DNA of 64,000 nt from contig JBDONT010000043.1 in assembly GCA_039831155.1 (NCBI GenBank), forward strand, positions 240,606 through 304,605, in the 5' to 3' direction. Below the pieces are notes generated by a model. The model ran no database searches and was not told the origin of the DNA. It worked only from the letters and a program-made list of their open reading frames with translations. Each line of letters opens with the position of its first letter. The stretch's first letter is position 1. The position numbers and the translations under genes were made by a program. Below, in pieces: positions 1 to 64,000 of the stretch. The DNA comes from Nautiliaceae bacterium. GTDB lineage: Bacteria > Campylobacterota > Campylobacteria > Campylobacterales > Nautiliaceae.

Positions 1-552
1 AGTGACAGAGTAAGAAATATAATAGCCCCTAAAAAAATAAGCTCCGATAGATGGCTTGAAATTCACAAAACAGCCCATAAAATCGGAATGAAAACCACTG
101 CCACTATGATGTTCGGAACGGTTGAGACGATAGAAGAAGTGGTGGAACACTGGGAAAAAATAAGAAATCTTCAAGATGAAACGGGAGGATTTAGGGCTTT
201 TATTATGTGGTCTTTCCAACCGAAAAACACAGCCCTTTACAAAGAAGGAATAGTAAAACATAAAACATCATCAAACAGATATTTAAGATATTTAGCGGTT
301 AGCAGACTCTTTCTTGATAACTTCAAAAACATCCAAAGCTCCTGGGTTACTCAAGGAAGTTACATAGGTCAACTGGCCCTAAAATACGGAGCAAACGATT
401 TAGGCTCTACAATGATGGAAGAGAATGTGGTAAGAAGTGCCGGTGCTCAAAATCAAATGAACCAAAAAGAGATGATAGAACTAATAAAAGACGTAGGGGA
501 AATTCCGGCAAAAAGAAACACGGCTTATGAAATACTTGAGATTTTTAATTAA
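1..552 (+). CDS. mqnC: Cyclic dehypoxanthine futalosine synthase (radical SAM, futalosine menaquinone pathway), 5'-partial
   Basis: Frame open from base 1 (SDRVRNIIAPKK...); C-terminal motifs QSSWVTQG and GANDLGSTMMEENVVRSAGA of the MqnC/CofH family. Confidence 0.85.
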   Translation, partial: SDRVRNIIAPKKISSDRWLEIHKTAHKIGMKTTATMMFGTVETIEEVVEHWEKIRNLQDETGGFRAFIMWSFQPKNTALYKEGIVKHKTSSNRYLRYLAVSRLFLDNFKNIQSSWVTQGSYIGQLALKYGANDLGSTMMEENVVRSAGAQNQMNQKEMIELIKDVGEIPAKRNTAYEILEIFN

Positions 553-1321
553 ATTCAATCTCTTTTGAGAGTTTAAAAAACTTCCACTCTCTTCTTGAAT
601 CTTTAATAAACTCTTTATCGATATAGCTTATTAATAGTTCTTCTTTTGAGCCTAGAGAATTTACCAAATTTCCATCAGAATCGACTATAAAACTTTTACC
701 GTAAAACTCCCACTCTTTCCAACTACCGACTCTATTAACCCTGGCTACGTATATATTTTTTATAAATGCAAAACTCTTTAACATCTCATACCATCTTTTA
801 TGAGAATTAAAAGTCCCCACACTGCAAATTACAGCCAAATCAACTCTTTTTTGAAAGAAATAATCCCAAAACTGTGTAAAATGAGACTCAAATCCGAACA
901 TAGCCCCGACTCTTATTTTACCTATGCTAAAAACAAGAGGTTTATTTTCTTTTGTATCAAAAAAAGCCGCTTCATTCCAGTGAGAATAAGGCATTAAAAC
1001 GTTTTGATAATAATACCTTGCTTTTCCGTTGTGAAATTTAACCAACGCTTTATATTTTTTGTTTCCTTTAATTACAACTAAAGGAGCCAAAATTACTATA
1101 TTATAAGCAAGAGAGAGTTTTTTCAAAAGTTTCGTTTGATGTTTTGTCTGGTCTTTTATAAAATTAATAGGAGTCGTTTCTAAATCCTTAAAAAATCTAT
1201 TAAGTACATATTCCGGCAAGACGAACAGTTTTGCGTTTTCTCTTTTTGCAATATTTAAATAGTAATTAAGCTTAGCTTTATCAAACGGAAGTTCGGCACT
1301 TTGTAAAAGAGCTATTTTCAT
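545..1321 (-). CDS. Carbon-nitrogen hydrolase (nitrilase superfamily) protein
   Basis: VLPEY, MPYSHWNE, FGFESHF and NRVG...FYGKS motifs; the usual catalytic Cys position appears substituted. Confidence 0.75.
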   Translation of the reverse strand: MKIALLQSAELPFDKAKLNYYLNIAKRENAKLFVLPEYVLNRFFKDLETTPINFIKDQTKHQTKLLKKLSLAYNIVILAPLVVIKGNKKYKALVKFHNGKARYYYQNVLMPYSHWNEAAFFDTKENKPLVFSIGKIRVGAMFGFESHFTQFWDYFFQKRVDLAVICSVGTFNSHKRWYEMLKSFAFIKNIYVARVNRVGSWKEWEFYGKSFIVDSDGNLVNSLGSKEELLISYIDKEFIKDSRREWKFFKLSKEIEFN

Positions 1322-1491
1322 TTTATTTCTTCAAATTCAAGTTTTGCCTCTTCTATCATTCTTGTAGCTTCTTCTAAAAGTTTTATTCCTTTTTTATAAT
1401 ACTGCATCGCTTCATAAAGAGTAATTTCCGGGTCGTTTAGCTTATCCAAAAGTTCTTTCGCCTCTTTTAGTTTTTTTTCGAAATCTTCCAT
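1318..1491 (-). CDS. xseB: Exodeoxyribonuclease VII small subunit (57 aa; not in ORF track)
   Basis: Manual translation MEDFEKKLKEAKELLDKLNDPEITLYEAMQLYKKGIKLLEEATRMIEEAKLEFEEIK; ATGA overlap with the next gene. Confidence 0.9.
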   Translation of the reverse strand: MEDFEKKLKEAKELLDKLNDPEITLYEAMQYYKKGIKLLEEATRMIEEAKLEFEEIK

Positions 1492-1492
1492 T

Positions 1493-2593
1493 TTAGTCCT
1501 TTAAAATATCTTTAATAATAAAATCGAATTTATCAAGCTCAACCAAAAAACTATCGTGTCCGTAATCACTCTCTATTTCGTAATAATTACAATCTCCCCC
1601 CACTTTATCCATATAAACCTTTATATCCCTCATCTCTTGAGGAAAAAACAGAGTATCCCCACTAAACGATATTAAATGCATTTTATCGGTAATTTGAGAA
1701 AAAGCGTCCTCTAAAGAGTTAAATCCTCTGCTTATATCAAAAAGAGAGATAGCTTTTAATATGTAAATATAACTCAAAGGGTCAAACCATTTAGGAAACA
1801 TAGCCCCGTTATATTCTAAATAACTCTCAACCTGAAAACGCCCGAAAAGCTCAAACATTCCGTCAGTTTTTACGTATTCTCTTCCAAATTTTCTCTCAAA
1901 CGTTTTTGGCGAAATATAGTTTAAATACCCTATCATCCTAGCGGCTGCCAAACCTTTTAAACCTTTTCTTTTAATCTCATCCGAGTCATAATTTCCGTTT
2001 TTAAATTCACAATCCGCCCTAATAGCCTCTATCATCGATTTATTAATAGCTATTACGTAAGGTTTTGTTTGATAAGTAGTCGCTATAGGCACTATGTTTT
2101 CGCAAAATCCCGGAAAATCAACGGCAAACCTTAAAGCCTGCATTCCCCCCATACTACCGCCTATAACGGCTTTTATGTGTCTTATACCAAGAGAATCTAA
2201 TAAAATTTTTTGAGCTTTTACCATATCTTTTATAGTAATTACCGGGAATTTCAATCTGTATCTCTCACTGCTTCCCGGATACATAGGAGACATAGGAGAA
2301 GTTGACCCGAAACAACTCCCTATTACGTTTGTGGAAATTACAAAATATTTAGTAGTATCAATAGCTTTTCCATCTCCTATAAGCCCGTCCCACCATCCCG
2401 GTTTTCTATCACCTTCATACATCCCGGCTGCGTGATGAGACCCTGAAAGGGCGTGGGTAATTAATACTACGTTGTTCTTTTTTTCATTAAGCTCCCCATA
2501 TGTTTCATATATAATCTGCCACGGCTCTAATATTCTACCACTCTCAAGATACAAGGGTTTAGTAAAACGAGCTATTTTTGTTTCAAGTTTCAT
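1493..2593 (-). CDS. metX: Homoserine O-acetyltransferase
   Basis: HALSGSHH, GWWDGLIG, GGSMGGMQ nucleophile elbow, YGHDSFL. Confidence 0.93.
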   Translation of the reverse strand: MKLETKIARFTKPLYLESGRILEPWQIIYETYGELNEKKNNVVLITHALSGSHHAAGMYEGDRKPGWWDGLIGDGKAIDTTKYFVISTNVIGSCFGSTSPMSPMYPGSSERYRLKFPVITIKDMVKAQKILLDSLGIRHIKAVIGGSMGGMQALRFAVDFPGFCENIVPIATTYQTKPYVIAINKSMIEAIRADCEFKNGNYDSDEIKRKGLKGLAAARMIGYLNYISPKTFERKFGREYVKTDGMFELFGRFQVESYLEYNGAMFPKWFDPLSYIYILKAISLFDISRGFNSLEDAFSQITDKMHLISFSGDTLFFPQEMRDIKVYMDKVGGDCNYYEIESDYGHDSFLVELDKFDFIIKDILKD

Positions 2594-4820
2594 AGTTTCC
2601 TTTTTTTAATGCAATTTTATCAAAAGGTAGAGGTTTACAAAAATAATAACCCTGAAAATAATCAACCCCCACTTCTTTTAGTTTATTTAAAATCTCTTCA
2701 TTTTCTACAAATTCCGCAATCGTTTTTATATTGAATTTTTTAGAAAAAGTGCAGATAAGTTTGATTATTTCAAAATATTCCTCTTTATCTATATTTTTAA
2801 CAAGCGTCCCGTCAATTTTTACATAATCCGGTTCAAGTGCCAAAACGTTAATAAAGTTGGAATATCCACTTCCAAAATCGTCAATAGCTATTTCAGCCCC
2901 AAACTGTTTAACATCCTTTATAAATTTTTTAATTTCTTCAAAGTTTTGAATACTCTCACTCTCTAAAATCTCAAATGTAATTCTATCTCCTACAAAAAAA
3001 CTTCTTAAAAGATTTAAAATAAGCGTTCTTGTCTCTTTATTGGCAATATCTATAAAAGATAGGTTAATCGAAACTTTGTCTATTTTTTGAGTAACTAAGT
3101 GAGAAAAAACTTTTTTTATCATTATATTTGAAAATTCTTCATAAAGTCTTGCTTCTTTTATTAAATCCATAAACACAAAAGGAGAAAGAATCTCACTTTT
3201 ATATTTAAGCCTCATTAAAGATTCGTATTTGAGCAATTTACCGCTTTTATCAACAATACATTGATAATAAGGCTCTATATCTTCATTGTGAAGAATGGTT
3301 TTTAATTTTTGAAGGAGTTTTACTTTATGAAGCTGTTCTTCTTTAAATTTTTTATCGTAAAGAAGATATTTTATATTTTTCTTTCTGGCGGTTTTTAAAG
3401 CGTTTTCGGCAGTAATATATAAATCTTTAATATTACTAGCCCCTATCGTAAACATAAGTTCAAACCCTTCACATTTAAGCTCAAGAGACGAAAACTCTTT
3501 TAAAAACTCCTCTTTTATCTCCTCTTTAAAAGGAATTCCAAACTCATCATCCCCTATTTTATAAACCTTATCAAAATTCTCTTTTAATGTAGTCGCCACA
3601 CAATTTAATATATAATTCCCGAATTTAAATCCGTAAAGATTATTAATATTCGCAAAATCGTCAATATCTATAATAATAAGACTTTTATATTCTTTCAAAT
3701 CTTCCAAAAGTTTAAACTTATTAGGAAGTTTGGTAACTCTGTCAAAATAAACTTTTTCATATAAAAGAGCTTTTGATTTTTCATAATTATTTTTTAATTT
3801 TTCATAATCCTCAACTATTCTTTTCATTATTTTTTGGGATATCAAATAAGCCACAAAAAAACTAAAAGCTCCAAAAATAATCATTATAATAATAGTTCCG
3901 ATAAATACCTTTTTGGCTTCTTTTTCTATTTGAGATTTTATAGAGTTAATATCTTTTGTAATATCAGAAAAATAGTACCCTTTCATAAAAGTTAAATTAT
4001 AAGGCCTATAAATTGTAAAATAACTAATTTTCTTTTCAACTTTACCAGTTAAAGGATTTTTATAAAAATATTCTAAAAAACAACTGTCTTTTACTTTTAA
4101 ACAGTTAAAATATTTTTTTCTAAAATAATTTCCCTTTATGTCCGGTTTATTTAACAAAAGTGGTTTACCGATAATAGATTTTATAGGATGATAAACAACT
4201 TTTCCGAAAACATCTCCTTTAGGGTTCCAATCGGTTACCATTCCTACAGCTATGTAAGAGCGAGGATTATTTACATTTTCTAAATATCTAAACATATTGC
4301 GTTTAATAAAATCATCAACTATGGAAAGCTTAAACGCTATACCTATAATAGTACCGTCTCTCAAACGTTTCTCTACCGCTAAGTATTTAACATTGTTTTT
4401 AATAACAATTAGATGTTTAATATGCCTGACTTTTATATAAGTTCTTTTTAATTTAGGATATATAATATTCTCAGACTCTATATAAAAAAACAAATCTTTA
4501 TTTTGATGGTTTTTAAAAAACTTCACAAATCCTTTCGAATAATATTTATAATTATGAAGAACAACATCCAACAAAGCTTGAAGATTTCTTTCAGTCAAAA
4601 GATAATTACTCAATCTTATCTCTTCTATAGCTTTTATTATAGAATCAAGTTCTATTTTTAAATAGTTTTTTTTATTTTGAATCACTATATCTTTGGCTTT
4701 TGTTAATTCTTTTTGGGTTATCTCGTTGATAAAAAAGAAATAATAAACACCAAACGACACAAACGTAAAAAAGAAAAATAAAAAAGGAATGATAAAAATT
4801 TGATTAATTAAACGCTTCAT
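2583..4820 (-). CDS. Membrane-anchored Cache sensor / GGDEF / EAL c-di-GMP signalling protein
   Basis: Two TM segments flank a periplasmic Cache-like region (YHP...D.KG.YF); GDDEF variant; EAL-domain motifs YESLMRL, DDFGSGYS, KIDG, AEFVE, QGYYF. Confidence 0.85.
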   Translation of the reverse strand: MKRLINQIFIIPFLFFFFTFVSFGVYYFFFINEITQKELTKAKDIVIQNKKNYLKIELDSIIKAIEEIRLSNYLLTERNLQALLDVVLHNYKYYSKGFVKFFKNHQNKDLFFYIESENIIYPKLKRTYIKVRHIKHLIVIKNNVKYLAVEKRLRDGTIIGIAFKLSIVDDFIKRNMFRYLENVNNPRSYIAVGMVTDWNPKGDVFGKVVYHPIKSIIGKPLLLNKPDIKGNYFRKKYFNCLKVKDSCFLEYFYKNPLTGKVEKKISYFTIYRPYNLTFMKGYYFSDITKDINSIKSQIEKEAKKVFIGTIIIMIIFGAFSFFVAYLISQKIMKRIVEDYEKLKNNYEKSKALLYEKVYFDRVTKLPNKFKLLEDLKEYKSLIIIDIDDFANINNLYGFKFGNYILNCVATTLKENFDKVYKIGDDEFGIPFKEEIKEEFLKEFSSLELKCEGFELMFTIGASNIKDLYITAENALKTARKKNIKYLLYDKKFKEEQLHKVKLLQKLKTILHNEDIEPYYQCIVDKSGKLLKYESLMRLKYKSEILSPFVFMDLIKEARLYEEFSNIMIKKVFSHLVTQKIDKVSINLSFIDIANKETRTLILNLLRSFFVGDRITFEILESESIQNFEEIKKFIKDVKQFGAEIAIDDFGSGYSNFINVLALEPDYVKIDGTLVKNIDKEEYFEIIKLICTFSKKFNIKTIAEFVENEEILNKLKEVGVDYFQGYYFCKPLPFDKIALKKGNYET

Positions 4821-6057
4821 TTAAATCCTTAATCAAATCTTCCACATCCTCAAGTCCTATACTAAGCCTAATAAGCCCCTCTGCCACTCCGGCTTCTATC
4901 AGTTCACTAGGACTCAACTGCTGATGAGTGGTACTTGCCGGATGGGTTACAAGAGACTTGCTATCTCCTATATTCGTTACCAAAGAGAAAATTTTAAGTT
5001 TACTTACAAACTCTTTAGCTTCTTCGTAACTTCCCAGTTCAAAACTGATAATTCCACCTGCATATTTTAAATATTTTTTTGCTTTTTCATAATTTTTATC
5101 CCCCTCTAATAACGGATAATTTACGTTTTTCACTTTAGGATGCGATTTTAAAAATCCGGCTATTTCAAGTGCAGAAGTCGAATGTTGCTTAATTCTTAAA
5201 TGTAAATGTTCAAGCCCCTGCAATAAAAGCCAGGAGTTAAAAGGAGAAATAACGGCTCCGTAATCCCTTAAAAGGGCAAGTCTTGCCCTTGTTATAAAAG
5301 GAGAATCAAATTTTTCATTATAAATAAGTCCGTGATAACTCTCATCCGGTTCATTAAATTGAGGATATCTGTTTGATTTTAGTTTCTCTTTTGCAAAAGG
5401 AGCCTCAATAATACACCCGGCAATGGCACTCCCGTTTCCCGCTATATACTTACTTGCACTATGAACCACTATATCGACTCCAAGCTTAATTGGTTTTACC
5501 CCGTAAGGAGTCGCTATTGTATTGTCACACGCAACAATAACCCCGTATTTATCGGCAATTTTTACAATTTCTTCAAAATCGGCTACATTAAGTGCCGGAT
5601 TGGCGATACTCTCTATTAAAATAAGTTTTGTCTTTTCGTCTATTACATCTTCTAAAGTAAGAGGATTGTCTATATCAAAATATCTGCTTTTTATCCCAAA
5701 CTGTTTAAGAGTTTGGGTTGATAAAGTAATACTGCCTCCGTAAAGCTTATTTGAAATAACTATATTATCGCCTTTTTCCACCAAATTGGAAATAGTATAA
5801 AAAATAGCGGCCATTCCACTAGCCGTAGCCAAAGCGTCAATTCCCCTCTCAAGGGCTGCTATTCTTTTTTCAAATACTCTTGTTGTAGGATTTCCTATAC
5901 GCGTATAGATATTACCCTCTTCTTCTAAATCGAAAAGTCTGGCTGCGTGGTCGGTATCTTCATATTCATAAGCCGTAGTCATATAAATAGGTATTTGCAT
6001 ACTTTTTTGAGAGTCCTTTTCATATCCTGCATGGATAGCTAACGTAGCGTCTTTCAT
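4804..6057 (-). CDS. metY: O-acetylhomoserine sulfhydrylase (aminocarboxypropyltransferase)
   Basis: IYTRIGNPT, ASGMAA, HSASKY (PLP Lys), THPASTTHQQL; start moved to ATG 6057 (MKDATL). Confidence 0.88.
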   Translation of the reverse strand: MKDATLAIHAGYEKDSQKSMQIPIYMTTAYEYEDTDHAARLFDLEEEGNIYTRIGNPTTRVFEKRIAALERGIDALATASGMAAIFYTISNLVEKGDNIVISNKLYGGSITLSTQTLKQFGIKSRYFDIDNPLTLEDVIDEKTKLILIESIANPALNVADFEEIVKIADKYGVIVACDNTIATPYGVKPIKLGVDIVVHSASKYIAGNGSAIAGCIIEAPFAKEKLKSNRYPQFNEPDESYHGLIYNEKFDSPFITRARLALLRDYGAVISPFNSWLLLQGLEHLHLRIKQHSTSALEIAGFLKSHPKVKNVNYPLLEGDKNYEKAKKYLKYAGGIISFELGSYEEAKEFVSKLKIFSLVTNIGDSKSLVTHPASTTHQQLSPSELIEAGVAEGLIRLSIGLEDVEDLIKDLNEAFN

Positions 6058-6071
6058 AAAAATAACCTTTA

Positions 6072-6099
6072 TGATAAAATTTCTTAAGTAATTATACCA
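6072..6099. promoter_or_regulatory. Overlapping divergent RpoD-type extended -10 promoters (cmoA on +, metY on -)
   Basis: TGATAAAAT on + at 6072-6080; TGGTATAAT on - at 6091-6099. Confidence 0.55.
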
Positions 6100-6109
6100 A
6101 AGGATAAAA

Positions 6110-6820
6110 GTGGAAGACAAAGTTTTTAATAAACCTATCAAAAAACAGTTCGAATTTGACGAAGAAGTGGCAAGTGTTTTTGACGATATGCTAAATAGAA
6201 GCGTTCCTTTTTACAAAGAAAACCTAAACTTACAAATAGACATCCTAAAAAATTTCTTAAATCCAAACGACAAAGTAGTGGATTTGGGAAGTTCTACCGG
6301 TACGTTTCTTATAGAATTAGCCAAAAAATTTACTTCCGAACTTAAACTAATAGGTATAGACAATTCCCCTGCTATGATTAAACGAGCCAAAAACAAAGCC
6401 AAAGCCTTTGGAGTAAATATAAAATTTATAGAGGATGACTTTTTAAATTACGATTTCTCAAACTCAAAAGCCGTTATAGCAAACTACACCATTCAGTTTA
6501 TAAGACCTTTAAAAAGAGAGAAGCTAATTAAAAAGATATTCAATTCCTTAACAAGCGACGGGATATTTTTGATGAGTGAAAAATTAATAACAGAAAATAA
6601 AAAGCTAAATAAAATTATGATAGATATCTACTATGAATACAAAAAGAAAATGGGGTATAGCGAATTTGAAATAGCTCAAAAAAGAGAAGCCTTAGAAAAC
6701 GTCTTAATTCCTTATACTATGAACGAAAACATAGAAATGCTAAAAAACGCCGGTTTTATGGAAATAGAAGTAATTTTTAGATGGAACAATTTTGCAACGT
6801 TTATAGCTTTTAAGAATTAA
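6110..6820 (+). CDS. cmoA: Carboxy-S-adenosyl-L-methionine synthase
   Basis: [46 protein letters not shown]. Confidence 0.92.
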
Positions 6821-9005
6821 AGTTAATACTTATACTTCCAAGCACTTCAAATTTAGCGTTCGGATCTATTTCGGCGTGAGACAATACCACAACATCCACT
6901 CCGAATCTCTCAAGTATTTCGGCAAGCGGTTTTCTTATAAGAGGGTCTACTATCAATACAACCGGAGCAATTCCTTTATTTACAATTTCGGCAGCCGCGT
7001 TACTAATCTCCTCTACAAGTTTATTCATTTCGGCAACCGTTAAAAGAAACTGCTTTTGTTCTCCTTGTTTTTGGAGTTTATTCATAAGATACTGCTCCGT
7101 CGCAGAGTCAAACGTAATTAATTTAAGAGTTCCGTCTTCACTCTCATAAAGTTTCGTAATAACACGGCTTAAAGCACTTCTTACGTGTTCTACAATCACA
7201 TCAATATTTTTGGTATATTCGGCCACATCCGCAACGGTCTCAAGAATGGTTATCATATCTTTAATAGGTATTTTTTCGTGAAGAAGAGACTTAAGCACTC
7301 TTTGAATAAGCCCGATACTTGCAACTTTAAGAGCATCTTCCACAATAGCCGGAAAGTCTTTTTTAACTCTATCAAGCAGAGCTTGAACATCTTGACGGGT
7401 AAGAAGTTCTTCTGCGTATTTTTTAATTATTTCGCTAATATGCGTAACTATTACGGTAGAAGCGTCAACAACAGTATATCCGTTCATCAAAGCCTCTTCT
7501 TTCTTATCTTCGTCAATCCATATAGCGTCTATTCCAAAAGCCGGTTCTTTTACCTTTATCCCTTCAATCTCCTCTATCACCATAGGCGTTGACATAGCAA
7601 GATATTTATCCGGATAAATCTCCCCTCTTGCAACCTCAACACCTTTTAATAAAATCTGATACTCATTAGGATTTAAATGCAAATTATCCTTAATTCTGAT
7701 TTGAGGTACTAAAAACCCAAAGTCTTGAGCTATTTTCTTTCTCATAGTTTTTATCCTATCAAGCAAATCCCCTCCCTGATTAGGGTCGGCTATTTTAATT
7801 AACTGATACCCTATATTAAGTTCTAAAAGCTCAACCTTTAATATATCCTCAAGAACTTTTTCTTCTTCTTTTGCAAGTTCTTCCGGAGATTTTTTCGGTT
7901 TTTGAGCCTCTTTTTTAACACCGTCAGATTTTTTGGCTTGAGTCGAATCTTTTTTAGGAGAAGTGGAAGGTGTTTTTTTTCTAAATTTAGACAGCAATTC
8001 TCCTATAGGGTCAACACCTTTCTCACTCTCCATCATTAAATATCCAGTTACCAAAAACACAAACCCCACAAAAAGCATACTTCCCGTAGGAAACCCCGGA
8101 ATAAACGCCATAAAAATCAATATAGTCCCCACTATCAAAACAACTTTATAATCTCTTATTAACTGCTTGATAACACCTTCTGCAAAGTTTGTTTCGTCTT
8201 TTGTGGCTCTTGTGATAATAATACCCGTTGCCGTAGATATCATAAGAGCTGGAATCTGCCCTACAAGTCCGTCTCCTACGGTCAATATCGTATACGTAGA
8301 AGCCGCCTGGGATAAGCTAAGATCGTGTTGAAAAACACCTATCAAAAACCCGGCTATTATATTTACAAGCGTAATAATAATCCCGGCAACCGCGTCACCT
8401 TTTACAAACTTACTAGCCCCATCCATAGCCCCGTAGAAGTTCGCTTCTTTTATAAGCTCGGCCCTTCTTCTTTTGGCTTCCTCTTCATCAATAAGCCCGG
8501 CATTTAAATCGGCGTCAATAGCCATCTGTTTCCCGGGCATTGCATCAAGCGTAAATCTTGCGGCAACTTCTGCAACCCTTGTAGAACCTTGAGTAATCAC
8601 CATAAAGTTAATAACAACCAAAATAATAAAAACAATTATTCCTATTACGTAGTTTCCTCCAATTACGAAATTCCCAAAAGCCGTAATAATTTCACTGACA
8701 GACTGTGGACCTTCGTTACCTTTGCTTAGAATCATTCTGGTTGTGGCTACGTTTAAAGAGAGTCTATATAAAGTAACAATCAAAATAATAGTAGGAAAAG
8801 TGGTAAAATCGGTAGGCTTTGGAATATATAAACTTAAAAGCAAAATCAAAACCCCAACCGATAAAGAAATGGTAAGAAAAAAATCGAGTATTCCACTTGG
8901 AAGAGGAACGATAATAATTAAAAGTATCGCAAAAACAAAGGCGACAACACCTAAATCAGTAATCTCACTAAAAAACCTTAGTGACTTTTTAACCTTATTT
9001 ACCAG
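6810..9005 (-). CDS. flhA: Flagellar export apparatus protein FlhA (probable CTG start at 9005)
   Basis: [22 protein letters not shown] and [15 protein letters not shown]; frame is open upstream of the called TTG to 9008 and encodes the conserved IIIVPLP..LDFFL helix. Confidence 0.95.
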
Positions 9006-9411
9006 ATTTCATCCTTATTACGTCTTCTAAAGTATAATTTTTAATAATATCCAAAAACTTCTCTTCCAAAAATGAAAAAAAAGGTCTTATAGAACATACA
9101 CTAGACCTACCTCTTACGCAATCTTCTGCATCGTTTGAGCAATAAAATACCAAAGAGTTTTTATCCTCCATAACTTTAAAAATTTCTAAAATTTTAATCT
9201 CTTTTGGAGGTTTTGACAATATAAAACCTCCGTGAATTCCTTTATAAGATTTTACAAAACCCTTTTTTGAGAGAGTCTGCAAAAGCTTAGCCAAAAAAGG
9301 TCTTGGCAAATCGGTAATTTCCGCCAAATGACTAACATCCACCGGTTTATCGAATTTAGACAGTTCAACTAAAGCGTGTAGAGTATAAACCGTCGATTTG
9401 GTAAATAACAA
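8995..9411 (-). CDS. Rrf2 family transcriptional regulator
   Basis: Winged helix with LAKLLQTL and KGIHGGF; three C-terminal Cys (possible Fe-S ligands). Confidence 0.9.
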   Translation of the reverse strand: MLFTKSTVYTLHALVELSKFDKPVDVSHLAEITDLPRPFLAKLLQTLSKKGFVKSYKGIHGGFILSKPPKEIKILEIFKVMEDKNSLVFYCSNDAEDCVRGRSSVCSIRPFFSFLEEKFLDIIKNYTLEDVIRMKSGK

Positions 9412-9442
9412 TTTATATCCTTTTTATCAAATTATACCTAAA

Positions 9443-11292
9443 TTATCCTTTTTTATTAAATCTGATATAAGAAACAACACCGTTTTGGGTGTTTTTTATA
9501 TCAAGTGAGGCATTAAAATATTTCTCAATAATGATTTTTGACATATAAAGACCTATACCCGTACCTTCTCCTTCATCTTTTGTCGTAAAGTAAGGCTCAA
9601 AAACTTTATCCAAAATCTCCTCTTTTATACCACCCCCGTTATCTTCAACGGCTATCTCTTTTGAATCGGAATCGATATAAATTTTTATTTTTCCTTCTTC
9701 TTTTCTTTCGATTATGGCATCTTTAGAGTTACTCAAAAGATTAAGTATCACTTGTTGAAATTGATTTTTGTTTCCATAAACTTCAAAATCATCCCCTATT
9801 ATCTCTATTTCTATGTTATGGGCTTTAAATTGAGCGTTAATTAATCTTAATGTAAACTCAATAGCTTCCCTTACACTAAAAAGCTTTTTTTACTGTTATC
9901 TTTAAAAAAGTTTCTAAAATCATCTATCGTATTACTCATAAAAAATATAGTCTGCATATTTTTTGCAACAAACGAATCAATAACCTCCTCTTTACAGCCG
10001 TTTTCTTCTATTAATTCCGGTAAAGACTGAATATTAATAGCCAAAGAGTTCAAAGGCTGTCTCCATTGATGAGCAATTGCCCCTATCATCTCCCCCATTG
10101 CGGCAAGCTTTGCCTGGTTTGCAAGAATTTTATCTTTTTGGGTAATCTCTTCTACCGTTTTTTTAACTTTTAGTTCAAGAGAATCGTTTATTTTTTTTAT
10201 CTCTTCATTATATTTGCTAAGCATTCTGTTTCTAATAGCAAGTAAAATCAAAACCATAACAACAAAAACCACAACCACCAAAAACATAACAATCCACTTT
10301 TTATAAACTTCAAAAAAAGAAGTCGGTTTATTTATATATATAGCGTTTTTATAACCAAGTTCATAAGCGTTTATTCCGAATTTTTGAAGATTTTTTACGT
10401 TTAAATACATTTTATTCGCTTTTTCGAACGTAAAAGGAATATCTTTTATATCTTTTCCGTTTAAAAATTCCTTTACTTTTTTAGCAACCTCCACACCTTG
10501 AGAAAAGCCGTCAGTCACTTTTCCACCCATAATATTGGTATTTAGAATATCTACTAACATATCGCAGTGGACTATCATAGGATTATTGTACTCTTTGGAT
10601 AAAAGCTGGGCTACTTTTATATAACTTATATGTTTATCTTTATATCTAAAGCTAAAAGGGGTCAAAAAAAACATTACCGAATTTTTATCGCTTTTTCTTA
10701 AAGCACTTAAAATATCGGATAAATTTGAATCGTTCAAATAAACAAAATTTATGTTTTTTACGTGGGAAAGTGATTTTTTATATAAATTTAAAACCCCTTT
10801 TGCAGAGGTGGAATTATCCAGCACCAAATAAACCATTTTTAAATTTCTTTTAATCTTTTTTGCAAAACGAAGGTTTGCTAAAGGTTCTTTTTTTTCAAAA
10901 ACACCGGTATATTCGTTTTTATCCAAAACATCGGCCAAAGAAAGATTATTCACACCACAAAAAAAGACTTTTGCATTTTTAAAAAGAGGAGTGCTTTTAT
11001 AACGTCTTATAAAATTTAAGGCATTATCATCGGTTGTAATAATAATATCTATTTTCATATTGCCGTATTTTGAATACAGATAATCAACAAAAGCACTTAT
11101 TCTAGCCGGAGTTGGTCTAAAAACTTTCGTATTCATAAATTCAACGTAAATTTTATTGCTGTTTTTTAAAGTTTTTAAAATTCCCTCCAATTCTTTTTTA
11201 GTCCAGCCCATTGTTATTGAATATGAGTTGATAATCAATATATTTTTTGCAAAAGCACTTACAAACAAAAGTATAAAAGCTATATATCTCAT
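9443..11292 (-). pseudogene. Sensor histidine kinase with periplasmic ABC-binding-like domain, frameshifted at an A7 tract (9885-9891)
   Basis: H-box AIAHQWRQPL in 9871-11292; N/G boxes (NLLSNSKDA, DNGGG, GTGIGL) in the -1 frame; adding one A gives a 616-aa ORF. Confidence 0.85.
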
Positions 11293-11407
11293 AGCATTCC
11301 TTCAAAGCTTTTGATTATTTTACAATAATTTGCTTTTTTTTCCAAAACCGTGTATACTTTCAGTTCAATTCAAAGAAATTTGAAAATTTACCAATCAGGA
11401 GGCTAAG

Positions 11408-11683
11408 ATGGCTTTAGATTCGGCGAAAAAAAGAGAAATTATCGCTAAATTCGGGAATGACGAAAAAGATACTGGAAGTCCAGCTGTGCAAATCGCACTT
11501 TTAACTGAAAGAATCAACGAAATCAACGAACATCTTAAAACACACAAACACGACCATTCAAGCAGACTAGGTTTACTTAAATTAGTTGGACAAAGAAAAA
11601 GACTTATGAGATATTTAAAAAGAAAAGACCACGATAAATATCTTGAAGTTATCGCAGCTCTTAACTTAAGAGATAGAGTTTAA
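11408..11683 (+). CDS. rpsO: 30S ribosomal protein uS15
   Basis: [40 protein letters not shown]. Confidence 0.98.
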
Positions 11684-11695
11684 TCTCTTCTCTTA
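11667..11695. terminator. Hairpin between convergent rpsO and downstream gene
   Basis: TAAGAGA-TAGAG...CTCT-TCTCTTA imperfect inverted repeat spanning both stop codons. Confidence 0.45.
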
Positions 11696-12115
11696 TTTAT
11701 TTAAAGCATCTTTTTCCAGCTCATCCAAAATCTTTGTAAATTCTATATTTTTAGGCAGAATACTTCCGTGAAAATAATCAAAAAGTTTTTTATTTCTGTT
11801 TTTATGGGTAAGTACCTTTTTAAAAAACTCCAAAGAAACCTTTTGATTACTTTTAACATCAAACTTTTGATTATAAAGCATTAAAGCACTAAGCAAATCG
11901 TTTGCGTTTGATTTAGGATTGGAAGCTATATCTAATAAATCCTGCAACGTTATCTCTTTTTTGGTCTCTTTTTTGGAAGACGAAAACTTTCTTTTAAGCC
12001 AAAAAATCAACATCACACAAAAAAGAGTAAACACAAAAAGATAAATCAAAAAAGCAAAAGGAGTATTTGGAGTAATATCCAAAATCCTTTCGCTTATAAA
12101 AGAGAAAAACTTCAA
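11693..12115 (-). CDS. Hypothetical single-pass membrane protein
   Basis: 140-aa ORF with one hydrophobic helix followed by a basic stretch; abuts the hisD stop. Confidence 0.7.
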   Translation of the reverse strand: MKFFSFISERILDITPNTPFAFLIYLFVFTLFCVMLIFWLKRKFSSSKKETKKEITLQDLLDIASNPKSNANDLLSALMLYNQKFDVKSNQKVSLEFFKKVLTHKNRNKKLFDYFHGSILPKNIEFTKILDELEKDALNK

Positions 12116-13405
12116 TTACTTAAGTCTCTCAAGAACCGATTTTTCGTGAGCCGTAAGCCCTTCCGTATGGGCTAAAATCGCACACTCTTTACCCATTTGT
12201 AAAATAGCTTCTTTTGAAAACGAAATAATAGAAGATTTTTTCATAAAAACCTCAACACTAAGAGGGGAATAAAATTTAGCCGTACCACCCGTTGGGAGCG
12301 TATGATTCGGTCCTGCTATATAATCCCCTATAGGTTCCGGGGTATTTTCTCCAAGGAAAATAGCCCCTGCGTTTTTTATTTTCGGTAAAAGCTCAAAAGG
12401 ATTTGAAGTTACTATCTCCAAATGCTCCGGTGCTATCTGATTCATAAGATTAACAGCCTCTTGAATATCCTTTGATACGATAATAGCACCTCTATCTTCT
12501 ATAGATTTTTGAGCTATCTCTTTTCTCTCAAGCTCGTTTAAAAATCTATAAACCTCATCTTTTACCCTGCTAGCCAAATCCTCGTCATCGGTAATTAAAA
12601 TGGAACTCGCCATCTCATCGTGTTCGGCTTGAGAGAGTAAATCGATTGCAAGATAGTTGGCTTTCGCACTTTTATCGGCAATAATACCGATTTCACTAGG
12701 ACCTGCTATCATATCTATATTTACTTCTCCGTATACAAGTTTTTTGGCAGTTGCCACGAATATATTCCCAGGACCCGTAATTACGCCGACTTTAGGTATT
12801 GTTTGAGTCCCATACGCCATAGCGGCAACAGCACTGGCTCCCCCTACTTTAAAAGTCCTAGGACATCCACAAATATATAAAGCCCCCAGTAAAAGCTCAT
12901 TAGGTCTGTTTTCAATAACCGGAGTGGTTACTACAATATCTTTAACCCCTGCCACAATAGCCGGAATTACGTTCATTAAAAGAGAACTCGGATAAAACGC
13001 CTTACCTCCCGGTACATACACCCCGGCTTTTTCAACCGATGTTACTTTCTGTCCTAAAATAGTTCCGTTTTCTTCAAAGTCAAGCCAAGATTTAGGAAGC
13101 TGCTTTTCGTGATACGCTTTTATTCTATCAAACGCCAAATGAAGTGCTTTTTTTAACTCTTCGTCTAAATTTTCATAAGCTTTTTTCATTTCATCTTTGG
13201 AGATTTCCAAATCCTCATCCGTTTTCGGCTCCCACTTGTCAAATTTGGCTATATGTCTAAAAAGTGCTTTATTTCCTTCACTTCTTACTTCATTAATAAT
13301 ACCTTTCACAATCCCCTCAACATTTTCAATATCCATTTTACCACGGGCTAAAATTTCGTTAAACTCTTTTTCAAATTTAAAAGAAGTGGTTTTGATTATT
13401 TTCAT
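12116..13405 (-). CDS. hisD: Histidinol dehydrogenase
   Basis: [38 protein letters not shown]; start at ATG 13405. Confidence 0.97.
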
Positions 13406-13476
13406 AACTTCCCTTTTTTTAAGAAATTGTATCAAAATTAACCCATAAATGTTAAAATTCCGAAAAAAGGAGAGTA

Positions 13477-14196
13477 ATGCAGTTTAATTTAATAACCTTT
13501 AGTTTTATTTTAGTTTTAATTCCGTTAATTATTTCATACAAACACAAAATAGGAATAGAAAAAGAGCTTTTTTTTAATTCGATAAGGGCGTTTTTACAAT
13601 TAACCGTTTTAGGGTTTGTACTGGGGTTTGTTTTTAAAATAAAAAACCCTCTTTTTTATATTCCCATAATTTTTCTAATGCTTCTCTACTCTTCGTATAT
13701 AGCCCAAAAAAGAACTAATTTTTATTTTAAAGCAGCTTTTTACTCTTTAAGTTTAAGTACTACGATTATTCTTTTAATTTTAATAGTTTTTAAAATTATT
13801 TCTCTAAAACCTCATGAATTTATACCTATTGCAGGAATGATTATAGGAAATTCGCTAAATACCTACACCCTTACGATTGAGAGAATAAAAAGAGAACTCG
13901 AACTTCAAAAAGAACTGATAGAAGCCTTTATAGCAATAGGTGCCAATATAAAAGAAGCGTTTAAAATTATGCAACGTCAAGCTATAAAAGCCGCTTTAAT
14001 TCCCGTTAACAATATGCTCCAGACAATAGGTGTAGTGGCGATCCCGGGAATTACTACGGGTATGCTTTTAGCCGGTGCCTCTCCTTTAAAAGCAGTAAGT
14101 TATCAGATAGTTATTATTTATATGCTGGTAAGTATTAATCTATTTAGTGCGTTATTTGGGAGTTTCTTTTTTATAAAAAACAAATATTCAGATTAA
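13477..14196 (+). CDS. fetB: UPF0014/FetB (YbbM)-family ABC transporter permease
   Basis: RAFLQL, IPIAGMIIGNS, GVVAIPGITTGMLLAGASP..AVSYQ. Confidence 0.8.
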   Translation: MQFNLITFSFILVLIPLIISYKHKIGIEKELFFNSIRAFLQLTVLGFVLGFVFKIKNPLFYIPIIFLMLLYSSYIAQKRTNFYFKAAFYSLSLSTTIILLILIVFKIISLKPHEFIPIAGMIIGNSLNTYTLTIERIKRELELQKELIEAFIAIGANIKEAFKIMQRQAIKAALIPVNNMLQTIGVVAIPGITTGMLLAGASPLKAVSYQIVIIYMLVSINLFSALFGSFFFIKNKYSD

Positions 14197-14212
14197 GGAG
14201 AAAGTCTCCTTA
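14194..14212. terminator. Bidirectional hairpin between convergent fetB and gpmA
   Basis: Perfect inverted repeat TAAGGAGA-AAG-TCTCCTTA that includes both stop codons. Confidence 0.6.
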
Positions 14213-14899
14213 GTCTATATTGTATACGTTTTTGATATGAAGAGCTTCGTCAAACTCATATACTCTAGGAACTCCTGTAGCTATTTCAAATTTCGGAATA
14301 TCTTCGTCACTAATTCCGTCAAGTTCTTTTACCATACCTCTAATAGTATTTCCGTGAGCTGTAATAAGTACGTCTTTTCCTTCTACAAGTAAAGGTGCCA
14401 CTCTTTCGTGAAACGCAGCCATCGCTCTTATTTGATTATCTTTTAAACTTTCGGTACTTGGTAGTAAATCTTGAGGGAAGTTTTTATAATGAGGGTCGAA
14501 TCTCGGATGTCTTTTATCGTCAAGACTCAAAGGTGGAGGTGGTACGTCATAACTTCTTCTATAAAGTAAAAACTTCTCTTCTCCAACTTCCGCTTTTACT
14601 TCGTCTTTATTAAGCCCGGTTAAAGCCCCGTAATGTCTTTCGTTAAATCTCCAGTCTTTTAAATGGTCGATATAAAGCAAATCAAGTTCTTCTAAAATTA
14701 TAATTCCCGTTTTAATCGCTCTTTTAAGATATGAAGAAAAACATATATCAAAACTAAATCCGGCTTCTTTTAATTTTTGCCCGGCTTTTTTCGCTTCTTC
14801 AACTCCTTCCGGTGCCAAATCAACATCCACCCATCCTGTGAATCTATTTTGTTTGTTCCATTCGCTTTTTCCGTGTCTAACAAGTACAAGTTTTGCCAT
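14210..14899 (-). CDS. gpmA: 2,3-bisphosphoglycerate-dependent phosphoglycerate mutase
   Basis: LVRHGKSEWN..NRFTGWVD, ERHYGALTGLNK, AHGNTIR. Confidence 0.95.
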   Translation of the reverse strand: MAKLVLVRHGKSEWNKQNRFTGWVDVDLAPEGVEEAKKAGQKLKEAGFSFDICFSSYLKRAIKTGIIILEELDLLYIDHLKDWRFNERHYGALTGLNKDEVKAEVGEEKFLLYRRSYDVPPPPLSLDDKRHPRFDPHYKNFPQDLLPSTESLKDNQIRAMAAFHERVAPLLVEGKDVLITAHGNTIRGMVKELDGISDEDIPKFEIATGVPRVYEFDEALHIKNVYNID

Positions 14900-14916
14900 T
14901 TAATCTCCTTTTTAAT

Positions 14917-15408
14917 TTAATAGTGAAATTTTAACAAAATTTTAATTCCTGCTCTATTTTTCCATTCTGCAAGTTTTACTAAAGCCAAATTCACATCATA
15001 CTCTTTACTTATCATAGGGAAAATAACCTCCCCTTTTATCGCAATAAAAAACATATCGCTAAACTCTTTTTTATCTTTTCTTTGGAGAATTAAATAAGTA
15101 AGAGAATTATCTAAAATTCTGGGAACAGATTTATCTATACAAACGCCTATCTGTTCTCTCATAAACGTATTTAAAGCCTTCATATAATTTAAAACCACAT
15201 CCTCCCAGCTAAGCTCCTCTTTTAAAGAGTTAAATATCCTAACTTCGGTTAGTTTAAGTCTGTTTTTATCTTCCACCCAAACCCCTACGTCATAAACCGG
15301 CAATTTTTCTTTAAACTTTTCAAAATCCTCCTCTACATCAGCTAAATAAAAAGGGTAATTTGATAAAATTTTAATATTAATATCGTCTCTTAGATATTTT
15401 TCGTACAT
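14917..15408 (-). CDS. Hypothetical protein
   Basis: 163-aa ORF with SD AAGGA; no recognised motif. Confidence 0.7.
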   Translation of the reverse strand: MYEKYLRDDINIKILSNYPFYLADVEEDFEKFKEKLPVYDVGVWVEDKNRLKLTEVRIFNSLKEELSWEDVVLNYMKALNTFMREQIGVCIDKSVPRILDNSLTYLILQRKDKKEFSDMFFIAIKGEVIFPMISKEYDVNLALVKLAEWKNRAGIKILLKFHY

Positions 15409-15470
15409 AATTTATCCTTTGAGGTAATTTATAAAGTTATAACGGAATTTTAATAAATTGAAGGAGCAAA

Positions 15471-16232
15471 ATGAAAATTTTAATAACAAACGACGACTCT
15501 TTTGAGGCTAAAGGGCTTGAAATTTTATATGAATCCGTAAAAGACTTAGGAGAAGTAACTGTAGTAGCCCCTGCATTTCCCAAAAGTGCCTGTTCGCACT
15601 CTCTTACCCTCACAAAGCCCCTAAGATTTGTAAAAATAAAAGAAAATTTCTATAAACTTGACGACGGAACCCCGACAGACTGTGTTTATTTGTCGTTTGA
15701 AGAGTTTTTTAAAGGAGAAAAACCCGATTTGGTATTAAGTGGAATTAACCACGGAGCAAATTTAGGAGAAGACGTCACATATTCCGGTACCGCCGGTGGT
15801 GCTATGGAAGGGGCTCTTCACGGAATTCCTTCAATCGCCTTTTCTCAAGTTTTAAAAAGCTACGACACCCCACCGACCGAAGTTAACTGGGAAAACGCAA
15901 AAAAAGCAGTCAGAGAAATTACAAAAAAAGTAATAGAAAATAAAATCACAATACCTCATCGCCATATCCTAAACGTAAATATTCCGAACACTAAAGAGAT
16001 AAAAGGCTTTAAAGCCACAAAACTTGCCTACAGACTCTACGGAAACGACGCCCATAAACACACAAACCCAAGAGGGGAAGAATACTACTGGATAGGACTT
16101 CATCCACTCGCTTTTAAAGAAGAAAAAGGAAGCGACTTTGAGGCTATCAAGCAAGGTTACGTATCCATAACCCCTATAAAACTGGATATGACCGGATATG
16201 AAGCACTTGAAAAATTAAAAGAAGAGATATGA
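15471..16232 (+). CDS. surE: 5'/3'-nucleotidase SurE
   Basis: ILITNDD, GTPTDCV, SGINHGANLG, YSGT. Confidence 0.96.
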   Translation: MKILITNDDSFEAKGLEILYESVKDLGEVTVVAPAFPKSACSHSLTLTKPLRFVKIKENFYKLDDGTPTDCVYLSFEEFFKGEKPDLVLSGINHGANLGEDVTYSGTAGGAMEGALHGIPSIAFSQVLKSYDTPPTEVNWENAKKAVREITKKVIENKITIPHRHILNVNIPNTKEIKGFKATKLAYRLYGNDAHKHTNPRGEEYYWIGLHPLAFKEEKGSDFEAIKQGYVSITPIKLDMTGYEALEKLKEEI

Positions 16233-17434
16233 AAAATTTTTTCAAACAAATAAACTTAATACCTATAGAAAACACCTCGACATTTAAAAACGTACATTTA
16301 GCCCAAGTTTTTCTTTTAAAAATTAACCTTTTATCTTTTGGAAAAGGCTTTAGCAAAAAAGAGGCTTTAACTTCTGCTTACGGGGAGATGTGTGAGAGGA
16401 TTTTAACAAGAAATTTTTTGGAAGAGTATTATATCCCCACACTTCATAAAGACGCCATAATAACAGAAAGGTTTTTAACTCAAAAACTTTATGATATTTA
16501 CAAAATAGAAGAGCTTGAAAAAGAGGATTTAATAGATTTTAACACCGATATATTCGAAATACTCTCTATCCCCTTCACAAACCCAAAAATCGGAGAAATT
16601 GTCTATTTTCCTATAAATTTGATCCAAAACCTATACGCAAGTAACGGAATGGCTTTTCATACGGATTTAAAAAAAGCCTACTATAACGCAAAAACAGAAG
16701 TAATAGAAAGATTTGTAAAATATGAAGTCGTAAAATACGGACTTTCTCTTCCTAAAATCGACCACCCTTTTAATAATAACCAAATACAGATATACGACGC
16801 CACACTAGGAGGTAAATATCCGGTAATAGCCGCTTTATACAAAAATAAAGACAAAATTATTTTATCTTTCGGATGTGATTTGGATTTTGAAACGGCTGTT
16901 AAAAAAGCGTATCTTGAACTTATGCAAACCTCCTTAAAAAACAGCGGGAAAATTTGCGAAGATATAGAAAGCGTAAAAGACTCGGCAAATCTTATCAGAC
17001 ACTTTATAGATTTAAGTGGAGATATCCATAGTAACTTTTTTAAAAAGCCCTACTTTAAAACATCAAAATGGAACTTTAAAGATTTAAACGTGTTTAAAGA
17101 AGATGAATTCATAAGAATTTACAAATATAAAAATTACCAAGCCGTCCATTTGATAATTCCTTCAATCAGTGAAGTTTATCCCATTGAAGATTTAGCATAC
17201 AACAACATCAACAAAGGCAAATTCATAAGAGCCGATATCCTAAACAGAACCAACAAAGAGTACATTTTGGATTACTTAAACCAACATATGGTTATAGACA
17301 TAGGAGCCTTTATAGGAGTAAAATTCGATAAACACTACTTTCCTCAAGATATAGACGAACTTTATGAGGGTTATAAATTTGCAGATTCATATCTTCAGAT
17401 ACAAAAATTAGCAAAGGTTTTAAATGAGATTTGA
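16229..17434 (+). CDS. YcaO-family protein (E. coli YcaO-like, compact)
   Basis: GKG....A..SAYGE..ER, SNGMA....EVIER, DATLGGKYPV, SFG......AV..AY.EL.Q, SEVYPIEDL. Confidence 0.85.
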   Translation: MKNFFKQINLIPIENTSTFKNVHLAQVFLLKINLLSFGKGFSKKEALTSAYGEMCERILTRNFLEEYYIPTLHKDAIITERFLTQKLYDIYKIEELEKEDLIDFNTDIFEILSIPFTNPKIGEIVYFPINLIQNLYASNGMAFHTDLKKAYYNAKTEVIERFVKYEVVKYGLSLPKIDHPFNNNQIQIYDATLGGKYPVIAALYKNKDKIILSFGCDLDFETAVKKAYLELMQTSLKNSGKICEDIESVKDSANLIRHFIDLSGDIHSNFFKKPYFKTSKWNFKDLNVFKEDEFIRIYKYKNYQAVHLIIPSISEVYPIEDLAYNNINKGKFIRADILNRTNKEYILDYLNQHMVIDIGAFIGVKFDKHYFPQDIDELYEGYKFADSYLQIQKLAKVLNEI

Positions 17435-18050
17435 CAGATGTAAAAAACTTTTTTCTAAATTCGAACATCTCCAAAACTTAAAAATACTCATATGTGGAGT
17501 CGGGGGAGTCGGGGGATATGCTCTTGATTGTCTATACAGAAGTGGAGTAAAAAATATAACCATTATAGATTTTGATACGTTTGACAAAACAAACCAAAAC
17601 CGTCAAATAGGAAGTGAATTCGTAGGAGAAAAAAAAGTTGAGGTATTGACAAAACTATACCCCCCAATAACTCCCATAGATATGAAATTATCCCCTCAAA
17701 ACATTGAGACTTTGGATTTAACCCCATATGACATAATAATAGACGCAATAGACGATTTAAACGCAAAAATAGCCCTTATAAAAAAAGCTCATCCCAAAAT
17801 AATCTCTTCAATGGGAGCTGCAAAAAGAATAGACCCTACCAAAATAAGAATAGAGAGTATTTGGAAAACTCAAAACGACCCCTTTGCCAAAAAAGTAAGA
17901 GACAGACTAAAAAAAGAGAATTTTAAAAAAGATTTTAAGGTGGTTTTTTCGCTAGAAAAGCCTATTAACTGCGATATGGGAAGTTTTGTAGGGGTAACGG
18001 GAGCTTTCGGATTTGCTTTATGCAGTGAAGTTTTAAAAGATTTCGTATAA
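17424..18050 (+). CDS. tcdA: ThiF/E1-like tRNA threonylcarbamoyladenosine dehydratase
   Basis: GVGGVGG, DFD....NQNRQ, DAID, SSMGAAKRIDP, DPFAKKVR, GSFVGVTGAFG. Confidence 0.8.
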   Translation: MRFDRCKKLFSKFEHLQNLKILICGVGGVGGYALDCLYRSGVKNITIIDFDTFDKTNQNRQIGSEFVGEKKVEVLTKLYPPITPIDMKLSPQNIETLDLTPYDIIIDAIDDLNAKIALIKKAHPKIISSMGAAKRIDPTKIRIESIWKTQNDPFAKKVRDRLKKENFKKDFKVVFSLEKPINCDMGSFVGVTGAFGFALCSEVLKDFV

Positions 18051-18077
18051 TGCAAATCCCAAAAAGGGATTAGCATT
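18049..18077. terminator. Hairpin between convergent tcdA and dctP-like gene
   Basis: AATGCAAATCCC-AAAAA-GGGATTAGCATT near-perfect inverted repeat. Confidence 0.6.
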
Positions 18078-19164
18078 TGTCGTATTTAAAGTCTGCGTCT
18101 CTTGTATCCAAGAACCATTTAGCCCCGACATCAGTCCATTTTCTTGTATCCGGGAAGAATTTTTGAATATTTTCATACACTTTAGCAAAATCTCTATTTT
18201 TATTAGCGTTTTCTTCAAGAATTTTTTTAATCGCTTTTTTAGCAGCTTCATTAACGTCTTTTGGAAATTCACAAAGTTTTACTCCGTATCTTCCATTCAT
18301 TATCTGTTTTAAAGCTACACCGTTTCTGTATTGGAATTCTGCAAGCATTCTTGCATTCATCTCATTTGCAGCAGTTTCAATAATTGCCTGATGTTCTTTA
18401 GAAAGTCTTTCAAATTTTCTTTTATTAAATGTAAGTTCAAGGTTTGTACCAGGTTCGTGCCAACCGGAATAATAATATTTCGCAACTTTATAAAATCCCA
18501 TCTTAATATCAAGAGCCGGTCCTACCCATTCAGTTGCGTCAATTACGCCTCTCTCAAGTGAAGTATAAAGCTCACCTGCCGGGATATTTACCGGTTTTAC
18601 TCCAAGGGCAGCCATTACTTCTCCACCAAGCCCCGGAATTCTCATTTTAAGACCTTTTAAGTCTTTTAAAGATTTAATAGGTTTTCTAAACCAACCACCC
18701 ATTTGATTACCGGTATTTCCACCTTTAAAAGGAATTAAGTTATATTTAGCGTAAAGCTCTCTCCAAACTTCCATTCCTCCACCAAAATCAAGCCAAGCCA
18801 TCATTTCATCCGCTATCATTCCGAAAGGATACGCCGTAAATAAACTAAATGCCGGATTTTTGCCTTTCCAGTAATATGGACCTGAATGAAACCCGTCTAT
18901 AAGTCCGTTACGACAAGCATCAAACACTTGAAGTGCCGGTACAAGTTCGTTTGCTCCGTATACTTTTATTTTTAAGCTTCCACCACTAAGTTCTTCTACT
19001 CTTTTTGCAAAATATAAAATCCCATCACCCATAATAGGTAAAGTTTTTGGCCAAGATAGTGCAATTTTTAGAGTTTTAGTTGTTTTAGCATACAAATTAG
19101 TAGTAAAGCCGCTTGCAACAACCGCACCGATTCCGGCAGTTTTTAAAAACTTTCTTCTATCCAT
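18070..19164 (-). CDS. TRAP transporter substrate-binding protein (DctP/TakP-like, Tat-exported)
   Basis: Tat signal MDRRKFL; GNTGNQMGGWF, LKGLKMRIPG, ERGVIDATEWVGP; start at ATG 19164. Confidence 0.9.
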   Translation of the reverse strand: MDRRKFLKTAGIGAVVASGFTTNLYAKTTKTLKIALSWPKTLPIMGDGILYFAKRVEELSGGSLKIKVYGANELVPALQVFDACRNGLIDGFHSGPYYWKGKNPAFSLFTAYPFGMIADEMMAWLDFGGGMEVWRELYAKYNLIPFKGGNTGNQMGGWFRKPIKSLKDLKGLKMRIPGLGGEVMAALGVKPVNIPAGELYTSLERGVIDATEWVGPALDIKMGFYKVAKYYYSGWHEPGTNLELTFNKRKFERLSKEHQAIIETAANEMNARMLAEFQYRNGVALKQIMNGRYGVKLCEFPKDVNEAAKKAIKKILEENANKNRDFAKVYENIQKFFPDTRKWTDVGAKWFLDTRDADFKYDKC

Positions 19165-19258
19165 TTTTTCTCCTTTTATCGAATTTTTACACGATAATAA
19201 TACCAAAGTTTTTAATTTTCAGTATAATATAATAAAAATTTTACAAAAAAGAGAGAAA

Positions 19259-20365
19259 ATGAGCGAGGAGATTATTAATATAGAAAGTGATTACGACACT
19301 CTAAAAGAAGAAAACAAAAAACTAAAAAAGGAAATAAACTACCTAAGACAGATAAAAGACGCCTTGGATAAAACCACAATTATCTCCAAAACGGATACAA
19401 AAGGAATTATCACCGATGTAAACCCTATGTTTGAAAAAATATCCGGATATACAAAAGATGAGCTGATAGGTAAAAATCACAACATAGTAAGACACCCCGA
19501 TATGCCGAAATCTTTATTCAAAAAACTCTGGTCTACTATAAAATCCGGAAAAATTTTTAAAGGGGTTATCAAAAACAGAAAAAAAAACGGAGATTCATAT
19601 TATGTCTTAGCAAATGTAATTCCGATAAAAGACGAAAACGGAAATATAATCGAATATATTGCAATTAGGCAAGATATTACAAAAAGAATGCTACTTTTAG
19701 AAGAAAAAGAAAAATTTACCAATTCGTTAATTAAGTATTTTTTAAATAAATTAAAAGAACCTACTTTAGTAATAAATAAAAACAGTGATATCATATCTCA
19801 AGAGCTTCAAAAAGGAAATCCTAATTTAAATATAATAAAAAAAGCAAATTTAGAAATAAAAAAAGAAGGATTAATTTTAAAAAGAAGTTATGAAGTTCTG
19901 TTTTTCATATTGAAAATTAAAAGTAAAAACATAAGATTAAATATAGAACCTCTAAAAATACCTTCCGTTTTAAAACATCTTTACAATAAATTCGCCCCCG
20001 TCTATCTTCAAAAAAAGATAAACATAAAACTTTTAAAAAAAGATTTAATAATAAATACCGACAAAACTCTTTTTACATTAATGCTTGAAATTTTACTTAT
20101 GAACGCATTAACTTACTCAAAATCAAAAGTGGAAGTAGAAGTGTTTTTAGAAAATTCAAAACCGTTTATCACTATAGACCACGACGGAGAACCTATAAAA
20201 GACCCTCAAAAAATATTTGACTTTTTTAATCAGATAAAAAATTCTCAAAACGTAGGAATGGGAATGTTTTTGGTTAAAAAAATATGCGACATACTAGGAT
20301 ACGATATAAAAATAAAAAAGACAAAAATCTTTTTGGAATTAAAAATCTTGCCTCCTAAATTTTAA
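19259..20365 (+). CDS. PAS-domain protein with degenerate histidine-kinase-like C-terminus
   Basis: Aer-type PAS (HNIVRHPDMP...LW.TI..G..F.GVIKNR); HATPase-like N box LLMNAL and GMGMFLVK; no H-box His. Confidence 0.75.
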   Translation: MSEEIINIESDYDTLKEENKKLKKEINYLRQIKDALDKTTIISKTDTKGIITDVNPMFEKISGYTKDELIGKNHNIVRHPDMPKSLFKKLWSTIKSGKIFKGVIKNRKKNGDSYYVLANVIPIKDENGNIIEYIAIRQDITKRMLLLEEKEKFTNSLIKYFLNKLKEPTLVINKNSDIISQELQKGNPNLNIIKKANLEIKKEGLILKRSYEVLFFILKIKSKNIRLNIEPLKIPSVLKHLYNKFAPVYLQKKINIKLLKKDLIINTDKTLFTLMLEILLMNALTYSKSKVEVEVFLENSKPFITIDHDGEPIKDPQKIFDFFNQIKNSQNVGMGMFLVKKICDILGYDIKIKKTKIFLELKILPPKF

Positions 20366-21486
20366 TAAAAAACGGCTATTACCGCATAGCTTAAAAAAAT
20401 CATAAGGTGAGAGAGACCTTCAAGATAGTTTGTCTCTCCGTCTTCCGTAGTTTTCCAAACAAGTAAAATGGTAAGCAATAAAGCCCCTACCTGAAGAGGA
20501 GTAAAATCCAAAGTAAGTTTAACTCCCACTAAAATAGAAAGGAAAATTAAAGCCGGTACCGTTAAAAGAATACTAACCGTACTAGCCCCCATAGCAATAT
20601 TTATAACCCTTTGCATTTCATCATTTTTAGCCGCTCTAATAGCAGTAAAAAGCTCCGGTGCAACCGTCACAAAAGCAATTAAAATTCCTACAAACCCGGC
20701 AGTCAGTCCGAAACTGTTAAAAACAACCACCCCGTCGTTTGCAAAAATTTCTGACAATCCTCCTATTACCACAAGTAAAAACGCTAAAAACAGAATATTA
20801 AAAAGATTACTTTTTTTATCGAAATAGTAATCGTCGTCTTCATCTTCTTTTATATATTTTTTTATTCTGCTTCTTTTTGTAAATTTAAAAAAGTGAACGT
20901 GAGTTCCGGTTTGAAATCTAAAAATAAAGAAATAAAACACTACAAGTAACAGTGCTATAATAAAACTAGCCTTAAATAAAGCTTCATCACTTGAATGAAG
21001 AGAAATTGTAGTCGGTACAAGAAGCATAGCAGCCGCTACAAAAAGTACGGTCGTATAACTAGCCGAAGTGTCTTCGTTATGAACCTGTTCTTTAAAGCTA
21101 AGTCCTCCCACAAAAACGGCAAGTCCTAAAAGGGCGTTTAAATCAACTATTACCGTAGCGATAATTCCGTTTTTAACCGTTTCTAAAACTTCCGGGTGAT
21201 GTTTCGCTTCCATAACAACCATAAACAAAATCAAAATTTCAACCAAAACAGCACTAAACGTTAAAATCATACTACCAAACGGCTCTCCGAATCTCTCTGC
21301 CAAAATTTCGGCTATTTCAGAAATTGTAACCGCAATACTTCCTATTCCTATCGCTGCAAAAATAGTAGCCAAAAGATGAAATCCTTGAAAATGAAAAATA
21401 ATTGCAAAAGGTATTGAAGAAAATCCGACAAAAATATCCCAATAATCCTTAAAAGTTTCTAAATATTTGTTCTGCGAATGTTCCAA
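20362..21486 (-). CDS. Ca2+/H+ (CaCA family) antiporter
   Basis: About 11 TM helices; GEPFG, APE..TA..AA, ETNYLEG motifs; acidic central loop. Confidence 0.85.
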   Translation of the reverse strand: MEHSQNKYLETFKDYWDIFVGFSSIPFAIIFHFQGFHLLATIFAAIGIGSIAVTISEIAEILAERFGEPFGSMILTFSAVLVEILILFMVVMEAKHHPEVLETVKNGIIATVIVDLNALLGLAVFVGGLSFKEQVHNEDTSASYTTVLFVAAAMLLVPTTISLHSSDEALFKASFIIALLLVVFYFFIFRFQTGTHVHFFKFTKRSRIKKYIKEDEDDDYYFDKKSNLFNILFLAFLLVVIGGLSEIFANDGVVVFNSFGLTAGFVGILIAFVTVAPELFTAIRAAKNDEMQRVINIAMGASTVSILLTVPALIFLSILVGVKLTLDFTPLQVGALLLTILLVWKTTEDGETNYLEGLSHLMIFLSYAVIAVFY

Positions 21487-21487
21487 T

Positions 21488-21973
21488 CTAACTCCTTAAA
21501 AAATGATTTGCTTTTTTTATTAAATAAACATCGCCAAAATTTTTGAAAAATCCGTGTGCTTTTTTTAAAGATGTGATTTTATCAAATTCACCCAAAAAAA
21601 TCTCTATTTTTACCCCTTTTAAATTCTTAATTTTTTCCCAATCATAAGTAAAAAGCCTTTTTAAATCCTCTTCAGTGCATTCTCCTAAAAACTTTTCATT
21701 AAAATATCCTGCTTTTTTAAAGAAATTTTCAATATACTTCTTTTTATCGTTTCTAAAAGCTTTTAAATTAATTTCTATAATCTTGGGAAAATAATCAAAA
21801 AAAGCCGGAGAGAGAAGTTGAAGTTTATCTATTCTCTTAGACGAATTTAAGACATAATCCAAAGCCTTTTGAGCACCGTAACTAAACCCGGCTACTACAA
21901 ATTCACCATCTTCCAAATAATCCTTAAAAAGAACAGATTCGTCTTTTAAACAAAACCCACTAAAATATTTCAT
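21488..21973 (-). CDS. bioV: Pimeloyl-ACP methyl ester esterase
   Basis: MKYFSGF, GFSYGA nucleophile, LLSPAFF, G..D.I, terminal H; position downstream of the FtsH-like ATPase. Confidence 0.8.
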   Translation of the reverse strand: MKYFSGFCLKDESVLFKDYLEDGEFVVAGFSYGAQKALDYVLNSSKRIDKLQLLSPAFFDYFPKIIEINLKAFRNDKKKYIENFFKKAGYFNEKFLGECTEEDLKRLFTYDWEKIKNLKGVKIEIFLGEFDKITSLKKAHGFFKNFGDVYLIKKANHFLRS

Positions 21974-23438
21974 TTTTCAATTTCTCAAAATCTTCTTTAT
22001 GAATTACCTCTTTTTCCAGCAAAACTTTATAAACCTTTTCTATTAAATTTACATTTGAACTGTAAAGAACCTTAACTTCAGAGTAAGCGTCATTTAAAAT
22101 TTTAGCAACTTCTGCATCGTTTGCGACTAAACTATCCCCCATAGCATAATCTTGAACCATTTTTATTGCAAGTTCTCTGGCTTTTTTTAAATCCAAATGA
22201 GCATTTGAGTATTTTTCGTTAAACTTCTCTTCAACCCCCACTCTTCCTGCCAAATAAACCTGAATTTTATTCATCATTTCCGTTTTTGAAACTATCTCTT
22301 TGTCTTCTTCTTTAAAATCGTCCTTTACAAGAGAAATTCTCTCAAAATCCACACTAAGCCACTCTGCAACTACAGCTTTACAAGCTTGATAGTAACTTAA
22401 TATCTCTTTTTCTTTAGGGTTATAGGTTTGAAGTCTCTTTTTACCTACCAAAACTTTATCTTTTACGGCATAAAAATCACTCTCTTCAACATAATGTTTA
22501 CCCTGTTTTAGAGCATAAATACTAGCCTCATTTACAAGACTCGCAAGTGCCGCCCCACTAAATCCCACCGTCATTTTAGCTATGTTTTCAAGGTTACCTT
22601 TAAAAGGTTTGTTTTTTAAATGCACTTTTAAAATCTCAATTCTGTCTTTTAATCCCGGAAGTTCGACATAAACTCTCCTATCAAACCTTCCCGGTCTAAG
22701 AAGAGCTTCGTCTAAAAGCTCCACTTTATTCGTAGCACCTATTACGATAACACCCTCACTTCCTTCAAATCCGTCCATTTCGGTTAACAGCTGATTAAGA
22801 GTCGATTCTCTTTCGTCGTTTCTCATATTTCCCCTAGCTTTTCCTATAGCGTCAATCTCATCTATAAAAATAATACTAGGAGCCATAGCTTTTGCTTTAG
22901 AAAACAAATCCCTAACTCTTTTAGCCCCCACACCTACATACATCTGCACAAAACTACTCCCACTCTGATAAAAAAACGGAACACCGGTTTCTCCGGCCAG
23001 GGCTTTTGCAATTAACGTTTTACCGACTCCCGGAGGTCCCACAAGAAGTACACCTTTTGGAAGATTAATTCCAAAAGCTTTATATTTTTGAGGATTTTTT
23101 AAAAAGTCCACAATCTCAACCAACTCTTCTTTAACTTCGCTAATTCCTGCCACATCTTTAAATGTTACGTTTGACGTTGTAGGTTTTATTACAAAGTCTT
23201 TATCTATCCCCGTATCCATTTGAACCTGAACTTGTTGAGGAGGAGGTGCTTTTGGTAACGATTTTCTCAAAAGCACAATCAAAAGCACAAAAAAGCCTAT
23301 TATAATCATAAAAGCGATAAGCTGGGTAACTATTGTTTTTATATCGACTTCACCATACTTAATCACTGCAGCTAAAAGTAACGATAATAAAATGGAAACG
23401 ATTACCCAAACCACAAGTGAATTTTTATTCTTCTGCAT
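21960..23438 (-). CDS. FtsH-like membrane AAA+ ATPase lacking the HEXXH protease motif
   Basis: Two TM helices; GPPGVGKT, IFIDEID, ALLRPGRFDR; YQACKA in place of HEAGHA. Confidence 0.88.
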   Translation of the reverse strand: MQKNKNSLVVWVIVSILLSLLLAAVIKYGEVDIKTIVTQLIAFMIIIGFFVLLIVLLRKSLPKAPPPQQVQVQMDTGIDKDFVIKPTTSNVTFKDVAGISEVKEELVEIVDFLKNPQKYKAFGINLPKGVLLVGPPGVGKTLIAKALAGETGVPFFYQSGSSFVQMYVGVGAKRVRDLFSKAKAMAPSIIFIDEIDAIGKARGNMRNDERESTLNQLLTEMDGFEGSEGVIVIGATNKVELLDEALLRPGRFDRRVYVELPGLKDRIEILKVHLKNKPFKGNLENIAKMTVGFSGAALASLVNEASIYALKQGKHYVEESDFYAVKDKVLVGKKRLQTYNPKEKEILSYYQACKAVVAEWLSVDFERISLVKDDFKEEDKEIVSKTEMMNKIQVYLAGRVGVEEKFNEKYSNAHLDLKKARELAIKMVQDYAMGDSLVANDAEVAKILNDAYSEVKVLYSSNVNLIEKVYKVLLEKEVIHKEDFEKLKNEIF

Positions 23439-24639
23439 AGTTTACTTCCTTTATTTCATAGTCTTTTATTTTTACCCACGCCCCTTTTAAATCCTTTTGA
23501 GATTTGATTCTCATTTTATTATAGTATTCGTCATACCCTTCGAAACAACCGTTTTTATAATTCTCCACGTGCACTAAAAGAGGATGTTTATGGCTTTTTC
23601 TAAATTCATAATTACTCTTTTTTACTATCTCTTCTATAATTTTAGCACGTTTTTTCGCTACGTCTCCTCTTACGTCCATTTTTAAAGTAGCCGACAAAGT
23701 CCCCTCCCTTGGTGTAAATCTAAATACGTGAATATGTGTTAGAGGGTATTTTCTAAAATTTTCCAAAGCCTCTTTAAAAATCTCTTCGCTCTCTCCTGGA
23801 TGTCCGACGATAAAATCGGTACCTAAAGCTATACCTTTAGAGGCCAGTTTCTCAAAAAGAGGTAGTGTGGTTGAGACTCTGTTTCTTCTTTTCATAATTC
23901 TAAGCATCTTATCGCTTGTATGCTGTAAAGCGATATGAAGATGTTTTTCTAAAATCCCGTTTTGGGTAAGTTCTATCAACCTATCGTCAATTTGAGTCGG
24001 TTCTAAAGAACCCAATCTTATTCTTTTAACCCCTCTTATATTACTCATCTTTTCTATAAGCTCGGATAAAGAAGTTCCCCTATCCTTTCCATAACTTCCC
24101 ATATTAATTCCCGTTAACACAAACTCACTAATTCCGTTTCTTGCCAAAACCTCAACCTGATTTAAAATAACATCCTCTTTTAAAGACCTTGAATGACCTC
24201 TGACTTTCGGAATAATGCAATAAGCACACTCAAAATCACACCCTTCCTGAATTTTTACAAAAGCTTTGGTTTTTGAAAAACTTGTTATTATTTTACCGTT
24301 TACAAAATCAAAATCCCCTAATTTAATCCCCTCAAAATCCAAAAACTTATCTATCTCTTCTTTATATTTATGCCCCAAAACGGCTTTTACCTTTTTTTCT
24401 TTAAAAAGTTTTTCTCCTTGAGTATAAGCTGCACAACCGGTTAAAATAATCTTTTTATCGCTATGTTTATTAATATATTGTCTTAAATCCCTATCGGCAA
24501 AATTCGTAACCGTACAAGAATTGACAATAATTAAATCGGCTTCCTTTTCATTTAAAACCACATTATCCAGTAAGTTTTTCATAATTTCACTATCGTACAA
24601 ATTACTCCTACACCCGAACGTCTTTATATAAATTTTCAT
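23425..24639 (-). CDS. mtaB: tRNA t6A37 methylthiotransferase
   Basis: TFGC..N, NSCTVT, CDFECAYC radical SAM motif, GSLEP. Confidence 0.9.
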   Translation of the reverse strand: MKIYIKTFGCRSNLYDSEIMKNLLDNVVLNEKEADLIIVNSCTVTNFADRDLRQYINKHSDKKIILTGCAAYTQGEKLFKEKKVKAVLGHKYKEEIDKFLDFEGIKLGDFDFVNGKIITSFSKTKAFVKIQEGCDFECAYCIIPKVRGHSRSLKEDVILNQVEVLARNGISEFVLTGINMGSYGKDRGTSLSELIEKMSNIRGVKRIRLGSLEPTQIDDRLIELTQNGILEKHLHIALQHTSDKMLRIMKRRNRVSTTLPLFEKLASKGIALGTDFIVGHPGESEEIFKEALENFRKYPLTHIHVFRFTPREGTLSATLKMDVRGDVAKKRAKIIEEIVKKSNYEFRKSHKHPLLVHVENYKNGCFEGYDEYYNKMRIKSQKDLKGAWVKIKDYEIKEVNYAEE

Positions 24640-24646
24640 TTCACTC

Positions 24647-27600
24647 CTATTTATGCAACAGTTTTTTTCTTAAAACATAATAAAATATCGGTAAATAAAA
24701 GAGATTTAACAACGTCCCCCACGCTAACCCGAATCCCAAAGCAATAGCTAAAGGTTGAAGAATAGCCGACTGACCGAACGGAAAAAACATCAGCGTAATT
24801 AAACCGAAAAACGTAGTAATTGAAGTTAAAAGTACCGGTCTTAATCTATGAGACGCAAATTCAAGCACTTCTTCGATATTTCTTGCCCTCTTTATAAAAT
24901 CTATCATTACAATTCCGTCATTTACCACAACTCCGGCAAGTCCCACTATGCCTATCATTCCAAGCATTGTCATATTCATACCCATAATCATATTCCCTAT
25001 AATAACCCCTAAAAACGAAAGAGGAATAACGGAAATAATCACAAACGGCAACACTGCCGAATTAAACATCAGCACAAGAACCAAGAAAATAAGTAAAACG
25101 GCAACTACCATAGCCTCTTTTAAATCTTTCATAAACTCTTTTGAAGTCTTAGCGGCTCCCCCTATTATGATAGTATATCCATCTTTTTTAAGCTTATTTA
25201 AAAGAGGATCCATTTTTTTATAAAACTCTGCCGTTGTTATAAGCTTTTTATTTAAAGTGGCATATACGGTCTTTGCTGCAATTCCGTCATATTTGTGAAT
25301 TTTTTTAAAAGATTTAATAACTATAAAATCACACACTTTATCAAGTCTTATGTAAGAGTTCGTATTAGGAATATTTACCCTAAATTCTTTCAGCTCTTTA
25401 AAAGAATCTTTGTTTTTATCTTTTAAAAGAATCTTAACGATTCCGTTTTTATCAAAACTTTTATCAAATTCGGCTTCTGCAAAAAAGCCTCTTAGTTCGT
25501 TAAAAATCCCTACTTGAGTAAATCCTAACTTCCTTCCGTAAAGGTTTATTTTCAATTTAAGTTCATCAGCCCCAAGCTCTGCATCGTCATAGATATTATA
25601 AACACCTTTAATAGTCTTTATTTTAGATTCAAGCTCTTTTACGGCTTTTATGATAGCTTCTTGAGATTTTCCACCCACACTAATTACGATATCACTTTTA
25701 ACAACCCCGGCTTGAGGTACTATTACGTTTAACTCTTTAAGCCCGGAGATTTTTATATGTTTAAAGTCGTTTTTAAACTCTTTCGCAAGTTCTTGGGCAG
25801 AGTGTATTCTTAATTGTTTTTCAATTTTTATAGGCTGAAATATAGGAGCTATGTATTTATTATAAAAATCGGTCGGTTTTTTATCGTTTAAATCCACAAA
25901 AATATGAAAATAGTTCTCTCCGACATTCGTTTCACCTTTATTGTTCATCTGCATACCAACAACAGTCGTAAACCCTTCTACGTCTTTTCCTAAATATTTT
26001 TTCAAATCTTTTTCTATTTTGGTAATAGCTTTTGCCGTTTGAGTGATAGTACAATTACTCTCAAACTTTCCGTTAACGTATATTTGACTCGCATCAAAGT
26101 CCGGGAAAAGCTGAAATTTAGAGTGTTTCATCCCAACGGCAATCAAAACCGGCACGACAACTAAAAAGAAAATTAAAGACAAATACCTAAACCTAAAGAA
26201 AAAAGCTAAAGCTTTTTTATATTTTAAAGCAAACTTTTGCCAAAAAACATCTTTTTTTGAAGGTTCTACCTTTAGTATCTCTTTAGAATGAAGCGGTAAA
26301 AACACAAAGGCCTCAAAAAGAGAACTAAATATCAAAATAGTAATCATAACCGGCAAAATTTTTATAAAAACCCCTATTTCTCCTTTGATTAAAAGCATAG
26401 GTAAAAAGGCTAAAATAGTAGTCATAGCAGCGGCGACAACCGGCCAAAAGACTTCTGCCGTTCCGTCAATTGCAGCCTCGGTTTTACTTTTACCCATTTG
26501 CATATGTCTGTAGATGTTTTCTCCCACAACTATAGCCTCATCCACAATCATTCCAAGTGCTATCAAAGCTCCTAACATCGAAAGTAAATTTAAAGAAAAA
26601 TTATAATAATCAAGTGCAATCATAGCAATGGCAAAAGATGTCGGAATTCCAAGGGTTACTACTAAAGATATTCTCCAGTTTAAAAACAGCCACATTATAA
26701 AAAACACTAAAATAAGCCCGAAAATTATATTACTAACAACCGTATTAAACCTGTTTCTAACCCATTTACTGGTATCGGTTGAGATACCGAAAGTCACTTG
26801 AGGATGTTTTTGATGATACTCTTTTAAAAGTTCTCTTATTCTTTTACTAATCGCAATAGCATCCCCTCTCTCGCCTTTTCTAACGTCAATGGTAATATTC
26901 GGAATTCCGTTATATTTTCCTATTTGAGTCGGAGTTGCGTATTTTTTTACTACTTTTGCGATATCGCAAAGCCTTAACTTTATCCCACCTACATTAATTA
27001 TCATATTTTTAAAGTCTTTAATATCCTTAGGATACATTGAGATAAAATAGTGGGTTTTTCCTTCTATTTTCCCAACCGGAAAAATAGTTGAAACTTGAGA
27101 AAGAACGTTAATTAGTTGAGATTTGTTAATTCCCAAAGCTTCTATTTTCTGGTTATCAAGTTCTATATAGATGTTTTTGTCACTATCTCCTCTTATATCG
27201 ATTTGGGTTAAATCTTTAATTTGAGAAAGCAACTTTTTTACGTTATCTGCGTGTTTTAAAAGTTCGTCTTTCTTTAAAGTATCGCTTGCGATGGAAATAA
27301 ACATCAAAGGAAACGCTTTTTTAGCTATTGTAACGCTAGGTTCGTTCATATCGCTTGGAAGGTCTTTTTTTAAATTGGAAGTTATAGTTTTAAATTCACT
27401 TAAAAGTTCCAGTTTATTTGCGTTTGGTTTTAAATTTACAGTTACGGTAAAACTTCCGTTTCTTATAACACTCTCAATCGAAGAAACTTCCTGGTAAGAT
27501 TTCAAATCATCCTCTATTTGAGTTACCGCCATTTTATCAAGAGTTTGCGGACTAGCCCCGGGATATGAACCTTGAATTAGAATTTTATCAAGGGTTGCCG

Positions 27601-27718
27601 GCGGAAAAAGCTCTTTTGCTACATTTTTATAAGCAATAAAAGAAGAGATAATAACAATCAAAAACAGTACGTGAGTAAAAACTGCATTTTTAATAAAAAA
27701 CTCTATAAATTTTTTCAT
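24647..27718 (-). CDS. RND superfamily (AcrB-like) transporter permease
   Basis: 1023 aa; GMIVDEAIVVGEN, GVVVNDGIV, RLRPVLLTS. Confidence 0.92.
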   Translation of the reverse strand: MKKFIEFFIKNAVFTHVLFLIVIISSFIAYKNVAKELFPPATLDKILIQGSYPGASPQTLDKMAVTQIEDDLKSYQEVSSIESVIRNGSFTVTVNLKPNANKLELLSEFKTITSNLKKDLPSDMNEPSVTIAKKAFPLMFISIASDTLKKDELLKHADNVKKLLSQIKDLTQIDIRGDSDKNIYIELDNQKIEALGINKSQLINVLSQVSTIFPVGKIEGKTHYFISMYPKDIKDFKNMIINVGGIKLRLCDIAKVVKKYATPTQIGKYNGIPNITIDVRKGERGDAIAISKRIRELLKEYHQKHPQVTFGISTDTSKWVRNRFNTVVSNIIFGLILVFFIMWLFLNWRISLVVTLGIPTSFAIAMIALDYYNFSLNLLSMLGALIALGMIVDEAIVVGENIYRHMQMGKSKTEAAIDGTAEVFWPVVAAAMTTILAFLPMLLIKGEIGVFIKILPVMITILIFSSLFEAFVFLPLHSKEILKVEPSKKDVFWQKFALKYKKALAFFFRFRYLSLIFFLVVVPVLIAVGMKHSKFQLFPDFDASQIYVNGKFESNCTITQTAKAITKIEKDLKKYLGKDVEGFTTVVGMQMNNKGETNVGENYFHIFVDLNDKKPTDFYNKYIAPIFQPIKIEKQLRIHSAQELAKEFKNDFKHIKISGLKELNVIVPQAGVVKSDIVISVGGKSQEAIIKAVKELESKIKTIKGVYNIYDDAELGADELKLKINLYGRKLGFTQVGIFNELRGFFAEAEFDKSFDKNGIVKILLKDKNKDSFKELKEFRVNIPNTNSYIRLDKVCDFIVIKSFKKIHKYDGIAAKTVYATLNKKLITTAEFYKKMDPLLNKLKKDGYTIIIGGAAKTSKEFMKDLKEAMVVAVLLIFLVLVLMFNSAVLPFVIISVIPLSFLGVIIGNMIMGMNMTMLGMIGIVGLAGVVVNDGIVMIDFIKRARNIEEVLEFASHRLRPVLLTSITTFFGLITLMFFPFGQSAILQPLAIALGFGLAWGTLLNLFYLPIFYYVLRKKLLHK

Positions 27719-27770
27719 CTATCCTCTTTTTTACGGGTATTTTACCAAAAATGAGTTAAATAGTAGTTAA

Positions 27771-28061
27771 TCAAAAAGAAAGCTTTTGTAGTTGATTTTT
27801 AAACTTAATCTTTTCTATTTTAGAGACAAGCAAAGAGTGTTCGGCTTTTAAAGAGTAATATTCGTTTAAAAGTTTATTAATTTGAACGGATTTTATATAA
27901 ATATGAGACGAAATGTAAATTTTAGGAAATAAAAGTACAAGCGTAACCGTAATTGCAATTATAAGATTTCTAATAACCGAAAACGATATACTGTATTCGA
28001 TTTCCCCTTCTATACTATCAAGAAGTTGTTGTTTTTCTTTTACGGTTACTCTTTCTTTCAT
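27771..28061 (-). CDS. Small bitopic membrane protein, possible divergent FtsL
   Basis: Cytoplasmic N-terminus, one TM helix, heptad coil; directly downstream of rsmH. Confidence 0.55.
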   Translation of the reverse strand: MKERVTVKEKQQLLDSIEGEIEYSISFSVIRNLIIAITVTLVLLFPKIYISSHIYIKSVQINKLLNEYYSLKAEHSLLVSKIEKIKFKNQLQKLSF

Positions 28062-28062
28062 T

Positions 28063-28983
28063 TTAAGCCTTTAAAAATTCAAACCCCCTAAGCTTTGCAC
28101 TTCTACTTCTCGGATTTCGTTTTATTTCTTCTTGTGTTGCCGTTATCGGCTTTTTAGTTAAGATTCTTCCTCTACTATTATTTCCTCCGCATTCACATTT
28201 TATAACTTCCGGAGGACATATACATTTTCTCGACCACTCTTTAAATCTGTTTTTAACGATTCTATCCTCTAAAGAATGGAACGAAATTATACCTAAAACT
28301 GTCTTTTTTTTGACTAATTTTTCAGAATTTTCCAAAATTTTTTCAAGCTCGTTTAATTCGTTGTTTACTTCAATTCTTATGGCTTGAAAAATTTTAGCCA
28401 AATCTTTTTTACTTTTTATACCTATGCTCCCTAATATATCGGTAAGTTCTTTATTTGACTTTATAGGTCTTTTTGACATTATAGCTTTTACGACTTTTTT
28501 ACTTTTCTTACATTCTCCATACTCTTTAATAATTCTCTCCAAATCTTCTTTCGAATAGAAGTTTAATACCTCTCTTGCACTAAGTTCTTGATTTTTATTC
28601 ATTCTCATATCAAGCTCTTCACTATCGAAAGTAAAACCCCTTTCTTTATTATCAAGCTGATAACTGCTAACCCCTATATCAGCTAAAATTCCACTAATAT
28701 TTAAATTTTTTTCTTTCAACTCCTCTAAAGCTTCACTTGCCCTTTTATTAATAAACATAATCCTGTCTTTAAATTTTGAGAGTCTTTTCTTAGCAAATTC
28801 CATAGCTTCTTTATCTTGGTCTATTCCTATCAATTTTATATTTTTAAAGTTTTCCAAAATAGCCTCGCTATGCCCCCCGAATCCTAACGTACAATCTATA
28901 AAATAACCCTCGTCAATCATATAAGTTTTATAAAGATTAACGGTTTCGTTTAACAAAACCGGAATATGTGGTATATTTATCAT
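28063..28983 (-). CDS. rsmH: 16S rRNA m4C1402 methyltransferase
   Basis: HIPVLL, DCTLGFGGHS, DIGVSSYQLD, ISFHSLEDR, NPRSRSAKLR; start at ATG 28983. Confidence 0.96.
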   Translation of the reverse strand: MINIPHIPVLLNETVNLYKTYMIDEGYFIDCTLGFGGHSEAILENFKNIKLIGIDQDKEAMEFAKKRLSKFKDRIMFINKRASEALEELKEKNLNISGILADIGVSSYQLDNKERGFTFDSEELDMRMNKNQELSAREVLNFYSKEDLERIIKEYGECKKSKKVVKAIMSKRPIKSNKELTDILGSIGIKSKKDLAKIFQAIRIEVNNELNELEKILENSEKLVKKKTVLGIISFHSLEDRIVKNRFKEWSRKCICPPEVIKCECGGNNSRGRILTKKPITATQEEIKRNPRSRSAKLRGFEFLKA

Positions 28984-29041
28984 AATTTTTCTCCATTTTT
29001 TTGAACTTCTTGATATAATTGTATCAAAAAAGGGGCTTTTA

Positions 29042-29602
29042 TTGGTTATCAAAACAATTAAAGACGAATATAAATTAACCGCTCAACTGTTATATGAAAA
29101 AAATATGTTAAATTTAGCGGTAGGTAGCATCTCTTTAAAAATAGAAAACGATAAAATGATTATAAACAACCAAAATAAATCGGTATATGAAGAAGATTTT
29201 TGTAAAATAGTGCATATTAATAAAAAAGATTTATCATGGAAAGAAACATCAAACGATATCGAAATACACGCAAGAATTTATAAAGACATCTCTTATGCCA
29301 AAACCGTTTTAAACGTGTTTCCTTTAAATATTATCACTTACTCATTGCAACATACTATGTTCAAACCCATTGATTATCAAGGTCAGCAAATCATAGACAA
29401 AGTAAAAATAATAGAAATAGGAGATATACAAAAGTGGGAGGAGAATAAAGAATTTATAATTACCAATCACCTAAAAGAAAAAAACATCGTAATAATAAGA
29501 GGTTTTGGAGTCTTTATCATAGCAAGAGATATAAAAGAAGCGATAAAAAAAGCCATTATTTTGGAAAATTCGGCTACAATACTTTTAAACAATCAACATT
29601 AA
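29042..29602 (+). CDS. Class II aldolase/adducin-like protein (degenerate metal site)
   Basis: GSISLK, S.D..IHARIY, IRGFGV. Confidence 0.7.
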   Translation: MVIKTIKDEYKLTAQLLYEKNMLNLAVGSISLKIENDKMIINNQNKSVYEEDFCKIVHINKKDLSWKETSNDIEIHARIYKDISYAKTVLNVFPLNIITYSLQHTMFKPIDYQGQQIIDKVKIIEIGDIQKWEENKEFIITNHLKEKNIVIIRGFGVFIIARDIKEAIKKAIILENSATILLNNQH

Positions 29603-29611
29603 AGGAAAAAA

Positions 29612-30763
29612 ATGGTAATTTTCGAACAAGACAACCTTGGAAGAACTATTCTGGAAATCGTAATAAAAAACAGTGGAAGTATATACACAAAAGAAGGAGT
29701 GGCTTATTTTTTAACACATCTTTTAAATACCAAAGGAACATTAAACAAAAAAGAAAAAATCTACTCTTTAATGGAAGAGGAGGCAATTGAGTTTCATTCA
29801 AGCGTAAATAAAGAGTTCTTAAGCGTTTCTATTAAATTTTTGAATGAAAAAGAGTTTAAAGCTAAAAAATTTTTAAAAGAACTTTTAACAAACCTAAATA
29901 TCTCCGAAGAGTCTTTTGAAAAATCAAAAAAAGAGATTTTCGCAAAAATTCAAAACAAAAAAAATGATAACGACTACATAGCAAGTAAAAACCTCTTTAA
30001 AGCGATTTTTAAAAACACTCCTCTTGAAAAACCGACAATGGGAGAAGAGATAGAAAACTTAAATTTAAACGATATAAAAGAGTTTTATAAATCAGTTTTC
30101 GAAAAAGAGATTATCATCATAAACGGAGGAAAAAAAACCGATACAAAAGAGATTGAAACCCTTTTTAAAAACACTCCTTCAAAAGAACTTTTCTTTAGCC
30201 CGAAAAAAAGCGACAATGTAAAAGAGATAAAAAACGTAGAACAAAGTTATATCCACTTTGCCTCACCTTTTAACGTAGACTATAAAACCGAACTTCATCT
30301 TGCCAAAATTGCCGCTTTTATACTCGGTGCCGGAGGTTTTGGAAGTAGAATGATGGAAGAGATTAGAGTCAAAAGAGGCTACGCATACAGTGCTTACGCT
30401 ACAAATTCATTCAAAAAAAGCTACAAAATCTTAAGTGGATACCTTCAAACAAAACTTGAAAACACAAAAGACGCATTAAGCTTGGTAAAAGAGCTTATCG
30501 ACTCTTTCCAGGAAAAAGGAATCACTCAAGAAGAGTTAACTCAAGCAAAACAATTTTTAATAGGAAGCGAACCTTTAAGAAACGAAACACTCTCTCAAAG
30601 ACTTTTAAAAAAATTTAACGAGCATTATTTAAATTTGGAAGAAAATTACTATGAAAAAGAGTTAAAATTGATTCAAAACACCACTTTAGACGAAGTAAAC
30701 GCATTTATAAAAAAACATAAAGAAATTAAAGATATAACCTTTTCTATAGTTACGAAAGAGTAA
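29612..30763 (+). CDS. M16 family peptidase-like protein (non-catalytic type)
   Basis: GGFGSRMMEEIRVKRGYAYS; no HxxEH. Confidence 0.85.
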   Translation: MVIFEQDNLGRTILEIVIKNSGSIYTKEGVAYFLTHLLNTKGTLNKKEKIYSLMEEEAIEFHSSVNKEFLSVSIKFLNEKEFKAKKFLKELLTNLNISEESFEKSKKEIFAKIQNKKNDNDYIASKNLFKAIFKNTPLEKPTMGEEIENLNLNDIKEFYKSVFEKEIIIINGGKKTDTKEIETLFKNTPSKELFFSPKKSDNVKEIKNVEQSYIHFASPFNVDYKTELHLAKIAAFILGAGGFGSRMMEEIRVKRGYAYSAYATNSFKKSYKILSGYLQTKLENTKDALSLVKELIDSFQEKGITQEELTQAKQFLIGSEPLRNETLSQRLLKKFNEHYLNLEENYYEKELKLIQNTTLDEVNAFIKKHKEIKDITFSIVTKE

Positions 30764-30764
30764 A

Positions 30765-32531
30765 ATGACAAAAGAGGATTTGGAAAAGCTAAAAAAAATA
30801 GGAGTAAAATCCCCTCTTGAACTTGCCTTAATAAAACCGAAAGAGTGGGAAGACAACTTCTTATACCCTTATATAACCTTTTCTCCTCAAGCATTTGAAG
30901 CCCAAGTATTGGAAATAAGAAAGTCAAAAGTTACAAGAGTTAAATTTTTCTTAAAAAACATCAACCAAATAATGTGGGGAGTCTTTTTTCAATTTAAAAA
31001 ATGGCACGAAGGGGTCTTTAAAGAAGGAAATACCCTCTATATAAGAGGAGAAATAAGACAAAATCAGTTAATCCAACCAAAACCCATATCAAGAATAAAC
31101 GAAATTACCCCTGTTTACAAAACACCACTTAATCAAAGGACCTTAAAATCCCTTATCAAAAAATACGTAACTTTAAATAATTTATCACAATTACCTCAAA
31201 ATATAGCAACAAGACTCTTTTTTATGCATTTTCCAAGAAACAAAGAAGACATAAACGAAAAAGAGATAACCTATGCCCTCAAATGGGCTGAAATTTACAA
31301 CCACTTAAAAAAACTATCCTTTAAAAAAAAGAGTTTTCCATCAATTCCCGTTCAATCCGACCCTAAAGAATTTATAAATGCCCTTCCTTTTAAACTTACA
31401 AACGACCAGTTAAAAGTAATAAAAGAGATTCAACAAGACATTTCAAAAAAGACTCAAGCAAGAAGAGTTATAATAGGAGATGTCGGAAGTGGAAAAACCA
31501 TAGTAATGCTTGCAACTGCATTTATGGCAAAAAAATCGATTATTATGTGCCCTACTTCTATCTTAGCAAATCAAATATATGAAGAAGCAAACAAATTCCT
31601 TAAAAAATTTAATTTTAAAATTACACTTGTTACTCAAAAAAGTAAATTCAAAAAAGAAGATATCCAAACCTCAAACCTTCTAATAGGAACCCACGCACTT
31701 TTATATCAAAACCTACCCCGAGTAAACGTCATAATGGTAGACGAGCAACACAGATTCGGAACAAATCAAAGGGCTATGCTTGAAAAATTAACATCACAAG
31801 GAAATATACTGCCTCACTATTTCCAATTCAGTGCCACTCCCATTCCAAGAACCCAGGCACTGATTATGAGCAGTTTTGTTAATGTAAGCTTAATAAAAGA
31901 ACTTCCCTTTAAAAAAGATATAAAAACTCAAATAATTTCAAAAGAGGACTTTAAAGACCTAATAAACCACATCCAAAATGAAATATCCAAAGGAAATCAA
32001 ATAGTAATCGTTTATCCTTTAGTGGAAGAGTCAAAAAACTTCAAATACCAAAGCATAGAAGAAGGAAAGGATTTTTGGCTTAAATATTTCGATAAAGTCT
32101 ACATAACCCACGGAAAAGACAAAAATAAAGAAGATATCTTAGTAGAATTTAGAGAAAAAGGAAATATCCTTATTACGACAACCGTAATTGAAGTGGGAAT
32201 CTCTCTGCCAAAACTAACTACCATCGTAATAGTGGGAGCCGAAAGACTGGGATTAGCCACACTTCATCAATTAAGAGGAAGAGTCGGCAGATACGGTCAA
32301 AAAGGGTATTGCTTCTTATACACTCACGATAAAAACAATAAAAGATTAAAAGCCTTCGCTTCAACGCTTGACGGATTTAAAATAGCAGAACTTGATTTAG
32401 AGTTTAGAAAATCGGGTGATTTGCTTGACGGGAAAGCTCAAAGTGGAGAGAGCTTTAAATATTTCGATGAAGTAAGAGACCTCCATATTTTAGAAGAGGT
32501 AAAAAGATATCTTACTTCACATACTTCTTAA
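30765..32531 (+). CDS. recG: ATP-dependent DNA helicase RecG
   Basis: GDVGSGKT, DEQHRFG, SATPIPRT, LHQLRGRVGR, DGFKIAELDL. Confidence 0.95.
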   Translation: MTKEDLEKLKKIGVKSPLELALIKPKEWEDNFLYPYITFSPQAFEAQVLEIRKSKVTRVKFFLKNINQIMWGVFFQFKKWHEGVFKEGNTLYIRGEIRQNQLIQPKPISRINEITPVYKTPLNQRTLKSLIKKYVTLNNLSQLPQNIATRLFFMHFPRNKEDINEKEITYALKWAEIYNHLKKLSFKKKSFPSIPVQSDPKEFINALPFKLTNDQLKVIKEIQQDISKKTQARRVIIGDVGSGKTIVMLATAFMAKKSIIMCPTSILANQIYEEANKFLKKFNFKITLVTQKSKFKKEDIQTSNLLIGTHALLYQNLPRVNVIMVDEQHRFGTNQRAMLEKLTSQGNILPHYFQFSATPIPRTQALIMSSFVNVSLIKELPFKKDIKTQIISKEDFKDLINHIQNEISKGNQIVIVYPLVEESKNFKYQSIEEGKDFWLKYFDKVYITHGKDKNKEDILVEFREKGNILITTTVIEVGISLPKLTTIVIVGAERLGLATLHQLRGRVGRYGQKGYCFLYTHDKNNKRLKAFASTLDGFKIAELDLEFRKSGDLLDGKAQSGESFKYFDEVRDLHILEEVKRYLTSHTS

Positions 32532-33531
32532 ATAATTTGTCAAAATCCTCATTTTTTATTAACGAAAATGTTTTTGAATCAAGTTTAAACGCTATTCCGT
32601 ATCTTAGATTATGTTTATTGTCTTTTGTTACTTCACAACGGTATTTAGGAAGTGCGGTTAAAAACTCTTTAGCTATAGTTGTAAAAGGTGCTATAACTTG
32701 TTTGGTAGTAAAATTAAAAGAATTTTCTAAATAATAAAAGGTCAAATAATCAAATTTTTTGTAATCTCCACTTTTATTTTCAAATTTCACTCTAAAATTT
32801 AATCTTTTTTTATAATTTGTATCATATTTAAAGTTAGAGACGATATTTAAATTAACTTTTTCAAATGATACGTCGTATTGAAGCAAAAAGTAAACATCCA
32901 AAAACATCTCTCTTCTTAAATATTTAGTATTATTTAAACTCCAGTAATTAAACCACTGACAACTTTTTCTCTCAATCTCAAAATATAAAGGTCCAAATTT
33001 AAAACTCCTACCATACCAGCTAAGACAAACTTTTTCACCTTTTACATTAATGTTAATATATTTAACAAATTTTTCAAGTAAAACTTTTTTTCATCTTCCG
33101 TTAACTCTCTATTTCCTATTACAATAAATTTTTGAGGAGAAGTTTTTAGAATTTTTGCTACTTTGCTTTTTATTTGAGACTCTTTTTTTAAAATAGAATT
33201 TATTTTAGTAGTTACTAAATTAACGATTTTTTCAGCTTCTTTTATTTTTTGAGGACTCACTTCGTCATAATAAGTAATATTAACTCCCATATATTTATTA
33301 AATTTCACTTTAATGCCGTCTTTTGAATATACAAACTCTCTGTAATGATTTTGAAGTACTTTACTTTTTGATAAATTTAAAACATCTTGATAAACATTTT
33401 CAGCTTCTCTTGGGTTTAAATTTTTATAATTTTCAACTTTTATTTTTTATACTCCCTCTTTACAACTTGAGGCTGACCGCAACCTATAAAATACCTCCCC
33501 CCACTATTAATAAAAACAGAAGTTTTCTCAT
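32512..33531 (-). pseudogene. Putative lipoprotein gene (~340 aa reconstructed) interrupted by three single-base homopolymer deficits
   Basis: ATG 33531 MRKLLFLLIVGGG, lipobox FIGC in the -1 frame; further shifts at A6 33443-33448 and A7 33085-33091 join ORF-track pieces 33042-33308 and 32512-32907. Confidence 0.7.
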
Positions 33532-33533
33532 TT

Positions 33534-34835
33534 TCAATTCTTTCTTAATTGATAGGTAATATCCCCTGCTCCAAAACCTATAATTAATCCGTTGTCATAA
33601 GATTTAATGATATTTTTTTGCTTATCAGTTAACATAATATTTTTACTTTGGGTTTTTACTTTTTCAGCAAAAATAGGCTCGTACTTAGAAAACAGCTTTT
33701 CGAAATCTATCTCCACCCTCTCTTCCCCGGCTTCCCATACCGGCAAAATAACAAGCTCGTCAACCCCCTCAAAACACTCCACAAAAGCATCCAGATTATC
33801 AATAGTACGCGAATATTTATGAGGCTGCCAAATTGCTATAATTTTCTCTATTCCGTTTAGCTTAGCAAAAGTCCTTACACTCTTTAGAGTAGCTTTTATT
33901 TCCGTAGGGTGATGACCGTAATCGTCAATTAAAATAAAATCATCCTCTTTTTGCAAAACATCAAAACGTTTTTTAATACCTCTATAGTTTTTAATATTTC
34001 TCTGAATTTCTTCTAAGGATATAAGCTCGTTTGCAGCTTCTATGGCAAGTAAAGCGTCTAAAACAAGATGTTCTCCAAATCCATATACTTCAAACTCAAA
34101 CCCTCTGTATTCAAAAATAGTCTTAGGCTGATTCTCTTTTATTTCGTATCTTATGTTCTTAGCATCTTTTAAAAAGACTCTTTTTATATCCAAATCCAAG
34201 TTTTTAATAAACTCGTCATCTCCGTTTGCAACTCTAATTTGAGCCTTTTTTAAAAATTCTTTATAATGGGAATAAAACAGCTTTAAGTCGTGATTATAAA
34301 ACTCCATATGTTCGGGTTCTGTGTTTGTTACGATAGAAATATAAGGGTTTGAGTCTATAAAACTTCCGTCACTCTCATCTGCTTCAAACACCAAACAATC
34401 ACTTCCCGTGTATCTCATATTTGAGCCGAAATCTTTACTTTCCGCTCCTATTATAGCGTTTGTATCCGGCAAAATAGAAGCTAAAATGGCAGAAGTGGTA
34501 CTTTTACCATGAGCCCCGCACACTGCCAATACTTTTTTATCGTTTACCACATAAGGTAAAAACTCTCTTCTGCTTAAAACCTTTATTCCTCTTTTTTTAG
34601 CTTCCACTATTTCCGGGTTATCAGGCTTAGCAACTGCCGTATGAACCACTATGTCTTGATTTGAAATATTACCGGCACTGTGAGGAATAAAAACTTTTAT
34701 ACCCTCTTTTTCTAATGCTTTAGTGATTTTTGTTTTTACAATATCACTCCCACTTACTATATGGGAGTTTTTTTTCATATATCTTGCAAGTCCACTAAGC
34801 CCAATCCCCCCTATTCCTACAAAATGTATTCTCAA
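33534..34835 (-). CDS. murC: UDP-N-acetylmuramate--L-alanine ligase
   Basis: GIGGIGLSG, GAHGKSTT, EADESDGSF, DDYGHHPTE, QPHKYSRT. Confidence 0.97.
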   Translation of the reverse strand: MRIHFVGIGGIGLSGLARYMKKNSHIVSGSDIVKTKITKALEKEGIKVFIPHSAGNISNQDIVVHTAVAKPDNPEIVEAKKRGIKVLSRREFLPYVVNDKKVLAVCGAHGKSTTSAILASILPDTNAIIGAESKDFGSNMRYTGSDCLVFEADESDGSFIDSNPYISIVTNTEPEHMEFYNHDLKLFYSHYKEFLKKAQIRVANGDDEFIKNLDLDIKRVFLKDAKNIRYEIKENQPKTIFEYRGFEFEVYGFGEHLVLDALLAIEAANELISLEEIQRNIKNYRGIKKRFDVLQKEDDFILIDDYGHHPTEIKATLKSVRTFAKLNGIEKIIAIWQPHKYSRTIDNLDAFVECFEGVDELVILPVWEAGEERVEIDFEKLFSKYEPIFAEKVKTQSKNIMLTDKQKNIIKSYDNGLIIGFGAGDITYQLRKN

Positions 34836-35293
34836 GAGCTAAACTCCTCTTTAAATTTATCTCTGTATTTTTCTACAAGTACATCTATTTTATCGTCAAA
34901 TTCGGTAAAAAACATATCTTTATAAACTTTATGCGTTTTTACATATTTTTCAAAGAATTCATCCAATCCAAGCCCTGCTAACATTCCTATTACGAACATA
35001 CTAAACATCTCTTTAAGTTTTTTATCATCAACCAAATAAACCATATCATACCCCACTGCTTTTGCTTCATCTATTGCACTCTCATCCCAAAGTTCAAGCA
35101 TATATTCAAACATAGCCCTAATTGCAGCGGCTTCCTCCGGATTATTTACATCAAGTGTTTTTTGATTTTCAATTTTTTCATTAATTAATTTAAAAGTCTC
35201 TTCCAAAATCCCTCTAAAAACTTCATTAATTTCTTCATCCCTGTTTTTATTCATCAACTCTTCTAATTTTTCATATTTTTTTACAATACTCAT
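34832..35293 (-). CDS. Hypothetical acidic helical protein
   Basis: 153-aa ORF overlapping both neighbours by 4 nt. Confidence 0.75.
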   Translation of the reverse strand: MSIVKKYEKLEELMNKNRDEEINEVFRGILEETFKLINEKIENQKTLDVNNPEEAAAIRAMFEYMLELWDESAIDEAKAVGYDMVYLVDDKKLKEMFSMFVIGMLAGLGLDEFFEKYVKTHKVYKDMFFTEFDDKIDVLVEKYRDKFKEEFSS

Positions 35294-36384
35294 AACAACT
35301 CCTTTAATATTTTTAACGCTTCTTTTGTCTGATTTTCATCATATACAAGGGCAATTCTTACATATCCGATTCCTGCCCCTCTTCTACCCATAAAGCGTCC
35401 GGGCATTACTTTAACACCTCTTTTATAAGCTTCTTTTGTAAATTCTATATCATCATCTACCTCAAGCCATATATAAAAGGTGACTTTTGGAATATCAACT
35501 CCCAAAATCTCTTTTGCAATTTCAAAGTTTTTCTTATAAGCTTTTCTAAACTCATCTACGTGAAAATCCTCACTCCACGCCTTTGCAGCAGCATACTGCA
35601 AAGGAAGAGGGGAAGCACACCCCACATACGTTCTAAACTGAAGATAATTTTTAAGTATATTTCTATCTCCTGCAATATACCCACTTCTAAGCCCGGGGGC
35701 TGAACTTCTTTTTGAAATTGAATTTATTGCAAGTATATTTTTAAACTCTTTATTCCCTACATTTATTGAAGCCTCTAAAATACTTGGAGGTTTTTCATCA
35801 AAATATAACTCACTGTAACACTCGTCACTTAAAATTACAATATCTTTTTTTAGGGCGTATTCCACCCATTCACTAAGCTCATCCAAACTCATAACACTCG
35901 CTGTAGGATTGTTTGGAGAGTTTAAAATAATAAAATCTTCATCTCCGTCAAGTTGAGATATATTGTTTTTAAAAGAATTCTTTTTTGTTAAAGGCATATA
36001 TTTTACATTACTTCCGGCTGCAATTGCCGCACCTTCATATATCTGATAAAAAGGATTTGGAAAAGCCGTTTTTTTAGGTCTTAAAAAAAGTGAAAAATTA
36101 AACAAAACTTCTCTTGTACCGAATGTCGGTAAAAGCTCATCTTTTGTTAATTCAATACCGTATCTTCTTTTTACAAAACCCCTCTGTGATTCTTTTAAAA
36201 CCTCCTCCCCGGCAGTTTTTGGATATTTGTTTAGATATTTAGAATTTTCGCATAAAGCCTCTTTTATAAAAGAAGGAGTCTCAAATTGAGGCTCTCCAAT
36301 AGTTAGAGAATAAATTTTATCGCTACTAGGTTTTATATCTTTTAAAAGTTCGTTTAGTTTTTCAAAAGGATATTTCTCAAACAT
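35290..36384 (-). CDS. dapC: Succinyldiaminopimelate transaminase
   Basis: YPFEKL, IGEP, GTREVLF, NPFYQIYEGAA, SKRSSAPGLRSG. Confidence 0.85.
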   Translation of the reverse strand: MFEKYPFEKLNELLKDIKPSSDKIYSLTIGEPQFETPSFIKEALCENSKYLNKYPKTAGEEVLKESQRGFVKRRYGIELTKDELLPTFGTREVLFNFSLFLRPKKTAFPNPFYQIYEGAAIAAGSNVKYMPLTKKNSFKNNISQLDGDEDFIILNSPNNPTASVMSLDELSEWVEYALKKDIVILSDECYSELYFDEKPPSILEASINVGNKEFKNILAINSISKRSSAPGLRSGYIAGDRNILKNYLQFRTYVGCASPLPLQYAAAKAWSEDFHVDEFRKAYKKNFEIAKEILGVDIPKVTFYIWLEVDDDIEFTKEAYKRGVKVMPGRFMGRRGAGIGYVRIALVYDENQTKEALKILKELL

Positions 36385-36385
36385 T

Positions 36386-38548
36386 TTATTCCTCTAATGC
36401 AAGTTCTATTTTGAAACCACTTTGAGATAGAACTTTTACTTTTATTTTATCTCCTACGTTAAAATCGCTAGGATTTTTTCCGTTTAACTTAGACTTGTGT
36501 AAAAGCCCCTCCACACCCGGAGCTATTTCAACAAACATTCCAAAATCAACTATTCTTTTTATTTCACCCTCAAGCACTTTTCCAACTTCAAATTCCGGAA
36601 TTTTAGGTTTATCATCTTTACATACTACGTTAAGAATATAATCTTTGGCTCCGTTTAAAGATTCGTGGTCGTCTCCGTAGATTTTAACTTTTCCGGTTTC
36701 TCTATCAAGGTCTATAGTCACTCCGAATTTTGCGATAATCTCTTTTACGGTTTTACCCGCAGTTCCTATGATATCTATAATTTTTTCCGGTTCAACTTTA
36801 AAACTTACGGCTTTTGGCAAGATATCTTCGTTATATTTTATCTCTTTTGCTGCATTTTCCATTATCTCTAAAATAAACGCCCTAGCGTCTCTTGCCTGAT
36901 AAAGAGCCTCTTTTAACACATCAAGAGAAATACCACCCAGTTTTATATCCATTTGCATTGCAGTAATTCCGTCAAACGTTCCTGCTACTTTAAAGTCCAT
37001 ATCTCCGTCGTGGTCTTCAAGTCCCATAATATCAGTTAAAATCGCATATCTATTACCTTCTGTAATAAGCCCCATCGCAATACCGGCCGCCATTTTAAGA
37101 AGAGGCACTTTTGCAGCTTTTAAAGCAAGTGAACTCGCACAAACAGTCGCCATTGAAGAACTTCCGTTACTCTCAAGTATTTCACTTACAACCCTTACCG
37201 TTTCATCAAATTCCGGGTCAAGCAAAGGTTCTATCGCTCTTTTTGCAAGGTTTCCGTGACCTAGTTCGCGTCTGCTTGGAGGTCCAAGTCTCTCGGCTTC
37301 ACCTACACTAAATGAAGGGAAGTTATAGTGAAGCATAAATTTTTCAAGTTTTTCTTCTTTATCGGTTAAGTTACCGTAAACCTGGGCATCCATATCTCCA
37401 CCACGGGTTGCAACTGCCAGTGCTTGAGTCTGACCTCTTGTAAACAGACAACTTCCGTGTGCCCTTGGAAGTAGATTCGTTTCTATAGTAATAGGTCTGA
37501 TTTCATCAAGTTTTCTCCCATCAGCCCTAACTCCCTCATCTAAAATCATACTCCTTACAATTTCTCTTTTTACCTGTTTAACGGCTTTTAAGATGTTTTC
37601 AAACTCATCTTCGTTTATACTCTTAGCTATTTTTCTAGCAAACTGTTTTAATAAATAATCTCTTTCACTTTTGCTTAAGTGTTTGATAATCTCTCTTAAT
37701 TCATCCGAATATTTTTCTTTAATTAATTTAACGTATTCGCTAATATCCGCTTCTTTTTTTTCTTCAAATTCAATAGGTTCTTTTTTAAACTCTTTAAGAG
37801 CATCTTCATAAACACTCGCACCCTCTTTTATAGCCTCTTGAACTTTTGTTAAAATTTCTATAAGTTCATCTTCTTTTATTTCGTTAATCTTATATTTAAC
37901 CAACGTATTCTCCACCGGTGCCCCGTCTAATAACACATCATCAACCGGGATAACCTCAACTTCTTCCTGTCCTTGAGCCGCAAACTCTATCATTAAAAGT
38001 TCGTCTTTGGTACCTGTAACAAAAAGATTAAAATCCCCTTCTTCAAGTTGAGAGAGTGTAGGATTTATAATAAGCTCTCCGTTAATTCTAGTAGCCCTTA
38101 CTCCATATACCATTTTAGCAAAAGGAAGTTCACTCAAATACATACACGCCGCAGCGGCATTCATAGCAGCCGTTTGCAAGTCACTGTTTTCATCGGCACT
38201 TAAAGCCATAACGGTCATTACGGTATTGTATCCGTACTCTTTAGGAAAAAGCGGTCTAAGACTTCTATCTACAATTCTTGCCGTTAACGTTTCAAAATCT
38301 CCGGGTTTTTGCTCCCTTTTTACAAATCCGGCCGGAATTTTCCCTACCGCATACGCTTTTTCCACATACTGAACTACAAAAGGAACAAAATCCTCTTCCA
38401 CAAGCTCATCCGGATTATAAGTTAAAGTAGCAAGCATTACGGTATTTCCGTCTTCAAACCACACAGAAGACGCAGCCTGTTTCGCTACTTTATTTAAAAC
38501 AAATTTTTGTTTTCGATTGTTTACGTTTACTACTACTTCACAACTCAT
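36386..38548 (-). CDS. pnp: Polyribonucleotide nucleotidyltransferase
   Basis: FTRGQTQ, RRELGHG, ESNGSSSMA, GDMDFKVAGT; KH and S1 domains. Confidence 0.97.
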   Translation of the reverse strand: MSCEVVVNVNNRKQKFVLNKVAKQAASSVWFEDGNTVMLATLTYNPDELVEEDFVPFVVQYVEKAYAVGKIPAGFVKREQKPGDFETLTARIVDRSLRPLFPKEYGYNTVMTVMALSADENSDLQTAAMNAAAACMYLSELPFAKMVYGVRATRINGELIINPTLSQLEEGDFNLFVTGTKDELLMIEFAAQGQEEVEVIPVDDVLLDGAPVENTLVKYKINEIKEDELIEILTKVQEAIKEGASVYEDALKEFKKEPIEFEEKKEADISEYVKLIKEKYSDELREIIKHLSKSERDYLLKQFARKIAKSINEDEFENILKAVKQVKREIVRSMILDEGVRADGRKLDEIRPITIETNLLPRAHGSCLFTRGQTQALAVATRGGDMDAQVYGNLTDKEEKLEKFMLHYNFPSFSVGEAERLGPPSRRELGHGNLAKRAIEPLLDPEFDETVRVVSEILESNGSSSMATVCASSLALKAAKVPLLKMAAGIAMGLITEGNRYAILTDIMGLEDHDGDMDFKVAGTFDGITAMQMDIKLGGISLDVLKEALYQARDARAFILEIMENAAKEIKYNEDILPKAVSFKVEPEKIIDIIGTAGKTVKEIIAKFGVTIDLDRETGKVKIYGDDHESLNGAKDYILNVVCKDDKPKIPEFEVGKVLEGEIKRIVDFGMFVEIAPGVEGLLHKSKLNGKNPSDFNVGDKIKVKVLSQSGFKIELALEE

Positions 38549-39147
38549 TATTTCTCCTTAAAATAAAAATCTGTATCAATGAAATCCTCTATTTCATAAA
38601 CAAAGAAGGTATTATCAACTAATTTTTCAACTACCTTAGCCGTTTCTTTCGCAATAACCGGTATAGCTAAGTTTATACTAGCGGCTTTTTTCGAAATACA
38701 GCTTTTAATAGCACATAAAAGAGTAAGACCGGTATTAGCCCCTTCGTCTACTAATAAAACATTTCTATTGTGTAATGAAATTATACTCTCTCCACCACGA
38801 AATTTATATACATTTTGCAAAATTTTTTCCTCATAAACCCTTTCAGCCTCAGAAAATATATAATCATCCGTTATCTCAAAAGATTCTACAAGTTCTTCTA
38901 TCAAAATATAATCCTTAGTCTCACTAATAGCAGCTAAAGAAGTTTCTTTATTCTCCGGAGATTTTATCTCTTCTATAAATAAAAAATCCCCTTCTAAAAA
39001 TCCGCCTCTAATTCCTATTTCCCTAGCGTAAAAGTTTCCGTTTTCACTTATACTTAATACAATAACATCCTCCATTTTAGAAAAATCTATAATATCTAAA
39101 AGTTTATTTAAAGCTTCTTCTTTATTTGCAAATTGTTTCATCATCAA
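38548..39147 (-). CDS. Phosphoribosyltransferase-family protein
   Basis: VLLVDEGANTGLT PRPP-loop-like motif. Confidence 0.75.
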   Translation of the reverse strand: MMMKQFANKEEALNKLLDIIDFSKMEDVIVLSISENGNFYAREIGIRGGFLEGDFLFIEEIKSPENKETSLAAISETKDYILIEELVESFEITDDYIFSEAERVYEEKILQNVYKFRGGESIISLHNRNVLLVDEGANTGLTLLCAIKSCISKKAASINLAIPVIAKETAKVVEKLVDNTFFVYEIEDFIDTDFYFKEK

Positions 39148-39410
39148 ACCTTAAAGTTTTTTAAAAATTCTCCCGGATACTGTCTTTTTATCTCATCTTC
39201 AGAAAAACTGAACCTGTAATTTTTAATATACTCTTTTAAAATTTCATACGCCCTGTTTATCTTTGTAATTTTATCATTTTTTTGTGAAATATCGGGATGA
39301 TATTTTTTTACCAGTTTTTTATACTTATTAGTTATTTCCTCAAATGTACTCAAAGGGGCTATTCCCAAAACTTCACAAGCCCACTTTATTTCATCTATTT
39401 TAGAAACGAT
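39144..39410 (-). CDS. Small J-domain (DnaJ-like) protein; probable ATC start at 39410
   Basis: YKKLVKKYHPD...INRAYEIL; helix I (KWACEVLG) lies upstream of the called TTG; GGAGG 6 nt before an in-frame ATC. Confidence 0.75.
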   Translation of the reverse strand: MVSKIDEIKWACEVLGIAPLSTFEEITNKYKKLVKKYHPDISQKNDKITKINRAYEILKEYIKNYRFSFSEDEIKRQYPGEFLKNFKV

Positions 39411-40798
39411 GTCGCACCTCCGCTAAGAATTGTTTTTAAGTCGTTATCCTTAAACTTAACACCAACTCCCAAGAAAAACGTCCTGGCATTTACATTTAAA
39501 ATATTATCGACCCCACCTATTAATTGAATATGTTTTAAAAACGTATAAGCGGCTTTTAAATCCAAATGAGGGTTATTTCCTCTTACGTCGTTAATTGCAT
39601 TAAAGTCATATATATCCCCACTAAACACCAACCTGTCTTGTTTTATAAAATAATCAAATCCTAAACCTCCCGTATTTTGAATAATACCTCCTCTTAACAT
39701 TAAATTATCAAATCTTTTTCCGTATTCTGCACTTATATAAACCTTGTCTTCCTGATGGTTTTTGTCTATATTGGCAAGATTTGTATAATCTTTTGTACTT
39801 GTAATTCCCAAAATATAATATTTAGTAGGAACCGGCAAGTAAGCTATATAGGCACTAGTTTTAAAATAATCGTCTTTTAGCATATAGTTACTTTGAATAT
39901 CCACTAAAATCTGACTTTTGGTTAAAGCCCCCAAGTAATTATCAAGTTTCTTAAAGCTATCTCCTCCTCTAGCAAAAAAATATTCGGCTTTTTTTATAGC
40001 TTTTTTTAAAGAATCGTTATTTTCGGTTAAAATATCGTTAGCATTTCTTCCCAAAGAAGTATATTCTTTTAAAAGAGGTTTTAACTCCGAATTAAGAATT
40101 AAACCGACTTTGTTAAGTTTCGTAAATAAAGAATCCGTTTTATTTAAAATCGAAGGAAGTTTCTTATTAACATTCATTCCTATTTTTTTATATTCATATA
40201 AAGTATCGTTTGCATTTTTAAGCAATTTAGGCAATTTAACATTCAAATTGTTTAAAACCTTTTTTAAATAAATAGAAGAATCTTTAATATTAGATACCGT
40301 CTCTTTCAAATCGTTTAAAGATTTTTTATCCAATAATTTATTAGCTTTTCTCATAAACACGCGAAAATCGTTTACGGCTTCATTAAAATTATTCATAACA
40401 TCATCCAGCGAAGCTACTTTTAAATATTTGGTAAGTTCTCCTTTAGGCTGTAAATAAACTTCACTATTACCTGGTATGATTTTTACATATCTTCCGCCTA
40501 AAAAATTATCCTGAGTCAACGTAACAAGAGAATCACTTGGAATTTCCACACCTTTTTGAATAAACAATTTAAGTTTTACCCCATCTCTTACTAAACTCAA
40601 ATCCTCAACATCCCCTACAATCACCCCTTTCATTTTTACTTTGGCTTTTTTGTTAAGGCCACTTGCGTCATTTACAACGGCATAGATGTAATAACCTTTT
40701 TTATTAAAATTTTGTAAACTGTTAACCTGAAATGTAAGAAACATCAAAGAAACCAATCCTAAGAATATAAAAATTCCTACTTTTATTTCAGTTTTCAT
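39395..40798 (-). CDS. MCE/MlaD family protein with long coiled region and C-terminal beta-rich domain
   Basis: EIKVGIF TM helix, DASGL...VKMKGV.VG.V, LGGRYV.I.PG. Confidence 0.88.
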   Translation of the reverse strand: MKTEIKVGIFIFLGLVSLMFLTFQVNSLQNFNKKGYYIYAVVNDASGLNKKAKVKMKGVIVGDVEDLSLVRDGVKLKLFIQKGVEIPSDSLVTLTQDNFLGGRYVKIIPGNSEVYLQPKGELTKYLKVASLDDVMNNFNEAVNDFRVFMRKANKLLDKKSLNDLKETVSNIKDSSIYLKKVLNNLNVKLPKLLKNANDTLYEYKKIGMNVNKKLPSILNKTDSLFTKLNKVGLILNSELKPLLKEYTSLGRNANDILTENNDSLKKAIKKAEYFFARGGDSFKKLDNYLGALTKSQILVDIQSNYMLKDDYFKTSAYIAYLPVPTKYYILGITSTKDYTNLANIDKNHQEDKVYISAEYGKRFDNLMLRGGIIQNTGGLGFDYFIKQDRLVFSGDIYDFNAINDVRGNNPHLDLKAAYTFLKHIQLIGGVDNILNVNARTFFLGVGVKFKDNDLKTILSGGATSFLK

Positions 40799-42786
40799 TC
40801 TTTTCCTTTAAATATAAAAGTTTGATTAACACCTCCAATAGGTACAAGTTCTATACTAAAAGAAACCATATTGTCTTTTCTATAAAAAATACCACTCTCT
40901 TTTAATACCGGTATTCTTGACTGTTTAAAACTAACATTATATCTCCAACACTTCTTATTTAATTTAACGCCTATTAACCAGTATTTTACGTATTTGTTTT
41001 CTATGTCATAACTGTGCGAAAAATAGATATTTTTAAAAGAATTTATATTATACCCTAAATTTGTAATAATCGTACGGGAAGAGCTTTTTCTGTAAATATG
41101 GTTAACAGAGGCAGAGAAAGGGGCTTTTGAATAAGAAATTTTAAAGTTATTATAATTTACATCTTTTTCTTCCAACGAATATCTGTTATTTTCAGAAATA
41201 GAAAAATTGCCTATTTTAATATTTAAAATATTTTCCAAATCCGAATATTTTTTAAGTTTTAAGTAATAAGTTTCGTTTAATGTATGTGTTAAACTGAAAG
41301 TTTCATTCTCAAAAATCTGAAACAGATTAAAATTAACATAATCCTGTAAATTCGGAACACTGATTAAATCAGAGTATATCTCTGATTTGGTATAATTTTT
41401 TAAATTAAAAGTTAAAGACGGATTTATAATATGAATCGAGTTACTTTTTTTCCTCACTAAAGAGTCATAAAATTTTATTTGGGTAGAAAGACTCATATAT
41501 CTTGAACGGTTTGAATCTTCCTGATAATAAAACCCGTATCCTCCGTCAAAAAGTTCTGTAACTTTTACTTTTAAATAATCATCAAAAAAACTCCAATAAT
41601 AAGAAACCGGAAGTAAAATATCACCGACTAAATAGTTCGAACCCTTTTTCCTGTAATAATTGTAAACATTTAAATCATAAGAAGTTAAAAAGCCTTTTGT
41701 CTTAGATAACAACCTATGCAGATTCAATTGAGGCAAAATCTGCCAAGTATCATCATTATTTATTTTTGAAGTATCTATAAAATATTTAAAATAAACTCCA
41801 TAAAGCATAATGGGTGTCGGATAAATGTAGTTAATATTAGAAGTTATAATTTTATCTGACAAATAAGCCGTATCAAAACGGTAATTATAAGCATCCAAAT
41901 AAAAATAATCCACATCGTTTGCATATTTTAAATTAACATACAAAGAGTCCGGGTTAAAAATAAGAGAATTTTTTTCATAAAAAACAGTATAACCGTAATG
42001 TTTCCGATGGGCTAAATTGTTTTTTTCATAATATTTCGTGTAATCTTTAAAATACCCACCTTTTATATATCCGTTTGAATGTGGAGAGTCTACAAACCTA
42101 AAAGTCGCATAAACCCCTCTTCCTCTTAAATTACGCACAGTAGGAGTAATTTCCAAATCTGTATTAATAGAAGTTACGAAATAGATAGGTTGGGAATATA
42201 AAACTCCCTCATTACTTGAATAACCTACATAAGGTTTTAAAAGTCCACTTCTTCTTGTTTTATCAAAATTCAAATAAAGATAAGGAAGATAAAAAACCGG
42301 AACTTTATTAATAATTAAAACAAGGTTATAAAGCCTTAAAGATTTATCCTTTTTATTGTAATCGGCCTTGGAAACTTTCATATACCAATCCGAGTTTTTA
42401 ACGCAACACGTTGAAAAATAGCTTTTTTTAAAATGTATAATATCATTTAAAGAGTGGGCATAATTGGCAATAATCCACCCTTGCATATTAAAGTCGTAAA
42501 AAAAGACGTCTTTTAAGGTAATATCTTTTGAAGAGTAAGCAATTAAAGAATCTGCAGAAATCACAGACTGATTTTTTCTATAAATGAAAACCTTATCTTT
42601 TAAAATAATTTTTCTTTTATTTAATACCACCCCTTCTTTTGCTTGAATAATAGCGTCTTTATAAAAGATAATAGGATTAAATAAAATAATTTTATTTTTT
42701 TTATCAACTGCTTTAGTACCCAGTATTTTTGTTTGAGCAAACAAAAAAGAGGCAAAAAAAATTAAAAAGCTAATCCTCAATAACAA
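40795..42786 (-). CDS. lptD: LPS-assembly outer membrane protein LptD
   Basis: FSTCC....W, PVFYLPY, RRSGLL.P, KKCW; beta-rich C-terminus. Confidence 0.88.
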   Translation of the reverse strand: MLLRISFLIFFASFLFAQTKILGTKAVDKKNKIILFNPIIFYKDAIIQAKEGVVLNKRKIILKDKVFIYRKNQSVISADSLIAYSSKDITLKDVFFYDFNMQGWIIANYAHSLNDIIHFKKSYFSTCCVKNSDWYMKVSKADYNKKDKSLRLYNLVLIINKVPVFYLPYLYLNFDKTRRSGLLKPYVGYSSNEGVLYSQPIYFVTSINTDLEITPTVRNLRGRGVYATFRFVDSPHSNGYIKGGYFKDYTKYYEKNNLAHRKHYGYTVFYEKNSLIFNPDSLYVNLKYANDVDYFYLDAYNYRFDTAYLSDKIITSNINYIYPTPIMLYGVYFKYFIDTSKINNDDTWQILPQLNLHRLLSKTKGFLTSYDLNVYNYYRKKGSNYLVGDILLPVSYYWSFFDDYLKVKVTELFDGGYGFYYQEDSNRSRYMSLSTQIKFYDSLVRKKSNSIHIINPSLTFNLKNYTKSEIYSDLISVPNLQDYVNFNLFQIFENETFSLTHTLNETYYLKLKKYSDLENILNIKIGNFSISENNRYSLEEKDVNYNNFKISYSKAPFSASVNHIYRKSSSRTIITNLGYNINSFKNIYFSHSYDIENKYVKYWLIGVKLNKKCWRYNVSFKQSRIPVLKESGIFYRKDNMVSFSIELVPIGGVNQTFIFKGKE

Positions 42787-43215
42787 CGCATTTCCCTACA
42801 ATATCGTGAATTGCCCTATTAAGTGGGTCAAATATCGCATAAGCCATCCCCATATAAAAAAACATTTCATCGAAATTTCTTACAAAACTTCTCAAAAATG
42901 CCCTCAAATGAGAAGGATTATCAAGAGTCTCAATATCCACAACCCTTATTTTGGTAACCATTTTACCGATTGTTTTGCCGTATAATGCTACAAAAATCCA
43001 ATGATAAATAGTATAAGCTATAAATATAAAACCAAAAAGTTTATCAACTAAAATCATCATTTCTTCTCATGTTTTCGCATTGGCAAAAGAGTTGAAAAAG
43101 CAATTACAATTAAAATCGAAATAAGCATATCGTCAATCGTCATCGCTATGATTCTTTTAGAAAGAGAGGCTACTTTTAGCTCTTCTCTTTCTAGTTTTGT
43201 AATAATATCTTCCAT
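42770..43215 (-). pseudogene. RDD family membrane protein, interrupted (frameshift plus probable in-frame TGA)
   Basis: ATG 43215 MEDIITKL...KRIIAMTIDD in one frame; G.TIGK...IRVV and RAIHD in the -1 frame. Confidence 0.78.
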
Positions 43216-44471
43216 TACTTCTCCAAAGCTTGATATGCTATGTCACGTCTATACTTTTTACCATCAAAATGAACTCTATCTACAATCTTATAAGCCTCAT
43301 CTCTTGCCTCTTTTACATCTTTTCCAAACCCGACACAAACTAAAACTCTCCCACCTGTTGCCATTAATTTTCCGTCAATCTTTTTAACTCCTGCATATGC
43401 TATATATCCATTACAATCACTTAAATCATCTACTTTAATTTCAGCTGGTTCACTACTTGAATATGGATAATTTTTGCTTGCACAAACAACTCCTACTGCT
43501 ACCATATCTTTTATTTTTACATCAATTTTATCAAGCTGTTTTGTAGAGGCGTTTTTAAACATGTCATATAAACTACTATCAATTAAAGCCATAAGCTCTT
43601 CACACTCTGGGTCTCCAAATCTTACATTATATTCAAGCACATATGGCTCATTATCTACAATCATAAGTCCTATAAACAATACTCCCTCAAACGGAGCCCC
43701 TTCTTTTTGCATTCCTTTTAGAGTTGGACGAATAATTTTTTCTTTTACTTTCTCATATAGTTCATCATTTACAAGAGGAGTTGGTGCATATGCTCCCATC
43801 CCTCCTGTATTTGGTCCTTTATCTCCATCAAGAAGTCTTTTGTGGTCTTGGGCTGCTGGAAGCAAAATAAAATCCTCGCCATCACAAATTGCAAACATAC
43901 TAAGCTCATACCCATCTAAAAACTCTTCTACAATTACTCTCTTACCGGCATCTCCAAACATCTCACCACTAAGCATCCCATCAACCGCTTTTTTAGCATC
44001 TTCTTTACTTTCAGCAATAATCACCCCTTTTCCTGCACAAAGCCCATCAGCCTTTACAACAATTGGAGTCTTTTTGCACTCATCTATAAATTTATACGCT
44101 TCTTCTTTATTTGAAGTTTCAATATATTTTGCAGTAGGGATATTATATTTTTTTAAAAAGTTTTTCATATAAACTTTACTACCTTCAAGCTGTGCAGCCT
44201 CTTTGCTCGGACCAAAAATTGTAAGCCCCTCTTCTTTAAAAACATCAACTATTCCCTTAACCAACGGGTCTTCCGGACCAACAATTGTAAGGTCGATACT
44301 GTTTTCTTTTGCCCACTTTGCCAATTCTTTAAAATCTTTTATATCAATATTTGTAGCAAACTCTTCTGTCGCTCCGTTTCCCGGTGCATAAAAAATTTCC
44401 GCTTCATCTTTTAAAAAATATCCGATACTATACTCTCTTCCACCACTTCCAACAATTAAAACTCTTTTCAT
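43215..44471 (-). CDS. purD: Phosphoribosylamine--glycine ligase
   Basis: [40 protein letters not shown]. Confidence 0.97.
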
Positions 44472-44504
44472 TCTAGCCCTTTTTTACGAAATTATAACAA
44501 ATTA

Positions 44505-44966
44505 TTATCTTAAATGCTGACCTGTCACTATCGCATAAACAACCGGCCAAATTAACAATAAAATCATAAAAACTGCAAAAATGACAGCCCAGATATTCGG
44601 TTTTGCTTTTTGTTTTAAACACTCGATATCGGGTAAGTGAACTCCCCCGCATCTGTCAACATCGGTTGAAAATTTATTAAGGTATAAAAAATAGTAACAA
44701 AACCCACCAAGTATAGAGTTTATAACAACCATTCCCGGTAAATAAAAATACCCGACCATTAAAGAAATCAAAAGAACTGCAACAGCTTCCAAATAAGCCC
44801 TTCTGTATAAAAGATAAAACCACCCGAATAAAAATCCCCATAAATTAAATCTGGGCTTACAATCTCCCAAGCCGTCATCCCTTATAAGCTCCTCAAAAAT
44901 CTTTTCATCTTTAGCAGTTAATTTAGGATAGATTTTTTTTAAAATATTTAAATACTTTTCTTTCAT
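44505..44966 (-). CDS. Membrane protein, DUF2628-like
   Basis: FNLWGFLFGWFYLLYRRAY motif; several TM helices; start at ATG 44966. Confidence 0.65.
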   Translation of the reverse strand: MKEKYLNILKKIYPKLTAKDEKIFEELIRDDGLGDCKPRFNLWGFLFGWFYLLYRRAYLEAVAVLLISLMVGYFYLPGMVVINSILGGFCYYFLYLNKFSTDVDRCGGVHLPDIECLKQKAKPNIWAVIFAVFMILLLIWPVVYAIVTGQHLR

Positions 44967-45029
44967 TTTTGACCTTTTTGAGCTGAAGTTTTGCAAAATT
45001 TAGTAAAATTATAATAAAAAAGGTAGCTT

Positions 45030-46016
45030 ATGAGTATAAAAGTCCCAAAAAGTATAGATTTAAACGTAAAAAACTCCGAAAGTGTAGGAAGAATTGCCAC
45101 TGCTTCAAAAAATGGGGGAGTTGAGGCGGCTTTAATGATACCTCATCATAAACCAATCTACGACAAGCTCCACTTAGCTTACAACCTAAAAAGGGCTAAT
45201 GAAGAGAATTTCAAACTCTTAGTGGCGATAGAAGGAATACACGAAAACAGATTATCTGATATCTCCATATTAAAAAACAAAGGTGCAAGTGCAATTTATA
45301 TAAATTCCGACGAAGATATGAACTTAATTAAAAGAGTCTTTGAGTATGCAGAGTTTTTGGATATCCCTATTTTCGTAAACTGCAACAACAAAGCTTTAAG
45401 CAGTGGGGTAATGAATGACAGTGAAATAGCCTACTCTTTAGGTGTAAGTGGAATTCCATCTTATGCAGAGAGTATAGAAGTGGCAAAAATATACGAACTC
45501 TCAAAACACTTTAAGGCAAAAGTGGTATTCCAAAGCATCACTACAAAAGAGTCCCTTGAAATCCTTAAAAACAAATCTTCCAATATCTTCATAGACGTAT
45601 GTATAGACAATCTCTATTTTAGCGATGAAAATTTAAAAGAGTTTAACTCTTTATTCAAAACTTTTCCACCTCTTAGAAGCGAAGAAGATAAAGAAGCCTT
45701 ATTAAAAGCCTGCGAAGACGAAACAGTGGATTTTATATCCTCAAACCATATAGCCACAAATCAAAAAGACGTCCCTTTAGAAGAAGCGGAGTTTGGAATA
45801 AGCAAACTAGATATCTTTACCCAACTTGCATACTCACTTCCTCTAAACCCTAAAACGATTACAAAGCTCATATCAACAAACCCGGCAAAACTGTTTAATA
45901 TCCAAATAAAAGAGTATATTACCCTGGAAGAAGGGGAATTTGAAGTTTCTCTTCAAAACTTCGCAAGCAAAGGCAAAAACTCTCCTTATAAAAAACTAAA
46001 ATATCAAATAGTTTAG
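45030..46016 (+). CDS. Inactive dihydroorotase-like protein (PyrC'-type)
   Basis: DLNV in place of DxHxH; GVMNDS, KTFPPLRS, STNPAK. Confidence 0.75.
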   Translation: MSIKVPKSIDLNVKNSESVGRIATASKNGGVEAALMIPHHKPIYDKLHLAYNLKRANEENFKLLVAIEGIHENRLSDISILKNKGASAIYINSDEDMNLIKRVFEYAEFLDIPIFVNCNNKALSSGVMNDSEIAYSLGVSGIPSYAESIEVAKIYELSKHFKAKVVFQSITTKESLEILKNKSSNIFIDVCIDNLYFSDENLKEFNSLFKTFPPLRSEEDKEALLKACEDETVDFISSNHIATNQKDVPLEEAEFGISKLDIFTQLAYSLPLNPKTITKLISTNPAKLFNIQIKEYITLEEGEFEVSLQNFASKGKNSPYKKLKYQIV

Positions 46017-46099
46017 TCTAAATAGCTAAAATTTTCTTATCTATCTCATTTGCTTCTTCTTCTCTTTTTGATATAATATATAAAATCAAAGGAGCTCTT

Positions 46100-47095
46100 A
46101 TGAACTACTATCAACCGATTGATAACAAAATAAAATGTCTTCTTTGTCGCCACCACTGCTTACTTAAAAATGAACAAGTAGGTATTTGTGGCGTCAATAT
46201 AAATAAAAACGGAAAACTTGTAAATTTAGTATACGGACACCCAAGTTCAATAAATGTCGACCCTATCGAAAAAAAACCTTTATTTCACTTTTTACCAAAT
46301 ACCTCTGTTTTATCTTTTGGAACTGTCGGGTGCAACTTTAAATGTCCTTTTTGCCAAAACTGGCGAATAGCCCACACAAATAAAGTAAATGAATCCGTTT
46401 ATGTAAGTCCGGAAGAGATGGTAGCACTTGCCCTAAAATATAACTCAAAATCTATCGCATATACCTATAACGAACCGAGCATCTTTTACCCTTATGCAAG
46501 AGATGTGGGAATACTTGCAAAAAAAGCCGGGCTTAAAAACGTATTTGTAACAAACGGATTTGAGAGTGTATATGAGATTGAAGATATGAAAGAATGGGTG
46601 GACGCTTGCAATGTAGATTTAAAAAGCTTTAAACCTGAATATTACAAAAAAGTGCTAAAAGGAAGACTTGAATATGTACTTGATACTATTAAAAGATTAA
46701 ATGAAGTTGGAATCTGGCAAGAGATTACAACATTAGTAGTCCCGGGAGATAACGACAGCGATGAAGAGTTAACTCAAATTGCGGAGTTTATTGCAAGCGT
46801 AAATAAAAATATACCTTGGCATATAACACGATTTCACCCGGATTATGAAATGCAAGACAAACCGCCAACTCCAATGGAAACTATGATAAAAGCATATGAA
46901 ATTGGGAAAAAAGCCGGACTTAAATATGTATATCTTGGAAATGTGGCACTGCCTGTTGTAACACACTGCCCTACTTGTAATGAAGAGCTTATAGTTCGCT
47001 CAATCTATAGAGTTGAGAAAAATATCTTAAAAGTAAAAGAAGACAAAGGACACTGCCCTAAATGTAACACTGAAATAAAAGGAGTATGGAAATGA
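46100..47095 (+). CDS. amrS: AmmeMemoRadiSam system radical SAM enzyme
   Basis: CLLCRHHC, DPIEKKPLFHF, GCNFKCPFCQN, YTYNEP, RFHPDY, C-terminal CxxC pairs. Confidence 0.92.
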   Translation: MNYYQPIDNKIKCLLCRHHCLLKNEQVGICGVNINKNGKLVNLVYGHPSSINVDPIEKKPLFHFLPNTSVLSFGTVGCNFKCPFCQNWRIAHTNKVNESVYVSPEEMVALALKYNSKSIAYTYNEPSIFYPYARDVGILAKKAGLKNVFVTNGFESVYEIEDMKEWVDACNVDLKSFKPEYYKKVLKGRLEYVLDTIKRLNEVGIWQEITTLVVPGDNDSDEELTQIAEFIASVNKNIPWHITRFHPDYEMQDKPPTPMETMIKAYEIGKKAGLKYVYLGNVALPVVTHCPTCNEELIVRSIYRVEKNILKVKEDKGHCPKCNTEIKGVWK

Positions 47096-47880
47096 GAAAA
47101 GCAATGTTTAAAGAGTGGTATGGAGATAGTTGTGAAGCGGTTGAGAATTATATAGCTCATTTTAATAAAATAATAGATGAAAATGTAGATAAAAATAAAG
47201 CCGAAGAAATTTTCAGTTTAAAACCAAAAGCCCTAATCGTTCCTCACGCCGGATGGGTATACAGCGGATTTACTGCAAATTTTGCATATAGAATAGCAAC
47301 CGATAAAGCTCAAAAAATAGCCGTAATAGGACCTTCTCATAAATTTGCATTTGACGGAATTAGCATAACATTGGAAGACGAATACGAAACCCCTTGTGGA
47401 AATTTAAAAATAGACACTTCTCTTGCAAAAGAGTTAATAGAAAAATTTGACGTTCAAAACTTAGAATACGTCCATACCGAACACTCGACTGAAGTTCAAA
47501 TGCCTTTTATCAAACACTATTTTAAAAACCCTCAAGTAATAGAACTTATCTACTCAAACTATTCGCCTTTTAAATTAAAAGAAATAATCAATTATTTACT
47601 ATCAAAAAACGTTGTAATAATTATAAGCAGTGATTTAAGCCATTATTACGATTTAGAAACGGCTAAAGCTTTAGATGCAAACTGTCTAGAAGCGGTAATA
47701 AATGAAGAAACGGAGTTTTTAAAAAATTGCGAAGCCTGTGGAAAAATAGGAATAGAAGCAATTATTTTAAGTGCGAAGGAAAAACAATTAACTCCTTTTA
47801 TAGTGGATTATAGAACAAGTGCCGAAATAAACAAAGACACAAAACAAGTCGTAGGATATATGAGTGCAATTTTTATTTAA
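47092..47880 (+). CDS. amrB: AmmeMemoRadiSam system protein B (Memo-like)
   Basis: VPHAGWVYSG, GPSH, EHSTEVQMPF, SSDLSHY, ACG, VVGY; ATGA overlap with amrS. Confidence 0.9.
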   Translation: MRKAMFKEWYGDSCEAVENYIAHFNKIIDENVDKNKAEEIFSLKPKALIVPHAGWVYSGFTANFAYRIATDKAQKIAVIGPSHKFAFDGISITLEDEYETPCGNLKIDTSLAKELIEKFDVQNLEYVHTEHSTEVQMPFIKHYFKNPQVIELIYSNYSPFKLKEIINYLLSKNVVIIISSDLSHYYDLETAKALDANCLEAVINEETEFLKNCEACGKIGIEAIILSAKEKQLTPFIVDYRTSAEINKDTKQVVGYMSAIFI

Positions 47881-47890
47881 TATAATTTTT

Positions 47891-47929
47891 TGTTATAATT
47901 ATATCCGTTAACTTCCCAAAAAAGGAGGT
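47891..47929 (+). promoter_or_regulatory. Extended -10 promoter and strong Shine-Dalgarno for the small basic ORF
   Basis: TGTTATAAT at 47891-47899; AAGGAGGT at 47922-47929. Confidence 0.7.
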
Positions 47930-47932
47930 AGT

Positions 47933-47992
47933 ATGGCTAGAGGAAAATTCAAAATGAAAAGAAAAAGAAGAAGAGTTTTATATTCAAAATAA
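47933..47992 (+). CDS. 19-aa highly basic peptide MARGKFKMKRKRRRVLYSK; candidate small ribosomal/RNA-binding protein
   Basis: Own promoter and AAGGAGG SD; ATG...TAA; 10/19 residues K/R, none acidic; only AGA/AAA for R/K. Confidence 0.7.
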   Translation: MARGKFKMKRKRRRVLYSK

Positions 47993-48028
47993 GCTTCTTT
48001 TTTTCTTTCTATAAAACCAAAAAGGCTT

Positions 48029-48421
48029 TTAAAAAGATTTAATTATTTTACTTGCTAGTCCTAAATCTATATTACCTCTTTGTTTAAGTCTTTTCATAAT
48101 TTCACCCATATTTTTACCACCGATTTCATCGATAATATCTTTTATAATTTTAGCAGTTTCTTCTTCGCTTAACATTTTCGGTAAGAAACTCTCATATATT
48201 TCAAGCTCTTTTTTAGCTTCTTCAATTCCCGCCTCAATTGATTCTTTTGCCATCTTAGCAAGTTTTTTTGCAGCTTCTTCAATTATTTTTTCATCAACTT
48301 CAACACCTTTTTCTTTTGCTATTTTTTGAGCTGTATCCACTAACATCATTAAAGCATTTGCTTTTGTTTTATCTTCTTTTTTTGCTTTCATCATCATTTT
48401 TTTAAGTTCAAGTAGTGTCAT
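48029..48421 (-). CDS. GatB/YqeY domain protein
   Basis: MMMKAK, EL..YESFLPKMLSEEE, NMGEIMK..K....D. Confidence 0.85.
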   Translation of the reverse strand: MTLLELKKMMMKAKKEDKTKANALMMLVDTAQKIAKEKGVEVDEKIIEEAAKKLAKMAKESIEAGIEEAKKELEIYESFLPKMLSEEETAKIIKDIIDEIGGKNMGEIMKRLKQRGNIDLGLASKIIKSF

Positions 48422-48437
48422 TTTATCTCCTTTTGTT

Positions 48438-49766
48438 TTATTTTCCTACACAAAAACTGCTAAACATCTTATCAAGCATTTCATCATACTCAAAAGGTTT
48501 AGTAATTTCACTAATAGCTTTTATAGCGTCTTGAATATGATAACTAAACAGTTCAAGCTCACCCGTTAATAAAAACTCTTTAGATTCTTTAATAGAATTT
48601 AAAGCCTTTTCAACGGCATAAATCTGACGCGTAGAAATTAAAATATGTTCATCTTCACTCGAATAACTATCCAAAATCTCTTCTAAGGCGTTTATAAGTT
48701 TGGAAATATCTTTTTTTGCAGAAATTTGGACTACCTTAAAACCTTCAAAAATAGATAAATCTATACTTATACCCTTATCAATTTTATTAACAACAACCAA
48801 TATGTCTTTATCACTATTTTTAATAAGGTCTAAAATCTCTTTATCTTCTGTAGTAAATTCATTCGCGTCAAATACGGCTAATACTATATCAGCCTCATTC
48901 ATTGCTTTTTTACTTCTCTCAACACCTATCTTTTCAATCTCATCACTAGCTTCTCTAATTCCTGCAGTGTCTATAATTCTTATTAAGTGTGAGCCTATTT
49001 GAATATCCTCTTCAATAGTGTCTCTTGTAGTACCGGCTATACTGCTTACTATTGCTCTTTGTTTATTAAGGAAAGAGTTTAATATCGAACTTTTCCCGAC
49101 ATTAGGTTTTCCTATTATAGCTATTTTATAGCCGCTAAGCATACCTTCTCTTCTTTTTGAAGCTTCAAGAATCTGTTTTAGAAGAGATTCTATCTTTTTT
49201 AGTCTCTCTTCTATTTCATATCCAAGCGTTTGAGGTAAATCCTCCTCTGCATAATCTATAAAAACTTCAGTATAAGCCATTATTTCAATTAATTTTTCCC
49301 TTACCTCATCTACAAATCTAGCCAAATCCCCGTCTAATTGTCTTGTTAAAAGTTTAGCACCTTCACGCGAACGGGTTTCAATTAATTTAGCTATGGCTTC
49401 GGCTTGAGAAGCGTCTATTTTTCCGTTTAAAAAAGCTCTTTTTGTAAATTCTCCAGGCATTGCAATTCTAGCCCCGTATTTTAAAAGAGTCTCAAGCAAC
49501 ACTTTGCTTACAATAACACCACCGTGACACTGAAACTCTACAATATCCTCACCCGTAAACGAATTAGGAGATTTAAAATAAATAACAAGCCCTATATCTA
49601 TAAGTTCATCATTTTCATCATATAAACGACTTAAGGTAGCAACTCTTGGAGTAAGTTCTTTTTTGATTATCTTTTTTGCAATATCTAAAGCTTTACTACC
49701 TGAAACCCTGACTATAGAAATAGCTCCAACGCCGTTAGGCGTCGCTATCGCTGCTATTGTATCCAT
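48438..49766 (-). CDS. mnmE: tRNA modification GTPase MnmE
   Basis: DTIAAIAT, PGEFTKRAFLNG, GKPNVGKS, GTTRD, DTAG, FCVGK; start at ATG 49766. Confidence 0.97.
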   Translation of the reverse strand: MDTIAAIATPNGVGAISIVRVSGSKALDIAKKIIKKELTPRVATLSRLYDENDELIDIGLVIYFKSPNSFTGEDIVEFQCHGGVIVSKVLLETLLKYGARIAMPGEFTKRAFLNGKIDASQAEAIAKLIETRSREGAKLLTRQLDGDLARFVDEVREKLIEIMAYTEVFIDYAEEDLPQTLGYEIEERLKKIESLLKQILEASKRREGMLSGYKIAIIGKPNVGKSSILNSFLNKQRAIVSSIAGTTRDTIEEDIQIGSHLIRIIDTAGIREASDEIEKIGVERSKKAMNEADIVLAVFDANEFTTEDKEILDLIKNSDKDILVVVNKIDKGISIDLSIFEGFKVVQISAKKDISKLINALEEILDSYSSEDEHILISTRQIYAVEKALNSIKESKEFLLTGELELFSYHIQDAIKAISEITKPFEYDEMLDKMFSSFCVGK

Positions 49767-50385
49767 GTTTTTCACCTACCACTACGAATTTTTCTTTATT
49801 TCTCTCTTTAATAGCGACATATTTATCCGGAAACTCCCCTCTTAAAATCTCAAGAGCGATAAAAGCCAAAATTCCGTCAAAAGGTCTTGTTTTCCCATAA
49901 CCTCTCTCTTTTACTTTTTCAATAAAAGGAGCCAAAAAGTTTCTTAACATCTCTTCTTGGGTTTTTAAAAATTCGGCAATTTCAAGCCTTACTTTATATC
50001 CGTACTTTTGATTAATCCAGTTATAAAGCATAAAGTTTAAAGCATTATATCTATAGCCTTCTTTACCTATAAGAAGAGCAGCATCTTCTCCGTCAATTTT
50101 GATAAAAATAGTATCTTCATTCCATTTTTTAACCTCAAACGTATCGACATTAAAACAAGAAGAAGAGAAAAGCTGTTTTAGACCATCTTTAACTTCATTA
50201 ATTACATCCTCTATATTTTTTTGAATATTTTCATTTACTTCTATTATCGCGTTTTTGGCAAAAAGCCCTAAAAAACCTTTTGAAGGATGTTGAAGAATCT
50301 TTACGTCCAAATCTGTAACAGAACAGTTAAGACGTTTAGCCGCCTCAAAATAAGCTTCATCCAACGTCTTAGCCTCTATTCTCAT
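49735..50385 (-). CDS. jag: Jag/KhpB (EloR) family RNA-binding protein
   Basis: Jag_N PSKGFLGLF; KH LLIGKEG; position between yidC and mnmE. Confidence 0.82.
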   Translation of the reverse strand: MRIEAKTLDEAYFEAAKRLNCSVTDLDVKILQHPSKGFLGLFAKNAIIEVNENIQKNIEDVINEVKDGLKQLFSSSCFNVDTFEVKKWNEDTIFIKIDGEDAALLIGKEGYRYNALNFMLYNWINQKYGYKVRLEIAEFLKTQEEMLRNFLAPFIEKVKERGYGKTRPFDGILAFIALEILRGEFPDKYVAIKERNKEKFVVVGEKHGYNSSDSDA

Positions 50386-51890
50386 TTTTTTGCCTTTTTT
50401 GATTCCATAATTTTATTAATCAGCCATTGTTGAGCTATTGACAATACGTTGTTTGTTGTCCAATAAAGCACAAGACCTGCCGGGAATGTAGCCATCATTA
50501 CCGTAAAGATTAAAGGTAAAAACTTAAATACTTTCTCCTGCATAGGGTCTTGGAAATTTGTAGGAGTTAATTTTTGATGAATATACATCGTAATACCCAT
50601 TAAAATAGGCAATATAAAATAAGGGTCCATACCGCTTAAATCGTGAATCCATAAAAATGAAGCCCCTTTAAGCTCAATAGCATATAAAAGCAATTTATAA
50701 ATACCGTAAAATATAGGTATTTGTAAAAGCAAAGGCAAACATCCTCCAAGTGGGTTTGCTCCGTGTTCTTTATAAAGTTTCATCATATGCATTTGTAATT
50801 TTTGAGGGTCTTTTTTATATCTCTCTTGAATCTCTTTCATTTTCGGAGCAAGTTCTTTTAATTTGTACATACTCACCATTCCCTTATAAGTTAAAGGGAA
50901 AAGAATGATTCTTACCAAAATAACAAGTAAAATAATAGCAACTCCCCAGTTTCCTACCATTTTATAAAACCAGTCAAGCAAGAAAAAGAGGTTTTTAGCA
51001 AAGAATGTTCCAACTCCGTATTGAACCACATCTACCAACTCTTTATTTATAGAAGCCAAAGTATCTACGAATTTAGGTCCTATATAACCCGTAAACTCAC
51101 TGTTGGTTGATTGTTGAATATATACAACCGGATTTTCTTCTTTATCCGGAGTAACTACAACGCTAAAAGGCTTTTTAGAAAATAGAAGTATAGTATAATA
51201 TCTGTCAAATCCTGCTGCAAAAATTGCATTAGGAATTGTTTGTGGTTTTGCGTCCGAATCTTCTATGATAGACAAAGTCCCATCGGATTTTTTTATTACA
51301 ACTCCGTGAATCGTAAGATTATCTATAGAAACATTCGGTCTATATCCGGGTGAAACATAATAAACTGTAGGAGTTGAAAGATTAATTTTTACATCATAAT
51401 GCCCGTCCGGATAAAATGTAATCACTTTAGTTAAAGTAATGTTATTTAGTTTTTGAGTTAAAGTTACGCTGTTTGGTTTTGTAACGTCTATTTTTGTTTT
51501 ATCTGCCACAACCGGTGTTGAGAACGCCAGTTTATTTAGCTTTTCATCCTGGAATCTAACTTCTAAAGGTTTAGGAAGTTTTGGATTTACAAGTTCTAAA
51601 TGTTTCCCGTCTTTATTAAATTTATTCTGTTTTAAAACAAAACTGCTTATTCTTCCTAGTGAATCTATTTTAGCCTCATAATTTTTAGATTCTACCACAC
51701 AAACAGTAGAAGTTTTCATTTGAGATTTATTTGATATTGTCTTTGTATTTTTAGAAGCACTTACAGTTGTTTTATTCTGTTCTACCATTTGAGTTTGAGG
51801 TGCCAATACAAAATAATCATATGCAAAGAAAAACGCAAACGATATAACAGTCGCTATAATAATTCTTCTTAATTGTCCGTTATTGTCCAT
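50382..51890 (-). CDS. yidC: Membrane protein insertase YidC
   Basis: NWGVAII, LYKEHGANPLGGCLP, DPYFILP, GLVLYW. Confidence 0.97.
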   Translation of the reverse strand: MDNNGQLRRIIIATVISFAFFFAYDYFVLAPQTQMVEQNKTTVSASKNTKTISNKSQMKTSTVCVVESKNYEAKIDSLGRISSFVLKQNKFNKDGKHLELVNPKLPKPLEVRFQDEKLNKLAFSTPVVADKTKIDVTKPNSVTLTQKLNNITLTKVITFYPDGHYDVKINLSTPTVYYVSPGYRPNVSIDNLTIHGVVIKKSDGTLSIIEDSDAKPQTIPNAIFAAGFDRYYTILLFSKKPFSVVVTPDKEENPVVYIQQSTNSEFTGYIGPKFVDTLASINKELVDVVQYGVGTFFAKNLFFLLDWFYKMVGNWGVAIILLVILVRIILFPLTYKGMVSMYKLKELAPKMKEIQERYKKDPQKLQMHMMKLYKEHGANPLGGCLPLLLQIPIFYGIYKLLLYAIELKGASFLWIHDLSGMDPYFILPILMGITMYIHQKLTPTNFQDPMQEKVFKFLPLIFTVMMATFPAGLVLYWTTNNVLSIAQQWLINKIMESKKAKK

Positions 51891-52206
51891 TTTCTGCCTT
51901 TATTACTATATATTCTTCTTTTTTGTCAGTTGGTATAAACCAATATTTTATTTTTGCTTTTTTATAAGTATAATGTGTTATTTTATTTTTAACTACCGGA
52001 AAATCTATTCCCCCTCTAAAAAGTTGGTTACAAGACAAGATTCTTTTGGTTGTCTTTAGTATGGCTCTTATTAAACTGTCGTGTTTAAACTCTAAAAGAG
52101 CATACTCCGAACAACTGGGATAATATCTGCAATTATTCCCTAACATCGGACTTATAAAAAGCTGATAAAATCTAATTAATTTTACAAATAAGTTTTTCAA
52201 GTTCAT
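51880..52206 (-). CDS. yidD: Membrane protein insertion efficiency factor
   Basis: YQLFISP, CRYYPSCSEY, RILSCN..F.GG.D; start at ATG 52206. Confidence 0.93.
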   Translation of the reverse strand: MNLKNLFVKLIRFYQLFISPMLGNNCRYYPSCSEYALLEFKHDSLIRAILKTTKRILSCNQLFRGGIDFPVVKNKITHYTYKKAKIKYWFIPTDKKEEYIVIKAENGQ

Positions 52207-52477
52207 TTCGAACTTCTTTAAAATCAATTTCGGAAATATCCTTTTTTACAACTATAGCAAAACTACCTACACTTAAAAGTTCTTTGGCTAAGTGTCTTAC
52301 TCTTCTTTTTATTTTATTTCTTACAACAGCTTTTTTGGAAATTTTTTTAGATACGACAGGTGATATTTTTAGTGATTGGGAAGGAAGATAAAAAATTAAA
52401 AAGTACTTATTACTTACTCTCTTCCCTTTTTTTAATACGTGCTTAATTTCTTTACTGTTAAGGCTTAAACTGCTAAT
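52172..52477 (-). CDS. rnpA: RNase P protein component (101 aa, probable ATT start; not in ORF track)
   Basis: Manual translation contains [17 protein letters not shown] (RNR motif); lies between rpmH and yidD; no ATG/GTG/TTG in frame. Confidence 0.9.
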
Positions 52478-52599
52478 CTTTTTCTACCTTTAGCTCTTCT
52501 TCTAGCTAGTACTTTTCTTCCGTTTTTAGTTTTCATTCTAGCTCTAAATCCGTGAGTTCTTTTTCTTCTGATTTTGCTTGGTTGATATGTTCTTTTCAT
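52465..52599 (-). CDS. rpmH: 50S ribosomal protein bL34 (not in ORF track)
   Basis: [52 protein letters not shown]. Confidence 0.98.
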
Positions 52600-52622
52600 C
52601 TATACTCCTTTTTTTGGACGAA

Positions 52623-52631
52623 ATTTTAGCA
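52623..52631 (-). promoter_or_regulatory. Extended -10 promoter of the rpmH operon
   Basis: TGCTAAAAT on the - strand about 25 nt upstream of the rpmH ATG. Confidence 0.55.
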
Positions 52632-52637
52632 CAATTT

Positions 52638-53138
52638 TTAATATAATCCTAATTTTCCGTCTTTTCTTCTATAAATTACTCTTTTTTCACCTTCAGTATC
52701 TCTAAATACCATAAAATAAAGCCCGGATTTTTTAAACTCTTCTACTGCTTCTTCAATACTCAAAGGTTTTTCAACATCAAGAGGCATTTCGATTATTTCA
52801 TCTTCTTGGGTTTCTGTTACCAAATCTATTATTTTATCTTTTTTATGATGGTCAACTTTTTTATCGTGATATCTTCTTAAGAGTTTTTCTAATTTATCTT
52901 TTGCTTTATCAAGTGCCGCATACATATCTTTATCTTTATAATGAACTACAACCGTTCCTTTTTCCGGCACATTCATAATAATTTCTACCGTAAAGAAATC
53001 TCTTTTATCTTTATCTACAGTTACATCTGCGTGTAAAATTCCTAAATTGTATTTTTCTATTTCGTTTACCACTCTTGAAATATGGTCTTTCATCGCTTCT
53101 GTTAATTCTACGTGTCTTCCGACAATTGTAACATTCAT
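52638..53138 (-). CDS. hpf: Ribosome hibernation promoting factor (long HPF/RaiA)
   Basis: GRHVELTEA, DMYAALD...KL...LRRYHDK, C-terminal VIYRRKDGKLGL. Confidence 0.9.
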   Translation of the reverse strand: MNVTIVGRHVELTEAMKDHISRVVNEIEKYNLGILHADVTVDKDKRDFFTVEIIMNVPEKGTVVVHYKDKDMYAALDKAKDKLEKLLRRYHDKKVDHHKKDKIIDLVTETQEDEIIEMPLDVEKPLSIEEAVEEFKKSGLYFMVFRDTEGEKRVIYRRKDGKLGLY

Positions 53139-53181
53139 AGGACTCCTTTTTATTAAAATCGTTTTATTATAACATAAAACT

Positions 53182-53610
53182 TTAAGGATTTTGCAAAGTA
53201 ACTCTTACTTTTCTTATATGAAAGTTTGAATTTTTAGATGTAACAGTTACATAAATCAATACGCTTCCGTTAGTATCTTTAGTGGAAATATGAGAACACT
53301 TACATCCGCTCCATTTAGAAGAAGAACAATCATCAGTGGTAAAATAGTGATAAGTGATATTTACATCAAAAAAATTATCTCCTCCGGTGTAATTAATGGA
53401 ATTTAAACACCCATCGCTAAAATCGTGCCCTTGTAAAGCCAAGATAGCGTATTCGGTAGCACTTCTTAACATTAAATCGGCTCTCGTAGATACGAAACTT
53501 CTACTTGTATTACTTACCGTAGCGGCACTAAATTGCAATATTAAATATCCTATCACGGACATTATTACCATAAAAACAATACTAACAAGTAAACTGAAAG
53601 ATTTTCTCAA
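53182..53610 (-). CDS. PilX/GspK-like minor (pseudo)pilin
   Basis: MRKS|FSLL followed by a hydrophobic helix without Glu5; SATEYAIL; C-terminal Cys. Confidence 0.65.
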   Translation of the reverse strand: MRKSFSLLVSIVFMVIMSVIGYLILQFSAATVSNTSRSFVSTRADLMLRSATEYAILALQGHDFSDGCLNSINYTGGDNFFDVNITYHYFTTDDCSSSKWSGCKCSHISTKDTNGSVLIYVTVTSKNSNFHIRKVRVTLQNP

Positions 53611-54617
53611 AAGACCACCTTTTCTTTACAAATCGTTAAATTATAATCATTAAATTTTACCTTCGGAGAAGAAATGCACATATAAATTCTAAGTATTCCT
53701 CCCTCCTCTTTAAATTTAAATTGAGTTACATGAGAAGCTAATACCGAAACATTACCGTCCATATAATTTTGATGATTCCAAGGAAAATAATTAAATCTTA
53801 ACGTCACATTATAATCATTATATTTTGGAATATAAACCGGTACTACAGCCATAGCCCCTCTTACTAAATAATACCCTTCGTAAACCGTAGAAGAGTTAGA
53901 TTCACTAAAGGCTTTTAAATTGAGTCTGGTATCGTTAATTTCGGTAATTTTAAAAACCCTGGTAATATTTGTATCATAATAGCCATACGAAGTGTTTATA
54001 TCACTAAAATCACCTCTTCCATCACTACCACTAAAAACTAAAGTCGTAATATTTGAATCAAACACATTCACATATCCAGGTAGTCCCCATCTTTGAGAGT
54101 AATTTCCGTCTATATACTGAACAATTGTAAAATTACTATCGGGGGTAGAAATATTATACTCATCTCCTCCAGAAACGTTTGTTTCTTTTAAATCGACAAA
54201 TCCGCTCCATCCCGGTTGTACATAACCTTTCTTATCATCCCACCACATTCCTTTTTTAGAATAAGAAGAAACGTAAAGCCATTCTAAAACGGGATATTTA
54301 TCGCTATTAGCACTAAGCCCTATTCTACTTATAGAAATAAAATTTTTATTTCCGTTGTATAAACAACTATCGGAACTTGCGGAATTGGTATTCGAAGCGT
54401 TACACTCTACGGCTATCACACTATTTTTTATTCTATTTCTTAATTTAGCCGCTAAAATATTTAAAACGTTATCAGTTTCAACAGATAATTTACTCAATTC
54501 TCTTGAAACTATATAATCTTTATATACCCTTTGTAAAATCTCTACCGAAATAACACCCAACATTCCCATAATGATAATAACCACTATTAACTCGAATAAA
54601 GTAAAAGCTTTCTTCAT
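53607..54617 (-). CDS. Prepilin-type N-terminal cleavage/methylation protein (minor pilin/pseudopilin)
   Basis: MKKA|FTLFELIVVI class III signal peptide. Confidence 0.8.
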   Translation of the reverse strand: MKKAFTLFELIVVIIIMGMLGVISVEILQRVYKDYIVSRELSKLSVETDNVLNILAAKLRNRIKNSVIAVECNASNTNSASSDSCLYNGNKNFISISRIGLSANSDKYPVLEWLYVSSYSKKGMWWDDKKGYVQPGWSGFVDLKETNVSGGDEYNISTPDSNFTIVQYIDGNYSQRWGLPGYVNVFDSNITTLVFSGSDGRGDFSDINTSYGYYDTNITRVFKITEINDTRLNLKAFSESNSSTVYEGYYLVRGAMAVVPVYIPKYNDYNVTLRFNYFPWNHQNYMDGNVSVLASHVTQFKFKEEGGILRIYMCISSPKVKFNDYNLTICKEKVVF

Positions 54618-55297
54618 CTTGAAATTTCCTCTAATGATAAAAATTTACTAGCACCTATATTTGAAGTCGGATATCTTAAAGTAACATTCACATCCCCAAC
54701 TTCTGCCCATACGGTAATTAGTTTTATATTGGTTAAAGCGTTTACTTTTGTATAATTTAAATTAAAATCGGTGATGTTATTATCCGAATAAGTAGCGTTA
54801 TCATTGATATAATAAACGTCTACGTGCAGTTTAACGTTATTTCCTGAAATCTCTTCCGTATATCCGTTAAAATCATCAATATCATCATATGTGGAAGTGT
54901 CTCCGCTTATCTCTCCACTATCAAGCCCAATCTTTGAAACTGTATCGTTACATCCGCTTCTGTAGATATTGTTATCGATTTGGGTTTTACCTATCCTGCT
55001 GTAAAGACTTGTATATTTAGAAGAGTAGTTATTGTAAAGTTCATCATCTCCACCGCTTGCGTTTAAATCTTTATAAAAGTTATCTTTAATAGTATTATTT
55101 TCATCAAAATATCTGGAGTTTATTAAAGAAAGCATAGAAAACTCTTGAAAAAACGCTTCTTGAGCCAATGCGACTCTATTAGAAGCCGTCATACTTTGAA
55201 AAATAAAAGGAAAAGAACTCATTACAATTGCTAAAATCACAATTGAAATTAATAATTCGATTAAAGTAAATCCTTTAAATGTTTTTGGACTTTTCAT
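54614..55297 (-). CDS. Prepilin-type N-terminal cleavage/methylation protein (minor pilin/pseudopilin)
   Basis: FKG|FTLIELLISI class III signal peptide; DDIDDF motif. Confidence 0.82.
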   Translation of the reverse strand: MKSPKTFKGFTLIELLISIVILAIVMSSFPFIFQSMTASNRVALAQEAFFQEFSMLSLINSRYFDENNTIKDNFYKDLNASGGDDELYNNYSSKYTSLYSRIGKTQIDNNIYRSGCNDTVSKIGLDSGEISGDTSTYDDIDDFNGYTEEISGNNVKLHVDVYYINDNATYSDNNITDFNLNYTKVNALTNIKLITVWAEVGDVNVTLRYPTSNIGASKFLSLEEISR

Positions 55298-56015
55298 AAG
55301 TTTTTTTTACCGCCTTAATAATTTCTCCCCTCACCCCTTCTTCTTCTAAAGTATAAATCCCTTCTGCTGTCGTACCTTTAGGTGACATAACCGCGTCTTT
55401 AATTTTACTAAAATTTTCATCAATTGCAGCAAAACTTTCAAATAAACCTTTAGCAAGTTCTATAGATTTTTCTCTTTTTAGCCCTATATACACCCCTCCG
55501 TCGCTAAAAGCCTCGGCAATAAGAGCCAAAAAAGCCGGCCCACTTCCTATAATAGCCGTTGCCATATCTATTTCATCATCATTTTGCATTACGACAACTC
55601 TTCCTATTTTAGAAAATATCTCTTTAGCTACCTTTAAAGCCCTTTCATCTCCGGTAATAGCAGTTGTAGAAGCTTTATATTTAGCAGCGACATTCGGCAT
55701 AGCACGCACATAAGAAGAAGCTTTGATATATTTTTGAAGTTCCACCAAAGATTTACCGGCTAAAATAGAAATTAAAATATCGGCTTTTCCTTCTATTCTC
55801 ATAGAAACTTCCTGCAAAGCGTAAGGTTTTATAGTAAGTAAAACGGTTTTATTTGAAATATCAAACCCGTCAAGCATAAAATATTCACACTCAAATTCTT
55901 TTGCAAACTCTTTTAATTTTTCTTCGTTTCTACCAACCACGGCAAACTTTTCATACTCTTTTAACCCGGCGGCAATAGCTTTAGCCATTTCCCCATATCC
56001 TATTATATAAATCAT
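55275..56015 (-). CDS. proC: Pyrroline-5-carboxylate reductase
   Basis: IGYGEMA, RAMPN, GSGPAF, VMSPKGTTAEG. Confidence 0.95.
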   Translation of the reverse strand: MIYIIGYGEMAKAIAAGLKEYEKFAVVGRNEEKLKEFAKEFECEYFMLDGFDISNKTVLLTIKPYALQEVSMRIEGKADILISILAGKSLVELQKYIKASSYVRAMPNVAAKYKASTTAITGDERALKVAKEIFSKIGRVVVMQNDDEIDMATAIIGSGPAFLALIAEAFSDGGVYIGLKREKSIELAKGLFESFAAIDENFSKIKDAVMSPKGTTAEGIYTLEEEGVRGEIIKAVKKTYEKSKNI

Positions 56016-56395
56016 TGCTTACTCTTTACAAAGTTTTTTAAAGGTTCGGTTAGCCCGTAATTGCTTTTATCCAAAATAACCTGCCCCATTAGTTTTTCAT
56101 CAACATTAAACATCAAAGGTGCGGCAAAATTTACGGTAGATTCTATAAAAGGCTCTTTTACTATCATTATATTAAGTACAAGAAAATTAGTATCATCTTT
56201 TATTTTCAACGCTTTTTGTTCTTCTTTTGTAATTTCAAAACCGTAATCATTTCTTATTAAAAACGGATTTATAAGAGTAAAACAGACATCTTTTTCTTCA
56301 TTTTTTAACTGATAAAAATTATCGTCAATAGAAACTAATTCATACTCTTTTACATCCTCAAACCCCAGTATAGGCAAAACAACCTTAAATTTCAT
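56012..56395 (-). CDS. fliW: Flagellar assembly factor FliW
   Basis: PILGFE, FTLINPF, STVNFAAP, GQVIL. Confidence 0.92.
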   Translation of the reverse strand: MKFKVVLPILGFEDVKEYELVSIDDNFYQLKNEEKDVCFTLINPFLIRNDYGFEITKEEQKALKIKDDTNFLVLNIMIVKEPFIESTVNFAAPLMFNVDEKLMGQVILDKSNYGLTEPLKNFVKSKQ

Positions 56396-56528
56396 ACTTT
56401 TCCTTTGAGCTATTTACTTCGCTAATTATAACACATTTTTTAATAAAAATAAGAAAAGTCCCTTGCTGCAAGCTTTATAAGTTTAATTTATTGTATAATT
56501 GCACTAAAAACTAAAAAAGGATTTTTTA

Positions 56529-59105
56529 ATGAAAGAATATAATCCTAAACAATTGGAAAAAGAGTTTTATCAAACGTGGGAGAGAGAAGGATTTTTTGAA
56601 GTGGATTATTCCAAAGAAAAAAATTTCTGTATTATGATGCCACCTCCCAATGTAACCGGGAAACTTCACATAGGTCACGCTCTTACGTTTACGCTGCAAG
56701 ATATTATAGTAAGATACAAAAGAATGGACGGATACGCAACGCTTTGGCAACCTGGTACCGACCACGCCGGAATCGCGACACAAAATGTAGTTGAAAAACA
56801 GATTTTAGCCGAAGGAAAAACCAAAGAAGAATTAGGACGCAAAGAGTTTTTAAAAAGAGTATGGGAGTGGAAAGAATACAGCGGAGGAACGATTACCAAA
56901 CAATTAAGAAGCCTTGGAGCAAGTCCTGCTTGGAGCAGAGAACGTTTTACTATGGATGAAGGACTTCAAAGGGCTGTTAGGGTTGCTTTTAAAAAACTTT
57001 ACGACGAAGGGCTTATAGTAAAAGGCAACTATATGGTTAACTGGTGCCCGAAAGACGGGGCACTAAGTGATATAGAGGTGGAATACGAAACTCACAAAGG
57101 TAAGCTTGTTCATATTAAATATCCTATTAAAGACAACAATGAATACATAGTAGTAGCCACTACAAGACCGGAAACATACTTCGGAGATACTGCCGTTATG
57201 GTAAACCCTGAAGACGAAAGATACAAACACCTAATCGGTAAAAAAGTAATTCTTCCTCTTGTAAACAGAGAAATTCCTATAATCGCCGATGAGTACGTAG
57301 ATACGGAATTCGGAACCGGGGCTGTAAAAGTTACACCTGCTCACGACCCGAACGACTATGAAGTGGGACTTAGACACAATCTTGAAATTATAAAAGTATT
57401 CGACGAAAAAGGTATATTAAACGAACACGCCCTTGAATTTAAAGGAAGAGACAGAATAGAAGCAAGAGAAGATATAATCAAAAAACTTGAAAACGAAGGC
57501 TTTATAGAAAAAATAGAAGAACACACTCATCAAGTAGGTCACTGCTACAGATGTAAAAGCGTAATAGAACCTTACGTATCGACTCAATGGTTTTTGAAAA
57601 AAGAAGTAGCCATTCCGGCTATAGAAGCCGCAAACAGAGGGGATGTAAAATTTCACCCGGCTCAATGGAAAAACAACTATGACGCCTGGATGAGAGAACT
57701 TAGAGACTGGTGTATAAGCCGCCAGCTTTGGTGGGGGCATCAGATTCCCGTATATTACTGCGACGAATGTAAACACGAATGGGCAAGTGTTGAAGAACCG
57801 AAAGAGTGTCCTAAATGTAAAAGTAAAAATTTCCATCAAGACCCCGACGTTCTTGATACGTGGTTTAGTTCTGCCCTTTGGCCTTTTTCGACACTGGGAT
57901 GGGAAAACGGCGAATGGGGTAAAGGCGAAAAATGGCAACCTCAAGACCTTGATAGATTTTATCCAAACAACCTCTTAATTACCGGATTTGACATTCTTTT
58001 CTTCTGGGTTGCAAGAATGATGATGATGGGGGTACATTTCCTTAAAGACGTACCTTTTAAAGACGTATACCTTCACGCCCTGGTTCGCGACGAACACGGA
58101 CAAAAAATGAGCAAAAGCAAAGGTAATGTAATTGACCCTCTTGAAGTTATAGAAAAATATTCTGCCGATGCTTTAAGATTTACTTTGGCAATTCTAGCCG
58201 TACAAGGTAGGGATATTAAACTTAGCGAAAATAAAATTATAGAAAGCAGAAACTTTACAAACAAACTCTATAACGCGGCAAGATTTTTAAAAATGCATAA
58301 TGATAAATTTGAAGACCTAGAAAACATCCAAATCAAAACGGAACTTGGAAAATGGATGCTTTATAAGCTAAATGAAGCCACTAAAAACGTAAGACGCGAA
58401 CTTGATGAATATAAATTTAACGACGCTGCTATGACTTTATATAGATTTTTATGGCAGGATTTTTGCGACTGGGGAATAGAACTTAGCAAAGTTAGCAAAG
58501 ATTCTATCAACGAACTTGGAAGTATTTATAAAGAGGCTATGAAACTGCTACATCCTTTTATGCCCTTTATTACGGAATTTTTATATCAAGAGTTGTCTTT
58601 AGGAGATATAAAATCAAACACTATTATGCTAAAAGAGTTCCCGAAAGTAAAAGAAATAAATAAACCTGCAGATTTTGATTTAATTATAGAAGCGATTGTA
58701 AGCCTTAGAAGAATAAAAGCACTAACCGGAGCTAAAGAGATTAAAAAAGCTTACATTTTGGCAAATCTTCCGGAACTTGCAAAAGAGTACATTAAAAAAC
58801 TGGCTAAAGTTGAAGACGTAGAGTTTATAACCACACCTATCGAAAACGCAATAAGAGACATTTCGGACAACCTTGAAACAATGGTAAGCAAAGATGAAGT
58901 GGATATTACACCTCTAATTGAAAGACTTACAAAACAGAAAGAAAAGCTCTCTAAAGAAATAGAAAAACTAGAAAAAAAACTCTCAAATAAAAATTTCGTA
59001 GAACGTGCTCCAAAAGAAGTAGTGAAAAAAAATCAAAAAGAACTTAAAGAATTTAAAGAAAAATTTGAAAAAATAGAAGATGAGTTAAGGAAATTAAATG
59101 CGTAA
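56529..59105 (+). CDS. valS: Valine--tRNA ligase
   Basis: PPPNVTG.LHIGH, DWCISRQLWWGH, KMSKS, C-terminal coiled coil. Confidence 0.98.
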   Translation: MKEYNPKQLEKEFYQTWEREGFFEVDYSKEKNFCIMMPPPNVTGKLHIGHALTFTLQDIIVRYKRMDGYATLWQPGTDHAGIATQNVVEKQILAEGKTKEELGRKEFLKRVWEWKEYSGGTITKQLRSLGASPAWSRERFTMDEGLQRAVRVAFKKLYDEGLIVKGNYMVNWCPKDGALSDIEVEYETHKGKLVHIKYPIKDNNEYIVVATTRPETYFGDTAVMVNPEDERYKHLIGKKVILPLVNREIPIIADEYVDTEFGTGAVKVTPAHDPNDYEVGLRHNLEIIKVFDEKGILNEHALEFKGRDRIEAREDIIKKLENEGFIEKIEEHTHQVGHCYRCKSVIEPYVSTQWFLKKEVAIPAIEAANRGDVKFHPAQWKNNYDAWMRELRDWCISRQLWWGHQIPVYYCDECKHEWASVEEPKECPKCKSKNFHQDPDVLDTWFSSALWPFSTLGWENGEWGKGEKWQPQDLDRFYPNNLLITGFDILFFWVARMMMMGVHFLKDVPFKDVYLHALVRDEHGQKMSKSKGNVIDPLEVIEKYSADALRFTLAILAVQGRDIKLSENKIIESRNFTNKLYNAARFLKMHNDKFEDLENIQIKTELGKWMLYKLNEATKNVRRELDEYKFNDAAMTLYRFLWQDFCDWGIELSKVSKDSINELGSIYKEAMKLLHPFMPFITEFLYQELSLGDIKSNTIMLKEFPKVKEINKPADFDLIIEAIVSLRRIKALTGAKEIKKAYILANLPELAKEYIKKLAKVEDVEFITTPIENAIRDISDNLETMVSKDEVDITPLIERLTKQKEKLSKEIEKLEKKLSNKNFVERAPKEVVKKNQKELKEFKEKFEKIEDELRKLNA

Positions 59106-59712
59106 GCTCTTTTTTCTTTTTCCTCTTATATTTCTTGCGTGTTCTAAAAACACCCCCTCAAAAGAGAATTTAACGGCTCTAAAATGGCATACGAAAATTT
59201 ATAAAAACATTCAAGTAAAAAACCTAGATGCAGCCGATAACGACTTTATCTCCCTAGAAGCCGAACACCCTACTTCGATTTACATAAAAACTGACCTTTT
59301 GGCACTATTTTTAGCTCATCTAAAGAGTGAAGAATATGATTTAAGCGAATTTTATTTAAACCAATACGAAAAAAGATTCGCTTCTTTAAAAGATATAGAA
59401 TGGATAGGATATCAAAAAATCAAACTCCACTTTTTAAAATACCAAAATCCTTACACCGACCAAAAGGCGATTTTAGACCTTATAAAAGAGTGCAATAATT
59501 ACATCTCTTCATATCCTAATTCAAAATACAAACTTGAAGTCGCTACAATACTGGCAAAAGCCGATTTGACAAAGAGATATTTAAATGATAAAATATATAA
59601 ACTTTATAAAAAATTAGACAAACCAAAAGCTGCTAAACTTTACAAAACAAAAATCCCTAAAAATTCAAAACCACCAGTAGTTCATTGGTATAAAAAACTA
59701 TTTTATTGGTAA
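59098..59712 (+). CDS. bamD: Outer membrane assembly lipoprotein BamD
   Basis: Lipobox FLAC; TPR-like LEAEHP.S.Y and YPNSKY; upstream of lon. Confidence 0.82.
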   Translation: MRKLFFLFPLIFLACSKNTPSKENLTALKWHTKIYKNIQVKNLDAADNDFISLEAEHPTSIYIKTDLLALFLAHLKSEEYDLSEFYLNQYEKRFASLKDIEWIGYQKIKLHFLKYQNPYTDQKAILDLIKECNNYISSYPNSKYKLEVATILAKADLTKRYLNDKIYKLYKKLDKPKAAKLYKTKIPKNSKPPVVHWYKKLFYW

Positions 59713-59721
59713 GGAGAAAAT

Positions 59722-62055
59722 TTGACGCTAGAAAACTATAAAGAATTACCCAGCATTATTCCAGTATTAAAAGAAAAAGAGTTAATTTACCCTTTTATGA
59801 TTATTCCGATTTTCTTAGAAGATAAAACCGATATTATAGCCGTTCAAAAAGCGATAAACGACCACTCTTTACTTTTTGTTTCAATTAACGATGAAATAGG
59901 CACATACGGAACAATAGGTACAATAATAAGAAAAGTAACTCTTCCCGAAGGAAAAGTTAAAATCCTTTTTCAAGGACTTACAAGAGGTAAAATTTTAGAA
60001 ATTACCGATAAAAACCCTACTATGGCTTTAATAGATAAAGTAATTCCCTCAAGCAAAGTTGATAAAAAAGAGATAAACGCCCTGCTTGAGACTTTAAAAG
60101 AACACATAATTACACTAAGTGAGCTTAGTCCGTTTTTGCCTAAAGACTTCATAAAAATAATAGACAACAATTCAGACCCTAACAGAATTATAGATATCAT
60201 CGCAAGTTCTTTAAAACTTCCGAACGAAAAAGGTTATGAGCTATTTAAAGAAACCGATACTTACCAAAGACTGATAAAACTAATACACTTTATTTTAGAA
60301 GAGATAGAGTCTATAAAGCTAAAAAACGAACTATCAAAAAAAGTAATGGAGCAAGTCCAAGAAGTAAACCGTGAACATCTCCTAAAACAACAGCTTAAAT
60401 TAATTCAACAAGAACTGGGCTTGACAAATGAAATAGAAGAAGAGATTAAAGAATACTATGAAAAATTAGAAGAACTAAAACCTCATATGCCTCAAAGTGC
60501 CTATAAAGAGATAAAAAAACAAATAGACAGATTAAGAAGAATGCACCCGGACAGCTCCGAAGCCACAACAACTCAAAACTATATCGAATGGGCACTTGAA
60601 ATACCTTTTGGTAAATACGCAAAAGAAGAATTCAGTATAGAAGAGTTACAACAAAGACTGGATAAAGACCACTGGGGGCTTAAAAAGCCTAAAGAGAGAA
60701 TAGTGGAATATTTCGCGGCAAAAGAACTTGCAAAACTTAGAAACAACGAATTCAGTGGGGCTATTTTATGTTTTGTAGGGCCTCCTGGAGTCGGTAAAAC
60801 GAGTCTTGCAAATTCTATCGCAAAATCTCTTGAGAGAGAACTTGTAAGAATAGCACTTGGAGGACTTGAAGACGTAAACGAACTAAGAGGTCACAGACGT
60901 ACATACATAGGGGCAATGCCGGGGCGTATAGCTCAAGGGCTTATAAACGCAAAAGAGATGAACCCCGTCATGGTACTTGACGAAATAGATAAAATAGCAA
61001 GATACAGAGGAGACCCTACAGCAGTTTTACTGGAAGTCTTAGACCCGGAACAAAACAAAGAATTCAGAGACTTATATCTAAACTTTGATTTGGATTTAAG
61101 TAAAGTTTTATTTATAGCAACGGCAAACGACCCTAGCACTATCCCCGGACCTCTTAAAGACAGAATGGAGATGATATTCGTAGGAAGCTATACTCCTCAA
61201 GAAAAATTTGAGATTGCCAAAAGATATCTGATTCCTCAAGAGATGAAAAAACATTCTCTTAAAAAAAGCGAAGTTTCAATAAGCGATAAAGCTTTAATCG
61301 AGATTATAGACAAATACACCAAAGAAGCCGGGGTTAGAAACTTAAGAAGAGTGATAGCCAAACTTATGAGAAAAGCGGCTCTTGAGATATTAAAAGGAAA
61401 AGAAAAAGTAAGAATCAGCGTCAAAAATCTGCACGAATACCTGGAAAAACCACTATTTGGAATAGAAAGCGTAGATAAAAAAGATAAAGTAGGTGTTGTA
61501 AACGGTCTTGCGTGGACGCCGGTTGGTGGAGACGTACTTAAAGTCGAAGCCGTCAAATACAGAGGAAGAGGTCAAGTGATATTAACCGGTCAATTAGGCG
61601 ATGTAATGAAAGAATCGGCTCATATCGCATACACTCTTATAAAAGTTTTAATAGACAACAAAAAAATAAAAACAACCGAACGCTCAAAAGAACCGATTTA
61701 CTCAAAATACAATATCCACATTCACGTCCCGGAAGGTGCCATACCAAAAGACGGGCCTAGTGCCGGTATAACAATGACAACAGCAATCGCCAGTCTTTTT
61801 ACGAATAAAAAAGTAAAATCCGACGCAGCAATGACCGGGGAAATTACTTTAACGGGTGAAGTATTGCCTATCGGAGGATTAAAAGAAAAACTGATAGCGG
61901 CTTACAAAGCCAAAATCAAAACCGTATTAATACCTCAAAAAAATTACGAAAGAGATCTTGACGATATCCCGGAAGAAGTAAAAAAAGGGCTTGAAATAAT
62001 ACCTGTAAAAAGAATAGAAGAAGTGCTAGATAATGCGTTGGTTAATAATAACTAG
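59722..62055 (+). CDS. lon: Lon protease
   Basis: GPPGVGKTS, RGHRRTYIGAMPG, PKDGPSAG, IGGLKEK. Confidence 0.97.
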   Translation: MTLENYKELPSIIPVLKEKELIYPFMIIPIFLEDKTDIIAVQKAINDHSLLFVSINDEIGTYGTIGTIIRKVTLPEGKVKILFQGLTRGKILEITDKNPTMALIDKVIPSSKVDKKEINALLETLKEHIITLSELSPFLPKDFIKIIDNNSDPNRIIDIIASSLKLPNEKGYELFKETDTYQRLIKLIHFILEEIESIKLKNELSKKVMEQVQEVNREHLLKQQLKLIQQELGLTNEIEEEIKEYYEKLEELKPHMPQSAYKEIKKQIDRLRRMHPDSSEATTTQNYIEWALEIPFGKYAKEEFSIEELQQRLDKDHWGLKKPKERIVEYFAAKELAKLRNNEFSGAILCFVGPPGVGKTSLANSIAKSLERELVRIALGGLEDVNELRGHRRTYIGAMPGRIAQGLINAKEMNPVMVLDEIDKIARYRGDPTAVLLEVLDPEQNKEFRDLYLNFDLDLSKVLFIATANDPSTIPGPLKDRMEMIFVGSYTPQEKFEIAKRYLIPQEMKKHSLKKSEVSISDKALIEIIDKYTKEAGVRNLRRVIAKLMRKAALEILKGKEKVRISVKNLHEYLEKPLFGIESVDKKDKVGVVNGLAWTPVGGDVLKVEAVKYRGRGQVILTGQLGDVMKESAHIAYTLIKVLIDNKKIKTTERSKEPIYSKYNIHIHVPEGAIPKDGPSAGITMTTAIASLFTNKKVKSDAAMTGEITLTGEVLPIGGLKEKLIAAYKAKIKTVLIPQKNYERDLDDIPEEVKKGLEIIPVKRIEEVLDNALVNNN

Positions 62056-62626
62056 CCTATTTTCCTTTCTCTTTGCCGATATAAACTCAAAAATTATAAA
62101 CTTTTATAAACATTACTACCCAAAGATTCATATTAAACAAATAATCTCCAATAAACCGTTTCCAAATAAGTATAAAAAAGTAGATTTAAGTATGTTAAAC
62201 CCGAAACTCTCAAACGGACTTATTAAAATAGACAACTCCTACTATTCCATTAAAATAGATGCGAGTATATTAGCATATGTAGCCGATAAAACAATAAAAA
62301 TAAACGAATTTATAGAACCGAACGTAAATTTAAAAGAAATAAAATTCAGAGTCTTTTACTCCCCTCTTGTCTATAACGTAAAAAATTTAGTTGCCAAACA
62401 GATTATCTCCAAAAACGGGGTTATTACGAAAAACAACACCAAAAAAGCCCCGGACGTATTTAAAAATCAAAGCGTCCAGGTAATTATAAAATCCCCCAAC
62501 ATAGACATAATAACATCTGCCGTGGCATTAAACGACGGAAACGTAGGAGAATTTATCAAAATAAAACTAAACAATAAAATTCTAAACGCACAAATCATAA
62601 AACCGGGCGTCGTAACAATAAAATAG
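62033..62626 (+). CDS. flgA: Flagellar P-ring formation chaperone FlgA
   Basis: Signal peptide; SAF-like region; AL.DGNVGEFIKI; followed by ubiX. Confidence 0.72.
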   Translation: MRWLIITSLFSFLFADINSKIINFYKHYYPKIHIKQIISNKPFPNKYKKVDLSMLNPKLSNGLIKIDNSYYSIKIDASILAYVADKTIKINEFIEPNVNLKEIKFRVFYSPLVYNVKNLVAKQIISKNGVITKNNTKKAPDVFKNQSVQVIIKSPNIDIITSAVALNDGNVGEFIKIKLNNKILNAQIIKPGVVTIK

Positions 62627-62634
62627 GAAAAAAG

Positions 62635-63150
62635 ATGAAAATTTTGGTATGTATAAGTGGAGCTAGTGGAGCTAGTCTCGGATTAAAACTATACAACTTA
62701 ATTCCACCTAAATACGAAAGATTCTTAGTAGTAAGCAAACACGCAACAACAGTCCTTGAAAAAGAGGAAAACATATTTTTAAACGATGATATTTCAGCTC
62801 CTGTGGCAAGCGGAAGTTTTGGAGTTGATGTAACTTTTATAGTCCCTTGCAGTATGAACTCACTAGCTAAAATAGCGGTCGGAATAGCCGATAATCTTAT
62901 CACAAGAGCGGCGGCGGTAGCCATAAAAGAAAAGAAAAAACTTATAATAGCCCCCAGGGAAATGCCTCTTAGCGAAACTTACTTAGAACATATGCTAAAA
63001 CTCTCAAGATTTCAAAATGTTATAATTGCACCTCCTATATTCGGATACTATAACGAACCTAAAACAATTCAAGATATTGAGATGTTTTTAATAGGCAAAT
63101 GGTTTGATTTAGCCGGTATTGAAAATAACTTTTTTAAAAGGTGGAAATAG
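62635..63150 (+). CDS. ubiX: Flavin prenyltransferase UbiX
   Basis: ISGASGA, ASGSF, PCSMNSLAKIA.G.ADNLI.RAA, PREMP. Confidence 0.93.
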   Translation: MKILVCISGASGASLGLKLYNLIPPKYERFLVVSKHATTVLEKEENIFLNDDISAPVASGSFGVDVTFIVPCSMNSLAKIAVGIADNLITRAAAVAIKEKKKLIIAPREMPLSETYLEHMLKLSRFQNVIIAPPIFGYYNEPKTIQDIEMFLIGKWFDLAGIENNFFKRWK

Positions 63151-64000
63151 TGAAATTTAAATTAAAATTAGCTAAAATAGATGAAGCGGAATTTGAAATA
63201 AAACCGTTAACAATATTTGTAGGACAAAACGGAACAAATAAAAGTTATGTCGCCCATACTGTATATGAACTAAATAGTTTTAAATTAAATAGTGAAATAT
63301 TTGAAAAAATCAAAAATTCCTTAAATATCGAGCAAAAAAAAATTATCGAATATATAAATAAAAATAAAATAAAAGAGAGTGATTTAAATATTAATATTGA
63401 TATTAATATTGAGGATGAAATTATTTTAGAAAAACAATTAGAGATTAAAGTAGATGACCGAATTTACCAAATTACCGAAAAGCTAAAAAATATTTTAGAA
63501 GATTTGTTAATAAAATATCTAAATAATACATTCAATTCAGAAGAAAATATCTTAAAATATATTGAAATTAAAGATGATATCAATCTAAATGAAAAAATAA
63601 CAATTAGATTTATCTATAAAAAAGACCAAAATAAAAAAAATATCATTATAAATCACTTTTTATTATACCTGATAAAAAAATTAATCAACTTTAAAATTTC
63701 TCAAAAAACCTTCTATTTCCCAGCTTCAAGAACCGGTTTTGTATTGGCTTTTGATGAAATAGTATCGGGACTGTTTAGAGACAAACTCGGAGGAACTCCA
63801 ACAAACACAAAATTAACAAAACCTACAAAAGAATTTTTACAAAATTTTGCAGACATTAAAATAGGAAAATTTGAAGACAATGACTTTTTTAATATAAAAA
63901 ACAGAGATAAGAATATAAAAACTTTAATTGAATATATTGAACATAATATAATACACGGAATAATAAAAGAAAAAAAGGAACACAATTACACAAAATATTA
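63150..64000 (+). CDS. ABC/AAA-type (AAA_15/AAA_21-like) ATPase, 3'-partial (not in ORF track)
   Basis: GTG 63150, frame open to the window end: ...IKPLTIFVGQNGTNKSY (Walker A variant)...FYFPASRTGF. Confidence 0.75.
   Translation, partial: MKFKLKLAKIDEAEFEIKPLTIFVGQNGTNKSYVAHTVYELNSFKLNSEIFEKIKNSLNIEQKKIIEYINKNKIKESDLNINIDINIEDEIILEKQLEIKVDDRIYQITEKLKNILEDLLIKYLNNTFNSEENILKYIEIKDDINLNEKITIRFIYKKDQNKKNIIINHFLLYLIKKLINFKISQKTFYFPASRTGFVLAFDEIVSGLFRDKLGGTPTNTKLTKPTKEFLQNFADIKIGKFEDNDFFNIKNRDKNIKTLIEYIEHNIIHGIIKEKKEHNYTKY

What the first reader, a model, noticed from the sequence alone, without database searches (positions are those of the whole stretch)
47891..47992. Unannotated 19-aa ultra-basic peptide gene: candidate new minimal ribosomal protein
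Seen: the 148-nt gap between amrB and yqeY holds a complete expression unit: TGTTATAAT, AAGGAGGT (among the strongest SDs in the window), then ATG GCT AGA GGA AAA TTC AAA ATG AAA AGA AAA AGA AGA AGA GTT TTA TAT TCA AAA TAA = MARGKFKMKRKRRRVLYSK. It has 10/19 K/R, no acidic residues, and codons like those of rpmH/rpsO (AGA, AAA, GCT, TTC). Established: very short K/R-rich peptides such as eL41/eS32, bS22, mS38 and bTHX fill rRNA pockets and are routinely missed by gene callers. Inference: a lineage-specific rRNA-binding peptide, perhaps stabilising a thermophile ribosome. Alternatives are a nucleoid or antimicrobial peptide, or a substrate of the neighbouring radical SAM enzyme.
Basis: partly seen in the sequence, partly recalled or inferred. 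Interest (0 to 1): 0.85.

Follow-up and report, generated by a model that had tools for sequence, protein, structure and literature searches.

The report
Conserved 19-residue ultra-basic peptide gene
A tiny gene that gene finders miss, encoding a 19-amino-acid, very positively charged peptide, is real and under selection in one family of hot-vent bacteria, but whether the peptide sits in the ribosome remains untested.

Summary
The same 18-20 codon frame occurs in 21 of 29 Nautiliaceae genomes examined and on 28 metagenome contigs. It was not found in 276 genomes of 25 other Campylobacterota families. Changes are mostly synonymous (pN/pS 0.18). One genus writes its arginines with CGG/CGA instead of AGA and keeps the peptide.

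The unit comprises:
- an extended -10 box;
- a 5' hairpin that pairs the Shine-Dalgarno sequence;
- the ORF;
- a 3' hairpin made of the Lys/Arg codons and a CU run after the stop.

It does not match bS22, bL37, eL41/COX24_C, any other Pfam or NCBIfam model, or any PDB chain.

In 45 of 47 loci it directly follows amrB. In 9 relatives a large NAD-glutamate dehydrogenase gene starts 15-50 nt behind it. The window's genome has lost that gene. Neither neighbour carries such an ORF in other families.

One 99%-complete relative lacks the gene, so it is dispensable.

My best guess (about 0.35) is an accessory rRNA/ribosome-binding micro-protein. No evidence here places it on ribosomes.

The parts
46100..47095 (+). 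amrS, the AmmeMemoRadiSam radical SAM enzyme. It is an upstream neighbour, not shown to be functionally tied to the peptide.
   Evidence: TIGR04337, 345.9 bits against a cut-off of 220. Pfam Radical_SAM.
47086..47880 (+). amrB (Memo family). Its stop codon lies 37-66 nt before the peptide's ATG in 45 of 47 loci.
   Evidence: TIGR04336, 219.9 bits. Pfam Memo. Synteny.
47891..47899 (+). Extended -10 promoter box, TGTTATAAT. The transcription start is inferred near 47906.
   Evidence: TGnTATAAT is present in 35 of 37 distinct unit sequences and TATAAT in 36 of 37. The start site is inference only.
47911..47929 (+). 5' UTR hairpin. The anti-SD ACTTCC (47911-47916) pairs with GGAGGT of the Shine-Dalgarno AAGGAGGT (47922-47929).
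   Evidence: Fold. The probability that the SD is paired averages 0.89, against 0.44 for shuffled 5' parts. In 29 of 36 sequences it reaches the 5% level or better. dG is -6.4 kcal/mol at 37 C, -3.1 at 55 C and -1.4 at 65 C.
47933..47992 (+). 19-codon ORF plus stop codon, MARGKFKMKRKRRRVLYSK.
   Evidence: Conserved in 21 of 29 Nautiliaceae genomes examined and on 28 metagenome contigs. pN/pS is 0.18.
47960..48010 (+). 3' hairpin, terminator-like. The purine run of codons 10-16 pairs with the CU run 47993-48010 directly after the stop. The stop codon lies in the loop.
   Evidence: MFE is -12.1 kcal/mol here and -11 to -19 in 36 of 37 variants. The null is -5.1 +/- 3.2, from 400 flanks taken after long ORFs. 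The terminator scan found none.
48029..48421 (-). yqeY, the convergent downstream neighbour in this genome. In 9 relatives a large NAD-GDH gene lies between the peptide gene and yqeY.
   Evidence: Pfam YqeY..

Best explanation
Shown:
- This is a real protein-coding micro-gene with its own promoter, ribosome-binding site and 3' hairpin.
- Selection acts on the amino-acid sequence.
- The gene keeps that sequence when separated from either neighbour (amrB, gdh) and when its RNA hairpins are absent.

Inferred:
- The +10-charged, 18-19-residue product acts in trans by binding a polyanion.
- Most likely it binds rRNA, as a non-essential accessory peptide of the Nautiliaceae ribosome. This would be the manner of bL37, bS22/eL41 or bTHX, though it is not related to them.
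- The short SD-sequestering hairpin is marginally stable at the 50-60 C at which cultured members of the family grow (growth temperature recalled). It would gate or stabilise the mRNA.
- The 3' hairpin ends and protects a transcript of about 105 nt.
For: Coding:
- The frame is intact in all 37 distinct unit sequences. One variant lacks exactly one codon.
- pS is about 1.0 against pN 0.20 between the window and the g6 form, which uses CGG/CGA for Arg.
- In g3 lineages without gdh downstream, synonymous differences total 26 and non-synonymous 0.

Autonomy:
- The g6 form lies beside neither amrB nor gdh and lacks both hairpins, yet its first 16 residues are identical to the g3 form of the peptide and it is 74% identical to the window's.
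- After loss of gdh the peptide, promoter and SD stay intact, with pN/pS 0.18 both with and without gdh.

Expression signals:
- The SD is in the top 0.3% of the genome.
- An extended -10 box is present in 35 of 37 sequences.

Kind:
- Size, pI 12.0 and lack of acidic residues match the known tiny ribosomal peptides. bL37 has 24 aa and pI 12.02. bS22 has 33 aa and pI 12.75. Both are dispensable (PMC10081302, passages).
Against: - No sequence relation to bS22, bL37, eL41/COX24_C, any Pfam or NCBIfam model, or any PDB chain, even at E<=10.
- Not found outside one family (0 of 276 genomes).
- Absent from G009, which is 99% complete and in which amrB and yqeY abut. Also not found behind amrB in G002 and G282.
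- Not next to translation genes, apart from the convergent yqeY-mnmE operon.
- Its SD is held in a hairpin.
- The only RNA data are metatranscriptome contigs, which cover the ORF but show no strand, ends or level.
- Nothing here measures ribosome binding.
Confidence: 0.35

Rival explanations
1. A trans-acting polyanion binder that is not part of the ribosome. It would be a small nucleoid, tRNA/mRNA or polyphosphate-binding peptide. One possibility is a heat-protective counter-ion in a low-GC (32%) thermophile whose translation rises as the 5' hairpin melts.
For: - The same coding and autonomy evidence as for the best explanation.
- Patchy presence within the family fits an accessory factor.
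- The SD hairpin loses stability from -6.4 kcal/mol at 37 C to -1.4 at 65 C.
- Genome GC is 0.32.
Against: - The SD is still predicted to be 90% paired at 65 C, so a thermometer function is not evident from energies alone.
- The peptide was not found in the other families of the order, some of which (recalled) are also thermophilic.
- No direct data.
Confidence: 0.2
2. Mainly a cis-acting leader ORF of the large NAD-glutamate dehydrogenase gene. A ribosome translating the Lys/Arg codons would melt the terminator-like hairpin, or would re-initiate at gdh 15-50 nt downstream. gdh expression would then follow translation, or Arg/Lys-tRNA supply. In this genome it would be a leftover after gdh loss.
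For: - In 9 of 13 Nautiliaceae gdh loci inspected, the ORF lies directly upstream on the same strand. These span 4 genera.
- The hairpin's 5' arm is the Lys/Arg codon run and the stop codon sits in its loop.
- By my reading of the sequences printed, the gdh starts have weak or no SD.
- In G022 a gdh remnant (62.5 bits) goes with a peptide gene that has lost its SD and carries 4 replacements.
- Recalled, not checked here: the large GDH of Pseudomonas aeruginosa is arginine-inducible.
Against: - The window's genome has no PF05088 gene at all, yet it keeps promoter, SD and peptide.
- In at least 10 genomes without gdh downstream the peptide is unchanged while synonymous sites vary. In g3 the synonymous count is 26 and the non-synonymous count 0.
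- Residues outside the Lys/Arg run (G4, F6, L16, Y17) are conserved.
- The g6 form has no hairpin and no gdh behind it.
- Large gdh genes in 12 loci of other families and 3 Nautiliaceae loci have no K/R-rich upstream ORF.

A leader role in addition to a peptide function stays possible.
Confidence: 0.15
3. A substrate, cofactor-like partner or regulator of the AmmeMemoRadiSam proteins AmrS and AmrB encoded just upstream.
For: - amrB ends 37-66 nt upstream in 45 of 47 loci, while the downstream neighbour varies.
- No genome was found with the peptide but without amrB.
- AmrS resembles glycyl-radical activases, which act on proteins (TIGR02493, 59.9 bits).
Against: - All the synteny comes from one family, so it may be inherited rather than selected.
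- In G010 the peptide gene and amrB lie on different contigs, and the peptide follows znuA, an ABC ATPase gene and an unknown gene.
- G009, G002, G014 and G282 have amrB without the peptide.
- 0 of 23 amrB loci of other Campylobacterota families have a basic small ORF with an SD behind them.
- amrA lies elsewhere in the genome.
- AmrS shows no SPASM or peptide-recognition domain in Pfam.
- The peptide has its own promoter.
Confidence: 0.1
4. Not a protein gene. The conservation would reflect an RNA element, either a small RNA or the amrSB terminator, and the open frame would be incidental.
For: - Two conserved hairpins.
- Codons 12-14 are AGA in 18 of 19 sequences, or all 19 for codon 12. The hairpin would also explain this.
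- A weak Rfam hit to a 3' UTR hairpin family, 26.5 bits against a gathering score of 55.8.
Against: - The g6 form changes the Arg codons by two bases each, loses both hairpins and keeps the peptide.
- Wobble changes occur outside the hairpin at codons 2, 4, 5, 6, 8, 17 and 18.
- ATG, stop and SD are kept, and the only length changes are whole codons.
Confidence: 0.03

Closest known systems
bL37, the 24-aa 50S protein of Actinomycetota (NCBIfam NF047428)
   Same: A very short, very basic (pI about 12), dispensable peptide. It was long unannotated because gene callers skip it (PMC10081302, passages).
   Different: No sequence match. Five residues shorter. Different phylum. Ribosome binding is shown for bL37 and not for this peptide.
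bS22 / mS38 / eL41 (NCBIfam NF047430; Pfam PF08213 COX24_C; Pfam PF05162)
   Same: A Lys/Arg-rich micro-protein. bS22 has 33 aa and pI 12.75, lies at helix 44 of the small subunit, and is not essential (PMC10081302, passages).
   Different: None of the three models hits the locus even at E<=10. Full Pfam and NCBIfam scans also give nothing. At 19 aa the peptide is shorter than the 25- to 33-position models.
bTHX of Thermus and chloroplasts (recalled; about 26 aa, 30S head)
   Same: A lineage-restricted basic peptide of a thermophile ribosome.
   Different: No Pfam match of any kind and no PDB chain match. This peptide is patchy even within its own family.
Leader peptides of translation-dependent attenuators, such as pyrBI or amino-acid operon leaders (recalled)
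   Same: A short ORF whose codons form one arm of a terminator-like hairpin directly upstream of a metabolic gene. Here that gene is gdh, in 9 relatives.
   Different: The whole peptide sequence is under purifying selection. It persists without the downstream gene and without the hairpin. No alternative antiterminator structure was identified.

Membership tests
bS22 / mS38 / eL41 group | Match to NF047430 (ribo_bS22), PF08213 (COX24_C) or PF05162 (Ribosomal_L41) above the curated cut-off | tested here: not met
   Six-frame scans of the own genome at E<=10 gave the following. NF047430 had no match. PF05162 had only 13.2 bits, on another contig. PF08213 had only 12.7 bits, inside a 620-aa frame elsewhere. 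hmmscan of 20-aa readings of the peptide found 0 families.
bS22 / mS38 / eL41 group | Bound at helix 44/45 of the small subunit | not testable with these tools
   Needs a ribosome preparation or a cryo-EM map.
bL37 | Match to NF047428 (ribo_Myco_bL37) above 30 bits | tested here: not met
   No match in the own genome at E<=10. The NCBIfam scan found 0 families. NF047429 was covered only by the whole-library scan.
Any solved ribosomal peptide | Sequence similarity to a PDB chain | tested here: not met
   phmmer with the 20-aa variant and hmmsearch with the 8-sequence profile each returned 0 chains at E<=10. Chains under 20 residues are not in that library.
Attenuator leader peptide | ORF overlapping a terminator hairpin upstream of the regulated gene on one transcript | tested here: inconclusive
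   The hairpin overlap is met in 36 of 37 variants. A downstream same-strand gene (gdh) is present in 9 relatives but not in this genome. A single shared transcript was not shown.
Attenuator leader peptide | Only the regulatory codons are constrained, and the element is lost together with the regulated gene | tested here: not met
   The whole peptide is constrained, at pN/pS 0.18 with or without gdh. It is retained in at least 10 loci without gdh.
Radical-SAM modified peptide (RiPP precursor) | Precursor co-occurs with its maturase across taxa, and the maturase has a SPASM or peptide-recognition domain | tested here: not met
   0 of 23 amrB loci in other families have such an ORF. AmrS matches only Radical_SAM plus a sub-threshold zinc ribbon. 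The peptide and amrB are unlinked in G010.
Type I toxin peptide | Hydrophobic membrane helix and an overlapping antisense RNA | tested here: not met
   The sequence has 10 K/R of 19 and no hydrophobic stretch. No opposite-strand ORF or promoter-like site lies over it. An antisense RNA was not tested directly.

The most novel reading that the evidence does not exclude
The peptide is a previously unknown ribosomal protein family and, at 18-19 residues, the shortest known in bacteria. It would have been invented within the vent-dwelling Nautiliaceae. Its mRNA would be built so that its own Lys/Arg codons form the terminator, and an SD-masking hairpin would tune synthesis to temperature. In the ancestral arrangement the same transcript would double as the translation-dependent leader of a catabolic glutamate dehydrogenase.
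Probability: 0.25. Interest if true: 0.8.

Novelty: new variant of a known kind. Interest (0 to 1): 0.58.

Why it matters
Tiny ultra-basic peptides are systematically missed by annotation. The few that have been studied (bS22, bL37, bTHX, eL41) sit at functional centres of the ribosome and affect antibiotic binding.

This one belongs to none of those families. It is shorter than all of them and is young enough to be confined to one family. If it is ribosomal, it would show how a ribosome acquires a new protein.

Even if it is not ribosomal, it is a clean case of a micro-gene whose coding sequence also forms its own 3' hairpin. It also shows how such a gene survives repeated loss of its downstream neighbour.

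Cultured Nautilia, Caminibacter and Lebetimonas strains (recalled) would make the question directly testable by mass spectrometry.

Tried and rejected
- **Homology searches in the big protein collections.** These were impossible. The search for homologous proteins needs at least 40 aa, and the search of protein representatives, structure prediction and the Atlas need at least 30 aa. Complex prediction was not used because the peptide is under its 30-residue guidance.
- **GTDB-wide scan.** 69 stretches matched a peptide pattern, but only 5 passed tblastn. All 5 were identical peptides in Nautiliaceae or Nautiliales MAGs. The other 64 were not shown, so a wider range is not excluded.
- **Metagenome scan.** 20 of 48 pattern hits were not the gene. 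They lay in long high-GC ORFs or in frames without a start.
- **Weak HMM hits outside the family.** These had E>=0.0156. I inspected 11 of them and none was a small basic ORF at the hit.
- **RNA evidence.** Three metatranscriptome runs from 2 studies hold the stretch only as contigs. One X1 contig spans 47935-48413 and another ends at 47899. Neither strand, ends nor level can be read from contigs.
- **RNAalifold on 31 of the 37 hairpin sequences.** I did not build a covariance model.
- **Whole-unit fold.** The z-score was -0.89, not significant. The terminator scan found none.
- **Replacement of bS21.** Rejected, because bS21 is present at 69.9 bits. A full ribosomal-protein inventory was not made.
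- **Literature.** 'AmmeMemoRadiSam' appears in 6 papers, which I saw only as a search listing with the starts of the abstracts; none of those bears on function. Burroughs et al. 2019 on Memo-AMMECR1 systems is not held; I saw only a sentence citing it and its entry in a reference list. A search for Campylobacter or Helicobacter ribosome structures gave nothing relevant in the listing.
- **Absences that are not firm.**
  - G016 also lacks yqeY, so the region is probably unassembled.
  - In G024 the contig ends inside gdh.
- **Earlier scan notes.** No finding at this place, for this DNA or for this peptide.

Full report
**Observation**

- TGTTATAAT at 47891-47899;
- AAGGAGGT at 47922-47929;
- an ATG at 47933, opening a 19-codon frame that ends with TAA at 47990-47992.

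The product is MARGKFKMKRKRRRVLYSK, with 10 K/R, no acidic residue and pI 12.0. Its mass is 2440.0 Da, or 2308.8 Da if the Met is removed.

An in-frame stop at 47909-47911, with no other start codon behind it, fixes the length.

The signals are unusual for this 32%-GC genome. AAGGAGGT precedes 4 of 1559 crude long ORFs. The combination of an extended -10 box, AGGAGG and ATG occurs three times in 1.53 Mb.

**It is a protein-coding gene**

A DNA search with the gap in 40 relatives gave strong matches in 17 of them, plus the window's own genome. In the window's locus and 16 of those 17 I found the frame intact, with start, stop and SD. The seventeenth match (G024, query positions 103-136 only) lies outside the ORF.

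With the metagenome contigs added there are 37 distinct unit sequences. The only length differences are whole codons: an 18-aa form and two 20-aa forms.

Variation sits at wobble positions. Examples are GCT/GCA, GGA/GGT, TTC/TTT, CTA/TTA/CTT, TAT/TAC, TCA/TCT/TCC and AAA/AAG.

The decisive case is genus g6 (G010, about 40% GC):
- Its gene reads CGG, CGA, CGG, AGA, CGA, CGG where the others read AGA.
- It has none of the RNA structures described below.
- It still encodes MPRGKFRLKRKRRRVLGGKK.
- Against the window, pS is about 1.0 and pN is 0.20.

Summed over pairs, pN/pS is 0.18. I put the probability that this is a real gene at about 0.95.

**Distribution**

A profile of the peptide was searched six-frame in 301 genomes of the order.
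- It gave E<=1.4e-7 in 19 of 25 genomes of one family, the window's own genome included.
- In the 276 genomes of the 25 other families no match was better than E = 0.0156.
- I looked at 11 of those weak matches and none is a small basic ORF.

The family is Nautiliaceae, by the record titles of five MAG contigs that carry the identical peptide.

Two more family members carry the gene upstream of gdh (G402 and G403). Two incomplete ones do not (G002 and G003). That makes 21 of 29 genomes examined.

A pattern scan of metagenome contigs found 48 stretches. Of these, 28 are the same tiny ORF, all on contigs of 25-40% GC. The other 20 are chance matches. Some of the metagenome contigs are the same DNA as the MAGs, so the two sets are not independent.

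Absences:
- One is firm. G009 is 99% complete, and its amrB and yqeY abut with no room between them.
- G002 and G282 have amrB with other sequence behind it.
- G016 and G024 are assembly gaps rather than losses.

So the gene is family-restricted and dispensable.

**Anatomy of the unit**

- *Promoter.* TGnTATAAT is present in 35 of 37 sequences, ending 28-39 nt before the ATG where my script placed the -10 box correctly.
- *5' UTR.* A CUUCC, CUCC or CUUUC motif is present in 32 of 37 sequences and pairs with the SD.
  - The probability that the SD is paired averages 0.89, against 0.44 for shuffled 5' parts. It reaches the 5% level in 29 of 36 sequences.
  - By my reading of the sequences, the bases flanking the two motifs change together: A..T, C..G and T..A.
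  - In the window the stem has dG -6.4 kcal/mol at 37 C, -3.1 at 55 C and -1.4 at 65 C.
- *3' end.* A CU run directly follows the stop codon and pairs with the purine run of the Lys/Arg codons, with the stop codon in the loop.
  - With the natural flank the MFE is -11 to -19 kcal/mol in 36 of 37 variants.
  - With 400 flanks taken after other long ORFs of the genome it is -5.1 +/- 3.2.
  - Where codon 11 is AAG instead of AAA, the CU run reads C at the facing position. This is my reading.
  - RNAalifold on an ungapped alignment found no consensus because the registers differ. The simple terminator scan found nothing. The whole-unit z-score is not significant.
- *Consequence.* The hairpin also explains why codons 12-14 are almost always AGA.

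I infer a transcript of about 105 nt, from about 47906 to about 48010. This is not shown.

**Neighbours**

*Upstream.* amrB ends 37-66 nt before the ATG in 45 of 47 loci: 18 of 19 genome loci and 27 of 28 metagenome loci. The exceptions are the two g6-type loci. amrS (TIGR04337, 345.9 bits) precedes amrB, and amrA is on another contig.

*Downstream.* The neighbour varies. yqeY is the neighbour in about half of the loci. In 9 genomes of 4 genera (G001, G004, G008, G012, G011, G019, G298, G402, G403) a large NAD-glutamate dehydrogenase gene starts 15-50 nt after the peptide's stop, on the same strand. It matches PF05088 and encodes 864-1013 aa. yqeY follows behind it.

The window's genome has no PF05088 gene at all. 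G022 keeps a 62.5-bit gdh fragment, and its peptide gene has lost its SD and carries four replacements.

The likely history is an ancestral order amrS-amrB-peptide-gdh, with gdh lost several times.

Neither neighbour explains the peptide:
- 0 of 23 amrB loci in other Campylobacterota families have a basic small ORF with an SD behind them.
- 0 of 15 gdh loci have a K/R-rich upstream ORF. These are 12 loci from other families plus G007, G010 and G014.
- Where gdh is gone, the peptide stays under the same constraint. pN/pS is 0.18, and within g3 the synonymous count is 26 and the non-synonymous count 0.
- In g6 the gene follows znuA, an ABC ATPase gene and an unknown 202-aa gene.

**Known families**

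- Pfam-A and NCBIfam scans of 20-residue readings gave 0 families at E<=10.
- PDB searches with a single sequence and with a profile gave 0 chains at E<=10.
- Six-frame scans of the genome with ribo_bS22, ribo_Myco_bL37, Ribosomal_L41 and COX24_C do not touch the locus.
- bS21 is present elsewhere, so it is not being replaced.
- Rfam gave only sub-threshold hits.

Earlier notes of this scan describe similar tiny basic ORFs in other phyla that turned out to be bS22 or bL37. Their model accessions were the lead for these tests. Here the tests fail.

**Expression**

Three metatranscriptome runs from vent samples (two studies) hold the stretch, but only as contigs. These cover the ORF and show neither strand, ends nor level. 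They are not evidence of expression.

**Interpretation**

Shown: a real, autonomous micro-gene whose peptide sequence is under selection.

Inferred: a +10 peptide of 18-19 residues without a hydrophobic segment must bind a polyanion. The best-populated class of such conserved bacterial peptides is ribosomal.
- bL37 has 24 aa and pI 12.02. bS22 has 33 aa and pI 12.75.
- Both were long unannotated and both are dispensable in M. smegmatis (PMC10081302, passages read).

I therefore rank an accessory rRNA/ribosome-binding peptide first, at about 0.35. The rest of the ranking is:
- a non-ribosomal nucleic-acid binder, 0.2;
- a mainly cis-acting gdh leader, 0.15, though a leader role in addition to a peptide function is quite possible where gdh is present;
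- an AmrS/AmrB partner, 0.1;
- an RNA-only element, 0.03.

The remainder is unassigned.

Against the ribosomal reading stand the narrow and patchy distribution, the absence of any homology, and the lack of any binding data.

**Novelty**

The kind is known: a tiny ultra-basic peptide missed by gene callers. The family is not known.

The peptide strings occur in none of the 8.4 million texts searched. The 20-aa variants are not in the protein collection. Annotation of the 19-aa form in named records could not be checked.

The self-terminating design, in which the coding Lys/Arg run is the terminator arm, is an unusual detail. So is the gene's survival between two unrelated neighbours.

Noticed in passing
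window 47993-48028, compared with L100, L101, L108, L121 and L152-L161: The window's genome lacks the large NAD-glutamate dehydrogenase (PF05088) that sits between the peptide gene and yqeY in 9 relatives. PF05088 gives no match anywhere in G000. G022 keeps only a 62.5-bit fragment. The pattern points to repeated independent loss of gdh within Nautiliaceae.
   Followed up: partly
window 46100-47880; G000 contig C35:44619-45134: amrS and amrB overlap by 10 nt (47086-47095). The third gene of the AmmeMemoRadiSam system, amrA (AMMECR1, 155.7 bits), lies on a different contig.
   Followed up: partly
window 45030-46016 (+): This 328-aa ORF has no Pfam hit at E<=0.001. It resembles dihydroorotase and metal-dependent hydrolase models of NCBIfam, but far below their cut-offs (best 214.6 bits against 499). 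It may be a divergent or truncated amidohydrolase.
   Followed up: no
L099:460-2935 (metagenome contig of the g6 type) and L039: In genus g6 the peptide gene lies after znuA, an ABC-transporter ATPase gene and an unknown 202-aa gene with no Pfam or NCBIfam family. It is not after amrB. Zinc-uptake loci often neighbour alternative ribosomal protein genes (recalled). I did not test whether that means anything here.
   Followed up: partly
window 47951-48011 (-): A sub-threshold Rfam match to Plastid-psbA-2 3' UTR RNA (26.5 bits, gathering score 55.8, E 0.028). It most likely just reflects the purine/pyrimidine hairpin.
   Followed up: yes
window 47992-48036, run X3: One metatranscriptome contig of a related strain joins 47992 to 48036 and skips 43 nt. 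It comes from a relative with a shorter spacer between the peptide's stop and yqeY, like G007 and G020, where the spacer is 9-19 nt.
   Followed up: no
L109 and L137 (metagenome contigs, 27-30% GC): The peptide-core DNA pattern occurs in an 18-codon open frame that has no ATG, GTG or TTG before it. This may be chance or a decayed copy. I did not examine it.
   Followed up: no
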